64,000 nt of DNA from IMG/VR virus record IMGVR_UViG_3300024346_000008, positions 32,001 to 96,000 of that record, one strand, 5' to 3'. Shown piece after piece: positions 1 through 64,000 of the stretch. The notes beneath the pieces were generated by a model. That model was not told where the DNA came from. It was given only the letters and a program-made list of their open reading frames with translations, and did not search any database. Each line of letters opens with the position of its first letter. Within the stretch, counting starts at the first letter, position 1. The translations under genes were made by a program, and so were the position numbers. The stretch comes from a virus.

Positions 1-33
1 AGATACTATATTCATCATATATCCTTCAAGATA

Positions 34-693
34 TTATGTTTCCTCTATTTCCCGCAATTCATCGTCTGTTAATACCATATCGATGTCTGCTAACTGTATA
101 TCTTCCGTATCATAGTAATCTGAAGTAACAATAGGAATTTGTTGATTCTTTGGTATCTTCTGTGGCTCTAGAAAACTTTTTTCAATATATATTTTGTTTA
201 CCACGTTAGGACTACCGGTTGTTAAAAACATACAGTTATAACAATACAATGCTAAATTCGATAAACTATAGTTACTATGGTTGCCGTCCAAAAAGGTGAG
301 CATTAATGGAACCTTCTTATCGGTGATCCTTCGTTCATTGAATCCGCAACTTGCACATTGCTCGACAATCTTCTTCCGTGCGATCAATCGATTCTTTAAT
401 CGTGCCATACTATACTTCGGATGTTTGCCCGCAAGAATATCACGTAAGGGAATGGTCGATGCCCTCTTTGCCCATCCTTTATCTAATCCAATTCCTTCTT
501 GATTACAATGACTATCAAACAGGTTATAAAGCATTGCATACTTACGATAACGTCTATAACTAACTTGCATATATCGTGCTGCCGCCTTATTGCTTCGGGT
601 ATGCAATTGTGCTTCTTCTATCTCTGATCGTAGGATTGGACGTTTCGGTGGGGCACCAGTATTCTTTTTAAAGTTTGGATTCTCAATACTCAT
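34..693 (-). CDS. HTH + degenerate HNH/Zn-finger protein
   Basis: HTH-like SNKAAARYMQVSYRRYRKY; CASC...LTFLDGNHSNYSLSNLALYCYNC follows HNH spacing. Confidence 0.6.
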   Translation of the reverse strand: MSIENPNFKKNTGAPPKRPILRSEIEEAQLHTRSNKAAARYMQVSYRRYRKYAMLYNLFDSHCNQEGIGLDKGWAKRASTIPLRDILAGKHPKYSMARLKNRLIARKKIVEQCASCGFNERRITDKKVPLMLTFLDGNHSNYSLSNLALYCYNCMFLTTGSPNVVNKIYIEKSFLEPQKIPKNQQIPIVTSDYYDTEDIQLADIDMVLTDDELREIEET

Positions 694-818
694 ATATCCC
701 CTTTGACTATTCTATAACATATATTATATATTGCCGCCGCAAAGAATGCCAGTAAGAGTATCATACTCATTACAACAATACCCATACCAAACATTGCGGT
801 TGTGAAAAACGTTTTCAT
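690..818 (-). CDS. small single-TM membrane protein (42 aa)
   Basis: Hand-translated MKTFFTTAMFGMGIVVMSMILLLAFFAAAIYNICYRIVKGDI; fills the gap exactly, ATGA overlap with next gene. Confidence 0.55.
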   Translation of the reverse strand: MKTFFTTAMFGMGIVVMSMILLLAFFAAAIYNICYRIVKGDI

Positions 819-1637
819 TTATACCTTGCGATGGGTTGGCGTCCATACGGGAATGTTATCATAGACTTCACTGATTGAGAAGTCTTGGAAGTAAATAGGT
901 GCCTGCTCGCGTAAGGTAAGTAACAGTAAGTCTGCCAAGCGACGAATCTCTGGTTCGGCGTGCTTATCGGATCGACTTTCGATAAACCATCTCCATGCCC
1001 GTAGGTTACCCGTGTACGTAATACGAGTCTCAAGCGCATGAGGAAGCAAATTGCGTGCCTTACCACGTGCCCATTTGCGAAGGTCAAAGCCTTCAAGCTT
1101 ATTCGGATTCATTTTCATTAACCATACCACATCACGTTCATATGCATCAAAGGCAGTTTCCAGTGAGGCAATGTGAGAGGCAAGTAGGTTTAGTTCGTCA
1201 AGATTAAAGTTATCAATTTCGCCGAAATCATCGAGCGCAGGATTAACCAAAAGTGATTCGTATTTTTCATATAGACTTGCGTAATAAGGTTCAAGGACCA
1301 CAGAGGCATCTTCTTCTGCGGTATATCGGGTAGACCGTTGTGACACGGCGAGTTGACGGTGGCGATTACTTTCTAATGAAAGTCCGCGAGTAATACCTTC
1401 AATGAATAATGTAAAGGTAATATGTTCAAGTACACTACCGTGCTGATGTTCAAGGATTGCCAATTGGTTTGCTTCATTTGCTCGTCCCTTGGCTCCAAAG
1501 CTATCATAACATCCCTTGGCGGCAAACGCACCAATCTTCGTGGCGTCATCGCCATCGGATGGAATAAGATATTCGGGGTGCTCAATAAATACTTGTTTAG
1601 CAACAACTGTAACTTTTGGCTGAGTAATAATCTTCAT
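819..1637 (-). CDS. thyX: FAD-dependent thymidylate synthase
   Basis: HGSVLEH, RHRQLAVSQRSTRY ThyX motif, GNLRAW, HAEPEIR. Confidence 0.95.
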   Translation of the reverse strand: MKIITQPKVTVVAKQVFIEHPEYLIPSDGDDATKIGAFAAKGCYDSFGAKGRANEANQLAILEHQHGSVLEHITFTLFIEGITRGLSLESNRHRQLAVSQRSTRYTAEEDASVVLEPYYASLYEKYESLLVNPALDDFGEIDNFNLDELNLLASHIASLETAFDAYERDVVWLMKMNPNKLEGFDLRKWARGKARNLLPHALETRITYTGNLRAWRWFIESRSDKHAEPEIRRLADLLLLTLREQAPIYFQDFSISEVYDNIPVWTPTHRKV

Positions 1638-1667
1638 ATGTAACCTATTGATAATGGTAGATTCTGT

Positions 1668-1695
1668 AATATAACTATTGGAAACGATTTGTCAA
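1668..1695 (-). promoter_or_regulatory. sigma70-type promoter upstream of thyX
   Basis: TTGACA-N16-TATATT in intergenic gap. Confidence 0.6.
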
Positions 1696-1698
1696 GGG

Positions 1699-1938
1699 CT
1701 AATAATCATCCCCGTAAATACTAAATTGTTTAATAGGAATTACTGGATCGGGTTGTTCCATAATAGTATATAATAATCCCGCACCGGCGTCGATATAATA
1801 TTGACGGGCACCAACCTTTTGAAAGTAATGTTCTAATGCTTCGGTGAGTGAGGTATAAACTCGGGCGTCTTCTAATCCAATTTCCACCCATCTATCACCT
1901 GGTGGTAATCGTTTGAATATTTCTTTTTTGATTTCCAT
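1699..1938 (-). CDS. hypothetical protein
   Basis: 79 aa ORF coupled to upstream gene. Confidence 0.6.
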   Translation of the reverse strand: MEIKKEIFKRLPPGDRWVEIGLEDARVYTSLTEALEHYFQKVGARQYYIDAGAGLLYTIMEQPDPVIPIKQFSIYGDDY

Positions 1939-4196
1939 TATTTTGTTGGTTTAGTTGCTTGTTTTTTGGTGGCTTGTTTTTGGCACCGATCTACTATTTT
2001 AGCATTGGTATTATTATTCATGTTCATTTTAACATTTGCTGCTGCAGCTGCGCATTCAAATTCGACAGTTGCTTTAAACTCCAATCCAATAGTTCCTTGA
2101 TAACCACTTCCTTTCTGTCTCGCACCAACAAGTGCGATAGGTATTTGTATACCATTTGCTTCTGCTCGGAATATTAACAATCGTTGTCCGGTATCCTTGT
2201 CCGTGATAACAGTAAGTCCATTACGAATGTCATCTAAATTATCCGTCCCGAACATCGCAGTCAGAGTTTTTCTAGATACGGCAACTCCACCCAAACACAT
2301 AGATTCCTCTCCAGAAGCTATGACACGGATTGGAAAGGTTTCTTGCAATTTATACATTAATCCATTCAACATATCAGCATTTGATACTGCAGCATCAACT
2401 GCAGCATTTCCAGCCTCAACTGCTAATTTATAATGTGCATCTAAGTTTGGTTTAAATGTGGAGTCACGATTCGATTCAAGTTCTGATGCAAGAACTACTG
2501 CTTTTAAAAATCTATCTTGCGGTCTGGATAACACGCCTGCTACTTCTAATGCTTGTTTCATCTCATCTTCGGTTGCACCAGTAGGCAACGATGACAATGC
2601 CTTGTGTGCAGCAACTGCAGTTTTTACTTCATCTTCATCCCACTGTTTTGGTGTTTTTTGAGCCGCCATTTTTTGTGCTGCGGCGCTCATATCTCCATCT
2701 TTACCAGATAGTTGTTGAACTAGAGTAACTCCACTTGCATATTGTCTATCTGAAAATGTTCTTACTAATTCTACCTTTTCCCGAACATCTTTCGGTAGTT
2801 TGTTCAATGCCTCTTCTTCCAGTTGTGCAATTCGTTCTCTTGCCATTTTCTTTGCTTTTTCTTTTGAACTGATCTTAAATAATGCTTGCAATTGCTCTTC
2901 GGCGGACTTTCGATCTTCAGCAGTTGATGACTTGCTAACTGCTTGCGATAGTAAAGAATCTAAATTATTATATTCTTCACGTTCTGCGGTATCTAATGCC
3001 TGTACAGCAAATACTACCACATCGGAAGTAGATCCATTTAATAAGAAAATTTTACCATCTTTTTTCAGACTTATTCTTGCAACCCTCGCCTGTGCTTGGC
3101 CGGCAACTTTAACTCTTAATGCAATATCCGTTGAAAATCCTTTATTTTTAGCTTCCAATCCAATACCCGCAATGTCTTGTGGGGTATCCCATGCAAACCC
3201 ATCGACTTCCCAATTACCCTCGCCGTATTCTGCATCCATTATAGAATTAAATGCTTCTGACTGGTTTAATGCGGCTTCAATCCACGACCTATCAAGTATT
3301 GCAGTTCCTACTTGAGATTCCGTATTTTCAACCATCTGATTTAATAATAACGCCACTTTTATTCGATCATCGGGGTCATGAATTGTCATTAATACCCCTG
3401 CTACAAGTTCACCCGCTTGTGCAGGAGGCTTTCCAGCGCCGGCAGCACCACCAGTTAATTCAGTAAACGGTGGTACATCACCCTTTAATTTTGTATTAGC
3501 TGCACGTTCAAGCAATTCTACATGGTGATCTGAAACTCCGTTATCTCTTAGAATCTGTCTGGTTTCTTCGTCAAAAACTTGTATAGATTCTGGTGCCAAT
3601 TTACGTTCTTGCATACGTGAGTAGTAATCATCCGATGCCTCTGGAAGTTCTCGTCTGTGATGTATTTCAATGTCTACGTCTGCTAATTCATCCGTAGTTG
3701 CACGGTCTGCGTCCACTCTGGCATTAACTGCGTCCGATGTAGGTTTTAATTGTTCGGGGGTTATGAATGCGTTTACCTCATTTCCTTGAGGAGTTTTAAT
3801 TGGTTCATCAAGAATGATAGCTCCCGTAGAATCAGATTTAGAAATCTTTCTTGGTTTAGTGTCTGATGTGGGTTTCGATTTACCCATCATTACTGCCCGT
3901 TTTTCAGGATCTTCTAAGTCTTTCTTTAACTGAGTGCTAATACCAGCAGCAGGATCTTTACCCATAGAACCAATCTTACCGGCAGGTTCCTTTTCTAACT
4001 TACCATCGGTTGCTGGATTATACGGACGATAGGTAGCACCGTCTTTTGATGGTGCGGCAATAGCTTGGTCCATACTTTCTTTAGAACCAAATGGTATTAC
4101 ACGTTCTTTGCCGTCTTTTCCTTTTCTAACGGCTTTAAATTCTCGACCAGCTTCTTTTAATATAGTACTAAGAAATTCAAGTAATAATTCTTTCAT
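1938..4196 (-). CDS. large protein with PD-(D/E)xK nuclease-like region; possible internal virion protein
   Basis: AGEL...GFSTDIALRV...ISLKKD; N-terminus MKELLLEFLSTILKE; low-complexity linker. Confidence 0.45.
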   Translation of the reverse strand: MKELLLEFLSTILKEAGREFKAVRKGKDGKERVIPFGSKESMDQAIAAPSKDGATYRPYNPATDGKLEKEPAGKIGSMGKDPAAGISTQLKKDLEDPEKRAVMMGKSKPTSDTKPRKISKSDSTGAIILDEPIKTPQGNEVNAFITPEQLKPTSDAVNARVDADRATTDELADVDIEIHHRRELPEASDDYYSRMQERKLAPESIQVFDEETRQILRDNGVSDHHVELLERAANTKLKGDVPPFTELTGGAAGAGKPPAQAGELVAGVLMTIHDPDDRIKVALLLNQMVENTESQVGTAILDRSWIEAALNQSEAFNSIMDAEYGEGNWEVDGFAWDTPQDIAGIGLEAKNKGFSTDIALRVKVAGQAQARVARISLKKDGKIFLLNGSTSDVVVFAVQALDTAEREEYNNLDSLLSQAVSKSSTAEDRKSAEEQLQALFKISSKEKAKKMARERIAQLEEEALNKLPKDVREKVELVRTFSDRQYASGVTLVQQLSGKDGDMSAAAQKMAAQKTPKQWDEDEVKTAVAAHKALSSLPTGATEDEMKQALEVAGVLSRPQDRFLKAVVLASELESNRDSTFKPNLDAHYKLAVEAGNAAVDAAVSNADMLNGLMYKLQETFPIRVIASGEESMCLGGVAVSRKTLTAMFGTDNLDDIRNGLTVITDKDTGQRLLIFRAEANGIQIPIALVGARQKGSGYQGTIGLEFKATVEFECAAAAANVKMNMNNNTNAKIVDRCQKQATKKQATKPTK

Positions 4197-4220
4197 AGAG
4201 TATCCAAGTGAGGTGACTTA

Positions 4221-4229
4221 TATAAATAG
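4221..4229 (-). promoter_or_regulatory. candidate late promoter CTATTTATA
   Basis: Same 9-mer in coding orientation at 35967-35975 (-) and 37524-37532 (+). Confidence 0.5.
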
Positions 4230-4240
4230 AAGTTATTATT

Positions 4241-5017
4241 CTATTTCTGTAAATTTGTGACCGCCTTACTCAGCGCAATTTTCACATCGCTCATACCTTC
4301 ATATGCGGGAATCGTGCAGGTTGACCGATCTGCGAGGGTTACTGCTTTAAACTCTTCATCAGTGAACCATTCAACCGACATACCAAACATATCCATTAAT
4401 TCATGCATTGTAATTGAACCACTGTTCACTAAGTTATAGTAACCATTGGGCTTACCCGTTTCAATTAAATCACAAGCAACACGAACTGCTTCATCTAAAT
4501 CCGTGAGAGAGTTATGTCCAGAGTCAATTAACTTACCCGTTCTTGCATACTTAAGCACCTTCGTTAAGTAATTCTTTGGTTCATCGATTCCAGTAAACGG
4601 CATACGAATACGATAAACTTGTGCCTTATCTTTGAGGTGTACATCGGAAATACCTTTGCTAATAGAATAGGTACTACCAAAAAAATTTGGTGTAGCATCG
4701 ACGGAATCAATGTTACCTTGATAGATACATCCACTAGAAAAATGTGAGAATCGTATGTGTCTACGCTCACAGATATCATGTAATAACGCAGGATAAATAG
4801 CATTCCCACTAATAGTATTTTGCTGGTCGAGTTCACATGCATCAACATTGGGAACACCTGTGACTCCTGCACAATTTACTACCCAATCAACATGAATGCT
4901 TCCCAATATATCAATTGCTGCATCATGAGAACTAGTAAATACTCTATGCCCACGGGAAGATAGTTCGGTACTCATTTTATTTCCCGTCCATCCTCTACCC
5001 ACTACAAGTATACGCAT
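4241..5017 (-). CDS. NDP-4-keto-6-deoxyglucose 3,5-epimerase/4-reductase (NRS/ER-like, RmlD superfamily)
   Basis: GRGWTG; NCAGVTGVPNVDACE; SSGCIY; PNFFGSTYSISK; RIRMP. Confidence 0.75.
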   Translation of the reverse strand: MRILVVGRGWTGNKMSTELSSRGHRVFTSSHDAAIDILGSIHVDWVVNCAGVTGVPNVDACELDQQNTISGNAIYPALLHDICERRHIRFSHFSSGCIYQGNIDSVDATPNFFGSTYSISKGISDVHLKDKAQVYRIRMPFTGIDEPKNYLTKVLKYARTGKLIDSGHNSLTDLDEAVRVACDLIETGKPNGYYNLVNSGSITMHELMDMFGMSVEWFTDEEFKAVTLADRSTCTIPAYEGMSDVKIALSKAVTNLQK

Positions 5018-5021
5018 AACG

Positions 5022-5903
5022 TTATCCGATTAAATTTTGTAAATACATACCATACTTCGTCTTACTACATTTATCAATGAACGGTTGTATGTCTTCATCA
5101 CATACCCAATTATTATTTATAGCAATTTCATGCGGACTACCGATAAGATAATCTTGATGTTTTTGTATTGTTTGCACAAAATTTGATGCTTCTAACATAG
5201 AGTCGGGGTTACCCGTATCGAACCAGACGGTACCTCTTGGTAATGTAATTGCATTCAATGCTTTGTTCTTAAGGTATAATGCATTTAAATCTGTTATCTC
5301 CAACTCTCCACGTTTCGATGGAACCAGTTGCCTTACATAAAGATATACGCTTGGGGGGTAAAAGTAAAGACCCGTGACTGCCAAATTACTCTTTGGATAT
5401 GTGGGTTTCTCTTCCAGTGAGATAACTCTCAATGAACTATCCAGTTCGGCGACACCAAAGTCGGATGGATTCTGTACGGGATATAAGAATATATTTGCGT
5501 GAGAGTGCATAACAGACTTTAATAATCCAGTGAGTCCACCAGAGTAAAAGATGTTATCGCCAAGAATAAGAGCATGGTTATCGTAATCAAATACTAATTC
5601 ACCTAAGTAATTTTTGACAATATTAAACGCATCGGCAATACCAGTAGGATCATGTTGAACTAATACGGTAACATCAATTCCCAGTTCCGTTTGAGCGTTA
5701 TTAAATAACGAGACGATACTCCACTTTTCAGTAGGGGTAGTAATGACAATAAAATCTCTGATACCCGCCAGCATTAACGTGCTCAGAGAATAATATAATA
5801 ATGGCTTATCATAAATGGGTAATAACTGTTTTGTTGTGACCAACGTCGATGGATATAATCTGGACGATGTTCCACCCGCTAAAATAATTCCTAATGTTCG
5901 CAT
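5022..5903 (-). CDS. rmlA: glucose-1-phosphate thymidylyltransferase
   Basis: GIILAGGTSSRLYP, KQLLPIYDKP, LILGDNIF, EEKP, RGELEITD, WFDTG. Confidence 0.95.
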   Translation of the reverse strand: MRTLGIILAGGTSSRLYPSTLVTTKQLLPIYDKPLLYYSLSTLMLAGIRDFIVITTPTEKWSIVSLFNNAQTELGIDVTVLVQHDPTGIADAFNIVKNYLGELVFDYDNHALILGDNIFYSGGLTGLLKSVMHSHANIFLYPVQNPSDFGVAELDSSLRVISLEEKPTYPKSNLAVTGLYFYPPSVYLYVRQLVPSKRGELEITDLNALYLKNKALNAITLPRGTVWFDTGNPDSMLEASNFVQTIQKHQDYLIGSPHEIAINNNWVCDEDIQPFIDKCSKTKYGMYLQNLIG

Positions 5904-6862
5904 TGCTTTACCCATTCCATATTGTTCATATACCACTCAACTGTCTGTTGTAATCCTTGTTCAAAGGAAACGGTTGGTGTCCATCCGAGTTCCGCTTCGA
6001 TGTGTGAACTATCAATTGCATATCGGAAGTCATGTCCTTTTCTATCTTCAACGTATTCAATTAATGATCTAGGTTTGTTTAATAGATAAAGAATTGACAA
6101 TGCCACCGTTAAATTCGTGCGTTCAGCATCTCCACCAATATTATATTTATCACCAATCGTTCCCTTTGTCAAGACTAAATACAATGCTTCACAATGATCT
6201 TTCACGTACAACCAATCCCGAATGTTCATTCCTGTTCCGTAGATAGGAATCCTTTTATTATCCAGTGCTTGTTTAATAATCACGGGAATTAACTTCTCTG
6301 GATATTGCCGTGGTCCATAGTTGTTTGAGCAATTTGTAATTATTGCCGGCAGCCCATAGGTATGATGGAATGCTCGCACCAAATGGTCCCCAGCCGCTTT
6401 CGTAGCAGAGTACGGACTGTTTGGAGCGTATGGCGTAGTTTCCGTAAACGCGGAATCAATCGATGAGAGTTGCCCATACACTTCATCAGTAGATACATGT
6501 ACAAATCTAACGGAGTTATTCTTTTCAAAATAATTCTGTACTGATTGAATAAAATTATATGTGCTTAATACATTCGTCTTAACAAACGACGATGGATTAC
6601 TAATAGATTTATCTACGTGCGTTTCTGCGGCAAAGTTTATAATATAATCCGGAGCGTGGTAGTTCAGGATACTATTGATTGCATCACTACCGATATCCAC
6701 TTGATAGAATGTATATCTATCATTGAATGATTCATCTATTACCGATTTACCGGCATAGGTAAGTATATCAATGTTGATAACATCGTAACATGTATTGTGT
6801 AATATATACTCAATAAAATTACTACCAATAAATCCCGAACCACCAGTGACCAGTATTTTCAT
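5891..6862 (-). CDS. rmlB: dTDP-glucose 4,6-dehydratase
   Basis: VTGGSGFIG, FAAETHVD, HVSTDEVYG, PYSATK, NCSNNYGP, DRKGHDFRY. Confidence 0.95.
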   Translation of the reverse strand: MKILVTGGSGFIGSNFIEYILHNTCYDVINIDILTYAGKSVIDESFNDRYTFYQVDIGSDAINSILNYHAPDYIINFAAETHVDKSISNPSSFVKTNVLSTYNFIQSVQNYFEKNNSVRFVHVSTDEVYGQLSSIDSAFTETTPYAPNSPYSATKAAGDHLVRAFHHTYGLPAIITNCSNNYGPRQYPEKLIPVIIKQALDNKRIPIYGTGMNIRDWLYVKDHCEALYLVLTKGTIGDKYNIGGDAERTNLTVALSILYLLNKPRSLIEYVEDRKGHDFRYAIDSSHIEAELGWTPTVSFEQGLQQTVEWYMNNMEWVKQCEH

Positions 6863-6863
6863 A

Positions 6864-7226
6864 CTACTTTGCCCACTTCCCACGTTTTACCAACTGTGCA
6901 ATAATACCATATACTGACAGGTCTTGAAACGTGTCATCGATGGCTTCTCCTACGTTGTCCTTCTTCCCCAATACAACGAGTTGCTTAAATCGTTGGACCT
7001 TATCATTGATTCGAAAGAAAAGTCCCGTGAGCGACAATTGTACGTCATCTGGCGTGGATAATGAGGTACCTACTGCCACATTTCCTGTCCCATAATTTGA
7101 ATTCTTCAAACAAAAGGTTTCATATTGTTCGTGACAGATTTTCCAAAACTCTTCCGTCATCTGAGGATAGCTTTCCTCTGTTTGCTGAATTACATCTGGG
7201 TATTTGTATTGATAACCTTTGTCCAT
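6864..7226 (-). CDS. nucleotide modification associated domain 1 (Nmad1/DUF1599) protein
   Basis: KNSNYG...RINDKVQR...EAIDDTFQDLSVYGII pattern. Confidence 0.75.
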   Translation of the reverse strand: MDKGYQYKYPDVIQQTEESYPQMTEEFWKICHEQYETFCLKNSNYGTGNVAVGTSLSTPDDVQLSLTGLFFRINDKVQRFKQLVVLGKKDNVGEAIDDTFQDLSVYGIIAQLVKRGKWAK

Positions 7227-7234
7227 ATTATATC

Positions 7235-7870
7235 CTATTGGTCGTAGTATTGTAAAATTTTATACATTTCACTGTATTGAAATGATCTTTTTTTATTAAT
7301 GAAATCTTCGTGAAACTGAGTAAGTTCCGGTGTCTGAAAATATGCAGAATCCATCTGACTAATGAATGCCCGTTGTAGACAATCAATTTTATTATAGAGT
7401 AATTTCTCATCCATTGCAACAAATAAATTCGGCACCCATTCTCTGAGAGTACTTACCGCTTTATACTCTACTAATGTTAATGGTTTACTTCGTGACAATG
7501 GATATAGAAAAGAATTTGTTATTTGATGTTCGTAATGAGAATCTATATTACTTGGCGAAAATACTAAATCAGTATCATCTAAAAATTGTTTTTCTAACAT
7601 GGTTACCCACGAAGAAATCGGAGTTGAATCAAATGTACACCCGTCAATAAAATGTAACTCTACATTTTTAACATCTAATAAATTCCAAAATAAGATATCT
7701 TCGTCAAATCTATTTGGTCCACTGGTACTATCGGTTGCGGTACCAGTGGACAGATATATCATATGAAACATAGTATCTGTATACTTTTTTACAAGGCCAC
7801 TCATGGATAACGCAGTATCGTCTGGGTGCGGACAGAGACACATTGCTCTATTCTTATTTAGGAATTTCAT
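7235..7870 (-). CDS. PIG-L/LmbE family de-N-acetylase
   Basis: PHPDD and DSHYEH metal motifs. Confidence 0.85.
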   Translation of the reverse strand: MKFLNKNRAMCLCPHPDDTALSMSGLVKKYTDTMFHMIYLSTGTATDSTSGPNRFDEDILFWNLLDVKNVELHFIDGCTFDSTPISSWVTMLEKQFLDDTDLVFSPSNIDSHYEHQITNSFLYPLSRSKPLTLVEYKAVSTLREWVPNLFVAMDEKLLYNKIDCLQRAFISQMDSAYFQTPELTQFHEDFINKKRSFQYSEMYKILQYYDQ

Positions 7871-7871
7871 T

Positions 7872-8720
7872 TTATTTTCTAGTTAGATTGAATCCAAACC
7901 TTCTTCCTTTAACAAAAAATCGAATACCATATCGTCGCATAAAATCTCTAAACGCATCAGTAACTATATCATGGGTTCCTTGGCACTGGAATGTGGTGGT
8001 ATCTAAAGTCAATCCATTTAATATAATCATCGGATAGGAATTGTCAAGTCGTATTATCGGTTCGTTGTAATAACTCATTAATTCTGTAAACTCTGTACAA
8101 ATCTTTTCTAATAGTTGAACCTTCTGAACCCTTGTGGGTTCGGTAATGGTCTTTATAAGTTTTGCGGGAGTCCCAGCGTAAATTCCTTTCTCAACTTCCA
8201 GAGATTTAACGACGGTTGAATGAGTACCAATAACCACATTGTCAGTAATATTCACTCCCCCCATGATAACGCTTTTCCACCCAACAATAACATTGTTACC
8301 AATCTTAACTTCTTCAAACATATAGGGATAGCCTTCCAACACCGACGCCCAAAACCCATGTGTAATAATGTCTACATCATGTGATAACCCCACATCATCA
8401 CCAATAGTAACGGGACGTGCGAGATTGATATGTCCCGTGTGACACACCATTCGTTTCCCAATTTTTAAATTGGCATATGGAAAGTTTGCAGACCCCCCAC
8501 CGATAATCATACCTCGACTATCGGTGGGCATGTTAAAAAAGAAATCACCAATTTCTATATTTTCGCCAGTAGCAGTAAATCTGTCGCCTATGTAGGAATC
8601 GTCGCCAATTGAAAAAGTTCCCCGTACTTTGATTTGTACATTTTTTCCGAATACAACATTCTCACCAATAATTATTTTGTTTGCTTCAATGAAACCATTG
8701 TTTGGTAATTCCATTCTCAT
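7872..8720 (-). CDS. hexapeptide-repeat (LbH) acyltransferase
   Basis: IGENVVFG, IGDDVG, IGNNVIVG repeats, YAGTPAK. Confidence 0.85.
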   Translation of the reverse strand: MRMELPNNGFIEANKIIIGENVVFGKNVQIKVRGTFSIGDDSYIGDRFTATGENIEIGDFFFNMPTDSRGMIIGGGSANFPYANLKIGKRMVCHTGHINLARPVTIGDDVGLSHDVDIITHGFWASVLEGYPYMFEEVKIGNNVIVGWKSVIMGGVNITDNVVIGTHSTVVKSLEVEKGIYAGTPAKLIKTITEPTRVQKVQLLEKICTEFTELMSYYNEPIIRLDNSYPMIILNGLTLDTTTFQCQGTHDIVTDAFRDFMRRYGIRFFVKGRRFGFNLTRK

Positions 8721-9370
8721 ACCAAACCACCGCTAATTGTGATATTCTGGCCAGTAACATACTCAGTCTTGACCAAATATTCAATCGTCTGATACAATTC
8801 TTGGATAGACCCCCATCGTTTTAATCCAATGGTATTCTTAATACCGTCTGCAATTGTTGGATTAATTCGATGGCACATTCCGGCGTCAAAATACCCAAGT
8901 CTAATAGAATTACAAGTAATACCCTTTGAAATGTTTTCTGCGCTTGTAACTCGTACTAATGTATCTACAAAAGATTTTGATGCGCTATAGACAGCCGTAC
9001 TAGGAACTATTTTTTCAGACAGTACTGATGATATCAACACTATTCTTCCGAAATTGTTTTTGCGCATCATAGGTAAACAAGCAGACACTATATTAATATT
9101 ACCATTAATCGTAACATCAATAACTTTATTAACCTCGTTTCTATTACCGACAGTTATTTTGTGCATGAATGAGTCATAATTACAACCAGACAAGTTAACC
9201 ACAATATCAAACGAATTTTGTTCAAAGAAATTATATACTTGTGCCGCATCAGTAATATCAATATCTTTTGAACTTATCGTTGTAACATCATAGTCTTGTT
9301 CAAGAAGGGGTAGTATACCAGTTCCCAATCCACCAGACGCACCAAACAATATTAACTTACGCTTAGTCAT
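8717..9370 (-). CDS. short-chain dehydrogenase/reductase
   Basis: GASGGLG, GRIVLISS, YSASK, VTGQNITISGG. Confidence 0.9.
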   Translation of the reverse strand: MTKRKLILFGASGGLGTGILPLLEQDYDVTTISSKDIDITDAAQVYNFFEQNSFDIVVNLSGCNYDSFMHKITVGNRNEVNKVIDVTINGNINIVSACLPMMRKNNFGRIVLISSVLSEKIVPSTAVYSASKSFVDTLVRVTSAENISKGITCNSIRLGYFDAGMCHRINPTIADGIKNTIGLKRWGSIQELYQTIEYLVKTEYVTGQNITISGGLV

Positions 9371-10089
9371 TTTAGTAATCCATTGTTTCTGAGTACTTCT
9401 TGTACCCACATAGAAACTACTGGTCCTCGGTTTGGTTTTAGTGTCGTAATATAATGTAACTCATCGGCGGGAAGATTTTGCACATCATAATAAAATGGAT
9501 AATGGCGTGCCATATGATTTCCACCCATACGAATACTGTTGTCTCCCCACAAAGCCGGTGAGTTGGGTGCGTATACAGCAAACGAAGTATCAACTGGTGC
9601 TTTGTATAATTCAAATTTTTCGTGTGGAATTCTATTCTCTAAAAATTTACTTTCGATTTCTATTGCCTTTGCGGTTTGCCAAGAACCGTTTTGAGGAAGA
9701 TCATCTATTTTTATTCCAAGTCCAACTTTATGTAGGTTGAATTGGGCACATACTTCAATCATATTTTCAATGAAATTTTCTGGATTTTCATCAATAGGAA
9801 CCACATCAGAGTCCGTGTATACATAATATCCCTTGGTTATATCCGCAAATAATGGATGTTGTAATTGAACCAAGGTATATAATGTACTATTATCAAACCG
9901 TGTTTCCGGTACATCGTTCATGAATACGGTGACATTCGTTTGCTTATACCAATCCAGTAGTGGTTGATAGGTGGATTCATTATCAATGATAATTATATTA
10001 TTATAATTTCTCTTTTGTAATGAATTCACCAAATCTATGAGCGGTGGTAGTCTATCTTTATTTAAAATTACAATGGGAATATTTTTCAT
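9367..10089 (-). CDS. GT-A/GT2-like glycosyltransferase
   Basis: IIIDNES, TDSD DxD motif. Confidence 0.65.
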   Translation of the reverse strand: MKNIPIVILNKDRLPPLIDLVNSLQKRNYNNIIIIDNESTYQPLLDWYKQTNVTVFMNDVPETRFDNSTLYTLVQLQHPLFADITKGYYVYTDSDVVPIDENPENFIENMIEVCAQFNLHKVGLGIKIDDLPQNGSWQTAKAIEIESKFLENRIPHEKFELYKAPVDTSFAVYAPNSPALWGDNSIRMGGNHMARHYPFYYDVQNLPADELHYITTLKPNRGPVVSMWVQEVLRNNGLLK

Positions 10090-10949
10090 CGTACCGATTC
10101 CTTTATCTGGCGTATCCAATTCTCTAATGTCATTTCTGCCTTCCACCCAAGTGTAGATAATGTCTTATCAACATCGGCTTTTCCATATCGTCTGTCGCCG
10201 CGGCGCGCTTCGATGAATTTAATCTCTGTATCAAACATACCCGCAACTTCCAATATACTATAATCCTTACCGGAACCTAACTGGTATTCTTCATTTTTTA
10301 TTTGAAGAGATGCGGCAATTAAACCATTTACAATGTCACCTGCGTATGTGAAATCTCTACGTTGTAGTCCATCACCTACAATAGTTAATGGTTGCTTATT
10401 TCGATATTGACTTTCGAAAATACCCATCACGGTCTGCCACTCATTATCCCACGTAGTTTGGTATTCGCCATAGACGTTGAAGAAATAACAAATACTATAC
10501 TTGATTCCGTACCAATCCGCATAATTTTTTAACATCTGTACTACTAATGCTTTGAAAAATGTATATGGTGAGTGATTCTCTCCTTCTAATGCCAACCGTG
10601 TGGACGATGCTGCATAGACAATAGGTATATTCTCTTCTTTTACGTATTCAAGAACTTCGAAACTACCTTTAATATTAAAATCAAATACGTTTTTAATTTC
10701 TTCATATGATGGCGTAATCTTTGAATACTCACCGAGATGATATATAATTTCCGGTACAAAGTCTATGTCTGTAAGTGTTTTACGTATATTCTTTGTGTGG
10801 CTATTTACATATTGTACTCCATCAATATGATTCTCCTTTTTTCCTGCACTATAATTATCAATGACAACCACAGTGTGTCCATCCAAATGTAACTTCTTTA
10901 CTAGATTCGTACCCACGAATCCTGCGCCACCGGTGACTAATACTTTCAT
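10086..10949 (-). CDS. NAD-dependent nucleotide-sugar epimerase/dehydratase
   Basis: VTGGAGFVG, YxxxK (YTFFK), FNVYG, GDGLQRRDFTY. Confidence 0.9.
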   Translation of the reverse strand: MKVLVTGGAGFVGTNLVKKLHLDGHTVVVIDNYSAGKKENHIDGVQYVNSHTKNIRKTLTDIDFVPEIIYHLGEYSKITPSYEEIKNVFDFNIKGSFEVLEYVKEENIPIVYAASSTRLALEGENHSPYTFFKALVVQMLKNYADWYGIKYSICYFFNVYGEYQTTWDNEWQTVMGIFESQYRNKQPLTIVGDGLQRRDFTYAGDIVNGLIAASLQIKNEEYQLGSGKDYSILEVAGMFDTEIKFIEARRGDRRYGKADVDKTLSTLGWKAEMTLENWIRQIKESVR

Positions 10950-10970
10950 AAGTTATGTATCCTATTAATT

Positions 10971-11543
10971 TTATATTACCGGCGGAGTAAGTTCCCACGG
11001 CATTCCCGTCTTATTGAAAATCTTTTTAGCAATAGTAAGACCAGGGTTAAACGGAAGTGTTACAATCTCCCACTCATGGCCGAAGTTCTCACGTACAGCA
11101 ATTGCGGTCTTATACACACTACTACATAACGCAGGTATTGCCAATTCTTTTACTGGATATGTATCATGGAAAAATACAAATCCGTCTTCCACTACTAAGT
11201 CTTTTACATTTAAAAAGTCAATGTAAGATTGTTCAAATGTATGGTCGGCATCAATAAACACCATATCAAACTTCAGTGATTGTCCTTCAATACTTTTAAA
11301 ATAATCATCGGTTAACATTTGATGATACACCGCGTTCGGCGGAAGATTGAATTGTAACGGTGCAGAATCCACCGCAATTGCTTCTGTGCAATATGGGGCA
11401 ACTTCAACGAATGATTCTCCCGTTCTAACCCCGAGTTCTAAATAACGAACAGGACGAACCCAACCAGCCAAAAACTGCAATAGATTAACGTGGTCAAATG
11501 TTTCTGACGGTGGTGGAACGTTTCTTAGATAAATCGGCTTCAT
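10971..11543 (-). CDS. class I SAM methyltransferase (Methyltransf_24-like)
   Basis: YLELGVRTG, FDMVFIDADH, FHDT. Confidence 0.85.
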   Translation of the reverse strand: MKPIYLRNVPPPSETFDHVNLLQFLAGWVRPVRYLELGVRTGESFVEVAPYCTEAIAVDSAPLQFNLPPNAVYHQMLTDDYFKSIEGQSLKFDMVFIDADHTFEQSYIDFLNVKDLVVEDGFVFFHDTYPVKELAIPALCSSVYKTAIAVRENFGHEWEIVTLPFNPGLTIAKKIFNKTGMPWELTPPVI

Positions 11544-11570
11544 GTTACTACTCTCCTTGTTATAAAATTA

Positions 11571-12371
11571 TTAGTATTTTACGGGTGCTCCCCAGTTTGA
11601 TTGCATTACTACACCGAAATACACTGACGAAAAATCTTGTTCAGTATATCCCATTTGCTTATACATCTGATATTGCTGTGCGAAGTGAAAGAATTTAAAT
11701 ATCGGTTCGATGGGAATAATGTCGATTGACCTAGCGTGTAATAAATACTCACCATACCAAGTAAATTCAGAAGGACAAAATTCAATAAGTTTGGCAAATG
11801 TAAGTTCGTTTGGTTCGATATAGTTTGTTTCTAAATCTCTCCAAACTTTAGATGACCAAACAATTGGACCGGGGCCAAAATCATATACTCTACTCGTGCG
11901 ATCAAAAACTTCCATGATCTTTTTACGATCCTCAGTAAATGAACCGTATGGATCAAACCCCAATATGGATTTGAATTTAGCTGTCCATCCAAACAAATCC
12001 TTTTGTTCGTGCATAACAGTGTATGGAGTTGTCTCATCATACATAAAGTCTGTTACTCTGAAATCTTTGATGAAGTACGAATCGGAATCCAACATGACAT
12101 AATTTTCGCACAGACCAAGTTTCCAAAAACTACTCTTCACAATTTGCTGCGTTTTCCAACTTTGACCATCAACCGAATAAATGTCATCATCCGATAAAAT
12201 ATTTACATATGATGAGTCTAGTGCATTTTTAAACAGTGACACCTCATTACTAGGAACCGATATGTAATATGGTATGTTGTCTTTATTATATTTTTTGATG
12301 GATTCTACGCTTACTTTTAATCGTTCCAAATCATTACTATATGATTTAGTATATAACACTATTTTATTCAT
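11571..12371 (-). CDS. DUF6492-like putative glycosyltransferase
   Basis: WKTQQIVK, YVMLDSD, SEFTWYG. Confidence 0.6.
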   Translation of the reverse strand: MNKIVLYTKSYSNDLERLKVSVESIKKYNKDNIPYYISVPSNEVSLFKNALDSSYVNILSDDDIYSVDGQSWKTQQIVKSSFWKLGLCENYVMLDSDSYFIKDFRVTDFMYDETTPYTVMHEQKDLFGWTAKFKSILGFDPYGSFTEDRKKIMEVFDRTSRVYDFGPGPIVWSSKVWRDLETNYIEPNELTFAKLIEFCPSEFTWYGEYLLHARSIDIIPIEPIFKFFHFAQQYQMYKQMGYTEQDFSSVYFGVVMQSNWGAPVKY

Positions 12372-12374
12372 AAA

Positions 12375-13283
12375 TTAACCATTTCCTAAAAATGTATATT
12401 TTATTGAGGGTAAGTAATGTTCATTTATTTCACTTTCATTTCGTGCTCCACTTATAACATCTACATGAGTATATCTAGAACACATATCATATAGTCCAGT
12501 TTGCATACCAGTGGCTACTTTAGAATGACAAACTAAATACATTAATAACCGCACATTCATCCCATCTGTACTGAGTACTTTATTTGCTTTGAACTCATGA
12601 TCCATATTACAATAATACATAAATGGGAGATCTTGATACTTGCTAAGTTTTTCCTCTACACCTTCTATCCACCCACTCATATTCATTCCCTCTACATGGC
12701 GGATAGAGAATGCCCCATACTCATTGTCTCCAAAATATTGTGTTTTTATCTTTTCAAATGACTCAACTTCTTCCTCTGAGAAATATACCTCTGGTATATA
12801 GTCGCTGTCAAGGTCTAAATTGATTTTATGGAATCTTGCCATCTGTAAAACCAACGGATCATTTAAAAATAAATGATTTTTAATTCTAAAATGGTCGTGA
12901 TATATCTCACCATCAAATGAGTCTACAAAAGCATCTACATATGGATTACTATTAAAACAATTTCTAACATTTAAATATGGATTTGCCCAAATTCCCCACA
13001 CATTTTGTGGATTTTGACTAGGTGGTCCATATAAATGTTCTATAAACTTCTCCGAAGTAACATACACCTTACATCCAGGATAATGTTCTTTTAACAGTCT
13101 AGGGAGTGCGGTGATAATTCCCCAATCACCAATACTGTGACATCCTCTATGAATAACAAACTCGCCGCGATCAAAGTATTCATCGGGTGGATGGAATACC
13201 TCTCCATCGGTTGACCAACCCAACCTATCAACCGATTGTATTGGATACATTTGATTATTAAATATTCTATGAAACAATGGCAT
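12375..13283 (-). CDS. GT9 (heptosyltransferase)-like protein
   Basis: HSIGDWGIITALPRLLKEHYPGCKV resembles GT9 N-terminus; QTGLYD near C-terminus. Confidence 0.5.
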   Translation of the reverse strand: MPLFHRIFNNQMYPIQSVDRLGWSTDGEVFHPPDEYFDRGEFVIHRGCHSIGDWGIITALPRLLKEHYPGCKVYVTSEKFIEHLYGPPSQNPQNVWGIWANPYLNVRNCFNSNPYVDAFVDSFDGEIYHDHFRIKNHLFLNDPLVLQMARFHKINLDLDSDYIPEVYFSEEEVESFEKIKTQYFGDNEYGAFSIRHVEGMNMSGWIEGVEEKLSKYQDLPFMYYCNMDHEFKANKVLSTDGMNVRLLMYLVCHSKVATGMQTGLYDMCSRYTHVDVISGARNESEINEHYLPSIKYTFLGNG

Positions 13284-13310
13284 ATATTACTCTTGATAAC
13301 ATGTGATTTA

Positions 13311-14249
13311 TTAGTAACCTTCTTCTACACCCATTTGAAAATTATTAGCGTCAAGAATTAATGGCGTATTTGCATTTATTCTTACTGCTATGAATTGTAT
13401 TGGCAATCCATGTAGTGCCCCTTTAGAAAACCCCGTGGATGATAATACTTCTTTATATTTTCCAGTTTCCGAGCACCAAACATTAATCTCTTCCCACCCA
13501 TGCTTCTTCGACAAAACAATTACACCGTCGAGAAGAGTACGAACGTTGTCTACATCACCAGACATATTTACAATATGACAAAAATTACCGTATGGTTTTA
13601 AAACAATAAACGCACTATTATAGGAATAACAAAGATATTGATGATCGGGGTGTCGAATCCAACGTAAATTTAAATATTTGTCATCTTCGTTGAATCCTAA
13701 ATTCGGTTCCAACATCTTAAAATTAGTTATGAAATTTAATTTTAATTTTGATTGATACTGATATTCAAGTTTGTTACTTCGACTGTAAATGTCTATATCA
13801 GAAACCACTTCCCAACCTGCCTTCAAATGTCCTCCCACAACCGCTCTACCTTGTTGTGGGAACCCTAAAATATATTCGAACTCTTTAATTCTTCTTTCTT
13901 CTTTTATTGCAAATTGACTTAGTAATACAAATAAATTTTGTCTTCTATAATCAGGATGTATTCCAACTGCAAAACATCGGCCGACTTTGATATGCTGATT
14001 CTTTAGTGTTAATGTTTTGGGTTCAACACTCCAAATCCCAATTAATTTTTCGTTATCAAAAACTCCCCACGTTCTTGTACCAATTGACCATGTTTCTAAC
14101 TTACCAATATCGTTGTGGTACCAATCAATCCATTCTTCCGTGGCAGAGGCACCTTTAAATAATAAATTATGTAGTTCTTTATATGATTGACGATGTGTGG
14201 ATAGTGGATCAATCTGCTTAAATACAAAATTATTATTGTTTTCCATCAA
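13311..14249 (-). CDS. GNAT acetyltransferase (tandem GNAT)
   Basis: VGIHPDYRRQNLF acetyl-CoA motif, YILGFP. Confidence 0.8.
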   Translation of the reverse strand: MMENNNNFVFKQIDPLSTHRQSYKELHNLLFKGASATEEWIDWYHNDIGKLETWSIGTRTWGVFDNEKLIGIWSVEPKTLTLKNQHIKVGRCFAVGIHPDYRRQNLFVLLSQFAIKEERRIKEFEYILGFPQQGRAVVGGHLKAGWEVVSDIDIYSRSNKLEYQYQSKLKLNFITNFKMLEPNLGFNEDDKYLNLRWIRHPDHQYLCYSYNSAFIVLKPYGNFCHIVNMSGDVDNVRTLLDGVIVLSKKHGWEEINVWCSETGKYKEVLSSTGFSKGALHGLPIQFIAVRINANTPLILDANNFQMGVEEGY

Positions 14250-15376
14250 TTACCAACGACCTCTAAAAATTTATTTGCGATGAAATGTACATCGTCGGAA
14301 GTTAACCACCAACCGCATGGCAAAGAAATTTGGTGATTGGCAAACCGATTAGTTTCGGGTAGGTCACACATACTTTCTGCAAAACATGTATAGTTGTGAT
14401 TTGGTGTATGAACAAGTCCAGCATCAATTCCATGTGACTTCAGTTCAAGGATAACCGTATCTCTATCTAATGATTCATCTAGTAAACACGTAAATACCCA
14501 ATGCGACGGATCGGTCCCATCAACTACTGTCATGGGCGTAATCAACTTACTCGTAAGTAGTTCAGTATATAATGCGGCGTTTTGTTTGTGACCATTTACA
14601 ATACGATCAATGTGTGGTAACTGTGACAGTCCAATCGCCGCAGAGATATTATTCATATGATACTTATATCCTGCTTCCTTAATATCAACTTCCCAACGTT
14701 GTCCCTTCCATTCACCATTTACATCCTTTGTAGCTTCTCGGTCTAACCCAAACCACTTCAGTTTCTTAGCACGAGCAAAGTCATCGGCATCCTTACACAC
14801 AAGAATACCACCATCTCCCGTGGTAATATGCTTAATTGCCTGCAGACTATAGCATGTGTAGTCAGCAAAATGACATACATGCTTACCGTCTACCGTTGAA
14901 CCAAACCCATGTGCGGCGTCTTGAATAAGTTTAATGTTATGTTGTTTACAGATTTCACTTAATCGCTTTAAATCACAGGGTAAACCGGCCCAATTAACAC
15001 ACAGAACCGCCTTTGTCTTTGAAGTAATCTTTTCCAAAACCTTTTCGGGGTCTATATTACCCGTGGTACTATTAATATCTGCCCAAACAATCTTTGCCCC
15101 AATATCATAGATTGGTGTGTTTGATGCCACACAAGTCATGGAAGTGGTAATAACTTCATCACCCGCAGTAACTCCAGCAAGTCGCAGTGACAATGTAAGT
15201 GCCGATGTACAACTATTAAGAGCAATAACATGATTGTGTTGAAATCGTTCAGATAATGCTTTTGTTAACTGTGTAACTTGCATTCCTTCATTTAAAAATC
15301 CACTAGTTAATACAGTTTCTAATTCTTTGAGTGCCGCCGGAGCGTCTACGTGTACTTTAAACATTGGATACTTCAT
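14246..15376 (-). CDS. DegT/DnrJ/EryC1/StrS PLP sugar aminotransferase
   Basis: NSCTSAL, QDAAH, SLQAIKHITTGDGG, GYKYHM. Confidence 0.93.
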   Translation of the reverse strand: MKYPMFKVHVDAPAALKELETVLTSGFLNEGMQVTQLTKALSERFQHNHVIALNSCTSALTLSLRLAGVTAGDEVITTSMTCVASNTPIYDIGAKIVWADINSTTGNIDPEKVLEKITSKTKAVLCVNWAGLPCDLKRLSEICKQHNIKLIQDAAHGFGSTVDGKHVCHFADYTCYSLQAIKHITTGDGGILVCKDADDFARAKKLKWFGLDREATKDVNGEWKGQRWEVDIKEAGYKYHMNNISAAIGLSQLPHIDRIVNGHKQNAALYTELLTSKLITPMTVVDGTDPSHWVFTCLLDESLDRDTVILELKSHGIDAGLVHTPNHNYTCFAESMCDLPETNRFANHQISLPCGWWLTSDDVHFIANKFLEVVGN

Positions 15377-15379
15377 ATA

Positions 15380-16429
15380 TTACCTCGTCATTTGTCGAAT
15401 GTCATCTTGGCTAATTTTTCTAATAACATCAATTGTAGTGTCATTAAATTCTGATAAATCTTTTGATAAATATCCCAAAGATTCTAAGTATTCTTCAAGC
15501 ACATTTATCTCTAATACATCCATTGAACTATCAAACTGAAAAATATTTTGGTTATAAATTGTTGTGTCGTATATTGGCTTTACCACGAATCGATTATTAC
15601 GTTCTATAGTTCTTAACGATTCGGTTTCATTAATCATTGCCTCATGAATCTTTTCTCCACTACGAATTCCTACTATCTGAACGGGTTTGTTATATCTTTT
15701 AGAAAAGATATTAGCTAAGTCTATGATTCTCATGGACTTTAACTTAGGTATATACAACTCACCATTTTCTGCGTTCTGAATACAATCTAAAATAAGATCA
15801 ACGCTATCGTTTAGTGTCATAAGAAACCGTGTCATATCCTCCCGAGTTACCGTAAGACATTCATTATTCTTTGCTTGATATAAAAACAACGGTATGATAC
15901 TTCCTCTCGACTCTAGAACATTTCCATAACGAACAGCACAGAACTTAATGTTATTGTTCTCCACGTTTCTTGCCTTTTCCAGTACTACACGTTCAGCAAT
16001 AGCTTTACACATTCCGTATACATTAATTGGAGCGCACGCCTTGTCCGTACTAACCATCAATACTGTTTCAAGAAATTTTGAATAGAGATGCGAATTTTCT
16101 TCCACAACATTTGCTATGTTTTGTGGACCGATGATATTTGTCTTAATACTTTCTTCTGGCGATAGTTCACATATATCTACGTGTTTTAATGCGGATGCAA
16201 TTATAATAACGTTTGGTTTAAATCTAGATATTACTTCCGCAACTCTATCTTTGTCACGGATGTCACCAATCATAAAAGATATATTTTTTCCACTAAACTT
16301 ATTCTTTAACGCCCAGTGTTTAGATTCATCGCGTGAATATATACATACATCATTGTCGATGCATAATCTTTTTATAAGAGATGTACCTAAAGAACCAGAG
16401 CCACCGAATATTAAATATCGTTTCTTCAT
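15380..16429 (-). CDS. UDP-GlcNAc 4,6-dehydratase (PseB/FnlA/CapD family)
   Basis: GGSGSLG, SRDESK, ALKHV, STDKA, RYGNVLESRGS, GIRSGEKIHE. Confidence 0.9.
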   Translation of the reverse strand: MKKRYLIFGGSGSLGTSLIKRLCIDNDVCIYSRDESKHWALKNKFSGKNISFMIGDIRDKDRVAEVISRFKPNVIIIASALKHVDICELSPEESIKTNIIGPQNIANVVEENSHLYSKFLETVLMVSTDKACAPINVYGMCKAIAERVVLEKARNVENNNIKFCAVRYGNVLESRGSIIPLFLYQAKNNECLTVTREDMTRFLMTLNDSVDLILDCIQNAENGELYIPKLKSMRIIDLANIFSKRYNKPVQIVGIRSGEKIHEAMINETESLRTIERNNRFVVKPIYDTTIYNQNIFQFDSSMDVLEINVLEEYLESLGYLSKDLSEFNDTTIDVIRKISQDDIRQMTR

Positions 16430-17277
16430 TATGCTACACCCGATATCATTCCGAACATGTCATGTTGTGGCATTCCACCCCACTTTTCTAAAAACCTACT
16501 GGCACTTCGTTGTTCATAAAATGCTTGACGAGGTGATCTGCCACCCAATGCATCATTAGCAAAATGTCCATTAAAACTTCTACTTCCAAAGTGATAAACA
16601 ACGGACTTACTTGTAAGAACAAATTTAAAATCTGACTGCTTCATTCGTAAAAATAAATCCATATCATCGAACGATAGTGGATTAAACCGTGGATCATTTC
16701 CACCAATCTCATCCCAATCTTGTTTACGAATCAGAAAAGAAACTCCTTCTCCTTTTGGAATTTCAAAATTATTTAATGAAGAAAATTCTGTTGCCCACAT
16801 ATCAAAATATTCTTGATTAAATGTATTGTGTACATCCCCAAACAAATCATTATCAACAATCACAGTTCCAGGTCTACCTACGTCACCCTTAAATACCTGT
16901 GGCTGAATTCTATGTGATGATACTACTAACTTTTCATTGGGATACTTGTCAAATACTTTTAATAATTCTAAGTCTTGATTGGGAGCAACGTACATATCAG
17001 CGTGAATAAAGTTAATATATTCCGTTTGTACTGCATCAGCCATTAAATTCATACCACCACCAATTCCAATTTCATCATCGGTATCAGTTTTAATGATCAT
17101 TGGCGTAATATTATAAACTTCTTTGTTTGCTTCCAACCACTCATCAGTCCCATCGGTGCAATTTTCTGCACAGACAATCAATGGACTATCTATAATAGCA
17201 TGATTTTTTCGGATGGACTGTACAGCAAGTTGTAAGTACGGAAGGGAATTGTTAGTGCCTATGCAAGTAGTAATCAT
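16429..17277 (-). CDS. family 2 glycosyltransferase
   Basis: NCTDGT, FIHADMY, IGGNDPRF, DDMDLFLR. Confidence 0.8.
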   Translation of the reverse strand: MITTCIGTNNSLPYLQLAVQSIRKNHAIIDSPLIVCAENCTDGTDEWLEANKEVYNITPMIIKTDTDDEIGIGGGMNLMADAVQTEYINFIHADMYVAPNQDLELLKVFDKYPNEKLVVSSHRIQPQVFKGDVGRPGTVIVDNDLFGDVHNTFNQEYFDMWATEFSSLNNFEIPKGEGVSFLIRKQDWDEIGGNDPRFNPLSFDDMDLFLRMKQSDFKFVLTSKSVVYHFGSRSFNGHFANDALGGRSPRQAFYEQRSASRFLEKWGGMPQHDMFGMISGVA

Positions 17278-17993
17278 TTTGGTATCCACACTGTTCTATT
17301 TGAATCGCTCGTTTCGTTTTCTAAATGTAACTTATAATCAACTATTGTGTCACCATTACAGTCAACTATGTTATAATCCAATTCATCTGCAATGTTAATA
17401 ATATCATAGATGTTATTACCATAATACCCTAAGAATTTAGGATGTACTTCCATAAACAAAGTGGGTCTATACATCTTCATAGATTCTTTTGCTCCTAGTA
17501 GTACCCGATAATCAAATCCTTCAACATCAACTTTTATACAGTCTGGTTTAACTTCATTGATTGCACAAAAAGTATCGATGGTTAACATTATATCTTGCAT
17601 ACTAGATTGCTGATTAATTAATGATTGATGTGTATCATAAGTTACTCCCATCAATTTATTTTCGTCACCAATCAACATTCTATTATATCGAATATTATAT
17701 AATTTATTTAACTCTATAGTTTGTGTCAGTGCTATTAGCACGGACAGTGACCCATCAAAACAATATGCGGTGCCACCTGTTTTTTTAGTAAATGCGATAC
17801 CAAACATTCCATATGAACATCCAACATCTAATAAAGTTGATTTGCCGTCTATATGGTTTAGGAAAGAATTAAATTCATTTCGCTGATTAACATCAACGTT
17901 AAACGCGTTGACCATATCAATGCGTTCATCAAGTTCCATTTCGGAACCATATAAAAATTCTATACCTTGTATATTTGCTATTTTATTCATCAC
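17274..17993 (-). CDS. FkbM family methyltransferase
   Basis: LDVGCSYG, IKVDVEGFD, FMEVH. Confidence 0.88.
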   Translation of the reverse strand: MMNKIANIQGIEFLYGSEMELDERIDMVNAFNVDVNQRNEFNSFLNHIDGKSTLLDVGCSYGMFGIAFTKKTGGTAYCFDGSLSVLIALTQTIELNKLYNIRYNRMLIGDENKLMGVTYDTHQSLINQQSSMQDIMLTIDTFCAINEVKPDCIKVDVEGFDYRVLLGAKESMKMYRPTLFMEVHPKFLGYYGNNIYDIINIADELDYNIVDCNGDTIVDYKLHLENETSDSNRTVWIPK

Positions 17994-18337
17994 TCACTGC
18001 CGTGATTTACTTTGATATCCTTAAATCCTTCATTAAACTTTTCTACCATTTCATTTTTATATCCGACACGAATCTTATTCAATCCACGAATAGCAATAGC
18101 CCTCCGACCAACTTCTTCTAGTCCAAGTTCGGCTTCCTTTCCTTGACGAATGTCAGCTTCTAAGTCCCAAATTTTTCCATTGATTTCAACTAACTTATCG
18201 ATAAATTCTTCTACATTATATGAGGAAAGTTCCGAGCTATACACGTTAATTTCATCGGTCATATCATTGTCAGTACGTTGATTCTTTAAGATAGCGATAG
18301 ATAATCTATCCGCCATTTCTGATGCTGGCATTTTCAT
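17990..18337 (-). CDS. DUF6165-like helical protein
   Basis: EMADRLSI..LK, INGKIWDLEADIR, N..R...K pattern. Confidence 0.55.
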   Translation of the reverse strand: MKMPASEMADRLSIAILKNQRTDNDMTDEINVYSSELSSYNVEEFIDKLVEINGKIWDLEADIRQGKEAELGLEEVGRRAIAIRGLNKIRVGYKNEMVEKFNEGFKDIKVNHGSE

Positions 18338-18338
18338 A

Positions 18339-19091
18339 TTACACTCCGTAACTATAGTTGGCTGCATTATACCTAAATTTATTAAACATTTCCCATCGGT
18401 TGGTTCTTTGCATATAATCCATCATACGACTATCTGCTCGTCTACAAAATTCTGGATTATCAAGAACCGTTCCATCTAAATCTATTATTCCACCCTTTTC
18501 AATTGTCTGTGAATTAAGATGCCCGATACATACTTTATCGGTAACGCCCGACTTCAACCCATGTTCATGAGCAATCATACCCGTTAATATATCATTGCCC
18601 CATCCGTAAATCAAGTCGATAGGATATTCCCCAACGATTTCACAAATGTCTCTACGGAGTAATGGTGCTTGAAAATCCAACCATTCTACAGGACGAGTGG
18701 TACCTGACATCCAATTATGCATTTGCTTCCAGTAGCATTGTGCTATAGAAGAATTGATAACGGCCGGTGACAACTGACACATATCATGTTGTTCTGCTTC
18801 ACTCAGCATCACCGATAAAAAGTTTGCCCCGTGAATTAACAAATCATTATTTAATACCATCAACCAATCATGTTTGGTTTCATTTAGATAGTAATCGAAT
18901 ATTAAATTCAATCCACCACCAAAGAAATAGTTTGTTTCTGAAATATGTGTTGAATAACTGGAACGTTCTGTTGCGCCATTTTCCAATACCATTATTTCAA
19001 AGTCAACACGTTTGTCTCTAGAAACCTGTTCAACTAGATTATTTGTTAACTCTGGTTGATTTACATTCATCGTAGCAATTAATATGGACAT
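18339..19091 (-). CDS. family 2 glycosyltransferase
   Basis: LENG, NYFFGGGLN, VLNND, YGWGND. Confidence 0.75.
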   Translation of the reverse strand: MSILIATMNVNQPELTNNLVEQVSRDKRVDFEIMVLENGATERSSYSTHISETNYFFGGGLNLIFDYYLNETKHDWLMVLNNDLLIHGANFLSVMLSEAEQHDMCQLSPAVINSSIAQCYWKQMHNWMSGTTRPVEWLDFQAPLLRRDICEIVGEYPIDLIYGWGNDILTGMIAHEHGLKSGVTDKVCIGHLNSQTIEKGGIIDLDGTVLDNPEFCRRADSRMMDYMQRTNRWEMFNKFRYNAANYSYGV

Positions 19092-20299
19092 TATATATTA
19101 CTCCTGTTACAGTATACTAATTCAACCACTGTATTTTTTAATCTATTAATCACCAACCTAAGATTACCCATCTCGTATTCAACGCCAGATTCAAATTCAA
19201 GGTTTTCGTAATCTTTTAATAGATTATTTAAATTTTGTATTGTAACATAATCTTCACTAGTAATTGTGTCAACATTAATTATAACATACACATCCCACGT
19301 TGTCAAGTCTTCATCATCAAGTTCACACGAAATTCTTTCTGACATATCAAATAAAGTATTTGGTTGTTCTTTTTTTATGTGCTCTTCAACCAATAGTTTA
19401 TTACTAACTATTACTTTATTGAACCACGGCTCAAATACATTTACTTCCATTAGATTACTAGCGTTTTCAAGTATACCACATATGTTATACTTTGCTGGTA
19501 TTATTGGATGGTGGTATTCATCATTCTTAATCCACGAATTCCATTTGCGGATATAATTTTTTCTTGCAGTTAACTCTGCCAATTCAAACGAATTATCCAC
19601 CTTACCGATCACCGTGTTATCTGTCCACTTATGACCACGACACGTTAAATGATATACCAAGGAATCTCTAGATTGAATGATTTGGTATCCAGCTAATACA
19701 AACCGTTGGAAAATATCACTGTCTTCGTATGGGAATGGGGCAAATAATGGATCGTGTCCACCGATAGAAACAAAATCTTCCTTGTAAATAAACCACGGGG
19801 CAAATATTCCATTGGTTATTCCTCCCCTACGTTCAAGTTGTTCTTGTGCCACAAACTCTATAAATGCATCTTCGTCAAACGTTTCTGGCCACATACCAAA
19901 ATCCTTAACGATTTTTTCTTTACCTTCTGGATGTAAGGGTGGTTCAATACGGGTGGCAGATACTACTACGCCCTTCTTCATGTGCTTTAATGCATTTTCT
20001 ACATAGTTTGGACCAACAAACATATCAGCATGTAGAATGGAAAATATTTCATTGTTTGCAAGATTGCCACCAATGTTATACGTAATGGTGTGACCCAATC
20101 GTTTACCGGTAGTATTTTCCCATATAACTAAATTTGAATCCGTCAATGAACGTAGCCACTCGACGGTGCCATCTGTACTGGCATCATCAAGTACTATTAT
20201 TTCGTGGCCGTGTCCCGCATATTTACGAATTGATGTGTATGCATTTTTTAGATATCGTAAATTGTTATACGAAGGTACTATAAAACTTATTAGATTCAT
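19091..20299 (-). CDS. family 2 glycosyltransferase
   Basis: ISFIVPSYN, DDASTDGT, HADM, IGGHDPLF, EDSD. Confidence 0.88.
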   Translation of the reverse strand: MNLISFIVPSYNNLRYLKNAYTSIRKYAGHGHEIIVLDDASTDGTVEWLRSLTDSNLVIWENTTGKRLGHTITYNIGGNLANNEIFSILHADMFVGPNYVENALKHMKKGVVVSATRIEPPLHPEGKEKIVKDFGMWPETFDEDAFIEFVAQEQLERRGGITNGIFAPWFIYKEDFVSIGGHDPLFAPFPYEDSDIFQRFVLAGYQIIQSRDSLVYHLTCRGHKWTDNTVIGKVDNSFELAELTARKNYIRKWNSWIKNDEYHHPIIPAKYNICGILENASNLMEVNVFEPWFNKVIVSNKLLVEEHIKKEQPNTLFDMSERISCELDDEDLTTWDVYVIINVDTITSEDYVTIQNLNNLLKDYENLEFESGVEYEMGNLRLVINRLKNTVVELVYCNRSNI

Positions 20300-20302
20300 A
20301 TA

Positions 20303-20593
20303 TCACCATTTATCCACTGGACATTTTGTTTTTATAAACTTACTTTTTGTTTCCATAAAACAACCGCACTTACCACACCGTTTATCTTCTTTAATAAAGA
20401 ACTCACAACCACCGCACACTTTCATGCGGTGATTGTAAACTTCGTCAGAAGCAATAAGACCCTCTCCTGCAACAACTCCGGAGATAATATCTTTTGCACT
20501 CCCAACGAATCCTTTTGCCATATCAGTTAACGATGGTAACTTTGGTTCATCGTGACATTCCGGTTCTAAACATACTCCAAATGGATCAGTCAT
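20303..20593 (-). CDS. small Cys-rich Zn-binding protein
   Basis: CGGC...RCGKCGCFM..K...CPVDKW. Confidence 0.65.
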   Translation of the reverse strand: MTDPFGVCLEPECHDEPKLPSLTDMAKGFVGSAKDIISGVVAGEGLIASDEVYNHRMKVCGGCEFFIKEDKRCGKCGCFMETKSKFIKTKCPVDKW

Positions 20594-20991
20594 TCAAGTT
20601 CTCCGATTAAAATCTGTCGTAAGTTAGAGATATTATTTACTATAAAGGTTCTATATCGACGATCATTTTTTATAGTTGATGCGGTATATCGAGCGTAAGC
20701 CTCATCGGATTGTAAATTTGTTATTGGATTCGACCTGTCATCTGCGGCATAGTTAAATACTTGCCCAAACTCCGTTGATATCCTAACAAGATCCATGTCC
20801 GACAAATCATCTACCAATAATCCGTGCAATTGTTCGTTAGTCGTTGATTCATTTTTTTTAGCAGGATCAATCACTAACACCATATAACTTCCGGCATTCC
20901 CATCTTTAATTTTCTTATACGAAAATTCTACAAGCATACCAGATTTTATATTATTTTTTGATATAAATCGACGTTCACTCCGTAATGCCAT
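20590..20991 (-). CDS. hypothetical protein (weak resemblance to T4 gp2-like fold)
   Basis: GMLVEFSY...LHGL...YRTF pattern; resemblance only. Confidence 0.35.
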   Translation of the reverse strand: MALRSERRFISKNNIKSGMLVEFSYKKIKDGNAGSYMVLVIDPAKKNESTTNEQLHGLLVDDLSDMDLVRISTEFGQVFNYAADDRSNPITNLQSDEAYARYTASTIKNDRRYRTFIVNNISNLRQILIGELE

Positions 20992-22316
20992 TATTCAACC
21001 TTATTGAGTTTAGGGAGTTCAACCTTCTTCAGTTTAGGTAACGTTAACGCAACTTGTTTTGGAAACTCTGGAACATATTTGTCCAATAATTCCCACGTTC
21101 TTTTTTGAATACTTTCATACGAGAACTGCTTACGATTTCTATCCGCAGTAGCATACGCTTTATTCTTAAAAGTGGTATAATCCATGAATACTGCACCCAT
21201 TGCGTTTACACATTGCTGCGGGTCTGCGGCAAACCATTGTGATTCTGCCATAATCACATTTTCCCACACAGAACTAGGATGAACGTTCTTTAGTTCTCCG
21301 CCCACCAATACCGCCTCATCTTGTCGTAGGAAGTCCATATGACCGCTCCAACCACTTGCAATCACAGGTTTACCACTGACACTTGCTTCCAAGAGTGGAC
21401 GACCAAATCCTTCACCCTTTGTAAAACTTACATGTGCCTTAACCTTCGGATGATTATACAACGTATTCATTTCCTTTTCCGTCAATTCACCATGTAGTAA
21501 GTATACATTCGGAAGTTTCTGTGTACCGGTTAACGTAACAGAATCCTTTAACTGTTGAATTTTGGTAAGAATTTCTTCACGGTCTAAGATAGAAAATCCT
21601 GCACTACTGGTCTTAAGAATAAGAGCGGGTAATGGACGGTCTGTAATTTGCTTGAATGTTTCCAAGAACAGTTTAATCAATACCCCTACATTCTTTCTAT
21701 CTTCGCCGTACTCACCACGGAGCCAATGTCCAACGAACGCAAAGCAGAATGCCTCTGGGATACTGTCTAACGTCTTTGTAAATTCGTTATCTGTAGGTGC
21801 TTTTTTTCCAAAGATATTCGTATCAATACAATTGTGTAGTACCTCAATCGGTTTTGATAGTTGCATCGTTCCTTGTTGTCCCTGCTGAGTTTGGTAATTA
21901 TATTTACTATTTTCAAATACATTCTTGGAATGTTCGGAAATTGTAAAGATTGTATTCATACGATTACATCCTTCAATCCACTGAGGCGATGCTGCCGTCG
22001 TTTCAATACCTGCTGTAATACCAATGTTATACTTTCCAATCGGTTCAAATTCATTGGGAACCGTAATAGAAACAAACAATTCTGGTTGTTTGTTAATATT
22101 GGAACGAATAATTCTATCAAGAATCATTTTATCCTTTGGGTCATTTTCATCCAAGGCATTCATGGGCGTATCACCCCAATTCACGCTATGAACTTTTACG
22201 TCAAATTTATCATATTCAATAAGATGCCGAATAATATCTCGGCTCATATCCCCGTACCCCGAGCGGGTTGCACAGGGAGCACGAACTACACATAGTGGTT
22301 TAATTTCAGTTGTCAT
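20991..22316 (-). CDS. GT4 (GT-B) glycosyltransferase
   Basis: TRSGYG, DRKN, KGEGFGRPLLEA, PVIASGWSGH. Confidence 0.88.
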   Translation of the reverse strand: MTTEIKPLCVVRAPCATRSGYGDMSRDIIRHLIEYDKFDVKVHSVNWGDTPMNALDENDPKDKMILDRIIRSNINKQPELFVSITVPNEFEPIGKYNIGITAGIETTAASPQWIEGCNRMNTIFTISEHSKNVFENSKYNYQTQQGQQGTMQLSKPIEVLHNCIDTNIFGKKAPTDNEFTKTLDSIPEAFCFAFVGHWLRGEYGEDRKNVGVLIKLFLETFKQITDRPLPALILKTSSAGFSILDREEILTKIQQLKDSVTLTGTQKLPNVYLLHGELTEKEMNTLYNHPKVKAHVSFTKGEGFGRPLLEASVSGKPVIASGWSGHMDFLRQDEAVLVGGELKNVHPSSVWENVIMAESQWFAADPQQCVNAMGAVFMDYTTFKNKAYATADRNRKQFSYESIQKRTWELLDKYVPEFPKQVALTLPKLKKVELPKLNKVE

Positions 22317-22320
22317 AATA

Positions 22321-23724
22321 TTACGCCTTCACTAAAGTATAACGTTCCCGTGGAGTAAAATTCTCCAACGTGGTATTAATATGTTCTACAAATAACTCTC
22401 CCATCTTTTCTGCCGTCATCATACCCGGACCCATTGCATATTCACGGCCTGACATACCTCGACGTTTCCGTTCTTTGCGTGTCATGTTGTATAGTTCAAG
22501 AATTTGATTGCCCGCATCTTTCCAATCACAACGGTCATCAAAGATGTATGGAGTCAACGGACTTCCTTGCAATGCTCTTGACGTTGGGAATACAGGGAAC
22601 GCCCATTCACCATGATTACGGAATCGTCCGTCATGATTACTGCCCCACTCAAACGTGAAGTCTTTTTCTGGGTCGAGGTATTCACCGTCATCATTCGTAA
22701 ACCCACACTGGTCTTGCAACCCACCTGTAACGTTCACAACGATAGGCGTTCCTGCCAACATACTTTCACATGTACCCAATCCAAATCCTTCGTTACTTGC
22801 AAGGTTAATTGTTACGTCTGCAATGTTATACAATGCGTTCAAAACACTTGCATCAACTTGCTGATTACTGAAAATTGCCTTAACATTTGGTACCACATCA
22901 CGGATGACTACAGGTAAATCTGTTCCGTTTTCATCTACTGGTGCGGTATGCATTACGATACGGCAGCGGTCTGCCTTTTCCTTTGGAAGTTGTGACAAGA
23001 AATGGTCATAAGCAAGTAATACATCTGAAGTCATCTTACGACGAAGATTGCGTGCGTTGTAGAACACCACGAAATCGACTTCTTGATTGTTCATAATCCC
23101 TTCTTTAACCGACTTCAGTAACGTCTGTCCTTCGGTATTATCGGCTGTAATAGGATAGAACTTCTTCACATGATCGATGCCGTGCGGGAGATACGTAATC
23201 GTTTTATCACGTGCGTCGGTGCCCAACACTTGCTTCACAATGTTATACGTTTGCTTACTAATACAAAACAATCCGTCATCAGACTTATAGAAATTCTTAT
23301 TGTACTTGGGGTACGGCAAATCATCCCAAATAGTATAGAACAACATAGGAATCTTCTGACGAATTTCATGTTCAATCTGGTACAACCAAATCCAATATCG
23401 AGGATCTGTGAAGTGGAGAATGGCATCGGGCTTTTCCATTTCCAATAATTGCCGAACGACCATACTATTACCATATCCGTTCTGTGGGTAGATACGGACT
23501 GATGGGTCAGTAACGCCCGTAACATTTGCTACGTCGGTACTAATGTCAATTTGCTTTCCTGCTTCTGGGTGGTTCACTGCGGCACCCACTTGAATCCAAT
23601 TAAAAATGCCACAGGTTTGTTCTACAATTTCTCTGGACATGACGCCAATGCCCGAATGTACTCGGATGTCATCGGACATTAACATAATTTTCTTACGTTG
23701 TTCTTTTGGTAACCATTGTTTCAT
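22321..23724 (-). CDS. GT4 (GT-B) glycosyltransferase
   Basis: HSGIG, RNLRRK, SNEGFGL..CES, VTGGLQDQ. Confidence 0.88.
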   Translation of the reverse strand: MKQWLPKEQRKKIMLMSDDIRVHSGIGVMSREIVEQTCGIFNWIQVGAAVNHPEAGKQIDISTDVANVTGVTDPSVRIYPQNGYGNSMVVRQLLEMEKPDAILHFTDPRYWIWLYQIEHEIRQKIPMLFYTIWDDLPYPKYNKNFYKSDDGLFCISKQTYNIVKQVLGTDARDKTITYLPHGIDHVKKFYPITADNTEGQTLLKSVKEGIMNNQEVDFVVFYNARNLRRKMTSDVLLAYDHFLSQLPKEKADRCRIVMHTAPVDENGTDLPVVIRDVVPNVKAIFSNQQVDASVLNALYNIADVTINLASNEGFGLGTCESMLAGTPIVVNVTGGLQDQCGFTNDDGEYLDPEKDFTFEWGSNHDGRFRNHGEWAFPVFPTSRALQGSPLTPYIFDDRCDWKDAGNQILELYNMTRKERKRRGMSGREYAMGPGMMTAEKMGELFVEHINTTLENFTPRERYTLVKA

Positions 23725-23738
23725 TTATAAATCCTCTT

Positions 23739-24041
23739 TTATGGTGCTGTTAAATTATACTGTGGAATGTTTGAATGTACATGCAGATAATTTTGACTAT
23801 CTGGAGCTTGTAGAGTTGGTTCATTTATTGTTTTAACGGTCTGAAGTAAATATTGTTGAACCCCTCTGGATACGCCATTAGAAATTGCATTTGCCAATCT
23901 GTTTGCAAATTGTCGCTGGGCCTCACATTGGTCAGTTGGTCCTTTGTAATCGAATCCACATCCGTAAAAATTTAATGCATTGAAAATTTCATTTTCTAAT
24001 TGTCCTACATTTAAAATATCACCTTTTAAAATAGTTGACAT
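23739..24041 (-). CDS. hypothetical protein
   Basis: 100 aa ORF in gene-dense run. Confidence 0.55.
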   Translation of the reverse strand: MSTILKGDILNVGQLENEIFNALNFYGCGFDYKGPTDQCEAQRQFANRLANAISNGVSRGVQQYLLQTVKTINEPTLQAPDSQNYLHVHSNIPQYNLTAP

Positions 24042-24052
24042 AATATTTCCCG

Positions 24053-24211
24053 TTAAACTGTTAAACTACCAGACATACTTGCAGAAATCATGCCCAGCCA
24101 ATAATTCTCTGTGAACGTGGAGGCTAACCATCCATGTTCTTTACAGAGTTTTCGGACATGTTCATTAATTTCTCTACGAATTTGTATGGTTGTATATTTT
24201 GATTTGTTCAT
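24053..24211 (-). CDS. small ribbon-helix-helix-like DNA-binding protein (52 aa)
   Basis: Hand-translated MNKSKYTTIQIRREINEHVRKLCKEHGW... Confidence 0.55.
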   Translation of the reverse strand: MNKSKYTTIQIRREINEHVRKLCKEHGWLASTFTENYWLGMISASMSGSLTV

Positions 24212-24273
24212 AATAATCTCGTTCTAGTGACTTCTATAGAATATATAGTATCCTACTTCACCAAACGTTCATT

Positions 24274-25302
24274 TTAAATGCCATCTGGAGTTTGTGACCA
24301 TGTAATTTTTAATCCACGATTATTTGAATCATACATACGTGCGCTAATATATCGGTTGAAGTCGTGATAATTAGCAAAGTTTCGAATCATACCATCATCA
24401 ATAACGGCAAATTTATTTACTTCACGTAAAATATCTACCTTATTAATAATCAAATCGGTTACTCCATTAATATGCATTGCCTTGATTACATTATCCAGAT
24501 TTGCCCAATTAACTTGACGGGGACGACCAGTAGTTGCGCCTACTTCCTGCCCAACCAATTGAATAGTCTTTAACACTTCATCGTCTTGGTTTGTAAAGTT
24601 TTTATTGTTCCCAACATACGTTTCATATGCCTTCATGACACCATATACTTTACGAATCTTATGCGGTGGAATGCCGTTCAAGCACACGGACCCAACTGTA
24701 CAGTGTGATGAGGTAACATACGGATATTCTCCCCAATCAATATCTAAATGAAATCCCTGTGCCCCTTCGCACAAAATATTATACTTGTCATCATGAACAA
24801 ACAAATAATCATAGATATCAATTACTTCAAACAAATGATGATATTGAGACATATCCATGTGACCGATAGGAATACCAATCCGATTATACTTATCACGATA
24901 CGCAGGACCAATACCTTGTCCAGTTGTTCCAATAATACTGTCTTGTGTATCCTCGTGGATATGTTGGTCTGTGACCACATGTGCTCGTTTATCAATCTTA
25001 ATCAAGCCTTTGGTATCAATACCAGCAGAGTTTAACGCACGAATTTCCTCAATTAATTTACTAACATTTACCACACACCCACGGCCAATAATGCTGGTAA
25101 TTCCATGAAGAACTCCAACAGGAACCTGATGTGTTACAATTACTTCACCGTTATGATATACGGTATGCCCTGCATTGCTGCCGCCATTATATCGCAATAC
25201 AATATCATAAAAACCAGATTTGGCAAGGTGATGGGCAATTTTCCCTTTTCCGGTATCGCCATACTGCAAATCTACGATAACATCTACACTTTGAATTCCC
25301 AT
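24274..25302 (-). CDS. purA: adenylosuccinate synthetase (short form)
   Basis: QYGDTGKG, GGSNAGHT, GTTGQGIGPAY, EGAQG, YPYVTSS, GATTGRPR, NKVD. Confidence 0.88.
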   Translation of the reverse strand: MGIQSVDVIVDLQYGDTGKGKIAHHLAKSGFYDIVLRYNGGSNAGHTVYHNGEVIVTHQVPVGVLHGITSIIGRGCVVNVSKLIEEIRALNSAGIDTKGLIKIDKRAHVVTDQHIHEDTQDSIIGTTGQGIGPAYRDKYNRIGIPIGHMDMSQYHHLFEVIDIYDYLFVHDDKYNILCEGAQGFHLDIDWGEYPYVTSSHCTVGSVCLNGIPPHKIRKVYGVMKAYETYVGNNKNFTNQDDEVLKTIQLVGQEVGATTGRPRQVNWANLDNVIKAMHINGVTDLIINKVDILREVNKFAVIDDGMIRNFANYHDFNRYISARMYDSNNRGLKITWSQTPDGI

Positions 25303-25303
25303 G

Positions 25304-25981
25304 TTATACCGCCAATAGTTCGTTAATATCCAAAATACGATACGTCATTCCCACTACTCTCTTATGCATATGACCGGAATATACATTCGGGGTTCCAATA
25401 GCATGCCAAATGTTTTCAATGATATCTTGATTGTGGTCATGCCAATCCAATCCTACACCGAATTGCAATTTTGCTCTAGGGTCAAAGTGTTCTTCAATAA
25501 CACTATGTGGAGGACAATGGGTAATAAACAAATCAATCTGTTTGTCCTTGGCATTATCCATCATACGCAATACTTCGTATGGACTGATATTTTCCTTTTC
25601 ATCCCAGTGCCATCCTTCCTGTAGTCGCATGTTCTTATCAATACTTCCCGCACCGCCCATGAAGGCAACTGTACGATTATCAATTTCCATGACCGTGCCA
25701 CGGGGAACATAATATAATGGAAGCTCTGGATATACCTGTGATACTTCCGTATATGTTGTCCAACGTGTACAGTCATCATGGTTACCATCAATAAAATACA
25801 CAGGACACTTTGACGAATATACTACATTTTTAAACTGCTCTTCACTGTTCATGCCAAATGAACGGAACAATCCAAAGTCACCAACTTGAATTAATGCCGC
25901 AGCACCAACCTCGTTAGCCTTATCAATGGCTCGTTGAAGAGTTCTATAATCGCCATGAATATCACCCAATAGTAAAATCAT
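25304..25981 (-). CDS. calcineurin-like metallophosphoesterase
   Basis: GDIHG, QVGD, DGNHD, THCP, GHMH. Confidence 0.9.
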   Translation of the reverse strand: MILLLGDIHGDYRTLQRAIDKANEVGAAALIQVGDFGLFRSFGMNSEEQFKNVVYSSKCPVYFIDGNHDDCTRWTTYTEVSQVYPELPLYYVPRGTVMEIDNRTVAFMGGAGSIDKNMRLQEGWHWDEKENISPYEVLRMMDNAKDKQIDLFITHCPPHSVIEEHFDPRAKLQFGVGLDWHDHNQDIIENIWHAIGTPNVYSGHMHKRVVGMTYRILDINELLAV

Positions 25982-25982
25982 A

Positions 25983-26321
25983 TCACCCACCTAAAAATGT
26001 TGACGACACCCAAATACCTAAATAACTACCAATTACACTTCCCAGTGCATATCCTGCCCACTGGTGAATTGCATCCGTGCTTTGTGCAATTTTCCGAATA
26101 ACAAAGAAACTCATAGACGCAATAAGAAAATCACTAAGAGCAGCCGTGTGATAATGTGCGTCAGCAACTGCACGATAATTTACACAGAGAATACTATACG
26201 ATGTAATTTGAATAAAGAACAATGTAAAGAATTCTTTAATTTTAATACTCGTAATATTTGCGGGAGTCAACATATTAAATTCCTTTGTCCACGAATCATC
26301 ATGAATTGCCATAAAACTCAC
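25983..26321 (-). CDS. small multi-TM membrane protein
   Basis: Three hydrophobic segments, GYALGSVIGSYLG. Confidence 0.6.
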   Translation of the reverse strand: MSFMAIHDDSWTKEFNMLTPANITSIKIKEFFTLFFIQITSYSILCVNYRAVADAHYHTAALSDFLIASMSFFVIRKIAQSTDAIHQWAGYALGSVIGSYLGIWVSSTFLGG

Positions 26322-26524
26322 CCATCCTTGTCTAATCCCTGTTCGTAAAAATATTGCGTAACGGCATGGTCAAAGGTTTTTTCAGCAAATGTCATTCCTA
26401 CCATCAATGCTTTAAATGCGTCAAATACTTCGTGCCCGTCGCTGTCTACTGGAAGTTCAATGCTAAGTTTTCTATTATAACTACTTGCAGTAAGCGTTAG
26501 CTTATCATATTTGTATTGCTGCAT
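26318..26524 (-). CDS. hypothetical protein
   Basis: ORF coupled to neighbours. Confidence 0.55.
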   Translation of the reverse strand: MQQYKYDKLTLTASSYNRKLSIELPVDSDGHEVFDAFKALMVGMTFAEKTFDHAVTQYFYEQGLDKDG

Positions 26525-26527
26525 GTT

Positions 26528-26800
26528 TTATACTTCCTCAGATATAGGCTTCAAGTTATTAATGAAGTCGTCGGCAACAATAACTTCTACATTGTTACTA
26601 CCGACTTCAACTCGGATTCCCACTGGAGTCTCACCAGAATCAACAATCTTTTGAAGAAAGTTTCCTAGCCCAACTGCCCGATAGAAATATCCACCACGAC
26701 CACCACCGGCATCATTTGCCCAAAATACATAATCTACACCAGTAGCTTCTGTAGTGTCTTCTGCTGTCATATCTTCCTCGCTTCCGTAAAATTCACTCAT
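26528..26800 (-). CDS. hypothetical protein
   Basis: AGGAG SD; first gene after promoter. Confidence 0.65.
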   Translation of the reverse strand: MSEFYGSEEDMTAEDTTEATGVDYVFWANDAGGGRGGYFYRAVGLGNFLQKIVDSGETPVGIRVEVGSNNVEVIVADDFINNLKPISEEV

Positions 26801-26814
26801 ATGTTCTCCTATTA

Positions 26815-26843
26815 AGTATAAACTATTGTACTGTATTTGTCAA
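26815..26843 (-). promoter_or_regulatory. sigma70-type promoter
   Basis: TTGACA-N17-TATACT. Confidence 0.75.
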
Positions 26844-26861
26844 GAGTCTTATTTGTATTTC

Positions 26862-27086
26862 CTAAGATTCTAAGATGTAAGCGTTCCATTCACCTTCTAC
26901 ATATTCTTTATTATATGGGTGTTTGTAATCATGTTTACCGTAATACCATTCTGTATTTACATCCAGCTTAATATTTGCTTTTGCTAACGAGGCAGGAAAA
27001 TCACATCCTCCTTCATACCCACTAATCACAATCATTTTATCTTGGTCTAACTCTTGGAGTTTTGTAATCAGTTCGCTAACTTTCAT
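26862..27086 (-). CDS. hypothetical phage protein
   Basis: MKVSELITKLQ...GYEGG; AGGAG SD. Confidence 0.65.
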   Translation of the reverse strand: MKVSELITKLQELDQDKMIVISGYEGGCDFPASLAKANIKLDVNTEWYYGKHDYKHPYNKEYVEGEWNAYILES

Positions 27087-27240
27087 GTGTATTCTCCTTT
27101 ATTTCACAAATGTAAAATCCTTCTTCGCCCAGCGACGGAGGAACAAAATGTCCTTCTCTAGTAAGAATTTCATTGCACTGTGGGCATGTTCTCTTACTCT
27201 CATGCCACCCGTCTTTTTTAGTATAGATTAATTTTTTCAT
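27076..27240 (-). CDS. small Zn-ribbon-like protein (54 aa)
   Basis: Hand-translated ...CPQCNEILTREGHFVPPSLGEEGFYIC... Confidence 0.5.
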   Translation of the reverse strand: MKKLIYTKKDGWHESKRTCPQCNEILTREGHFVPPSLGEEGFYICEIKENTHES

Positions 27241-27572
27241 TTAATATACGTGCTTCTCAGAAATGTCATTGCTGCCTCCAAATCTTTTTCGGAACAAATA
27301 TTATAAGGTTTACTCGCTGCTGAAATGTTTGTCTGAAGTAACGAATTGTTTGTTGAGTATAATTTACTGTGGATGTTCATCAATTCCCTTGCCATCATGT
27401 TGTATCCGTTGTTCAACTTATCTATTGCCGCAGATGTTTCTTCTTTATATACTTCAAAATTATTTTCCAGTATATCATAACTTTCTTGAAGATTATTCAA
27501 ATTAGTTTCAAGCGTTTCTATTACTTCTGTAAGATATTCTTCGTCTTCGTTAGTATGCATTGGTTTTTTCAT
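27237..27572 (-). CDS. hypothetical coiled-coil protein
   Basis: Heptad-rich; ATGA overlaps both ends. Confidence 0.55.
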   Translation of the reverse strand: MKKPMHTNEDEEYLTEVIETLETNLNNLQESYDILENNFEVYKEETSAAIDKLNNGYNMMARELMNIHSKLYSTNNSLLQTNISAASKPYNICSEKDLEAAMTFLRSTYIK

Positions 27573-28225
27573 TTTCGTGACGGTAAGTGTATGATTGTAT
27601 TGTTGTACATTGTTTGACAGGTATCACTCCACGATTCTCCGCTTTTAATAACTGATGCGAAGAACGCTACTGTTTTGCATAATTCTGTGCGCTCTTCTAC
27701 CAGTTCACGCAGTTGTCGTTCACCTGCTGCATCTAACCTTGTGCCTCGTGCGGCAGCAATTGTTTGTTCGGCGGACATTGCCTGCTCTTCGTAACGCCGT
27801 GCGTAAATGTCCGCGTTGCGTCGAGCATCATAGGCCGCATCCTTCCGCAGCGCATCGCGTTCGGCAACAACCTGTATGCGCTCATCATCAATCCTTTGCA
27901 GCTCTCTGACGGCGTCAGACCACAGCTTGTCTAGCGAGTCGCGCTGGGCGCGAACAGCTTCAAGCTCTTTCCGCATAGCTGCCCTGAATGCGTTGCCATC
28001 GCCGATATGTCGCGCTGCCTCTGCCAAGTCGAGCTTCGCACCATACAACTCCGCTTCCGCCGCCTCCAGCACCGCCGCCTGCGCGGGCGTGAGCAGCGTT
28101 TCGCGGGTGACGTGAAGAAGCCCGTCGCCAATCCACCTGTGCGTCCACCTTACTGCGGCCCGCTCTGTCGGGAATGCCGCTTGGACTTCATCCAGCGCAT
28201 CCCGCACCACCCACACCGCGCTCAC
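27569..28225 (-). CDS. hypothetical coiled-coil protein (GC-rich)
   Basis: Ala/Arg-rich, AERDALRKDAA. Confidence 0.6.
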   Translation of the reverse strand: MSAVWVVRDALDEVQAAFPTERAAVRWTHRWIGDGLLHVTRETLLTPAQAAVLEAAEAELYGAKLDLAEAARHIGDGNAFRAAMRKELEAVRAQRDSLDKLWSDAVRELQRIDDERIQVVAERDALRKDAAYDARRNADIYARRYEEQAMSAEQTIAAARGTRLDAAGERQLRELVEERTELCKTVAFFASVIKSGESWSDTCQTMYNNTIIHLPSRK

Positions 28226-28572
28226 GGCTGCACCTTTGATGCGCGTAGAGTCCGAACGGCGGCTTCTCGCGTTTTCTTTGCTGCGTGATATTTACGGAAT
28301 GCAGGTACGCTTTCTGGGTTGCCTATGCCGCAGTTGCTCCACGCCTCAAATGCTTCCGCTTCTTCAATACACGCGTCCAACAGAGCCAACGACTCAGGTG
28401 TTTCCGTTGCGGCGCGGATGAACAGAGGAACCACACGCTCCAGATCAGAGTGGCCCCACTTTTCGCGAAGCCTGAACTCAGCGTTGTCGCTCGTTGATAC
28501 ATCCACGATGCGGTTACTGGCAAGGTTCACTAAAGCCCACGCAACAGGCTTCGCAGCAATATCGGCACTCAC
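28222..28572 (-). CDS. hypothetical protein (GC-rich)
   Basis: KPVAW...VVPLF pattern of small phage accessory proteins. Confidence 0.55.
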   Translation of the reverse strand: MSADIAAKPVAWALVNLASNRIVDVSTSDNAEFRLREKWGHSDLERVVPLFIRAATETPESLALLDACIEEAEAFEAWSNCGIGNPESVPAFRKYHAAKKTREAAVRTLRASKVQP

Positions 28573-28901
28573 AACCCCTCCGTGGTCGGCTGCACCGGCA
28601 GCGCGGCGTCTATCATTACGCGCACGGCATGGTTACCATCGACGTGATCGTCACACGCCACGCACCAGTGCGTATGCTCGGAGCCGTCGCGCTCTTTCCC
28701 ACCCAACTCAATGCGTGCGAACTCCAGCACTTCACGCATAGCCGCCACATCCTTCAGCAGCGCATCACGTTCGGCGCGAAGATTGAATATCTCACGGGCC
28801 ATCGCAAAGAAGTCAGGTGCGATAAACCCCTCGTCTTCTGTCATGCTCTGTCCATAAAATTCTTGCACTATCTTTTCTACTGTATACTTTTCGTTTTTCA
28901 T
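28569..28901 (-). CDS. hypothetical protein (GC-rich 3' part)
   Basis: AERDALLKDVAA; CVAC; ATGA overlap. Confidence 0.55.
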   Translation of the reverse strand: MKNEKYTVEKIVQEFYGQSMTEDEGFIAPDFFAMAREIFNLRAERDALLKDVAAMREVLEFARIELGGKERDGSEHTHWCVACDDHVDGNHAVRVMIDAALPVQPTTEGL

Positions 28902-29248
28902 GAGCACCTCGCTCTGGTATCTTCCCATGTATCTTCAATATGCTGATATGTTTTACGCACTCTATTGACCGCATAGATATCATGATAACTGTTATTCAAC
29001 TCTTTTGCGGCTTCAACCAATGGAGTGATGCGTTCAATAAACTGAATGAGTGTATCTTCATCCTTATGAATTTGCTTGATAAGAGTTCGTTGTATATCAA
29101 GCATATGTTCTGCTTGAGCCAACTTACACTTGGTATCCGCAAGTTCTTCCTTCATCTTATGATATTCTTCCCACACACGGTCAATGTAATACTTGCTTGT
29201 TGGGTCTACATACCCTTGTGGGTTCATATATGGTTTACTTTCATTCAT
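28898..29248 (-). CDS. hypothetical coiled-coil protein
   Basis: ORF in coupled run. Confidence 0.55.
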   Translation of the reverse strand: MNESKPYMNPQGYVDPTSKYYIDRVWEEYHKMKEELADTKCKLAQAEHMLDIQRTLIKQIHKDEDTLIQFIERITPLVEAAKELNNSYHDIYAVNRVRKTYQHIEDTWEDTRARCS

Positions 29249-29249
29249 A

Positions 29250-29588
29250 TTAAATTAGATTAGTGTTAAACCCACGATTGTTCAGTTCTTCAATTAATCT
29301 CTTACTGGAGCACCCTTGCAGTAAATCAGAAAACCGCCGAAAATATTCAGCATTCAATTCTTCGTCTGTGACATTTTGCAGAATATCTTTATACTCTACA
29401 TCTTCATATGGTGCATTCTTCAATTCCATGAGAGGAATGAAATCATCGTCTGTGAGTCTTACTTCATACTTGGTATTATTTCCAGAAAATGTTATCAACT
29501 CGGCAAGGTTTCTGTGAGTAATATCACGAAGATGCCACATATTATTTTTGTAAGTTACGCCTTTATATTCTTTCAATTTCGTTATCAT
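29250..29588 (-). CDS. hypothetical protein
   Basis: ORF in coupled run. Confidence 0.55.
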   Translation of the reverse strand: MITKLKEYKGVTYKNNMWHLRDITHRNLAELITFSGNNTKYEVRLTDDDFIPLMELKNAPYEDVEYKDILQNVTDEELNAEYFRRFSDLLQGCSSKRLIEELNNRGFNTNLI

Positions 29589-29788
29589 AGTTCACCAAAC
29601 ACTTTATCTAATTGTTGATTGAGTTTATTATTTTCTTCTTCTTTCATGGCTCTGGGGGATTTATAGAATGGATTACCGGTCACAATCAATCCACTCACTT
29701 GAAATGTATATCCAAAGAACAATTTAATCAAGTCCCATTTGGAAAGAGTTAGTTCATCTGGATAAAATGCGGAGGTTCTATACTTCAT
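29585..29788 (-). CDS. hypothetical protein
   Basis: GGAG SD before MKYRTS. Confidence 0.5.
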   Translation of the reverse strand: MKYRTSAFYPDELTLSKWDLIKLFFGYTFQVSGLIVTGNPFYKSPRAMKEEENNKLNQQLDKVFGEL

Positions 29789-30098
29789 AACCAGCACTCC
29801 TATTCTGTTCGTCACCCTTTGCCAATATCTTTTCAAGACTAGTATCAATTATACTAAACAATTCATCTGCCAGTTGTTTACACTTATCATGTTCTTCTTG
29901 TGTCAACAAACCTTCCTCTAACATACTATTAATCATTCTCTTGTTCACCATTTCATTATGGTATTTACTAGCTTCCGAAACAAAGACTACCCATTCTCTT
30001 GGCATCCCATAGTATGTGTGTCCGTATATTCCACCGCCGTGGGGATTTTGGATTTCACCTTTCATAGATATACAATTAACTGACTTACCCTGCGTCAT
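29778..30098 (-). CDS. hypothetical protein
   Basis: AAGGAG SD before MTQGKS. Confidence 0.5.
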   Translation of the reverse strand: MTQGKSVNCISMKGEIQNPHGGGIYGHTYYGMPREWVVFVSEASKYHNEMVNKRMINSMLEEGLLTQEEHDKCKQLADELFSIIDTSLEKILAKGDEQNRSAGYEV

Positions 30099-30273
30099 AA
30101 ACAATTCTCCTTCGCTGTGTTTGTTCGTATACCATTTCTTCGTAGATTAACATATGCCCCTCGCATGTAGTAGTGACCCAATGATTAACTGATGCTCGTT
30201 CTAAACATATAGAACAATAAAGTTCGTTTTTTTCGTAATAATGTTTTAAGTATTCAAGTATACTAGTTGTCAT
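30085..30273 (-). CDS. small Cys/His Zn-finger-like protein
   Basis: CSIC...CEGH. Confidence 0.5.
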   Translation of the reverse strand: MTTSILEYLKHYYEKNELYCSICLERASVNHWVTTTCEGHMLIYEEMVYEQTQRRRIVYDAG

Positions 30274-30538
30274 ACACAGCGTTTGTTGTTTCCTGTGAAC
30301 GTCGGTATTCCTTAATAGCGTCCTTCAATGCCACTACTGAATCTTTGTCATCGGTCCTACCGAAGTACCAGCCGTCTGCTGCCTCGGCCAGTAAACTCAA
30401 CGCGGTATTGTATGTACGTAGTTTAATAATTTCATCGGCCATTTTATGAATATCAACTGAGCCAACGTGTCCATTCCAATCACGGTCATGTCCTTGCAGC
30501 CAGAATTCTTGAAATATGTTTTCTTGGTCTTCGTTCAT
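30263..30538 (-). CDS. hypothetical protein
   Basis: AGGAG SD. Confidence 0.55.
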   Translation of the reverse strand: MNEDQENIFQEFWLQGHDRDWNGHVGSVDIHKMADEIIKLRTYNTALSLLAEAADGWYFGRTDDKDSVVALKDAIKEYRRSQETTNAVYDN

Positions 30539-30678
30539 AGATGCTTCTCCTTTTCTATTTTCATGATTATCTTACCTAACCATTCTTTTATTTCTGGACT
30601 GAGATTCCATTGGTCAGGTGGAGTATGATGAGCATATTCTAAACAGTATGCGTATGCCGTCGCTTCTTCTTCTGTCAT
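30535..30678 (-). CDS. hypothetical protein (47 aa)
   Basis: Hand-translated MTEEEATAYAYCLEY...; ATGA overlaps at both ends. Confidence 0.5.
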   Translation of the reverse strand: MTEEEATAYAYCLEYAHHTPPDQWNLSPEIKEWLGKIIMKIEKEKHL

Positions 30679-31307
30679 AGTCCCATATCCTTGATGTAAT
30701 CCCAGCACACTATCGCCATTGCCGCACTCACATTAAAACTCCGAAGAACACCACGCTGGGGAATACTAATTCTTTCAAACTCATATTCTGGATATCCGTC
30801 ACTTGCTACTTGGTCAGTAATAAGTTTTGGAATACCGTGGCTTTCACTACCAAAGATAAACAAAGGTGACGGGCGTTCTTCATATGCCCAACCGAAATCG
30901 TTTTCACCGAGCATATACCCACCGTGTTCACACAAAATAACAGAATGTGTTTTATTCAATTCCCGAAGTTCGGCAAGAATGTGTTCGTCAGCGGTCATCG
31001 GGTCATCATAACTATATTGAACGATATTAATATAATTCTCAGCCCCAACCGTGGAACGAGCATCAAACTTTTTGCGTCCAAAGATATAAAAGTTTTCTGC
31101 CCCCAACAAACACGCCGACCGTAGAGCCATTCCTATGTTGAGACATCCGGTTACATTAATCATTCCTACCGAAAATGGAAGTCTATCTACCTTACAAATC
31201 TGCTGATTCTGTTCTAGTGTATTTTCTTTGTATTCATCCCTGACGTTAAACATCCTACTATTGGTATCGGCAATAATTTTCTTATAATTCACCATTGGGT
31301 TTTCCAT
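30675..31307 (-). CDS. SpoU/TrmH family RNA 2'-O-methyltransferase
   Basis: NIGMALRSACLLGA, IFGSESHGI, ISIPQRGVLRSFNVSAA (SPOUT motifs 1-3). Confidence 0.9.
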   Translation of the reverse strand: MENPMVNYKKIIADTNSRMFNVRDEYKENTLEQNQQICKVDRLPFSVGMINVTGCLNIGMALRSACLLGAENFYIFGRKKFDARSTVGAENYINIVQYSYDDPMTADEHILAELRELNKTHSVILCEHGGYMLGENDFGWAYEERPSPLFIFGSESHGIPKLITDQVASDGYPEYEFERISIPQRGVLRSFNVSAAMAIVCWDYIKDMGL

Positions 31308-31308
31308 A

Positions 31309-31629
31309 CTAATTCTCCGTTAATACTTTAAATTTATAATGCCCACCACGGTTACTTTGCTCCCAACAACACATCCAAAACAATCTGTTATCTTGAAGGG
31401 CATTAATAATACTTTCGTTACCAGACCATCCACCTGTAGAAATGTCGTATGTAATTTCATCACGCCCACGAAAATCTTTGGTATTATACTCCATCCATCC
31501 CCAATCCGCCGCCCACCAAATATCCTTTGCAAATTCCATTAAATGAACAAACTTATCCGTGTGCGGCCAAGTCGTAATTTTATCTAATGCGGCATCAGTC
31601 GGATAACCATCATCATCAAGATTTTCCAT
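31309..31629 (-). CDS. hypothetical phage protein
   Basis: STGGWSGNE...RGGHY. Confidence 0.6.
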   Translation of the reverse strand: MENLDDDGYPTDAALDKITTWPHTDKFVHLMEFAKDIWWAADWGWMEYNTKDFRGRDEITYDISTGGWSGNESIINALQDNRLFWMCCWEQSNRGGHYKFKVLTEN

Positions 31630-31802
31630 TATTCCTCCTTGGCAGGTTCTCGTACTTCAATCACCTGCTTTACAGAAATTTTTCCATATCGCGGGGTAAT
31701 GTAGTAACTGTAGTTATCGTTATATGGGTCTTCCTCAAACTTAATACAAATATCAACAACTACTTGACCTTGATTATAAAACATAATCCACGGAGTATTC
31801 AT
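31629..31802 (-). CDS. hypothetical protein (57 aa)
   Basis: Hand-translated MNTPWIMFYNQG...; TAATG coupling. Confidence 0.45.
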   Translation of the reverse strand: MNTPWIMFYNQGQVVVDICIKFEEDPYNDNYSYYITPRYGKISVKQVIEVREPAKEE

Positions 31803-31807
31803 ATTAA

Positions 31808-32257
31808 TTAGTATTCTTTAGTAAAGGTTCCAGTATCCAACAAGTCATCCACACAATCTAAACAAAAGTTACTGCCGTTCCACCAATGCCAACAAAATGT
31901 AATAATATGTTTGGTATCTCTATTATAATGATGCCCGATAACGGCGGCGTTCGGTTTCTCACACAACGTGCAATGTCTAATCGGCAAATCTAATTGGTGA
32001 ATATATTCTTTAATACAATTCCTGCACCATGATTTGGACGACCTAATAACAAAATTACTACATACATCTTTATATCCCAACGGATGTGTGCCGGTTTTCT
32101 TTTTTACATATGAACCATAGTTGTCAGGAATTTTGCATTTACAAGAATGACAGCGAGGGGGAACAAAGAATACATACAGTTTCTTTTTCCACGCACGAAG
32201 TTGATATTTTGTCGGAATCCACTTCGGAATTTTAACGGTAATAACTCTAGTATTCAT
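31808..32257 (-). CDS. multi-CxxC Zn-finger protein
   Basis: Four CxxC pairs. Confidence 0.55.
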   Translation of the reverse strand: MNTRVITVKIPKWIPTKYQLRAWKKKLYVFFVPPRCHSCKCKIPDNYGSYVKKKTGTHPLGYKDVCSNFVIRSSKSWCRNCIKEYIHQLDLPIRHCTLCEKPNAAVIGHHYNRDTKHIITFCWHWWNGSNFCLDCVDDLLDTGTFTKEY

Positions 32258-32469
32258 GTAGACTCCCATGCCCAGGTTGAGATTATCCAATCTTCAATAC
32301 AATCTGTTGTGGAATACTTACTATCAACAATATCTTTTCCGAATTTATAGCACATACGTTCATACCAATAATCCCAATATTCTTTTAGGATTTCTTCTTC
32401 TGACAATGTAATGTACATGGGTGTTACATCATGAGAAGAAACTGGTTGAACGTATGTATAATATTTCAT
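32254..32469 (-). CDS. hypothetical protein
   Basis: First gene after promoter. Confidence 0.55.
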   Translation of the reverse strand: MKYYTYVQPVSSHDVTPMYITLSEEEILKEYWDYWYERMCYKFGKDIVDSKYSTTDCIEDWIISTWAWEST

Positions 32470-32476
32470 TTTTAAG

Positions 32477-32527
32477 AAAAAACCCCCGTGATGAGTATAC
32501 TTAAATATACACTATCACAGGGGGTTT
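32477..32527 (-). terminator. rho-independent terminator with embedded promoter
   Basis: AAACCCCC(T)GTGAT/ATCACGGGGGTTT stem running into a T6 tract on the minus strand. Confidence 0.65.
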
Positions 32528-32532
32528 GTCAA
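32504..32532 (-). promoter_or_regulatory. sigma70-type promoter
   Basis: TTGACA-N17-TATATT. Confidence 0.7.
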
Positions 32533-32555
32533 GGGGGTCTTATTATAATGTTATA

Positions 32556-33224
32556 TTACGGTGACCGATAAAAGAATATCCAATTATCGGAAGTTTCCCA
32601 TCTGCCAGGAAATCCTCGTAAAGAAGATATCCAACCGGCCCATTCACATGCACCACGCCCACGCCCGTCCGTCCCAACTGCTTGTGTGTCAGAACATCCA
32701 ATTACATCATTAACATATCTAGTTTTATATTGTTCTTCAAAATCAAATATAGTAGTTAGTGCCGCACATGCCATTACATATGGCGTACATCGTGTCCATG
32801 TAGGAGCAGGAGGCTCGTCTGTATACATCTTGGTTTGCGGCCATCCCTGTGGATATGATTTAATGGTGTTTGTTATTAAAGTGTAATTACATTTCTGGTC
32901 AAGTGGCATTCCATCTCGTAGAATACAAATCATATCGGCCCGTTTCTGCCAATATCCCACGTTCTTACGATATTTCTCGGGAAACTTGTTATAATATCTA
33001 ACACAGACAGAATCACTATACATGTCAGTTCGCATTACCATTGAACTATCTTCATACATAAACATAACACAACGTGCCCCAATAGACATTAACAATCTAG
33101 TTACTTCTAAGGGTTTAACTCGTATAAGTGTATTTGTAGTTAATGTGTTTGCTGTAGCAGAAACTTGTGTGGTTCCCGTGTCCACCGATGCGGCTAACAA
33201 TTGTAATAGTAATATCCACTTCAT
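32556..33224 (-). CDS. Cys-rich secreted protein
   Basis: Signal-like MKWILLLQLLAA; 8 Cys. Confidence 0.6.
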   Translation of the reverse strand: MKWILLLQLLAASVDTGTTQVSATANTLTTNTLIRVKPLEVTRLLMSIGARCVMFMYEDSSMVMRTDMYSDSVCVRYYNKFPEKYRKNVGYWQKRADMICILRDGMPLDQKCNYTLITNTIKSYPQGWPQTKMYTDEPPAPTWTRCTPYVMACAALTTIFDFEEQYKTRYVNDVIGCSDTQAVGTDGRGRGACEWAGWISSLRGFPGRWETSDNWIFFYRSP

Positions 33225-33228
33225 TGTT

Positions 33229-33564
33229 TTATGGGATTAGTTTAATACAATCAAACCCAACAAACCCATATGACATTCTAAAGTGTGGATAGGTGAGTTT
33301 ATCAATAAATGGTATGCAATATAAATTTTTTTTATATCCTCGTACAATAACTTCAAACGTATCTGTTGGGATACCCTTGAAAATAGTTAACGTGGAATCA
33401 ATTTCCGTATAGGTTAATCTGTAATTCTTATCGTGGATTGTTTTATTCTTATGCTGTACGATAACCATTAAACTATCGTATTGTAATCTATTATAGGAAT
33501 ATACTATCCGAACAGGTTGTGCCGCCAAGGGCATTGCAAATAATAGTAAAAATAGTAATTTCAT
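33229..33564 (-). CDS. secreted beta-rich (FN3-like) protein
   Basis: Signal MKLLFLLLFAMPLAA|QP; TFEVIVRGY strand. Confidence 0.55.
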   Translation of the reverse strand: MKLLFLLLFAMPLAAQPVRIVYSYNRLQYDSLMVIVQHKNKTIHDKNYRLTYTEIDSTLTIFKGIPTDTFEVIVRGYKKNLYCIPFIDKLTYPHFRMSYGFVGFDCIKLIP

Positions 33565-34631
33565 GGATACCCAATACAAAATACTTCACATAAATTCCAG
33601 CCAGGATTTACTGACCACACACGAACTCTACCAATTTGTATAAATTCATTACGTATTGGTTGCTGCCACATAAATCGTCCAATAGATAATCCAATTAATT
33701 TATCAGCGGCAGTATCTCTATTTAAGATGGTTCCTAAGTGTGTGTCATCTATCCATAACGAAATAGATGCACCGTTGGGATGTACACCGTTTGCTGCCTT
33801 AAACCAAAATCTATATCGGTGCCATTGTTTATCAAATCGCATTAACTTGTCAGAAAATACATTCGTATATCGTGCATCTCCTTGAACGTGATATGAACCC
33901 GGTATATTCCACAACCCTCCACCTATTTTATAAGTATAATAGCTGGTGAGTATTCCATATCCACATACATGCCTATCATCTTCGTCAATTTGTTTTGTTG
34001 GTCCACCATCAGAAAAATAACAAGGTTGTCCTATATCTGCTCGCATTGCCCACGGCCATCCAGCACCAAGAGTTACTCCAAATGCCCCAGAAAGATTGTT
34101 GACTCGTCCCATCAATAATACTACACCAGACCCACCATACACACTTGACCAACTAGTATAGGGTTGTTCTGGTGCTGATGCTTTACATGCCGTTGTATCT
34201 GCCGAAGGTCTATGTAATGCAAATGCACTATCCCATTTAACCCATATTTCTACGTATGCTTCCGGTAATTGTTGTGGGAAATCTAAATCATATCCCATAT
34301 AATATTTGTCACATACCGGAGTTACTGGATTCGGGATAAGTGAATATTGTAATGCGTTACATGTTGGTTCAAACCCAATAATAGGAGATTGTGCATAAAC
34401 CTTACTATTCTTGGTAGTGGACGTAAATGATTCAACCGACGTATACGTGTAATTTTCTTCAAGTATTGGCGGTATTGTAGTAGGAGTTGATACACTTACC
34501 AATGTCGTATCAATTATATTACCCGCTGTTGCAATTACGCTAGATGTACGTGGAGTTACACATGCCGAAAACTGTTGAGCGTGTACGGGTATGGCAAACA
34601 ATGTAACCAACGTAAATATAAATTTCATCAT
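33561..34631 (-). CDS. secreted ConA/LamG or polysaccharide-lyase-like beta-sandwich protein
   Basis: Signal MMKFIFTLVTLFAIPVHA|QQ; YVEIWVKW, QWHRYRFWFK, ISLWIDD, IGRVRVW. Confidence 0.55.
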   Translation of the reverse strand: MMKFIFTLVTLFAIPVHAQQFSACVTPRTSSVIATAGNIIDTTLVSVSTPTTIPPILEENYTYTSVESFTSTTKNSKVYAQSPIIGFEPTCNALQYSLIPNPVTPVCDKYYMGYDLDFPQQLPEAYVEIWVKWDSAFALHRPSADTTACKASAPEQPYTSWSSVYGGSGVVLLMGRVNNLSGAFGVTLGAGWPWAMRADIGQPCYFSDGGPTKQIDEDDRHVCGYGILTSYYTYKIGGGLWNIPGSYHVQGDARYTNVFSDKLMRFDKQWHRYRFWFKAANGVHPNGASISLWIDDTHLGTILNRDTAADKLIGLSIGRFMWQQPIRNEFIQIGRVRVWSVNPGWNLCEVFCIGYP

Positions 34632-35257
34632 TACATCAACGAGGAGCATGTCTCTGGTGTGATGGTCCCACCACCAGTTGTTTTCCAGTTAATACACAAC
34701 TTATCTGCTGCCCGTTGCTTTGCTCCCCCAACCCATTTAGTTGCTGTGGGAAGTGCGTTGTAGTATTGAACACACGTTGGAATATCCTTTTCGCGTTGAC
34801 GAAATAATGTGGTTCCATCATTGAATTTTAAAAACGCACAGAACTGAACACTTTGTCCTGCGTTTACTGTAATTGTATCCTTTGGATATAAGTCCAATCC
34901 TATGGGTTGATAATATACATCGGCATTAAAAAAGTAATTTACATTTGCCGGTAAACTTGCCAATCCTCTACGGATAGATACCAACAAAAACCTATAGGTT
35001 GTCGTATCATCGGGAATACTAAATGATACCGTATCAATTGGCTTTGTTCTCCGATACAATACAGGTACAGTATCTCTGGATAGAAACACAGCAACCATTG
35101 TGCTATCTACTACTTGTGTTTGTGTCCAACTAAGTTTGAAGTTAATCTTCTTAGTTGTACTTGACAAAGTAGCAATAGCCAATGGTTGGCGTGGAGTTCT
35201 TGTTTGTGCGTTCAAAGTAGTTGCACAAACAAGCAATAAACTAAATAACCTTTTCAT
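34631..35257 (-). CDS. secreted FN3-like + Big_2 Ig-like protein
   Basis: Signal MKRLFSLLLVCATTLNA|Q; KLSW...TYRFLLVS; YPKDTITVNAGQSVQF...WKTTGGGTIT. Confidence 0.55.
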   Translation of the reverse strand: MKRLFSLLLVCATTLNAQTRTPRQPLAIATLSSTTKKINFKLSWTQTQVVDSTMVAVFLSRDTVPVLYRRTKPIDTVSFSIPDDTTTYRFLLVSIRRGLASLPANVNYFFNADVYYQPIGLDLYPKDTITVNAGQSVQFCAFLKFNDGTTLFRQREKDIPTCVQYYNALPTATKWVGGAKQRAADKLCINWKTTGGGTITPETCSSLM

Positions 35258-35274
35258 AAAACACTCCTTATGTA

Positions 35275-35928
35275 TTACTTAACAATTAATGTAATGTAAC
35301 TGTTTGTTCCAACTTTGTATGTGGTCGTTCCATTTTCTTCACGAATAAATAACGAACGATATGCTGCGGAATTATCTATCTCGGATATACTTTTAATAGA
35401 TAATAAGTTTGTAACACTACCCACAGTTGGTGGTGCTTCTGGAAGAACGATGGTATCCACCTTGATTGAATCGGGTGGTGGAGGTGGTCTATCACCACGA
35501 CGAAGAAGCAATGTAGCAACAGCGGGTGAGGTTGAGAGTAATGTTCTACGGACTGACCATACCCGTGATGTTAATGTTACGGTATCGTTCACTAAATTTA
35601 ATTTAATACTTACCGTATCTGCTAATCCGTTTGCCCGTTTTGATGTGGGTAATGGGCCTGTTACTGCGTCAACTACTACTTTAGATGATATCATCGAATG
35701 TAGATAGTATTCTGGTAAACCAAATCCATCATTCGGAGCTTTCCATGTTACACGAATTCTTAATGTGGTATCAGCAACTCCGTTTAATTGTGCTACTACA
35801 GCAAATGCAACCGTTTCGCCTTCTGGTGATGGTGCCGGTGAAAATCCTGGCCCTACGTCTACTGGTTGTGCATCAGAACATCCCATCAATATAAGCGATG
35901 CCATAACCACATACTTCAGATGTTTCAT
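35275..35928 (-). CDS. lipoprotein with FN3-like domain
   Basis: Lipobox LMGC at Cys17; LRIRVTWKAPNDG; Pro-rich linkers. Confidence 0.65.
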   Translation of the reverse strand: MKHLKYVVMASLILMGCSDAQPVDVGPGFSPAPSPEGETVAFAVVAQLNGVADTTLRIRVTWKAPNDGFGLPEYYLHSMISSKVVVDAVTGPLPTSKRANGLADTVSIKLNLVNDTVTLTSRVWSVRRTLLSTSPAVATLLLRRGDRPPPPPDSIKVDTIVLPEAPPTVGSVTNLLSIKSISEIDNSAAYRSLFIREENGTTTYKVGTNSYITLIVK

Positions 35929-35966
35929 TACTATTCTCAGTTAACATGAACATAACCATGCTTACC

Positions 35967-35975
35967 TATAAATAG
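35967..35975 (-). promoter_or_regulatory. candidate late promoter CTATTTATA
   Basis: Recurrent 9-mer, ~40 nt upstream of the secreted-protein operon. Confidence 0.5.
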
Positions 35976-35982
35976 TAAACTA

Positions 35983-36864
35983 TCATTTTGTAATACCCAC
36001 AGAACACAATTCTTTTTTACCCTTAAACTTACACCACCGACATGCTTCCTTGCTGGGAGTTGCAGTTTGTTCTGTAATATATTCTCCATTGTCAAAGCAT
36101 GTATCAATAAATTTCTGAAATGAGTTCCATGCTTTGTTTACACTTGGGGCACCATTAGACGGTTCAAACTTACTAATCCGTGGAATAACAAAGTCTGTGT
36201 TTTCCATGATGGTGCGTTTCAGAATAATAAACTCGACGGAAATATTCTTTTCATCAACCCCCAACTGCTGTCCAAAGAAACGCTTGTAGAGCAACAACTG
36301 GCCAATCTTCAGTGGATCACTCTTCTGAGATTGCGTCCATCCAGAACGCGAAGTCTTCAAATCATAGAGAACATATTTCTGTGTTGCTTCGTTATATGTT
36401 ACAATGTCGATATATCCAATATACTGAACCCCTTCACGAACTTCCATTTCCAGTGGAAACTCAATACTATGCAACTTAATGTTTGCCACGGGAAAAATCT
36501 TCTTGTAATTATTCTGTAGATACGATAGAATCAAACACCCATGTTCGTAAAATTCCATCAAAGTTTTCTTATCAGCAAGGAAAACCTTTTCACCTTTGTC
36601 GGATACCGTAGTATTTTCCTTGAAAAGATTGAGCAACTTCTCCTTAAATCCATCGTGAAGGTACATCGTCTTTGCCACATTCTCACTTTGGTTATACAAC
36701 ACATCCAACCATTCTTGAATAGTTTCATGCATAGCTGTGCCGAATATGGTATGAATCGAACTATCGTCCAACTTATGACCATCGACATATTTCAACTGCC
36801 ACGACTTTGGGCAGTTTGCCCACATAGTATACTGAGAATACGAGATACGCTTAGTCGATGTCAT
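35983..36864 (-). CDS. PD-(D/E)xK RecB/Cas4-like exonuclease
   Basis: ISYSQ...CP, FGTAMHE, GYIDIV, DLKT, QLLLY, CRWC...C. Confidence 0.88.
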   Translation of the reverse strand: MTSTKRISYSQYTMWANCPKSWQLKYVDGHKLDDSSIHTIFGTAMHETIQEWLDVLYNQSENVAKTMYLHDGFKEKLLNLFKENTTVSDKGEKVFLADKKTLMEFYEHGCLILSYLQNNYKKIFPVANIKLHSIEFPLEMEVREGVQYIGYIDIVTYNEATQKYVLYDLKTSRSGWTQSQKSDPLKIGQLLLYKRFFGQQLGVDEKNISVEFIILKRTIMENTDFVIPRISKFEPSNGAPSVNKAWNSFQKFIDTCFDNGEYITEQTATPSKEACRWCKFKGKKELCSVGITK

Positions 36865-37087
36865 TTAGAATTTTCGTAAAGGTTTTTTGTGTACGTGCGT
36901 TGTATGAATCTACGGGCGTTGTTTTTCCGGCTTCGTCTAGTAAAAGACGAAGAACTTTCATAACGGTATCTAGATCGTTAATTCTATATTCTAGTGGACC
37001 GTAATTTTCCTGTTCAATTAAGATACTCATTTTACCCGTGAATGTCAATCTCAATTCAGGTACAGTTTCTTTCTTTTTGCGTGGCAT
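36851..37087 (-). CDS. hypothetical protein
   Basis: Start MPRKKK right after upstream stop. Confidence 0.5.
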   Translation of the reverse strand: MPRKKKETVPELRLTFTGKMSILIEQENYGPLEYRINDLDTVMKVLRLLLDEAGKTTPVDSYNARTQKTFTKILNDID

Positions 37088-37088
37088 A

Positions 37089-37448
37089 TTAAAAGGGGTT
37101 GATTGTTGGACGACCATTTGCATGCGCATCACACAGTGTCTTATACCATCCACCACCACGAAGGGCACCTACCTCTCCACAGGTTTCGCAAAGTTTATAA
37201 CTTTCTGTTTCCAATCCAAGAATAAACTTATCAAATTCGTCGTGCATTGGCGATGAATAAATACGAAGACCGCCGTACTTTTCCTTTACTTGGTCAATAA
37301 GAATAATAATATCGCTAATCGATTCCAACTTATCAAATGCTTTATTGACTAATCCATGCCATCCAATATCAACAGATGCCAGTGCTTGTTCTCTGGTGTA
37401 TCCCGCTGCATAAAAACTAGCGGGTGAAAACTTCGGGATATGTTTCAT
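37089..37448 (-). CDS. hypothetical phage protein with C-terminal Zn ribbon
   Basis: QVKEKYGGLRIY, CETCG, TLCDAH. Confidence 0.7.
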   Translation of the reverse strand: MKHIPKFSPASFYAAGYTREQALASVDIGWHGLVNKAFDKLESISDIIILIDQVKEKYGGLRIYSSPMHDEFDKFILGLETESYKLCETCGEVGALRGGGWYKTLCDAHANGRPTINPF

Positions 37449-37475
37449 AATTCCTTCCTTATTAAAGTATACTTA

Positions 37476-37504
37476 AATATAATCAATATACCATTAAAAG
37501 TCAA
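37476..37504 (-). promoter_or_regulatory. sigma70-type promoter
   Basis: TTGACT-N17-TATATT. Confidence 0.7.
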
Positions 37505-37523
37505 GTGTTTGTGAGAATATATT

Positions 37524-37532
37524 CTATTTATA
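37524..37532 (+). promoter_or_regulatory. candidate late promoter CTATTTATA
   Basis: Motif flips to + strand ahead of the only + strand gene. Confidence 0.55.
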
Positions 37533-37570
37533 GTGGGAAGTATTAATACCTTAATTATACGGAGTAGTTT

Positions 37571-37777
37571 ATGCCTTGGAAATATTATACAGCAATAATG
37601 CCATCTGGTTCGGTTATCGACACGAACTGGTTAAATCAACTAGGCTCCAACGTTTCACATTCCCTTACCGGTGCTCCTTCGGGCAGTTGGAACTTAACGC
37701 AAGTGGTTCCATTATCAAATATTAGTGGTAACGGGAATGGACAAGCACTATTTTACTTTATCTCTGGTTCGTATTAA
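37571..37777 (+). CDS. small DUF4177-like protein
   Basis: GGAG SD; WKYY...LNQLG...WNLTQV...FYF; sits in a gap between minus genes. Confidence 0.6.
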   Translation: MPWKYYTAIMPSGSVIDTNWLNQLGSNVSHSLTGAPSGSWNLTQVVPLSNISGNGNGQALFYFISGSY

Positions 37778-37992
37778 GCAATAACATCAATCGGGGTATG
37801 CATACTTATTACTTGATTTTCTAATAGCAATATATTTTCTTTTAGAAATTCAATGTTGGGTGGATTTTCAAAATGTTCATAAATAGTATTACTTGCATAT
37901 GTTACCGATATGTGAAACGAAGAGGGAGTATCTTGTCCAATGACATAGGTACTCCCTTTTTCCGTTTTCCCAATTTCTTTAGCGATGAACAT
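37774..37992 (-). CDS. hypothetical protein
   Basis: ORF convergent with the + gene. Confidence 0.45.
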   Translation of the reverse strand: MFIAKEIGKTEKGSTYVIGQDTPSSFHISVTYASNTIYEHFENPPNIEFLKENILLLENQVISMHTPIDVIA

Positions 37993-38293
37993 TGAACTTT
38001 TCCCATTCCATTGCATCCAATTCCCACTTACCACTTAAGTGTGGATATAATTCCCAAAACATTCCAGAACGAACACTTGCTAGATATTCATCTGGTGCGT
38101 CAGTTTGTGATTTCAGTTTATTTGAAAGTTCAGTAATTTCTTTCTGAATACTTTCTACCGTTGCCGCCGTGGGTAATCCACTGTATTCACACATTTCCTG
38201 TGGTGTACTGAATGCCCGTTCCCAATTATCTGAGAATGTTTTCTGGTCAACACTCAATGGGCGTTGCTTATCACCTTTACCGTTTTCACTCAT
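37979..38293 (-). CDS. hypothetical protein
   Basis: GKGDKQRPLSV...NWERAF motif seen in T4-like phage small proteins. Confidence 0.6.
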   Translation of the reverse strand: MSENGKGDKQRPLSVDQKTFSDNWERAFSTPQEMCEYSGLPTAATVESIQKEITELSNKLKSQTDAPDEYLASVRSGMFWELYPHLSGKWELDAMEWEKFNVHR

Positions 38294-38411
38294 TTTCAAT
38301 TCCCCAATCTTTAGCGTCTACCCACACAAGTGGATGATAAGGTATATACAGCGGATTCTGTAAAATCTCTTCCATAGTGTAACCCACTGAACTTGATACT
38401 GGATTATTCAT
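38286..38411 (-). CDS. hypothetical protein (41 aa)
   Basis: Hand-translated; ATGA overlap with dCMP deaminase stop. Confidence 0.35.
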   Translation of the reverse strand: MNNPVSSSVGYTMEEILQNPLYIPYHPLVWVDAKDWGIENE

Positions 38412-38866
38412 GGAGTATCTCCGTAAAATTCAATACTCATTCCTGCTTCAATAAACATACCCACACTACGCATTGCATGTTCGTTCCAACGAGCGTCCTT
38501 TGCGCCGGTACCCATATCATATTCTTCCATAACGATTTTTGTAATACCCGAATTAATAATGGCCCGTGCGCAATCCGCACATGGTGTTCCGCATGTCATA
38601 TACATTGTACATCCCTTCGTAGACACACCAATCCGTGCAGCATTATAAATTGCATTGCGCTCTGCGTGCTCCATCCAATAATACTTTTCAGGACGTTCCT
38701 GTCGTTCAGGCCGATAATCGTCAATTCCTCTAGGGAATGAGTTATATCCCGTGGATACAATTTCATTATCCTTGCCGACAATCACAACACCGATTTGGGT
38801 TGCTTCATCCTTAGACTTTAATTTGACCGTATGTGCTATCGCACGAAAGTATTCTTGCCAGTTCAT
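38408..38866 (-). CDS. dCMP deaminase
   Basis: STGYN, HAERNAI, PCADC. Confidence 0.93.
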   Translation of the reverse strand: MNWQEYFRAIAHTVKLKSKDEATQIGVVIVGKDNEIVSTGYNSFPRGIDDYRPERQERPEKYYWMEHAERNAIYNAARIGVSTKGCTMYMTCGTPCADCARAIINSGITKIVMEEYDMGTGAKDARWNEHAMRSVGMFIEAGMSIEFYGDTP

Positions 38867-39333
38867 AGTTTTGCTTGCTTAAGTTGTTTTTTATCTACGC
38901 CATATTTTTCACAGAGTTCCCGTAACCCATCTTTATTCTGTGTGTAGTAAATTTCTAGATAGGTGATTGCTTCCACCTTTGATACTTGATAGTATTTAGC
39001 AACTAACTCGACCAACCAGTTTTCATACTTCTCATCTTTAGAACCTTTAATGTATTTATTATATTGTTTCCCACGGGGCAATATGTTCGTAAGAAATTGA
39101 TAATGTGCCCTATCGGGAATGTTTGGATACTTCTGTAACGCATTCACGATAGGGGCATAATTTACATTCATCGAAAGAAACCGATGCATCATATATCGGG
39201 AATACTTATATTTCTTTTTATCCGTATCATTCAACCCATCAAAGAATTGTATAGACTGATCCGTTGTTACGGCGTTCAAAAAATCAAATAACTCGTTTCC
39301 TTTTTCAGATACTTCGGCTTTCTTCTTTGGCAT
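38863..39333 (-). CDS. clamp loader small subunit (T4 gp62-like)
   Basis: LFDFLN, YMMHRFLSM, HYQFL, VAKYYQVS..EA..YL. Confidence 0.75.
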   Translation of the reverse strand: MPKKKAEVSEKGNELFDFLNAVTTDQSIQFFDGLNDTDKKKYKYSRYMMHRFLSMNVNYAPIVNALQKYPNIPDRAHYQFLTNILPRGKQYNKYIKGSKDEKYENWLVELVAKYYQVSKVEAITYLEIYYTQNKDGLRELCEKYGVDKKQLKQAKL

Positions 39334-39339
39334 ATTTAA

Positions 39340-39924
39340 TTACTTTAAGTTTTTGACGGAATCTGCGAGATTATATTCCAATGCTTCTTCTGAACTTAAC
39401 CAGATATCCTGTGGCGGGAGTAACTTTTCCCGAATTATTTTCTCACTCAACTTCGTACACTTACGATAATGAGCAATCATACGCTTAGTAGTCAAATCAA
39501 ACTGTCTCTGTGTAGCGATTAGTTCATGTTCCTTCCCATAAGTTCCTGCTGCCCACTGATGTGAGAGGATAGACGTATTCGGTGTAATCAACCGACATCC
39601 AGGTTCACCAGCAATAAACGTCATGAGTCCAGCACTTGCAATCACACCCAACCCAATCGTATGAATAGGAATACTACTACCCCGCATCACATCAATCAAG
39701 GCAAATGCCGACATTAAATCGCCGCCATAACTGGTAATCATTAGCGTAAGGTTTTCAACCTTATTACTGGTCTGAAAATTACTGTCTAAAATCCACGTAA
39801 TAACATCCTTTGTAGTACTCGTATTAAATTCACTTGCGAAATAATATACGCCGTGATCGGACAATGATGGTGGACGAGTGTCCATCATAAATCCCTGTAA
39901 ATCTGGCATGTTGTTTGAAAACAT
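39340..39924 (-). CDS. clpP: ClpP-like protease subunit
   Basis: ITSYGG, IASAG (Ser), SHQ (His), DIWLSSEEALEYNLAD. Confidence 0.85.
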   Translation of the reverse strand: MFSNNMPDLQGFMMDTRPPSLSDHGVYYFASEFNTSTTKDVITWILDSNFQTSNKVENLTLMITSYGGDLMSAFALIDVMRGSSIPIHTIGLGVIASAGLMTFIAGEPGCRLITPNTSILSHQWAAGTYGKEHELIATQRQFDLTTKRMIAHYRKCTKLSEKIIREKLLPPQDIWLSSEEALEYNLADSVKNLK

Positions 39925-39925
39925 C

Positions 39926-40186
39926 TTACAGTTCTAACTTCAACTGCGACTTCGCCGGAACGTCAGCGGGGTCTGCAATCTTCACAGGCAAGAACTGCTT
40001 GTTAATAAATCCACATGCATTACATGCAAACGTTGGGATGGGAACAATAGCTTCCTTTCCAGTAGGTGATACAAGAGCAGAAACTCTCTTCATCAAAACT
40101 ACTTCCTGGAATGTATAGTTGCCGCAACTTTCGCATGTAACATCCTGTGCGTTACTTAAATCAATATTCATTGGTTGTTTGCTCAT
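39926..40186 (-). CDS. Zn-ribbon protein
   Basis: CESCG...CNACG. Confidence 0.6.
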   Translation of the reverse strand: MSKQPMNIDLSNAQDVTCESCGNYTFQEVVLMKRVSALVSPTGKEAIVPIPTFACNACGFINKQFLPVKIADPADVPAKSQLKLEL

Positions 40187-40195
40187 ATTATCTCC

Positions 40196-41110
40196 TCAAC
40201 TTGTTAAAATGGTATGTAATACTGTTATAAAATTAATTTCTTTATCAATCACTTGACTGTCCCACCGGCACCCGTCTCCAATTGCAATGATTGCTTGTGA
40301 AATTTTATTGGGGGCATATTGTTCAACATAATCAAATAATACTCGGTATAATTCGGTAAAGTCTTGAATCTGTGCGTCAGCCACAATCTTTCGAATTTCC
40401 GTAACCTTATCCTTCAAAGTCAAATTACTGGTCAGTGCATCCACGACCTTTAGTTTAACATCCTGTCCAATCAGTTCATCAACACTTACTTGCAGTTTTC
40501 CATCACGGGATTGTAACTGTGCAGTATTAATAATCTTTCTAATATCTGGATAATATACATTAACAATCTGTGCAATCGTCTTCGTATCGTATTCCACATT
40601 CTCATTTTTTAGGATATCTGCCAACTTCTTTGCCACATCCTTCTTACTAGGTGGAGTCAACTTATATACCTGCGTTCGACTCACCAGTGGGTCGATAATT
40701 CGTTCCACATAATTTGCCGTCAAAATAAATCGGGTTGATGCCGCATGAGCTTCCATCATATTACGAAGTGCCGGTTGTGCTTCTCGTCCCAAGAAGTCTG
40801 CCTCATCCAATACAACAATCTTTAAAGGTGCAAATCCAACGGTTGACGCAAATCCCTTAATCTTATCACGAACCGTATCAATGCCACGTTCGTCAGATGC
40901 GTTAATAAACATATAATCACAATCAATGTTCTTAACAAGAATTTTGGCGGCAGTCGTTTTACCAGTTCCAGCAGTTCCGTAAAACAGTAGATGTGGAATA
41001 TCCTGTGTTTGGATGTATTGTTCCAATTTTGCTTTAATTACATCATTACCGATATAGTTTTCAAGAACATCGGGTCTATACTTTTCTGTCCAAATCGTAT
41101 GTTCGTTCAC
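40196..41110 (-). CDS. clamp loader large subunit (T4 gp44/RFC-like AAA+)
   Basis: WTEKYRP, GTAGTGKT, INASDERG, LDEAD, DIRKIIN; GTG start. Confidence 0.93.
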   Translation of the reverse strand: MNEHTIWTEKYRPDVLENYIGNDVIKAKLEQYIQTQDIPHLLFYGTAGTGKTTAAKILVKNIDCDYMFINASDERGIDTVRDKIKGFASTVGFAPLKIVVLDEADFLGREAQPALRNMMEAHAASTRFILTANYVERIIDPLVSRTQVYKLTPPSKKDVAKKLADILKNENVEYDTKTIAQIVNVYYPDIRKIINTAQLQSRDGKLQVSVDELIGQDVKLKVVDALTSNLTLKDKVTEIRKIVADAQIQDFTELYRVLFDYVEQYAPNKISQAIIAIGDGCRWDSQVIDKEINFITVLHTILTS

Positions 41111-42336
41111 ACCTTTCTCCATAGCCACACTGGCTCGGCAAAAATTTTATTAACAGAGTTATCTACTCTGTCCATTGTATCGTCTGTCCATTCGTTCGGC
41201 GCACTTCCTTGTGTCACGGTTCCTGCTCCAGCACTATTCGGTCGTTTGGACATTTCCATTCCAATTGCACCTAGATATTCAAGACCCAATGATTGTAAAT
41301 GATCGTTCATAGGATTGGTAATCTCTAACCATCGTTTCTGTCCTTTCCCTGATGTAGAAAACACATCAGCAATGTTTATTGCCATAATACCACCGACTCG
41401 CATTGCTGGATAAATATTGGTTAATACTTGATGTAAGAACTTTTCATTCCACTCTTCAATAGACTTATATCGTTTAAAACTCTGAGTATCATCCGTACTA
41501 TAATGTTCTACATTAAAATATGGTGGTGAAGTGAATACTATGTCAAAGTACTCATTATACTCTGAAAAGTCAACCCCTTCCGCGGGTAATTCATAGAAAG
41601 TGGTTCTTTTATCGTTCTCAAAAAAACTACTATGTTTTACATAAAATTCTTTTTGTTTTTCATATAATGGGTGATTATCTGTATTGGGGTCCATACCAAC
41701 ATAATGTTCTGTTGTATTTGCCGCATAGAATCCTGCTAACCTATCTCCCCATCCCATTGAAAAGTCCAATACATTTTTAGATTGAAACATATCGTACAAT
41801 GACTTTGCTACATTTGGTCTGAACTGTGAGCAAGTATATTTCCGTAGATGCAAACATCCTCGCAATGTAGACTTATCAATACGAGGAACTTTTAACGTGA
41901 ACAGTGACCCCATGAGACTCACCATTGTACTCTTAGTTCTCCATGTTTTCTCGGGACCAGGCGAACGATTTGAATTTGCTTTCCAACGATTTTCTTGTTG
42001 AAAATAATTTGATGCGGCATTGCCAGTATTACTTTTTGAAAATAACATTGGGTTGTTTTCAAACAATAAAGAATAATTGGAATTCTTTGTCCGTGAAAAC
42101 CATTCCTGTTCTTTAATCCCTTCGTTCCAACGAACACTTTTTAATTGCATATAACTAGTATACGCATCTTCTTCACTGATATCATTGTAGGGAATGGCGT
42201 ACGTCATGCAAACCGTTGCCATACTTTCTTTGATATCATCTACGGAGAACGTTTTTTTAATATATTGCCATTCGTCCGCACTTATTTCTAAGTACGGAGT
42301 CATGGCTAAAAATTTATCGAAATAATTTTGATACAT
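41107..42336 (-). CDS. DNA amino-methyltransferase-like protein (SPPY)
   Basis: VLDFSMGWGDRL SAM motif I, FTSPPYF motif IV, INIAD. Confidence 0.8.
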   Translation of the reverse strand: MYQNYFDKFLAMTPYLEISADEWQYIKKTFSVDDIKESMATVCMTYAIPYNDISEEDAYTSYMQLKSVRWNEGIKEQEWFSRTKNSNYSLLFENNPMLFSKSNTGNAASNYFQQENRWKANSNRSPGPEKTWRTKSTMVSLMGSLFTLKVPRIDKSTLRGCLHLRKYTCSQFRPNVAKSLYDMFQSKNVLDFSMGWGDRLAGFYAANTTEHYVGMDPNTDNHPLYEKQKEFYVKHSSFFENDKRTTFYELPAEGVDFSEYNEYFDIVFTSPPYFNVEHYSTDDTQSFKRYKSIEEWNEKFLHQVLTNIYPAMRVGGIMAINIADVFSTSGKGQKRWLEITNPMNDHLQSLGLEYLGAIGMEMSKRPNSAGAGTVTQGSAPNEWTDDTMDRVDNSVNKIFAEPVWLWRKV

Positions 42337-43587
42337 TTATTCTGTTTCGGTTTCAATATCCACTGAATTAGTACGTTTTACTAGTTTCATATTATATTCA
42401 TTGACCTTTGGTTCTCTAGGAATTCCCTCTTTCAATACCAAATCTTGCTTAAATAACTTAGTATAGGCAATGTGATGATGTGGACGACCATCCTTGTGCA
42501 TTTCATGGGTTAGAGTAACAATTTTTCCCCAATGCTTCTTTAGTTCATCAAACTTTTTCTGATATCCAGAAGTATTGCCACCTTCATAAATGGTATCCGT
42601 GTTTCCACCACGCATGGTACCCGTAGTTTGTTTTCCACTCAATAACGTATTAAAGTTGACTGTGCACAAATCACCAGTGGACAATACTCGTAGAGACAAA
42701 TCGGTATCTTCGTTGTACGTTCCTCTCCACCGTTCTTCTAATCGGGTGTCCAATAATTCAGAATTGATTAGAATGCAACTATATACTCTTGTGTTTTTTA
42801 TAAATTGACTACGACCTGGTTCTGTCGCAGGAACAAATGACATATACTGACATCCAACCAATCCCAAGTTTTCATATCGGTCACTGAAATCTTCCATGAT
42901 TCTGAAAAATACACCGTCTTTAACTTTCTTCTTTAAATTGTTATTCCACCGATAAAATCCAAGAATATTATCATCGACTACCCAATGCTTTTTGTGACCA
43001 TTCTTAACGGCATGATCCCATACAAAATTTCGAACAGGGATACTACCTCTCTTTAATTCACTAAAGTTTTTAGGAAGTTTTATAATCTTCTTCTTGTCTA
43101 CCTTTGCAGCATACGAATCGTATTCTGCGGGTTCCACGCATATATAAAAATCAATTCCCATTTCTTCAAGCGTGTCAATGGTAAAGGTTTTTTCCCATCG
43201 ACCTTTGGTAATTACATATATCGGATACTTTGGGTAAATTTTATGAGTATACGCATACTCATAATCTCTCAATGGATTTTCATTAAGATCATAATGTACA
43301 TAACGACTTGCGTTATTTTCCTTCAAACCAAACGTCTTATATACTATATTACGTTCCATTTGGTTTTTAACAAACACATTGACTATGCACCGTTCCATCA
43401 GATACGGCGACCATACAAATTCGGGCAGATTGAAATAATGTTCGCATTCCAAATCGTACAAATTATGATTTTTATAATCAAATTCATATGAAAGTGTATA
43501 ATCCCAGAAGTCACCTTCAATAAGCGTATTATTTAAAATGTCAGCAACTTTTTCTTTGTGACTTGTGTGGATTTTAATTATTTCCAT
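42337..43587 (-). CDS. TAGT/GREB1-like DNA-base glycosyltransferase with N-terminal extension
   Basis: YPIYVITKGR, VEPAEYDSY, RNFVWDH, HWVVDDNI, NTRVYSCILI, WRGTYNEDTDLSLR, MRGGNT. Confidence 0.75.
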   Translation of the reverse strand: MEIIKIHTSHKEKVADILNNTLIEGDFWDYTLSYEFDYKNHNLYDLECEHYFNLPEFVWSPYLMERCIVNVFVKNQMERNIVYKTFGLKENNASRYVHYDLNENPLRDYEYAYTHKIYPKYPIYVITKGRWEKTFTIDTLEEMGIDFYICVEPAEYDSYAAKVDKKKIIKLPKNFSELKRGSIPVRNFVWDHAVKNGHKKHWVVDDNILGFYRWNNNLKKKVKDGVFFRIMEDFSDRYENLGLVGCQYMSFVPATEPGRSQFIKNTRVYSCILINSELLDTRLEERWRGTYNEDTDLSLRVLSTGDLCTVNFNTLLSGKQTTGTMRGGNTDTIYEGGNTSGYQKKFDELKKHWGKIVTLTHEMHKDGRPHHHIAYTKLFKQDLVLKEGIPREPKVNEYNMKLVKRTNSVDIETETE

Positions 43588-43601
43588 ATGTTATACCTGT
43601 A

Positions 43602-44321
43602 TTAAATAGAAATCTGAACCAGATAATACGTTGATGTATATCCGTTTGCATCAAACTTTACGACCGACAATCCCTTTGAACTAATCTGTAAGGTTCCATT
43701 ATTGATTTCCTTATTTGCCATAAGAATTTCACGAAGATAATCGGCAGAGAAACTAATAGGCGCCACCTTTGTAGCTACGTCGGTTGCCACCGTAATAGAA
43801 ATTCTATTGGTGTTATTAGAAGAATGACCAATCACCACTTCGGCAGTCTTATCGTCACCTGAACTCATCACCGTAAATGTTTCCACATCATTCAACGCAC
43901 CCTTTGCCTTCACGAATGTACCAACGAACTTATCATCCAATAGAATAGTAAAATCTACCGCTGGAAGTTTCTTTAACTCCGGTACTGCGGGAATGACAGT
44001 TGCATCAGCAAGTACAAACGTTGCCTTCGTGGAGTTATCCGTCAGATTCAACCCCGTCATCTTACCATTAGCAACACTGGCATTGACTGTAATATTTTCG
44101 TCCAGTACACCTAGAATCGACCGAAGTTTCTTGGTGTCGTATACGCCGAATTCACCTTCGGGAAACTTAATCTGCTCTGCCGTAATTTCAACAAGAACAT
44201 TCTTGTCAGCGGAAATAGTACGCACGGAGAGATTGTCACCGTCTGACTTCAAGGTAACACTCTCACACGAACCACCCAAATTATACTTACTAATAAACTT
44301 TTCTAGCTTTGACTTTTCCAT
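43602..44321 (-). CDS. DNA polymerase sliding clamp (gp45-like)
   Basis: EFGVYDTKKL, LQISSKGL, TYYL; next to clamp loader genes. Confidence 0.8.
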   Translation of the reverse strand: MEKSKLEKFISKYNLGGSCESVTLKSDGDNLSVRTISADKNVLVEITAEQIKFPEGEFGVYDTKKLRSILGVLDENITVNASVANGKMTGLNLTDNSTKATFVLADATVIPAVPELKKLPAVDFTILLDDKFVGTFVKAKGALNDVETFTVMSSGDDKTAEVVIGHSSNNTNRISITVATDVATKVAPISFSADYLREILMANKEINNGTLQISSKGLSVVKFDANGYTSTYYLVQISI

Positions 44322-44340
44322 AACCGTTACCTATTAATTG

Positions 44341-44697
44341 TTAATATTGTGTATCTTCATACCACATTTTTGACAGTTTCCCGTCCGTAAATCTTGCAAA
44401 ATAATCACGCCATACATTGTTGCTATGCATACTCTTATAGAACATAATATCCCCGTGGTAATCTGTCAAGTACTCACGACGATAACTTCCTTCTATTCTC
44501 TGTAGATGCCCTTTAAACATATATCCTTCATCTGTTATCCATTCGTTATCCCACCGTTCTTCGTACAATTCACCGTTGGCGGTAATAACATACTTAGCCA
44601 GTGCATTTTCAAGTGACTTAGTTTGGTACCATTCATCGGTAATCTCGGTATTACCGGGGAGTATTTGTTCTATTCTAATTTCATCAAACATGCCCAT
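44341..44697 (-). CDS. hypothetical phage protein
   Basis: MGMFD...QTKSL...HGDIMFY...ARFTDGKL. Confidence 0.65.
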   Translation of the reverse strand: MGMFDEIRIEQILPGNTEITDEWYQTKSLENALAKYVITANGELYEERWDNEWITDEGYMFKGHLQRIEGSYRREYLTDYHGDIMFYKSMHSNNVWRDYFARFTDGKLSKMWYEDTQY

Positions 44698-44700
44698 AAA

Positions 44701-45207
44701 CTATCTCCATTTATTAATATTGATGCGTAGTCTTTCCCAATTGAAATGGGGTCCTGGATCAATTTTTCTTCCTCTGGGAATTGCAATATCAGAATGTCCA
44801 ATAATTACTTTCGATGTAGAATCATTATATCGTGATTGTAATTGCTTTATAAGCCATCCCGCACTATTATATTGTTTTTCTGTATATGCTTCTGGTGGGT
44901 CATTTTGTAAACAAATACCAATACTATATTTATTTAATCGAAACATTCCCTTATAATAGGAAATACCTGCGTGTGAGGCTTCATACTTGGGATCGATTAA
45001 TTTAATGATAGTACCGTCGCGTTGAATATAATAATGATAACTATTTCTTTTTTTAATTAATGTTCGCCGTGTCGATTTATATGAACCACCATCATCATAA
45101 TGTAATACAATATAATTAGTGGCACCTCTTACTGTTTTCTTTACAGGTAATGGCTTATTTAATAATGTTGGTGCCAACAATTGTGCAATCAATAACATTT
45201 TTAGCAT
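44701..45207 (-). CDS. N-acetylmuramoyl-L-alanine amidase (Amidase_2) with signal-like N-terminus
   Basis: IVLH, SYHYYI.RDG, HAG, SIGICL, GHSDIA..RK.DPG. Confidence 0.88.
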   Translation of the reverse strand: MLKMLLIAQLLAPTLLNKPLPVKKTVRGATNYIVLHYDDGGSYKSTRRTLIKKRNSYHYYIQRDGTIIKLIDPKYEASHAGISYYKGMFRLNKYSIGICLQNDPPEAYTEKQYNSAGWLIKQLQSRYNDSTSKVIIGHSDIAIPRGRKIDPGPHFNWERLRININKWR

Positions 45208-45222
45208 ATATTTCTCCTATAA

Positions 45223-45345
45223 GCGGCACCAGGGGAGTCGAACCCCGCATAGATTTCTCTAAGTCCTTGGCTAGCATAGTGTGGTCATAACATTGGGGTA
45301 GCAACCCGTCCACTCCTACCGTCGTCCCGCCCGACTGTGGTGCCA
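45223..45345 (-). ncRNA. tRNA-like RNA with atypical central domain
   Basis: GGCACCA/TGGTGCC acceptor helix, GGGG-TTCGACT-CCCC T-arm, GTCG/CGAC D-like arm, TAGA-GAAA-TCTA hairpin; GC-rich intergenic. Confidence 0.65.
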
Positions 45346-45350
45346 AAATA

Positions 45351-45686
45351 TTAATTTTTGGGACGATTTAACATCTTTGATAGTTCACTTTGAAACAATG
45401 GTACTACCTTTTGAAGAATACCCTCTACAAAGTCAATCTGTGAGGCACGATATAAATTCTCATCAAATATAACAGAAATATTAATTTTACTAGCAAACGA
45501 GTTGGGGTCAAACACTCTCTCAGCTCTATAATCAAACTTCTTTTTTACTTCTCTATTTAAGTTCTCCCAACGAGCGGATAGTTCATCACGTTCTTTGGTC
45601 AACTTAGTATTATTTTCTTTGAGTAAGGCATTTTGGGCAAGTGCCCGTTCTAATTTTTCCCATATGAAATTGGTTTCTTGTCCCAT
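45351..45686 (-). CDS. hypothetical coiled-coil protein
   Basis: Coupled to ligase. Confidence 0.55.
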   Translation of the reverse strand: MGQETNFIWEKLERALAQNALLKENNTKLTKERDELSARWENLNREVKKKFDYRAERVFDPNSFASKINISVIFDENLYRASQIDFVEGILQKVVPLFQSELSKMLNRPKN

Positions 45687-46786
45687 TAAAACTCTCCTGG
45701 AAAACGGATAGACACCCCGACCGGAAAGATCGGGATGTTATCACGGCTCAGTTCTTGATAGCGAACCGTCAAATATTTACCTACCAATTCCTTACGAGTG
45801 TTGAATAGTTCCGCTCGATTGCTCTGAGTGCCTTCTGGACGGCAATTGAAACGGTTACCGTCATCTGTTTCCAAGATGAAAATAGCAAGCCCTGCATCAG
45901 AGCCAGCACCATCAACAACATCAACAATACGATATTCTGCATCGACAAAATCCTTGAGTTTAAGTAGTGAATACGAACGCTTACCAATTTCATATTCCAT
46001 CGACGGATTACGAATCATGGTTCCTTCAAATCCTTCTGACACAAATTGTGTATGCTGTTTATAGACTTCGGTTTCATCCATACACTCCACCGTCTTAACC
46101 ATAACTACATTTGGTGGGGCGTTATGCATAAGATCAATAATAATCTGCTGACGCATAGCATATGGAAGTTCATTGTCCACGATATCATATACATGATACA
46201 TGAGTAGAGGTGACAGTTCTGGACGATACTTTTTGATAGCCTTCATGCTTTCCTGCAACAACTGATTATTGGGAAGCATCAGTTCACCATCAAGAATAAA
46301 TCCACCCGTATCAAACCGAAGGTGCTGAATCACTTCGGGGATAATTTCTTTGTTGCCCCGACTCCGTGCTTCTGTACCGTTGAACAACATACGCATACCA
46401 TTCAACTTGGGTTGAATATAGGACGGCCATTCCACCTTGTTCATATGATCCTTGAACTTGTGCGCCAACATCGGCATAGGCCAGCTATCTACCTTCTCAC
46501 CTTCCCGATAGAATCCCTTATCCAACTGCTTCTTGATAATAGCATCGAACTCAAAGAACGCCTGTTCTTCACTGTTACGTTCGTTTGCCCGTCCAATGTT
46601 TGTTGGTGCGGCAAAGTACGGTTCAGACGTTTGCTTCTTGGTTTCACGGCCCGTCTTGGTCAACTGATACCATTCGGTCTGTGTGTAGAAATTGGTATCG
46701 TCTTGAAGGATATGCAACCGCCAGAACTTACGGTTACCGGCCTTGTTTTCAGAAATGAGCAGGTCACTACTTTTAATGATTTTCAT
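45686..46786 (-). CDS. ATP-dependent DNA ligase
   Basis: QPKLNGMR (KxNG), LDGEL, FEGTMIR, LLKLK. Confidence 0.93.
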   Translation of the reverse strand: MKIIKSSDLLISENKAGNRKFWRLHILQDDTNFYTQTEWYQLTKTGRETKKQTSEPYFAAPTNIGRANERNSEEQAFFEFDAIIKKQLDKGFYREGEKVDSWPMPMLAHKFKDHMNKVEWPSYIQPKLNGMRMLFNGTEARSRGNKEIIPEVIQHLRFDTGGFILDGELMLPNNQLLQESMKAIKKYRPELSPLLMYHVYDIVDNELPYAMRQQIIIDLMHNAPPNVVMVKTVECMDETEVYKQHTQFVSEGFEGTMIRNPSMEYEIGKRSYSLLKLKDFVDAEYRIVDVVDGAGSDAGLAIFILETDDGNRFNCRPEGTQSNRAELFNTRKELVGKYLTVRYQELSRDNIPIFPVGVSIRFPGEF

Positions 46787-46787
46787 A

Positions 46788-46907
46788 TTAGTTGTTAGAT
46801 TTGCAGGAACACATGCCCTGACACTTCGGGCAATCACATTCACCATAGGAATAGGCCGTACAGCGGCCTGACAACATCTGGAAGTACTTCATACAGTATT
46901 TACACAT
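46788..46907 (-). CDS. Cys-rich microprotein (39 aa, 8 Cys)
   Basis: Hand-translated MCKYCMKYFQMLSGRCTAYSYGECDCPKCQGMCSCKSNN; GAGG SD; directly after promoter. Confidence 0.6.
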   Translation of the reverse strand: MCKYCMKYFQMLSGRCTAYSYGECDCPKCQGMCSCKSNN

Positions 46908-46935
46908 ATTTTGACCTCGGTTGTGGTATACTAGT

Positions 46936-46964
46936 AATATAATCAATCATACCCAAAAAGTCAA
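46936..46964 (-). promoter_or_regulatory. sigma70-type promoter
   Basis: TTGACT-N17-TATATT. Confidence 0.72.
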
Positions 46965-46977
46965 GGGGTATTATACA

Positions 46978-47436
46978 TTATTTATTGGATTTAACATATG
47001 CCCCTAGTACAAAGGTAGCGGCAATTAATACCATATTTTTCAATATATATTGACCTTCTAATGTTAATATAAATGGGAAGTATATAAACATTCTTTCTGG
47101 GAAAATGATTAATGGCATCCATGCTCCTATCATTTGCGTCCACAATAGGAACAAGGTAGTGCGTTGAAATATATTACATAGAAATCCTATCCCAATCAAT
47201 GTTTCCCAGACGGCAAGTATTTTAATACTAATATACGATGGAATCATTCCAAAGGTAAGTACATTAATAGTATCAGTTGCTAATGATTCGGCAGGAGATA
47301 CGTTCGGGAAAAACTTCAAGAACCCAAACCAAAAGAATACAATACCAAGAGATATACGCAAGGTATCTAACGCATATCTCTTAAACAACGGTATTAAGTA
47401 TTGGTCTAATTTAGAAGGAAAAGAAGTCAGTCGCAT
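46978..47436 (-). CDS. DoxX/YkgB(DUF417)-like membrane protein
   Basis: LRISLGIVFFWFGFLKF, E..IG, EGQYILKN; start uncertain. Confidence 0.8.
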   Translation of the reverse strand: MRLTSFPSKLDQYLIPLFKRYALDTLRISLGIVFFWFGFLKFFPNVSPAESLATDTINVLTFGMIPSYISIKILAVWETLIGIGFLCNIFQRTTLFLLWTQMIGAWMPLIIFPERMFIYFPFILTLEGQYILKNMVLIAATFVLGAYVKSNK

Positions 47437-49936
47437 TCTGGTTAATTTCTGTTGGGATATTTCCCCACTTAAGAGCAGTATAAAAGTCATCCAACTTATT
47501 CCGCAATTCATTTTCAAATAACGCATCGGTATCAATATACTCCGTAATCATATCCACAATTTGCGGAGGGTCTTGATATCCCTTAATTGCCAATGCATCA
47601 ATGTGCAAAGGATTATCCTTCAGATACACATATTTAATCTTTGCGCCATCGGCAATGGGTTCATATCGTGTTTGAATATTGAAATGCGTCAACAATCTGT
47701 TATACACAATTGCTGCCTTAATATGTGCAGGAGTTCCCTTCTTGAATCTATTAATACCACCGCCGCCCTCACCTGCGGCAAATTGACTAATATTATTTGC
47801 TGAAGTATTTCGTGCCACTTCCAAATAATGACGAGTTTTAATAGATGTTTTCAACGCAAGAATCTTATCATCTAATTCTTGCTTATCTACTCTACCCAAA
47901 ATATCCTTCAACATTTGTGTCATGAACTCCCGAAATGCTTTAGGAAACGATGATCTTACGACATCCAATCCCTTTACAACGAGTTTACTGACATTCTGGC
48001 GGGTTTCCAAGTCATATACCTTATCCAACGCATATCGTTTCTTGGCGACCCAGAATCCCGTCTTGGCGACACTTTCTCCCTTAATGTGGAACTTATGACT
48101 ATCACAATTGAACATACGCTTTGCCATAGAATTATAAAATGTATTCAACGTACTTTCCATTTCATAGGCAATATTAATCGTAGAAGTAAGGTCATCTGTA
48201 CTTCCTTCAACAAACAATGGTTTTGCTGGGAAGTATACCGAGTCAGTGTCAACATATACACAATGATCTTTCTGTTCACCCGTTGCCTTTTCATACTTCT
48301 TATTGATAAACTTTGCAGTAGTCTTAATTACATCTTGTCCCGTCAAAGTTACTGCTGCAGCATTGTCAACGTCATAGAAACGGAATACGGGCAATCCCAA
48401 CACACCATACAATGAATTCAAGAAAATCTTCTGAATGTGCTGACGCTGGTCGTAATATGCTGCTTGGACCTTATCACCTTCATTTGTATACTTCTTCATA
48501 AGATTCTTATATTCTACACGTTTGGCAAACCATTCTTCTAATACCTCTGGAATGATTCCTTTGGCAGTCGTAGTGTATAATACACCGTTAGATGCAATCG
48601 TAAGATTATTTTCTGTTAGGAAATTAACAAATGCGTCATATTCCAATTCCACCGTCGTATCATTACCCATTTCTTGTACAACATAGGCAACAATTTCTTT
48701 ACGGAAATGTTTTTCCATATCAAAGTTCAAGACCTTAGCAATCTTGGTTTCTGGACTGATATTGAGGCTCATAATAATCGATGGATATAGCGATTGTAAG
48801 TCCAATGAATAAATCCAATCATACAATCCAGGTACAGGTTCTTGAACATATGCCCCCGCAAACCCTTCTTCTCCACGATCCAATGCCTCCATCTTTTCCT
48901 TGCTATCCTTTGGTTTATCGGTCACGATAATTCCCTTACGATGTAGATAGGTAACGATAGTTCCTTCAAGGAATCTGGAACTCATACCATAATCCTCATA
49001 CGGCACATGTCCAATGTGACAAATACCACGCACCAAATCGATCAGATTCAGTTTCTTATCTAGATCAACAATAATGCGCACGTCCTGTAAGTTATACTCA
49101 ATGAATTTATCCAAATCATCTCGGAACAAATCATCAAGAGAACCTTCGTAGTCTACCTTGCCCATACCCACTTCCAATCGTCCAATCGTATCAAGACGAT
49201 AGTTGGGTTGTTGGGTATATGTGAACTTCTTATACAGGTCCAAATAATCCAACGACGATACGCCAGCAATTTTATATCGTTCCATGCGTTCAGAATACTT
49301 TACTCGACCAATAGGACTCAATCGATTTGCCGTACCTTTTCCACATACTTGACGAATACGATTATACAGATAGGGCACATCAAATCCGTTACTGTTCCAT
49401 CCACTGATAATGGTTGGACAGATTTGTTCATATGAATTAATAAACTTATGGAGTAGGTCTACCTCATCGGCACAAAAGTGTACGGTTGCTTCGTCCGATT
49501 CACGGTCAGTATACAACTGGCGTTTATCCAACACAAAGACTTCATACTTCTTTACAAGAGGATCATATAACGCAATCGATGTAATTTCATTGTTTGGATT
49601 CTCAGTATTGGGAATGCCATTTTCCATTGACACCTCAATGTCAAAGAATAATGTGATATTTCCCTCAGACGAGGTATCTTCGTTTAGATATAAATCAGTT
49701 AGTACGCGAGTTTCCTTTGGAAGATCGCTCTCAAATACATTAGGATTTCCACGAATGAAACGTCTCGTTTTACTGAGGCGTTCTCCCGTCATACTGATAT
49801 ATTTACCCTTGGGGTCACGAACATATGCGTAATTAAAGTCGGAGAGCGGGAGTGTAATAAGTCCCTGTGCATCATCCCAAATATAAACTGTTTGTTCGTC
49901 GGACGTTGAATCGATAAAAATATTTTGATACGCCAT
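47411..49936 (-). CDS. family B DNA polymerase (gp43-like)
   Basis: FDIE exo I, DLQSLYPS, KIFLNSLYG, YVDTDS, KKRY. Confidence 0.97.
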   Translation of the reverse strand: MAYQNIFIDSTSDEQTVYIWDDAQGLITLPLSDFNYAYVRDPKGKYISMTGERLSKTRRFIRGNPNVFESDLPKETRVLTDLYLNEDTSSEGNITLFFDIEVSMENGIPNTENPNNEITSIALYDPLVKKYEVFVLDKRQLYTDRESDEATVHFCADEVDLLHKFINSYEQICPTIISGWNSNGFDVPYLYNRIRQVCGKGTANRLSPIGRVKYSERMERYKIAGVSSLDYLDLYKKFTYTQQPNYRLDTIGRLEVGMGKVDYEGSLDDLFRDDLDKFIEYNLQDVRIIVDLDKKLNLIDLVRGICHIGHVPYEDYGMSSRFLEGTIVTYLHRKGIIVTDKPKDSKEKMEALDRGEEGFAGAYVQEPVPGLYDWIYSLDLQSLYPSIIMSLNISPETKIAKVLNFDMEKHFRKEIVAYVVQEMGNDTTVELEYDAFVNFLTENNLTIASNGVLYTTTAKGIIPEVLEEWFAKRVEYKNLMKKYTNEGDKVQAAYYDQRQHIQKIFLNSLYGVLGLPVFRFYDVDNAAAVTLTGQDVIKTTAKFINKKYEKATGEQKDHCVYVDTDSVYFPAKPLFVEGSTDDLTSTINIAYEMESTLNTFYNSMAKRMFNCDSHKFHIKGESVAKTGFWVAKKRYALDKVYDLETRQNVSKLVVKGLDVVRSSFPKAFREFMTQMLKDILGRVDKQELDDKILALKTSIKTRHYLEVARNTSANNISQFAAGEGGGGINRFKKGTPAHIKAAIVYNRLLTHFNIQTRYEPIADGAKIKYVYLKDNPLHIDALAIKGYQDPPQIVDMITEYIDTDALFENELRNKLDDFYTALKWGNIPTEINQNATDFFSF

Positions 49937-49966
49937 GTAACCTCTTAAATGAGAAGAACTATCTTA

Positions 49967-49995
49967 AGTATATATCACCACGGTACTTATGTCAA
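49967..49995 (-). promoter_or_regulatory. sigma70-type promoter upstream of polB
   Basis: TTGACA-N17-TATACT. Confidence 0.72.
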
Positions 49996-50411
49996 GTCCC
50001 TGTGGAACCAAATCCACCAGTTCCTCGTTCGTCCGCCGACACTAATTCATCTACTTCTTCGACTTTGAAGTTTACGGTGGGGATGAGAATAAGTTGTGCA
50101 ATCTTTTCTCCAACCATAATACGTTCATATCCATCCGTGGAGTTATGTAAGGCAATCATTATTTCTCCGATATATCCATTATCAATTACACCGGCCACCA
50201 CGAATAAATTTCGTTTAGTAGCAACTGATGAACGGTCCCGAAGCAATCCACCATATCCCTCTGGGAACTGGATGGCAATGCCTGTAGATACTAACTTTGT
50301 CTGTCCTGCCATCAAAACCACTTCCTCGGAGGCATACAAATCATACCCCAAATCACCTGCATGTGCCTTATGTGGCAATACTGAGTTTTCTGATAACCTT
50401 TTAGCTTTCAT
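49992..50411 (-). CDS. dut: trimeric dUTPase
   Basis: GYDL, RSS, GVIDNGYIGE, AQL, RGTGGFGSTG. Confidence 0.95.
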   Translation of the reverse strand: MKAKRLSENSVLPHKAHAGDLGYDLYASEEVVLMAGQTKLVSTGIAIQFPEGYGGLLRDRSSVATKRNLFVVAGVIDNGYIGEIMIALHNSTDGYERIMVGEKIAQLILIPTVNFKVEEVDELVSADERGTGGFGSTGT

Positions 50412-50789
50412 TTATACTGTCTCCTGAAGTTTCTTTAGTGTTTCGTACATAGCATCCTGAATAAATCCTTTCATAGTTTCCTCGTCTCCACCGCCAACTT
50501 TTTCAATTATTTGTTGACTACGACAAAATACCTTGAAATGTGGGACTCCTTGAATTCCCCATGTTTCATTACAATAAATTTTTTGTTTTTCTGGCGCCCA
50601 TGCATTTATCTTAAAGAATTGAATATGTGCGCCTTTTTCTTTATAAAAATTAGCAACCGTTTCGTAGTTCGGCATCGTTGCCTTACATGGCCCACACGTT
50701 TCTCCATAAAACATAATAACATACATATCATTATATGTTTCTAATGAAACTCCGTTGGTCATTTCTTTCATGGTAATTTCAGTAACCAT
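50412..50789 (-). CDS. thioredoxin family protein
   Basis: CGPC, GVPHF. Confidence 0.85.
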   Translation of the reverse strand: MVTEITMKEMTNGVSLETYNDMYVIMFYGETCGPCKATMPNYETVANFYKEKGAHIQFFKINAWAPEKQKIYCNETWGIQGVPHFKVFCRSQQIIEKVGGGDEETMKGFIQDAMYETLKKLQETV

Positions 50790-50796
50790 ATTTTCC

Positions 50797-51174
50797 TCAC
50801 TTAATATAACGTTTTAATGCTGCTTTTATATCCTTAATATTATTATTAATTTCATGTTCCCAGAAATATAATACTTTATAACCCAGTTGTTCCAACTCAC
50901 GCTTTCGTTTTTCGTCACGTTTCCAAATTTCTGCTGCAGTTTTTTTCTTTCCACGATTGTAATAATCTGCGGAATATCTGGCTGGATTACAGTGCCAATA
51001 ATCTCCGTAACATTCTATAATATACTTCCCATCAATCAAAAAGTCAACATTGTAATTATTAATTGAAGTTTGTGATTCATATGGAAGATTCATTGAATGC
51101 AATAAACTCATGATTTTTTGTTCAATTGCATTCAACGAACTTTTTTCCTTTTTTACTTCCTTTTTACGCCCCAT
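50797..51174 (-). CDS. Vsr/DUF559-like endonuclease
   Basis: VDFLI...IECYGDYWH...RD...GYKVLYFWEHEI. Confidence 0.8.
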   Translation of the reverse strand: MGRKKEVKKEKSSLNAIEQKIMSLLHSMNLPYESQTSINNYNVDFLIDGKYIIECYGDYWHCNPARYSADYYNRGKKKTAAEIWKRDEKRKRELEQLGYKVLYFWEHEINNNIKDIKAALKRYIK

Positions 51175-51433
51175 CTCTCGCTGCATTAATGGCGGCAATA
51201 TACTTTTGTTTTGCTTGTACTCCTACAAATTTTTCAATTAGTACATTATCCTTTTCAATGATAACGGTGGGAACGGTTCGAATAGAATATAACTGTGCAA
51301 TAGACGGCTTCTCTTCTACGTCGATGGAAATAAATGTTGCATCGGGAGTCATGTCCTCTAGCTCCCGAAATACAGGAGCTAGAGCCTTACATGGACCACA
51401 CCACGGTGCGCTGAATTTAGTGATAGTAATCAT
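51164..51433 (-). CDS. thioredoxin
   Basis: FSAPWCGPCK, VPT. Confidence 0.92.
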   Translation of the reverse strand: MITITKFSAPWCGPCKALAPVFRELEDMTPDATFISIDVEEKPSIAQLYSIRTVPTVIIEKDNVLIEKFVGVQAKQKYIAAINAARDGA

Positions 51434-53280
51434 ACGACTTCACACCCGCCGCCACCACAGGCAACTTCACCCGATAAATCAGTTGCATCATCTAATTCAA
51501 CAACCTGACTTAAATCAATGTTATGCAGGTTATTTACCAACTGGTCATACTCTTCTTTAGTGCAATCGGTAAAAGGAGCTTGAATATAAGAGCCACCATC
51601 ATAGGGCAGAACACTTAACGCGGTAAAATTTTCCTTATTCGCCCACATCCATTCTCCGACTTCTTCCCATTCATTTGGTTTAATCGTAACGGTAACAGAT
51701 ACGTTGTTCTTATTTTCGCCCTTACGATGACCGGGCTTCACCCATTCCTTCCATACCTTACTGACACGGGCAAGAAGGTCTAGTGCGGTTTCCTGACGAG
51801 TTACAGCCCCTACTGGAGCCTTCTGTGGAACAGAGATAACAGCCTGTTGATTTGGCTTGAAGTATTCATCTTCCAATAGTTCTGGATGATTGATTAGTAA
51901 ATACGTATAAATGCTTTCGTTCTTACCCACGCGGATACGACGAATATAATAATCATTGTGCCACGCATGAATGCCCGACGAGGAACCTAACACTAGTGAC
52001 GAAGTACCACTAGGCTTGACGGTTGTTGTACGAGCGGCCTTATTGATACCAATCATTCCAGCAACTCGTTCGTTCTCTGCCTTCACCACATTTGCTGCTT
52101 CCTTCATATCCAACTTCAATACTACCCCAGACGCAATACCCGTCATACCGACACCAATCAATGCCTCACGTTCGGTGGTACGTTTCCAGATATCACGAAG
52201 ATAATGGAAATTGGTATAACTTGCCTGCAACGTTCCGATAAATGCCGCTGCCTTTGCACGGGCGTTATAATCGTCTTGGTCAATAATATCCGATGCATTA
52301 ATTTCACAGAGATTACAGAACTGGAACGGACGAAGTGAAATTTCAGCACATGGATTCAATCCCCATGCCGCATCATTCGTAAAGAAGAATCCGGGTTCAC
52401 CAGAACCACTCAATTCAATCTTCTTCCACAAGTCAAGGAAGATTTCCTTTTCAATCTTATGACGAACAATCACCGCAGAATTATTTGCACGACCACGCTG
52501 TGCTTCATTCTCCCACCAGTTGCCGAACTTACAGGTTAGCATATCGTCGTCGTCCAAATCAAACAACGCAATCATTGCCGACCGACGAATACCACCAGAC
52601 AATACTGCATCTGCGATATAACACATAATGTCATGCACTTCCAGTGTGGTGAGTTGTTCACCATTATTCTTACGGTCCAATACCTTTTGAATATTGTGAA
52701 GGCAATCCTTCAACGGTTCAGCGCCTGGCGCCTTCCCGCCGGCCGTAATCAACATTGCACCCTTTGGACGAATGTCACGGAAATCAAACAACGGATATGC
52801 TTTGCCCTTCATATATGCGGTCACCAACACCTTCACGGCGTCCGCCCATCCTTCGATGCTATCCGCAACAAGGTAACGACGAGACTTAGTAGGCTTATTA
52901 ATTTCTGGGAGTTTTTCTACGTGCTGACGTTGCACGGAATACCCGACACCAGTTCCCGACAACAATAGGAACATAATTTCACTGAATGCATCACTATGGT
53001 CTACGGGAAGAAAGCAACAATTGTATAAACGAGTATTGTTTAAATCAACTGGCTTTCCCGCAAACTGTAAGGAACGCATTGACGGGAGAATTTTCTTATC
53101 ATATACAAATTTATATGCGGCATCAATTTCCTCTTTTAACTGAGGGAACTTCTCTAGATGCATGTTTTTGTTTCTATCAACTAACTCTGTCCACGTTTCT
53201 CTACGTTGCTTGTCTGGTACGTACTTTGAGTATTTCATAAAAGTCGTAATGTCCGACAATAATTTTGATTCTAGCTGCAT
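51430..53280 (-). CDS. nrdJ: class II (B12-dependent) ribonucleotide reductase
   Basis: LYNC, GGIRRSA, NPCAEI...CNL, VKPSGT, C-terminal CGGGGC; no small subunit in window. Confidence 0.88.
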   Translation of the reverse strand: MQLESKLLSDITTFMKYSKYVPDKQRRETWTELVDRNKNMHLEKFPQLKEEIDAAYKFVYDKKILPSMRSLQFAGKPVDLNNTRLYNCCFLPVDHSDAFSEIMFLLLSGTGVGYSVQRQHVEKLPEINKPTKSRRYLVADSIEGWADAVKVLVTAYMKGKAYPLFDFRDIRPKGAMLITAGGKAPGAEPLKDCLHNIQKVLDRKNNGEQLTTLEVHDIMCYIADAVLSGGIRRSAMIALFDLDDDDMLTCKFGNWWENEAQRGRANNSAVIVRHKIEKEIFLDLWKKIELSGSGEPGFFFTNDAAWGLNPCAEISLRPFQFCNLCEINASDIIDQDDYNARAKAAAFIGTLQASYTNFHYLRDIWKRTTEREALIGVGMTGIASGVVLKLDMKEAANVVKAENERVAGMIGINKAARTTTVKPSGTSSLVLGSSSGIHAWHNDYYIRRIRVGKNESIYTYLLINHPELLEDEYFKPNQQAVISVPQKAPVGAVTRQETALDLLARVSKVWKEWVKPGHRKGENKNNVSVTVTIKPNEWEEVGEWMWANKENFTALSVLPYDGGSYIQAPFTDCTKEEYDQLVNNLHNIDLSQVVELDDATDLSGEVACGGGGCEVV

Positions 53281-53330
53281 TTCGGGCAATCTCCGAGCGG
53301 TTTAGGTTCATTGGTTCTAATAATTATCAC

Positions 53331-54716
53331 TCACTCTTCTGAAAAATCATCGTGGAGTTCAGATAATTTCTTTGCAAGAGTCTTTTTCAACATACCTTCT
53401 CCCGCCTGCATTTGCTTCTTCAACAGAATGCCCTTGGAAGAATTTTCATCATAAATTTCAATCTTTCCAAGACCAGTGTTCATATATACGGGCAACGTAA
53501 CACCATCAACACCGAATCGATTCTTCATAACGTGCGCACGGCCCGTGTGATTTGCTTTATCTTCCAGTTTCCGCGACAATGAAATCACCAAGTCGGCGGT
53601 CATAATTTTCTGATAGGATTCAGCAATCTTATCGGCCTGAATAACTTCATCTTGAATACTACTGCGTTGGGTCTGTGAAGCAGTCCAACATGGAATTCCC
53701 ATTTCACCAGACATACCACGAATTTCTTCGTAGATTGCTCCAAGTTCTTGGTGTCGAGCGTCAACACGATCCACTGATCGCATAAGGTCTGCGTAATCAA
53801 TCAACATCAAATCGGGCTTCAGTTTATTACTGATCAGATGGTCAATGTGTGCCCGAATGGTATGAACCGTAATAGAACGTGCTGGATAATACTTAATGAT
53901 AATATCACCCGTTACACCCTCTACTGCGTCACGAACCATCTGAGGATGCTGTGGAACATTTCCAGGTTCAATACCAGTAAAGATGGTATCATATCGAAGT
54001 CCAACATAATTCTCGTTCAACTCCAAGGTATAATACACCACACGTTTTCCGGCCTTTGCTGCGTTTGCTCCAAGTGTAGCAAGTGCCCAACTCTTACCAA
54101 TACCAGACGGTGCGGCAATAACACCCAGTTCACCAGCACCCAATCCACCGCCAATCAATTGGTCAATAGAATCCCATCCCGTAGGAACTACGATACGAGA
54201 AGTACCAGATAGTCGAATACCAATATCCTCTCTCCAATTATGACCAATATTACGAGGTTGACCAGCCTTCATTGCCCCATCAATCAAACTCTTAATTTCA
54301 CCATACTGTCCCATCTGCAGCAAATCGACAGAACGAATAATAGCAGATTTAATTGCTTGATTTTTTGCAAAGTCTAGAAAACTATCACGAATATATTCCA
54401 AATCATCGTCATTCTTTCGTTGGAATGCCGCTCTCAACTGGTCTTTAATGGCAATCTTTAACACATCATCATTAACCACATCCAACTTCACCTTAAATAC
54501 TTCTAGCGTGGGTAACGCCTTATAATCGGCAAAATAATCTATGGTCGTATCAACAATCCACTGACCCGCATTGGATTCAAAGAATTTAGGATTTAATACA
54601 TCAAGTGATTGCTGTAAAAATTCCGTGGACGACAACAAACTCGCCAATACTTTCGCCTGAAATGTTGGTCCGTATTTTGCGAGATTGTCTACTATCGTAT
54701 CATGCTGTGTTGTCAT
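53331..54716 (-). CDS. replicative helicase (DnaB/gp41-like)
   Basis: APSGIGKS, TLEL, IDYADL, TASQ, KNRFG. Confidence 0.93.
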   Translation of the reverse strand: MTTQHDTIVDNLAKYGPTFQAKVLASLLSSTEFLQQSLDVLNPKFFESNAGQWIVDTTIDYFADYKALPTLEVFKVKLDVVNDDVLKIAIKDQLRAAFQRKNDDDLEYIRDSFLDFAKNQAIKSAIIRSVDLLQMGQYGEIKSLIDGAMKAGQPRNIGHNWREDIGIRLSGTSRIVVPTGWDSIDQLIGGGLGAGELGVIAAPSGIGKSWALATLGANAAKAGKRVVYYTLELNENYVGLRYDTIFTGIEPGNVPQHPQMVRDAVEGVTGDIIIKYYPARSITVHTIRAHIDHLISNKLKPDLMLIDYADLMRSVDRVDARHQELGAIYEEIRGMSGEMGIPCWTASQTQRSSIQDEVIQADKIAESYQKIMTADLVISLSRKLEDKANHTGRAHVMKNRFGVDGVTLPVYMNTGLGKIEIYDENSSKGILLKKQMQAGEGMLKKTLAKKLSELHDDFSEE

Positions 54717-55752
54717 TATTAAATCTGCTAAGAGGAATAAAATTCTGCGATAACCAACTATCGTAGTTGGGGAATGCTTGTAGTAATCTAGACTTCATCA
54801 TCAACTTTGTCAAGTCTACCTTCCGCAATGAGGCTTGTGTCGTCTGGAATCTATTGACTACCTTCATTTTAGCATCAATCGACATGATACTTTCGTGGAG
54901 ATTCATTAATGTAATATTTCGTTCAACTATATCTTCATTATTCAGAATATTCTCAATCATCTTGGGAACCTTCTTTATATTTGCATATTTATTGCGAATC
55001 ATGTCTACCGAAATTTCTGCTGTTGGGTCTGCAATTTCTGGTACATACTTTTTCAAGGTAGCTTCCCCAACACCCTTCACTCCATCAATATTATCACTCT
55101 TATCACCATTTAAGGCACGGAAGAAGTGAAAGTGTTTTGGATGAATACCGTAATCTTCCAAAATTACTTGGTCACTAAATGTTTTCTTCTTGATAGGATT
55201 ATATACCTTAATATTTTCTGAGGCAAGTTGGAAGAAATCCTTGTCGGTGGAATAAATAATACTATCTCCACCTTCCGCAGTAACCAACTGCGATAGATAT
55301 GCAATCACATCATCTGCTTCTACATTGTCTAATGCAAAAATAGTAACGGGCAAACATTCCAGCATTTCAACCAGCGACACCAACTGCCATTTCATATTTT
55401 CTTTTTCTTGTTCGTCCGTCGTTAGATCATAACTCCGATTCAATCGAACCGGAGGTTTGCGATTTGCCTTATACTGCGGGTAAATCTTTCTACGACTTTG
55501 GCTCCCACCCTTTCCATCAAAAACAATGATGGTCCGGGTGGGCTTGAACGTGCGAATAGCAAGTCCCAAACTCTTAAAGAATCCAATCATACCACCGATG
55601 TGATTGCCATCTTCATCCATTGAAGGAACTGCTGAATATGATCGGATGAATAGGTTCATAGCATCAACCAACAATACCCGACTGTTATATGTCATGCCTT
55701 GCGGGTCTTCTTCAAACTTCATATTGTGAAAAATATCTTGCAGATTAGCCAT
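54700..55752 (-). CDS. 5'-3' exonuclease / T4 RNase H-like
   Basis: VDAMN, VFDG, YKANR, EADD, STDKDF, GDKSDNI.GV.GVG. Confidence 0.92.
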   Translation of the reverse strand: MANLQDIFHNMKFEEDPQGMTYNSRVLLVDAMNLFIRSYSAVPSMDEDGNHIGGMIGFFKSLGLAIRTFKPTRTIIVFDGKGGSQSRRKIYPQYKANRKPPVRLNRSYDLTTDEQEKENMKWQLVSLVEMLECLPVTIFALDNVEADDVIAYLSQLVTAEGGDSIIYSTDKDFFQLASENIKVYNPIKKKTFSDQVILEDYGIHPKHFHFFRALNGDKSDNIDGVKGVGEATLKKYVPEIADPTAEISVDMIRNKYANIKKVPKMIENILNNEDIVERNITLMNLHESIMSIDAKMKVVNRFQTTQASLRKVDLTKLMMKSRLLQAFPNYDSWLSQNFIPLSRFNNDNTA

Positions 55753-56056
55753 GTAGGATTTCTTTATTGGTTGTTGTAATAGTAGGCGGACAGTTACGAG
55801 TATGTGTTTGTGTGCCACCAGTTGTCCATGTGCCCATCAAGTTTGGTGGATTAACTGTGTAGGTGTGCACAACCTCCCCGTCACGCTTTAAGGGTCCGGT
55901 GGGTTTCAACTGAACCTGAGACTCTGTTTGCATTAACAACCGACGAAGTTCTAATTCGAAATCGTCGCGGTACTGCCCAATAGTGGCGGAGCTACTGTCC
56001 CATGACTTATCATACGCAGACAATGCAATCTGTACAATATCTTCTGGATTATTCAT
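55745..56056 (-). CDS. hypothetical protein
   Basis: Coupled between recA and exonuclease. Confidence 0.5.
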   Translation of the reverse strand: MNNPEDIVQIALSAYDKSWDSSSATIGQYRDDFELELRRLLMQTESQVQLKPTGPLKRDGEVVHTYTVNPPNLMGTWTTGGTQTHTRNCPPTITTTNKEILHG

Positions 56057-57191
56057 CTTCAGTTGCCGCCATAATACTTACATCTTCAGGATCAAATTCA
56101 CTCTGATACTTCATAATCAGTGAATCACAAATCTCACTGTAGAGTACTTGCTTCCGAATAGGATCTGCATCTAAGAACCCTTGAAAGTCCTTGGATTGAA
56201 ACTTCGTTTCTTCTCCCGTAATAGGATCGACATACGCATACCATGCGCCGGCCTGCTTGATCATTTTGTTTTCCTTCAACACCTTCAACCAACTACCCAA
56301 ATCGTCAATACCACGATTAAAGTAAATTTCAAATTCTGCCGTGCGATGCGGCGGTCCAAGACGATTCTTGACAACATTTGCCTTCACCTTCACACCAATC
56401 ACATCACCACTGGAATTACTAATCTTACCGAGCAACGACAATCGAAGACGAGTTGATGCATGGAACGCAATTGCCTTACCACCCGAAGTCGTCCACGGAT
56501 CAGAGAATGCCATTGCATTCATCTTCTGACGAAGCTGATTGGTGAACACCAGTGCAATCCGTTCACGGCCCAACAATCCCGTAATCTTACGCATTGCCTT
56601 ACTGATAATAATTGCCTTATCAGTTGCATATCCATCCTTCCCGAAGTCTGCTTCCATTTCCTTCTTGGTGGATGCGGCAGCAACGGAGTCTACCACGATG
56701 GTAACCAACTTATCCCGTTTCTTGGGGTCTTTACGCACTTCTTCAATAATGGTCGTAATTGCATCGAAGATTTCTTCAACCGTCTGCAACTGGACATATA
56801 CCAACTTATTCATATCGATGCCGACTGCCTTAAAGAACTCCGCATTGACTGCGGTTTCGGTGTCAATAAGAACCCCTACCCCACCCCTTTTCTGCGTGTT
56901 TGCAATCATCTGTGCCCCTATTAGCGACTTACCAGACCCCTCCAACCCAGTAAGTTCGGTAATACGTCCAACAGCAATTCCCCCGTTCGGACGGTTACTA
57001 ATTGCCACATCCAACATGGTTGCGCCCGTTGAAATGAAATCAGTAAAATCGGTTGGCGTTGATTCTCGTCCATCAAGGAAGAAAGCAACTTGGTCACTAT
57101 CTTTGTTCATCTTATTCAAGGAGATTGCAATAAGTTGTGCCAACTCATCACGATCTGGTTCTTGAATAACCTTCTTATCTGTTTTTGCCAT
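56049..57191 (-). CDS. recA: RecA/UvsX recombinase
   Basis: GLEGSGKS, IDTE, VVDSVAA, NQLRQK, TSGGKA, KNRLGPP. Confidence 0.93.
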   Translation of the reverse strand: MAKTDKKVIQEPDRDELAQLIAISLNKMNKDSDQVAFFLDGRESTPTDFTDFISTGATMLDVAISNRPNGGIAVGRITELTGLEGSGKSLIGAQMIANTQKRGGVGVLIDTETAVNAEFFKAVGIDMNKLVYVQLQTVEEIFDAITTIIEEVRKDPKKRDKLVTIVVDSVAAASTKKEMEADFGKDGYATDKAIIISKAMRKITGLLGRERIALVFTNQLRQKMNAMAFSDPWTTSGGKAIAFHASTRLRLSLLGKISNSSGDVIGVKVKANVVKNRLGPPHRTAEFEIYFNRGIDDLGSWLKVLKENKMIKQAGAWYAYVDPITGEETKFQSKDFQGFLDADPIRKQVLYSEICDSLIMKYQSEFDPEDVSIMAATEDE

Positions 57192-57219
57192 AATAGTTTC
57201 CTATAGTATAATAACGTGA

Positions 57220-57263
57220 ATGACCCACTATGTAAATATAGTGGGTCATCCAAGTAAAGTCAA
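57220..57263 (-). promoter_or_regulatory. sigma70 promoter with palindrome over the -10 (recA)
   Basis: TTGACT-N17-TATATT (57235-57263); ATGACCCACTA/TAGTGGGTCAT arms at 57220-57249. Confidence 0.72.
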
Positions 57264-57269
57264 GTGATG

Positions 57270-58064
57270 TTAGTTAAATACTTCGTCAAACTCGTCAATC
57301 ATATCCTTGACTGACGTTGACTTAAGTTCTGCTGACTTAGCTGCCGTGGGTGAGGTGGGCTTTGTAGTAACTTCTTCCTTCACTGGAGCAGCAGTGGGAG
57401 GAGTCTTGGCCGAATCTGGGTCGAGGTATCGTTCCAGAGCAACCTTCAATTCTTCGTATGAGGGTTCCTTGAAAATTGAACGAATGTCGGGCTGATCGGT
57501 GAGAAGCTTCTGAATCTTATCTGCAGAATCCGCAAGTGGCGTCTGATTCGGCTTAGGACGAACCATCGTCTTTGCAAAGTTGGTGTCACTCTTTTCCTGC
57601 GGGATATATTCTACCACAATGTCACGGCCGTTCTGTACGTCAGTGATATCGCCGTAATCGGGGTCAGAGATAATAGACAACAGTTCGGTATATACAATCT
57701 TACCAAACGACATGAAACGAACGCCCTTATCTTCTTCACCACGAACAATGATCGGAACGAATGTACGAAGCTTTGGACGGAACGGACGTGCCTGCTGCCA
57801 ATCATCCTTAGAACCACCTGCCTGCAGTGCGTCTGCAAATTCTACGATGGGGTCACGGTTGCCGTTTGAGGTAGGAGAAAGATGCGTCTTATTACCGAGA
57901 TAATGAAAATATAGTTCAACGAACGGATTTTCCTTGTTATCCTTCCACGGAACAATACGAATAACCGTCTTACCTTCCGTGGGCTTCCATAGCGCATCGC
58001 TACGGTCGTTCTGACGAGTGAACTGGTTGAGCTTAGACTTGAGTGCTGAAATGTTAATTCCCAT
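57270..58064 (-). CDS. single-stranded DNA-binding protein (gp32-like)
   Basis: WKP...IRIVP, FGK, YGDITD...GRD, acidic tail DEFDEVFN. Confidence 0.85.
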   Translation of the reverse strand: MGINISALKSKLNQFTRQNDRSDALWKPTEGKTVIRIVPWKDNKENPFVELYFHYLGNKTHLSPTSNGNRDPIVEFADALQAGGSKDDWQQARPFRPKLRTFVPIIVRGEEDKGVRFMSFGKIVYTELLSIISDPDYGDITDVQNGRDIVVEYIPQEKSDTNFAKTMVRPKPNQTPLADSADKIQKLLTDQPDIRSIFKEPSYEELKVALERYLDPDSAKTPPTAAPVKEEVTTKPTSPTAAKSAELKSTSVKDMIDEFDEVFN

Positions 58065-58112
58065 ACGTGTGTACCTCTTAGAGTTTAGAATGTTTTGTTT
58101 AGTGAGTGTATT

Positions 58113-58153
58113 GCCCACTTTGTAAAGGTAGTGGGCGAACCTTAGTTTGTCAA
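58113..58153 (-). promoter_or_regulatory. sigma70 promoter with palindrome over the -10 (ssb)
   Basis: TTGACA-N17-TACCTT (58125-58153); GCCCACT/AGTGGGC arms at 58113-58136. Confidence 0.68.
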
Positions 58154-58163
58154 GGGGGTATTA

Positions 58164-58562
58164 TTATAATTCTATGATATCGGATAATTTAGTATTAACT
58201 ACTTTAAGTTTACCGTATGCGGTAACCAATACAGAATTTTTTAATTCATCCCAATTAATTCGAAATGATTTATCTAACACGCCATTGTTTTTCAATTCAA
58301 TCAATTTATTAATTGCATTAATTGTGTAAATTGTATTTGTTTGTTTTTTTCTATGCACAGAAATTGTTGACGCAGGTGGTAATACATTTGAATGTGTTTT
58401 TGTAATATTATATGTTAATACCAATTGATTAGCATCTTCTATATTTTCTAATAGATATAATTTATTAAATACTAATACATACGAATTTTTTATAATATCA
58501 ATGGTGGCGTCTAACTCATCTACGGATGTGAACGTACACAGTAATTGCGTTTCAGTATTCAT
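58164..58562 (-). CDS. hypothetical protein
   Basis: QLLCTF...TISVHRKKQTNTIYTINAIN. Confidence 0.6.
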   Translation of the reverse strand: MNTETQLLCTFTSVDELDATIDIIKNSYVLVFNKLYLLENIEDANQLVLTYNITKTHSNVLPPASTISVHRKKQTNTIYTINAINKLIELKNNGVLDKSFRINWDELKNSVLVTAYGKLKVVNTKLSDIIEL

Positions 58563-58600
58563 ATATAACATCCATTAAGGGTATAACAGTATTAATAAAT

Positions 58601-58629
58601 ATTATAAATAAACGTCAAACGACCGTCAA
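58601..58629 (-). promoter_or_regulatory. sigma70-type promoter
   Basis: TTGACG-N17-TATAAT with tandem GTTTGACG; also overlaps a TATTTATA. Confidence 0.6.
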
Positions 58630-58641
58630 ACAATAGATATT

Positions 58642-59508
58642 TTACTCCGAAATTGCTCTTCCTTTCAACATCTCCCAATCTTTCTCTGGACGGTCGATTG
58701 TAATATTTCTTGTCCATGCCGCATCTAATACCGGAGTGGGTACATTAAGTTCTCGCGCTACATGACGAATTGCTGAAATATCTTTGGGAAAACACGTACC
58801 GCCAAATCCATTATGACCGTCTGGTCCTGGTACTTGCCAGTGCGATTTACCCATACGAGAATCTTCTCGTACTGTATGTTGCATGGTTTGCCAATCAACT
58901 CCAAGTGCATTAGCAATATTTTCCATTTCATTTGCAAATGCTACCTTGGTGGCAAGAAATGTATTACATACATACTTATACAATTCAGCTTCTTTTGCAC
59001 TCACAACCTGTGCATATTTAACGGAGTTTACAACACTTTTAATTTCGTCTAGCACATCGTGTACCGCACCATCAAACTGTCGGCCGGCACAATGTCCCAA
59101 TAACATAACGTCTTGATTTAAATAATCATTTTTATAATTTGCTTCCGTTAAAAACTCCGGATTAAACATTATAGCATGTCGTGACGGATTTGTTTCTTGT
59201 AATCTATTGGTCGTATTAGGTGGCACCGTGGACTTGATAATTATTATCTTTGGAATCTCACTTTTACAAATATCGTTTACTACCGATTCAACAATAGATG
59301 TATCACATTCACCAGTAGATTTCATTGGCGTTGGAACGGCAACATATATTAGATCGACCAACCCTACCAATTCTTGTAGAGATTTACATGACGGATTTGT
59401 TGCGGGATTTAAATCAAATGTATGCACTGTTCGATGCTTTAAGGTATATGCATTTAATACAGCACCGCCAACATATCCTAACCCAACTATTCCTATTGTA
59501 AAACTCAT
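58642..59508 (-). CDS. UDP-glucose/GDP-mannose dehydrogenase family (short form)
   Basis: GLGYVG, VPTP, IKSTVPP, NPEFL, NTFLATK, GFGGTCFPKD. Confidence 0.9.
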   Translation of the reverse strand: MSFTIGIVGLGYVGGAVLNAYTLKHRTVHTFDLNPATNPSCKSLQELVGLVDLIYVAVPTPMKSTGECDTSIVESVVNDICKSEIPKIIIIKSTVPPNTTNRLQETNPSRHAIMFNPEFLTEANYKNDYLNQDVMLLGHCAGRQFDGAVHDVLDEIKSVVNSVKYAQVVSAKEAELYKYVCNTFLATKVAFANEMENIANALGVDWQTMQHTVREDSRMGKSHWQVPGPDGHNGFGGTCFPKDISAIRHVARELNVPTPVLDAAWTRNITIDRPEKDWEMLKGRAISE

Positions 59509-60797
59509 AACCTTATCTCCTTAATATTATTGTATGTAGTTCCAGAATACACACGTACTGGGAATTTTTTGTTTTCTTCTAAAATATCTTGTATCTGATG
59601 CAGGATATTGATGTCCATAGTTTGCATATCCAACAGTATACTGTCATATGTATACAACACCAAATGATTTGTTGTATTTTTTATGAGATTAATAATACGA
59701 GTTAATTTTGGAAGTGTTCTCACCATTTCTAATGATTGTACATAATAATTAAACAGTTTATTTGCACTGGGCGTGTCCACATTTACCGTGATGCCACTTG
59801 GTAGTGTTATCGAAGTTGCAGACGTATATTGTTTTCTATGTTGATGAATCTTTTCAAACAATTCAAAATTATAGGTTTCGGTACTTGAGCCATACATGAC
59901 TTCAAAGGTTCGTCGTTTACTTTCCGTATACATGTCTTCGGTAATGTCCGACGTATTAAAGTAGACCTTCGCAAGTTCGGTATGAATGGATTGTTCACTG
60001 GGTAATATTACTCCCAGTTCATTTGCCATCAATCTTAGATGATATGCTTCAAAGTCCATTTGTACCAGTGACCCAGACGGATATCTACTAATGAAACTAT
60101 CACGGGAACCATCCGACTTATTTAATGCGGCAAAGTTTATCCCTCCAAATCTATTACTCGGACGACCTGTAGCAGTGTATGGATTATATTCTGTATACAC
60201 CATATTATCTTTGAACGCACGTTTTGCATCGGATGAAAAATGTTGTGATAATAATGTTCTGTCTACGCACAGTCCCGCAGATTCAATATCCTTCAATGTA
60301 GACAACAATTCGTACATATACTCGTATTGTGACGGATCATATAATGAAAAGTATAAAATAAATTTATGTAGTATCGTATTATACTTTTCACCAATTGAAC
60401 CCCATGTTGTTAATGGAATAATTCTATTTACGTGACGCATATTGTGAAACATGTTGTGTGTTTCACGAATATACGAGGTAAATATATCTTCTAATGGTGG
60501 GATGGTCATTTGATGAATATACGCAATTGCTGATACGTCCATACATGGTGTATTCATTACTTTACTGTTTGCCGTAAAACACAGTGCATTTCCAACCGGC
60601 ACTTCAAATTGCGGCGCATCATCATGTGAAATGGATACAGTAAAACTTTCACCGTCCATGAATGTTATGCACATGCACAACAATTCATTTTCCATAACAT
60701 GGTAATATACATCACGAAAAATCGGGGTGCAAATATGCACTTCCCGATCCATTCGTAGCTTCAACTCGTTATATTGTTCGTAACTATTAATAACCAT
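59505..60797 (-). CDS. truncated family A DNA polymerase
   Basis: TATGRPS, DFEAYHLR (motif A), K..TF..MYG (B), YTYDS (C). Confidence 0.78.
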   Translation of the reverse strand: MVINSYEQYNELKLRMDREVHICTPIFRDVYYHVMENELLCMCITFMDGESFTVSISHDDAPQFEVPVGNALCFTANSKVMNTPCMDVSAIAYIHQMTIPPLEDIFTSYIRETHNMFHNMRHVNRIIPLTTWGSIGEKYNTILHKFILYFSLYDPSQYEYMYELLSTLKDIESAGLCVDRTLLSQHFSSDAKRAFKDNMVYTEYNPYTATGRPSNRFGGINFAALNKSDGSRDSFISRYPSGSLVQMDFEAYHLRLMANELGVILPSEQSIHTELAKVYFNTSDITEDMYTESKRRTFEVMYGSSTETYNFELFEKIHQHRKQYTSATSITLPSGITVNVDTPSANKLFNYYVQSLEMVRTLPKLTRIINLIKNTTNHLVLYTYDSILLDMQTMDINILHQIQDILEENKKFPVRVYSGTTYNNIKEIRL

Positions 60798-61205
60798 TTA
60801 TACCTCTTCGGCGAACCAATACTCCAGATAACTTGTAATATACTTCAAGAGGCCACCAAAAGTCAAGTCCACCTCTGATACAACTGTACGATTAGTATCT
60901 TCTACTCCGTACACATATATTCCATTATTTTTTTGAAATGTCTGTTTTTTCCCCACAATTTGCCATTTTATTTTTGCCGTAACAAACCGTGGATTTTCTG
61001 TAAATTCTTCATATTGACTATTATCTACCTCAACAATAAAATTTTTATCGGTAACTTGTCGTACAAAATATCGTATAATAAATCCATTCTTCGCATCGGG
61101 CTGGGTAACAATAGGTAATGACTGTGTAGGCATTTCATCTAAAATACGAGTTAACCGTTGTTCATCGGTTTTATAAAGTTTCTGTAATAATGTCGTATCT
61201 ATCAT
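60798..61205 (-). CDS. hypothetical protein
   Basis: GFIIRYF...IKWQIVG...V..TN. Confidence 0.55.
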   Translation of the reverse strand: MIDTTLLQKLYKTDEQRLTRILDEMPTQSLPIVTQPDAKNGFIIRYFVRQVTDKNFIVEVDNSQYEEFTENPRFVTAKIKWQIVGKKQTFQKNNGIYVYGVEDTNRTVVSEVDLTFGGLLKYITSYLEYWFAEEV

Positions 61206-64000
61206 GGCAATGTCTGTGTTGCGGTGGGTATGGCACTAAACTCACTCTTTGCAATAGCTTCTTTCCATTTTTTCCCAAGATAATTAAATCGTGCATGTAT
61301 TTTGGTAGTCCAACCGTCAGTACCGATATTATCTTCAATGCTGATTATTTGGAATGCCCCAAACGCTTTATAGAACGTAGGAATTCTATCAATCCAAAAT
61401 AATTCTCCTACACGTAATCCAGAAACGCCCGGCATAGTTAAATCTGCACTAATACTTAATGCACCAGGTGACGCACCAAACGCATTTGCATCTGCTCCGT
61501 TAGCGGTGTCGGCCATAGCAGCAACCATGTACTCAGGAAACACTTCTATATATCTGAATAAACTTTGTAATCCAAAAAATTCTCGTTGTTTATCTTCGAT
61601 TGTTTTATTAATTTCTTGTAATTTTGCAGTTGATTGATTTAATAACGATTGTTGTTTTGCACACTCATTACACTGCGCATCGGTTGGTCGATTTGCAGCA
61701 GTAGCTGCTTCGTTGGTAGGACCGGTAGTTGGGTCGGGGATTACTACCGCATTCCATTCTATGTGGATGTGGTTACCTGGAGCAACATTAAACTCATCAC
61801 GAATTTCATATCCATTGTATGTAAAGTTACGAGCACTTGCGCCGGTCTTTCCCCAATATTGTAATATTTGTTCAGCATTTGTGGGATTGTGTACTGGTAT
61901 ATCTATAGCTTGATTCGTATAATGTGCAGAACCATTCGAATGTACTCCAACCTCATTATATCCCTTTTCTCCAAATATGTTATTCTGCGTTACCTTAAAT
62001 TCATTTGCGTGAAGGACTCCCTTAGCGTCTGGTAGGTTAGTCCATGTTGCCGCTTTAGCAATATACGCATTTATATCTGTCCGTACTTGGTCCACTGTCT
62101 TTGGTGCAGCGCCCGGTACTGGGTCACGAGTATCGCCATACTTTCCACTTGTAAGTGGAATACATTTATTACATATGTCGTTATTCTTGTCAAGATATCC
62201 CTTCGCCAATGTTTGTACTGCTGCCAAATCTGTATTTTTATCGAACGTCACCGCTGCTAAATCTGTACCATTTGCTTTATTTGAAGTACCGGCAGTTTGT
62301 GCAGTTGTTTGTGTATTTGCGTCACCACATATTCCGTTTGCTTTTAACATGGCGTCACGTTCAGTTTTTGGTAGTACCGTCAAATCTGGTCCTTGTACAA
62401 ACGCACTATATCTTTTATTGTCGCCCGTGCCTACCGTGCCCATCAATGAAGTAATTGCAAACATTTCGCGCATTGCATCGTATGGACTAGATATTTTTGG
62501 AGATTTTGCATAATCAACATCTTCTGCCTTCACCGGTGCGTTAGCAGCAACTGTTTCTGCTTTTATTTCTTCAGTGGTCTTACCGGTATTTGCTACATTT
62601 TGCATATCGGCAGGTTGCACTAATCCCAATGTAGCAATTTGCGAGAACATTAATTTCGGTAACGACAAATCTACCGAACAATCAATTAGTTCCGATCCCA
62701 CCAACTGCCCAAGTTCATTTACTCGTACATATTTGTTGAATACATGAACGTCATTTATAAACTTAGACACCGCTCTATCTGAACTATCACGGAAGTTAGA
62801 ATCCACCACCATATAACTATATGGATGTCCCGAGCCGGTTATTGGATGAGCAATATCCAACGTTAATTGCCAATAGTTTAACGTTGCGGCATTCATACGT
62901 TCTAATAAATTCGTAATACCACGCAGTATGGTATTACCGCTCAGCATACTTTCTATGATGGCTTTATGATTTAACCATACTCCTGCACTTAATAATCCCC
63001 GGTCTTTCTTATCAGCAACGTCCTTAACCTTGGAAATAGAGTTTTCAAATAATGTTTTCCCAGCGGTATCTTCGGTGGGGTCACCGTTATAAAATCGTTT
63101 TGTTTGGTCATTTTTTGCATAAAATATGCCATCCGATCCCGGTGGTTTATATTGTGGATTCTTTTCTGCTGCTTGTGCTGCTTTTTCATTCACAATAATC
63201 ATAGTACCAGGATTAACCGACCGCAAAAATTCATTCATACCAACAAAAGATTCCATTGGATCGTCAATATATGGTTTTTTGCCTAAGTTGGTATTTGATC
63301 GATTTTCATCGGTTGCATAGGGTAATAATATTCCAAGTTTATCCAATTCAGATTGTTGTAATACGGATGAGAAAATAGATTTAATGTCTTTATTTATTAT
63401 TACATTAACAAAAAATCTCCATGTCACAAAGTATGCATCTTCAGTAAATCCATCAGAGTTTTGATTGACATTTGGGTTCGGGTCAGTTGGCGTAGGTTCT
63501 CCTGCCGTTTTATTTCCATGTGGAATAAATTGTACGTGACTTTTCCACTCTCCATTACCGTTCATGGTATTATCTAATGTGGTTTTAAAATTTTTACCTC
63601 CCGTCGTAGTATCAGAAAAATATGAAAATACACTATTAGTATCACGGGAACAAAAATATCTTGCCGATGGGTCTTTTGCAGGAGTTACGGTATTTTTTGT
63701 GGAGTATGCCCACGCATCTTCTGATGGTCCTACAATTTTTACCGTGCAATTAAATGACCCATCAGAATTGGATTTAACACTAAAATTTGCAACTCGACCA
63801 AACATCCACATATATTGGCCTTCTGATTTGTACGCATACTCATTAAGAATTTCTTCCAACCCAATTTGATTCATGGACAACTTTGCAAGCAACTGCTTTA
63901 ATTTAGGTCTATCGTGCCACGGAAACAAATAATCGGCAACGTTTGCACGTTCACCAATGCTCGGTGATAATTCTGGTGCAAACTGTTGCCCCCATTCCAA
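61202..64000 (-). CDS. large baseplate-hub/tail-like protein with M15 peptidase insert (5' end outside window)
   Basis: GRVANFSVK...F.CTV; SAHYTNQAID...NHIHIEW; C-terminal LTMPGVSGLRVGELF...GWTTKI. Confidence 0.55.
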   Translation of the reverse strand: MEWGQQFAPELSPSIGERANVADYLFPWHDRPKLKQLLAKLSMNQIGLEEILNEYAYKSEGQYMWMFGRVANFSVKSNSDGSFNCTVKIVGPSEDAWAYSTKNTVTPAKDPSARYFCSRDTNSVFSYFSDTTTGGKNFKTTLDNTMNGNGEWKSHVQFIPHGNKTAGEPTPTDPNPNVNQNSDGFTEDAYFVTWRFFVNVIINKDIKSIFSSVLQQSELDKLGILLPYATDENRSNTNLGKKPYIDDPMESFVGMNEFLRSVNPGTMIIVNEKAAQAAEKNPQYKPPGSDGIFYAKNDQTKRFYNGDPTEDTAGKTLFENSISKVKDVADKKDRGLLSAGVWLNHKAIIESMLSGNTILRGITNLLERMNAATLNYWQLTLDIAHPITGSGHPYSYMVVDSNFRDSSDRAVSKFINDVHVFNKYVRVNELGQLVGSELIDCSVDLSLPKLMFSQIATLGLVQPADMQNVANTGKTTEEIKAETVAANAPVKAEDVDYAKSPKISSPYDAMREMFAITSLMGTVGTGDNKRYSAFVQGPDLTVLPKTERDAMLKANGICGDANTQTTAQTAGTSNKANGTDLAAVTFDKNTDLAAVQTLAKGYLDKNNDICNKCIPLTSGKYGDTRDPVPGAAPKTVDQVRTDINAYIAKAATWTNLPDAKGVLHANEFKVTQNNIFGEKGYNEVGVHSNGSAHYTNQAIDIPVHNPTNAEQILQYWGKTGASARNFTYNGYEIRDEFNVAPGNHIHIEWNAVVIPDPTTGPTNEAATAANRPTDAQCNECAKQQSLLNQSTAKLQEINKTIEDKQREFFGLQSLFRYIEVFPEYMVAAMADTANGADANAFGASPGALSISADLTMPGVSGLRVGELFWIDRIPTFYKAFGAFQIISIEDNIGTDGWTTKIHARFNYLGKKWKEAIAKSEFSAIPTATQTLP

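What the first reader, a model, noticed from the sequence alone, without database searches (positions are those of the whole stretch)
45223..45345. ~123 nt tRNA-like RNA with a 4-bp T-stem and no canonical anticodon arm
Seen (minus strand): (T)GGCACCA...TGGTGCC(G) acceptor helix of 7 bp, or 8 with a U.G pair, stacked on a 4-bp GGGG/CCCC stem with a perfect TTCGACT loop. A GTCG/CGAC D-like arm is correctly spaced and a TAGA-GAAA-TCTA hairpin resembles a variable arm. The region between is too long for an anticodon arm and can fold as GTGG/CCAC with an inner GGGT/ACCC hairpin. No CCA is encoded. Known: 8/4 geometry is reported for allo-tRNAs. Inference: an intron-containing tRNA, allo-tRNA relative or tRNA mimic, for example a decoy for anticodon nucleases.
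Basis: partly seen in the sequence, partly recalled or inferred. Interest (0 to 1): 0.72.

Follow-up and report, generated by a model that had tools for sequence, protein, structure and literature searches.

The report
Phage tRNA look-alike without anticodon
This is a real, conserved gene of an uncultured group of freshwater T4-like phages for a 121-base RNA that keeps the amino-acid-accepting end and elbow of a tRNA but cannot read codons; it matches no described RNA family and its job is still unproven.

Summary
Window 45224-45344 (minus strand) encodes a 121-nt RNA. It has a 7-bp acceptor stem, a 4-bp D stem, and a 4-bp T stem with a canonical UUCGACU loop. A 44-nt irregular arm replaces the anticodon arm. 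Then come a 13-nt linker (GCUAGCCAAGGAC) and a GAAA-capped hairpin.

About 35 sequence variants occur in related phage contigs. All five helices covary: 98.8% of cells pair, against 81.6% in shuffles, and 14 of 23 pairs change on both sides. ARAGORN and Rfam find nothing.

It is not an intron-bearing tRNA, because no deletion gives the same tRNA across homologues. It is not an allo-tRNA either: the geometry is 7/4, and the eighth pair is not conserved.

The gene always follows the DNA ligase gene. It shares the N73-C-U trailer of the phage's own tRNA genes, so it is probably matured as a tRNA.

In about 60% of relatives, a Mom-family gene lies just downstream. Mom enzymes use glycyl-tRNA to modify DNA. 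This phage has no Mom gene, yet it keeps the RNA under structural selection.

My best reading is a non-decoding tRNA-like RNA that acts through its acceptor end, possibly as a private aminoacyl carrier. The function is unproven. The scan noted the same family before on other DNA (e1-5827610).

The parts
45224..45344 (-). whole tRNA-like RNA gene (121 nt, position 1 = 45344, discriminator G = 45224)
   Evidence: covariance model R1 scores 136 bits here and 55-153 bits in homologues; covariation
45338..45344 (-). acceptor stem, 5' strand GGCACCA
   Evidence: pairs with 45225-45231; 5 of 7 pairs change on both sides in homologues (GGCAUCG/CGAUGCC, GGCGGUG/CACCGCC, AGCGGUG/CACCGCU); G2-C71 and C3-G70 are invariant
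45321..45335 (-). D arm: stem GUCG/CGAC, 7-nt loop GGCGGGA carrying the GG of the elbow
   Evidence: stem variants GUUG/CAAC, GACU/AGUC, GGUU/AACC, GAUU/AAUC; 100% paired
45276..45319 (-). long irregular arm in place of the anticodon arm: GUAG-GA-GUGG ... CCAC-A-CUAU, with a small tip hairpin (GGG/CCC, loop holding invariant GCUA) and a single-stranded 3' bulge holding invariant GUUA
   Evidence: helix variants AUAGUAUG/CAUACUAU, AUAAUGUG/CACAUUAU, GUAGUAAA/UUUACUAC, GUGGUAA/UUACCAU, CUAAUAGA/UCUAUUAG; tip loop length varies from 5 to 7 nt, so it is not an anticodon loop
45263..45275 (-). single-stranded linker GCUAGCCAAGGAC, the most conserved part
   Evidence: identical in all 17 hits of a pattern search that did not include it. 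The only variants are GCUAACCAAGGAC (L324) and GCUACGCCAAGGA (L244, L327), from loci found through protein anchors. No complementary site in the 164-kb phage genome
45250..45261 (-). variable-arm-like hairpin UAGA-GAAA-UCUA
   Evidence: covaries (UAGG/CCUA, CUAGGU/GCCUAG, CUAGGA/UCCUAG); loop is GAAA, GAGA, GAACA or UAAU; the hairpin is absent from the 102-104-nt short forms, so it is dispensable
45232..45246 (-). T arm: 4-bp stem GGGG/CCCC, loop UUCGACU
   Evidence: stem variants UGGG/CCCA, GGAG/CUCC, GGGG/CCUC; the 3' strand of the stem runs straight into the acceptor strand, which gives the 7/4 geometry
45225..45231 (-). acceptor stem, 3' strand UGGUGCC
   Evidence: see the 5' strand
45222..45223 (-). 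3' trailer C-U directly after the discriminator
   Evidence: C-U follows N73 in 30 of 31 variants and in 9 of 18 parsed tRNA genes of the same phage; genome-wide CT frequency is 5.3%
44701..45207 (-). downstream gene: Amidase_2 endolysin with a hydrophobic N-terminus; start codon 17 nt after the RNA
   Evidence: PF01510 2e-26, endolysin PHROGs. This slot holds a Mom-family gene in most relatives
45686..46846 (-). upstream anchor gene: ATP-dependent DNA ligase
   Evidence: PF01068 + PF14743; all 12 loci fetched through this protein carry the RNA downstream
45351..45686 (-). 111-aa ORF of unknown function between ligase and RNA; its stop codon is 6 nt before the RNA
   Evidence: no family match; present in only part of the relatives

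Best explanation
Shown: this is a functional gene for a non-decoding tRNA-like RNA. It has a complete tRNA 'top half' (acceptor stem, T arm, and D arm with the elbow nucleotides). Its 'bottom half' is rebuilt and cannot present an anticodon. The family is restricted to one uncultured lineage of freshwater T4-like phages. The gene sits at a fixed place, after the DNA ligase gene and at the head of a variable island of DNA-modification and accessory genes.

Inferred: the RNA is cut out of the polycistronic transcript by the tRNA maturation machinery. That means RNase P at the 5' end, cleavage after N73, and completion of CCA by the host enzyme, as for the phage's own CCA-less tRNA genes. It then acts through its acceptor end and elbow, away from the ribosome's decoding site.

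The most likely job is a private aminoacyl carrier for tRNA-dependent transferases. I put this at about 0.3 on its own. In most relatives the candidate client is the Mom-family GNAT encoded just downstream, whose family uses glycyl-tRNA to modify adenine in DNA. This window's phage has lost or never had Mom, so here the RNA must also have a Mom-independent role.
For: - Structure is under selection: 98.8% of cells pair and 14 of 23 pairs show double changes. Compensatory changes also occur inside the Mom-less subgroup, for example window GGCACCA/UGGUGCC with GUCG/CGAC against L005 GGCAUCG/CGAUGCC with GACU/AGUC.
- The T loop (UUCGAAU or UUCGACU) and the D-loop GG are canonical.
- tRNA-type processing is suggested by the N73-C-U trailer, present in 30 of 31 variants and in half of the phage's own tRNA genes, against a 5.3% background. 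The RNA is also packed tightly between genes: the upstream stop codon is 6 nt before it and the downstream ribosome-binding site a few nt after it.
- It cannot decode. There is no 7-nt anticodon loop, the tip loop is 5-7 nt long, and ARAGORN finds 0 genes.
- The 11-bp acceptor/T stack departs from the 12 bp of elongator tRNAs. From general knowledge, this should disfavour EF-Tu.
- Link to Mom: 33 of 55 RNA loci have a PF25680 gene within 1.6 kb downstream, many only 8-30 nt away. Two Mom clades with only 26-29% identity both sit directly 3' of the RNA. Mom transfers glycine from Gly-tRNAGly to dA (PMC13219725).
- Weak hint: the only variable position in the linker lies just before an invariant CCAA (G, A or CG). 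This reads like N34-C35-C36-A37-A38 of a tRNA-Gly anticodon loop; the phage's own tRNA-Gly loop is UUUCCAA.
Against: - The window's phage record (164 kb, about 90% complete) has no Mom by Pfam search, tblastn or a custom HMM, yet it keeps the RNA.
- Closely related Mom genes (68-72% identity) in other phages lie in other contexts with no tRNA or tRNA-like gene nearby. Of 80 Mom-anchored loci, only one carries this RNA.
- The adjacency could therefore reflect an insertion hot spot. Amidase, N6-methyltransferase, DUF2452, FG-GAP and WD40 genes occupy the same slot.
- The loci are phylogenetically related, so 33 of 55 is not 33 independent events.
- No aminoacylation identity is evident. The discriminator varies (A 24, G 4, U 3). 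The acceptor pairs G1-C72, G2-C71 and C3-G70 differ from the bacterial glycine set (G1-C72, C2-G71, G3-C70, U73; from general knowledge). There is no G3.U70.
- The linker lies near the core of the molecule, not where an anticodon would be.
- There are no expression data.
Confidence: 0.4

Rival explanations
1. A cis-acting 'punctuation' and recombination element. The tRNA-like fold recruits RNase P and the 3' processing enzymes. This cuts the replication-gene transcript from the accessory-gene transcript and gives the downstream gene a short, translatable leader. The conserved sequence also serves as a homology anchor for swapping downstream cassettes. The excised RNA itself would have no job.
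For: - The downstream gene's ribosome-binding site starts 4-8 nt after N73-C-U, whichever gene sits there (Mom, amidase, DUF2452, the unnamed 296-aa gene, WD40).
- The slot is hypervariable.
- Chimeric acceptor stems in L007/L218 and L190 show recombination inside the RNA gene.
- No promoter or terminator signal above chance separates the genes.
Against: RNase P needs only the acceptor/T minihelix. That would not explain the near-invariant linker, the conserved GCUA and GUUA motifs, or the covarying long arm kept in all forms, including the short ones.
Confidence: 0.2
2. A decoy or sponge. As an abundant tRNA look-alike, it soaks up a host factor that acts on the tRNA acceptor end or elbow. 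Candidates are a defence toxin that acetylates, extends, pyrophosphorylates or cleaves tRNA 3' ends, or another RNA-binding protein that recognises the linker (AAGGA resembles a CsrA or Shine-Dalgarno-type motif).
For: - The function is independent of Mom, because the RNA is kept under selection in the Mom-less phage.
- The top half is intact and there is an invariant single-stranded motif.
- Phage tRNAs are known counter-measures to tRNA-targeting defences (general knowledge).
Against: No candidate target has been identified. There is only a single GGA site. Without an anticodon loop it cannot distract anticodon nucleases, which are the best-known class. There is no expression or abundance evidence.
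Confidence: 0.15
3. An intron-containing or otherwise decodable tRNA (allo-tRNA, tRNA-Sec-like or suppressor) that becomes a working adaptor after processing.
For: - A weak tRNA-Sec match of 13.5 bits, E 7.9.
- ARAGORN with introns calls tRNA-Ser(ACU) in two homologues at relaxed settings.
- In some variants CUAG/CUAG could close a CCAAGGA loop.
Against: - The calls are inconsistent between homologues: Ser-GGA, Ser-ACU, Thr-CGU, His-GUG, or none.
- The putative loop has C33 and no closing stem in the window group, L324 or the short forms.
- The competing hairpin covaries instead.
- The inserted arm is itself under structural selection.
- No bacterial splicing route for such an insert is known.
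Confidence: 0.03
4. A decaying tRNA pseudogene or a chance structure.
For: The single-sequence folding energy is no better than shuffles. One lineage (L183/L208) lost the 5' half to a WD40 gene insertion.
Against: There are about 35 variants with compensatory changes in every helix, and the central motifs are invariant.
Confidence: 0.01

Closest known systems
Bacteriophage T4 species 1 RNA (rnaC, 139 nt) and species 2 RNA (rnaD, 119 nt)
   Same: Both are small RNAs of T4-type phages, annotated as stable, of similar size and of unknown function. rnaC has a GGGUUCGAAUCCCGG T arm followed by an acceptor-like 3' strand, and it lacks an anticodon arm.
   Different: There is no detectable sequence or structure homology; model R1 finds nothing in the T4 locus. 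The T4 RNAs lie inside the tRNA gene cluster, whereas this RNA is solitary in the replication module, 50-75 kb from the phage's tRNA genes. rnaC has a 5-bp T stem.
Non-proteinogenic tRNA-Gly of Staphylococcus (glycine donors for the FemXAB transferases), and host Gly-tRNAGly used by phage Mu Mom (PMC13219725)
   Same: These are tRNA-shaped carriers used off the ribosome by transferases of the GNAT fold or a GNAT-like fold. A Mom-family gene lies directly downstream of this RNA in most relatives.
   Different: Those are true tRNAs, with an anticodon arm and glycine identity elements. This RNA has neither a proper anticodon arm nor the glycine acceptor set, charging is untested, and this window's phage has no Mom.
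tmRNA tRNA-like domain
   Same: It has an acceptor stem plus T arm, and a long helix takes the place of the anticodon arm. Weak Rfam tmRNA match on the short form (12.4 bits, E 0.3).
   Different: This RNA has no G3.U70, a real D stem, no tag reading frame and no pseudoknots. It is about 120 nt rather than more than 300. ARAGORN in tmRNA mode finds nothing.
Allo-tRNAs (8/4 and 9/3 tRNAs; Mukai et al. 2017, PMC5389517, listed but not read here)
   Same: A shortened 4-bp T stem, a long variable arm, and occurrence in phages and metagenomes.
   Different: Allo-tRNAs keep a 12-bp acceptor/T stack and a normal anticodon arm. This RNA has 11 bp and no anticodon arm.
Bacterial Y-RNA-like YrlA
   Same: A non-coding RNA with a tRNA-like T arm, D arm and elbow module, also found in phages (PMC4201824, listed but not read here).
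   Different: From general knowledge, YrlA has its ends in the Ro-binding stem and is linked to an rsr gene. Here the ends are at the acceptor stem. No Rfam match.

Membership tests
canonical tRNA (Rfam RF00005 / ARAGORN) | cloverleaf with a 5-bp anticodon stem and a 7-nt loop carrying U33 and an anticodon | tested here: not met
   ARAGORN finds 0 genes in the window. No Rfam tRNA hit even at E <= 10. The arm at that position is 44 nt with a 5-7-nt tip loop.
canonical tRNA (Rfam RF00005 / ARAGORN) | 7-bp acceptor stem, T arm with a TPsiC-type loop, D arm with G18 G19 | tested here: met
   The T stem is 4 bp rather than 5.
intron-containing tRNA | removing one segment yields the same canonical tRNA in all homologues | tested here: not met
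   ARAGORN -i and 6,771 deletions in 5 homologues give a different anticodon, or none, in each.
allo-tRNA | 12-bp acceptor/T stack arranged as 8/4 or 9/3 | tested here: not met
   The stack is 7/4. The candidate eighth pair is U.G, U-A, C.A, A.G, A.A or U.U across homologues.
allo-tRNA | functional anticodon arm | tested here: not met
tRNA-Sec | 8/5 (bacterial) 13-bp stack, 6-bp D stem, UCA anticodon | tested here: not met
   RF01852 scores 13.5 bits against a gathering score of 47. The D stem is 4 bp and there is no UCA loop.
tmRNA | G3.U70 alanine identity, tag reading frame, pseudoknots | tested here: not met
   C3-G70 is invariant. ARAGORN -m finds none. RF00023 scores 12.4 bits against a gathering score of 47.
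T4 rnaC / rnaD | sequence or structure homology to the T4 RNAs | tested here: not met
   R1 finds no match in T4 locus L179 at E <= 1. No T4-family hit by blastn.
Mom co-substrate tRNA (aminoacyl donor) | genomic linkage to a PF25680 gene | tested here: inconclusive
   Met in 33 of 55 homologous loci, involving two Mom clades. Not met in this window's genome.
Mom co-substrate tRNA (aminoacyl donor) | 3' CCA end charged with glycine; used by Mom | not testable with these tools
   Needs biochemistry. Going by general knowledge of glycine identity, the acceptor pairs and discriminator do not match the set.
any Rfam 15 family | score at or above the gathering threshold | tested here: not met
   0 matches in the window. 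Nothing significant in 4 homologous loci.

The most novel reading that the evidence does not exclude
The RNA is a purpose-built aminoacyl carrier that has been stripped of decoding ability. A host synthetase charges it, perhaps by recognising the NCCAA motif in the linker as a glycine anticodon mimic. The 11-bp acceptor/T stack and the missing anticodon arm keep it away from EF-Tu and the ribosome. Phage tRNA-dependent transferases such as Mom then use it to hypermodify DNA. The phage would thus bring its own private donor pool instead of draining host tRNA.
Probability: 0.25. Interest if true: 0.85.

Novelty: new variant of a known kind. Interest (0 to 1): 0.64.

Why it matters
tRNA look-alikes that do not decode are rare, and each known class (tmRNA, YrlA, the cell-wall tRNA-Gly species) revealed a distinct piece of biology. 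The two comparable T4 RNAs have been known for decades, and to my knowledge still have no assigned function.

This family gives a clean, covariation-backed case. It has an invariant single-stranded motif that can be mutated, and a concrete candidate partner: the Mom enzymes, recently shown to take glycine from charged tRNA to modify DNA.

If the link holds, phage DNA hypermodification would have its own dedicated RNA cofactor. If it does not, the RNA still marks a recombination and processing hub at the head of a DNA-modification island, and it deserves an Rfam entry.

Tried and rejected
- **Rfam and ARAGORN.** Rfam at gathering and at E <= 10, and ARAGORN for tRNA and tmRNA: no family.
- **Intron hypothesis.** Rejected.
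- **Pseudoknot** between the tip-loop GCUA and the linker UAGC. Both are invariant in most variants, but L324 changes the linker to UAAC with no compensating change. Weakened, not pursued.
- **Alternative helix GGUAG/CUACC** proposed by RNAalifold. It is broken (A.C) in one whole subgroup, while the long helix covaries, so I rejected it in favour of the long arm.
- **Linker as antisense guide.** No complementary site with up to 2 mismatches in the 164-kb genome.
- **RegA-binding site.** The window's AAUGUUAUGA resembles the T4 RegA SELEX consensus aaAAUUGUUAUGUAA (PMC3014915). However, no RegA is found in the genome or next to gp62 (the genome-search control did not ring), and only GUUA is conserved. 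Rejected.
- **Descent from a tRNA-Leu** placed after a ligase, as in Microcystis phage Mel-JY01. That 'RNA ligase' is unrelated to this DNA ligase and the tRNA is ordinary.
- **Similarity to the phage's own 21 tRNAs.** None share the acceptor stem.
- **Bacterial genomes.** A pattern scan gave 9 stretches, none matching the model. The family looks phage-only.
- **Cultured phages.** No relative found; ligase identity is at most 32%.
- **Private tRNA at Mom loci.** The earlier notes' claim that Mom genes generally travel with a private tRNA-Gly-like RNA could not be reproduced with ARAGORN plus a strict canonical-T-loop scan on 80 Mom loci. 7 had a tRNA within 2.5 kb, and 1 was a tRNA-Gly 40 nt upstream. 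Non-canonical forms would have been missed.
- **Recalled 8-mer matches** to E. coli 4.5S RNA. Not checked against a real sequence and not supported by Rfam, so dropped.

Full report
**What is there**

On the minus strand, window 45344 to 45224 reads as follows:
- GGCACCA, then CA
- GUCG-GGCGGGA-CGAC, then G
- a 44-nt segment
- GCUAGCCAAGGAC, then U
- UAGA-GAAA-UCUA, then UGC
- GGGG-UUCGACU-CCCC
- UGGUGCC, then G, followed by CUU

The stretch is about 59% G+C in a region of 30-40% G+C. It lies between a 111-aa ORF, whose stop codon is 6 nt upstream, and an Amidase_2 endolysin gene, whose start codon is 17 nt downstream.

The surrounding genes are the replication module of a T4-like phage:
- family B DNA polymerase
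- ATP-dependent DNA ligase
- sliding clamp
- clamp loader subunits
- a TET-associated glycosyltransferase

The window is part of a 163,934-bp virus record, estimated to be 90% complete. The nearest named phage by polymerase is Microcystis phage Mel-JY01, at 45% identity. The closest ligase among cultured phages is at most 32% identical. The lineage is therefore uncultured.

**Is it real?**

ARAGORN finds no tRNA or tmRNA in the window, and Rfam 15 finds nothing. The single sequence folds no better than shuffles. The evidence that it is real comes from comparison with homologues.
- All 12 loci fetched through the neighbouring ligase protein carry a homologue just downstream of the ligase gene. 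One of these is cut by a contig end.
- Pattern searches in IMG/VR and in metagenomes added many more loci.
- Covariance model R1 scores them at 55-153 bits. None of nine pattern hits in 185,579 prokaryotic genomes matches the model.

In all there are about 35 distinct variants.

On 31 of them, 98.8% of pair cells are standard pairs, against 81.6% in column shuffles. 14 of 23 pairs change on both sides. Versions with one strand shifted along the alignment pair at only 36-53%. One caveat: that alignment was fitted to the model.

Examples of variants:
- Acceptor stem: GGCACCA/UGGUGCC, GGCAUCG/CGAUGCC, GGCGGUG/CACCGCC, AGCGGUG/CACCGCU.
- D stem: GUCG/CGAC, GUUG/CAAC, GACU/AGUC, GGUU/AACC, GAUU/AAUC.
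- T stem: GGGG/CCCC, UGGG/CCCA, GGAG/CUCC.

**Anatomy**

The top half is a textbook tRNA. It has a 7-bp acceptor stem, a two-nucleotide connector, a 4-bp D stem with a loop that carries GG, and a T loop of UUCGAAU or UUCGACU.

Two things are unusual.

First, the T stem has only 4 pairs, and its 3' strand runs straight into the acceptor strand. The coaxial stack is therefore 11 bp, not 12.

Second, a long irregular arm replaces the anticodon arm. It has these parts:
- An 8-10-bp helix that covaries extensively: GUAG..GUGG/CCAC.CUAU, AUAGUAUG/CAUACUAU, AUAAUGUG/CACAUUAU, GUAGUAAA/UUUACUAC, CUAAUAGA/UCUAUUAG.
- A small tip hairpin whose loop is 5-7 nt long and always contains GCUA.
- A single-stranded 3' bulge that always contains GUUA.

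After the arm comes the most conserved element, the linker GCUAGCCAAGGAC.
- It was identical in all 17 hits of a search pattern that did not include it.
- In loci reached through protein anchors, it varies only at the base or bases just before CCAAGGA: G, A or CG.

The hairpin that follows covaries. Its loop is not always of the GNRA type, and the whole hairpin is missing from a 102-104-nt short form (L244, L327). It is therefore dispensable.

**What it is not**

Intron-bearing tRNA:
- With introns allowed, ARAGORN returns nothing for the window at default settings.
- At relaxed settings it returns different anticodons for different homologues.
- 6,771 brute-force deletions give no consistent product.

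Other known classes:
- Allo-tRNA and tRNA-Sec fail on stack length and on the missing anticodon arm.
- tmRNA fails on C3-G70, the presence of a D stem, and the absence of a tag.
- T4 rnaC and rnaD are the nearest known class: small RNAs of a T4-type phage, annotated as stable and of unknown function, and rnaC has a canonical T arm. The model finds no homology to them.

**How it is probably made**

The RNA is wedged between coding regions with no promoter or terminator signal above chance. It must therefore be cut out of a longer transcript.

In 30 of 31 variants the discriminator is followed by C-U. The same N73-C-U signature follows 9 of the 18 tRNA genes of this phage that I could parse. The genomic CT frequency is 5.3%.

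None of these genes encodes CCA. I infer RNase P cleavage at the 5' end, cleavage or trimming after N73, and CCA completion by the host enzyme. This is inference, not observation.

**What it might do**

In most relatives the next gene, or the one after it, belongs to the Mom family (PF25680).
- 33 of 55 RNA-bearing loci have a Mom gene within 1.6 kb, and often within 8-30 nt.
- Two Mom clades with only 26-29% identity both sit directly after the RNA.

Mom of phage Mu has recently been shown to transfer glycine from Gly-tRNAGly to N6 of adenine in double-stranded DNA. The authors infer recognition focused on the tRNA's 3' end (PMC13219725). That paper does not mention phage-encoded tRNA-like RNAs.

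A non-decoding tRNA look-alike at the head of Mom genes is therefore an obvious candidate for a private aminoacyl carrier. One weak hint goes the same way: the linker reads N-C-C-A-A, and only N varies, like positions 34-38 of a tRNA-Gly anticodon loop.

**Against the Mom reading**

- The window's own phage has no Mom gene by three methods. Its RNA is followed by an endolysin, and ten further loci share that arrangement. Even so, compensatory changes continue within this subgroup, so a Mom-independent function must exist.
- Mom genes 68-72% identical to the linked ones sit elsewhere in other phages, often as tandem paralogues and with no tRNA-like gene nearby.
- Among 80 Mom-anchored loci, only one has this RNA.
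- The slot after the RNA also holds an N6-methyltransferase, DUF2452, FG-GAP and other genes. In one lineage a WD40 gene insertion destroyed the RNA's 5' half.
- Chimeric acceptor stems (L007/L218, L190) show recombination within the RNA gene. The adjacency may therefore be that of an insertion hot spot.
- The discriminator varies, and the acceptor pairs do not match the glycine identity set. That set is taken from general knowledge and was not tested here.

**Verdict**

I am confident, at about 0.9, that this is a functional, non-decoding tRNA-like RNA gene of a new family. Maturation by the tRNA machinery is likely, at about 0.7.

For function, my estimates are:
- acceptor-end use off the ribosome, as a private aminoacyl carrier: about 0.3
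- a pure processing and recombination element: about 0.2
- a decoy for factors that target the acceptor end: about 0.15
- something not yet imagined: the remainder

**Earlier notes from this scan**

The scan had already noted a 119-nt member of this family in another genome (e1-5827610), with the same tentative link to Mom. I reached the Mom link from the Pfam result and the literature before reading that note. It agrees with my reading but is not independent evidence.

Noticed in passing
L183:2769-2875 and L208:2386-2492: A GC-rich gene for a 681-aa protein, whose C-terminal translation reads like a WD40 repeat (by eye, no family search), ends inside the RNA gene and has replaced its 5' half. 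Only the 3' half of the RNA, from CCCGAGGUUACAAG onward, survives. This shows the RNA can be lost and that the site takes up foreign DNA.
   Followed up: partly
L007:6969-7089 / L218:7606-7726 and L190:10097-10215: The acceptor stems are chimeric: the 5' strand comes from one variant and the 3' strand from another, giving 2-3 mismatches. This is evidence of recombination inside the RNA gene between co-circulating phages.
   Followed up: no
L237:3407-8263 and L240:3334-5379: Other T4-like phages carry three or four Mom-family paralogues (30-70% identical) between the DnaB helicase and ribonucleotide reductase genes: tandem in L240, two adjacent pairs separated by the reductase gene in L237. No tRNA gene is nearby.
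   Followed up: partly
window 44701-45207 (-): The Amidase_2 endolysin has a hydrophobic N-terminus (MLKMLLIAQLLAPTLL...), as in signal-anchor-release endolysins. It sits unusually inside the replication module, in the slot that holds Mom in relatives. L003 has RNA, then Mom, then amidase.
   Followed up: partly
G000 1-25 kb (outside the window; ARAGORN): The phage has 21 tRNA genes. Some are odd: a 70-72-nt tRNA-Gly(UCC) with acceptor strand GCAUGUG and U73, a tRNA-Ser called with anticodon ACU, and a tRNA-Ile(UAU). About half carry the N73-C-U trailer and none encodes CCA.
   Followed up: partly
L155:6481-6569, L155:7399-7481, L075:1425-1543: Weak matches to model R1 (19-32 bits) lie inside dense tRNA arrays of unrelated phage contigs, at places where ARAGORN calls no gene. 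They may be other non-canonical tRNAs or tRNA-like genes.
   Followed up: no
window 38408-41128 (-): Clamp loader gp44 is separated from gp62 by a ClpP-like protease gene and an 86-aa zinc-ribbon ORF. gp62 is followed by a dCMP deaminase gene. No RegA gene was found where T4-like phages normally have one.
   Followed up: partly
L316:1686-1756: An ordinary-looking tRNA-Gly(UCC) lies 40 nt upstream of a Mom-family gene in an unrelated viral contig. It is one of 7 Mom loci (out of 80) with a tRNA within 2.5 kb.
   Followed up: no
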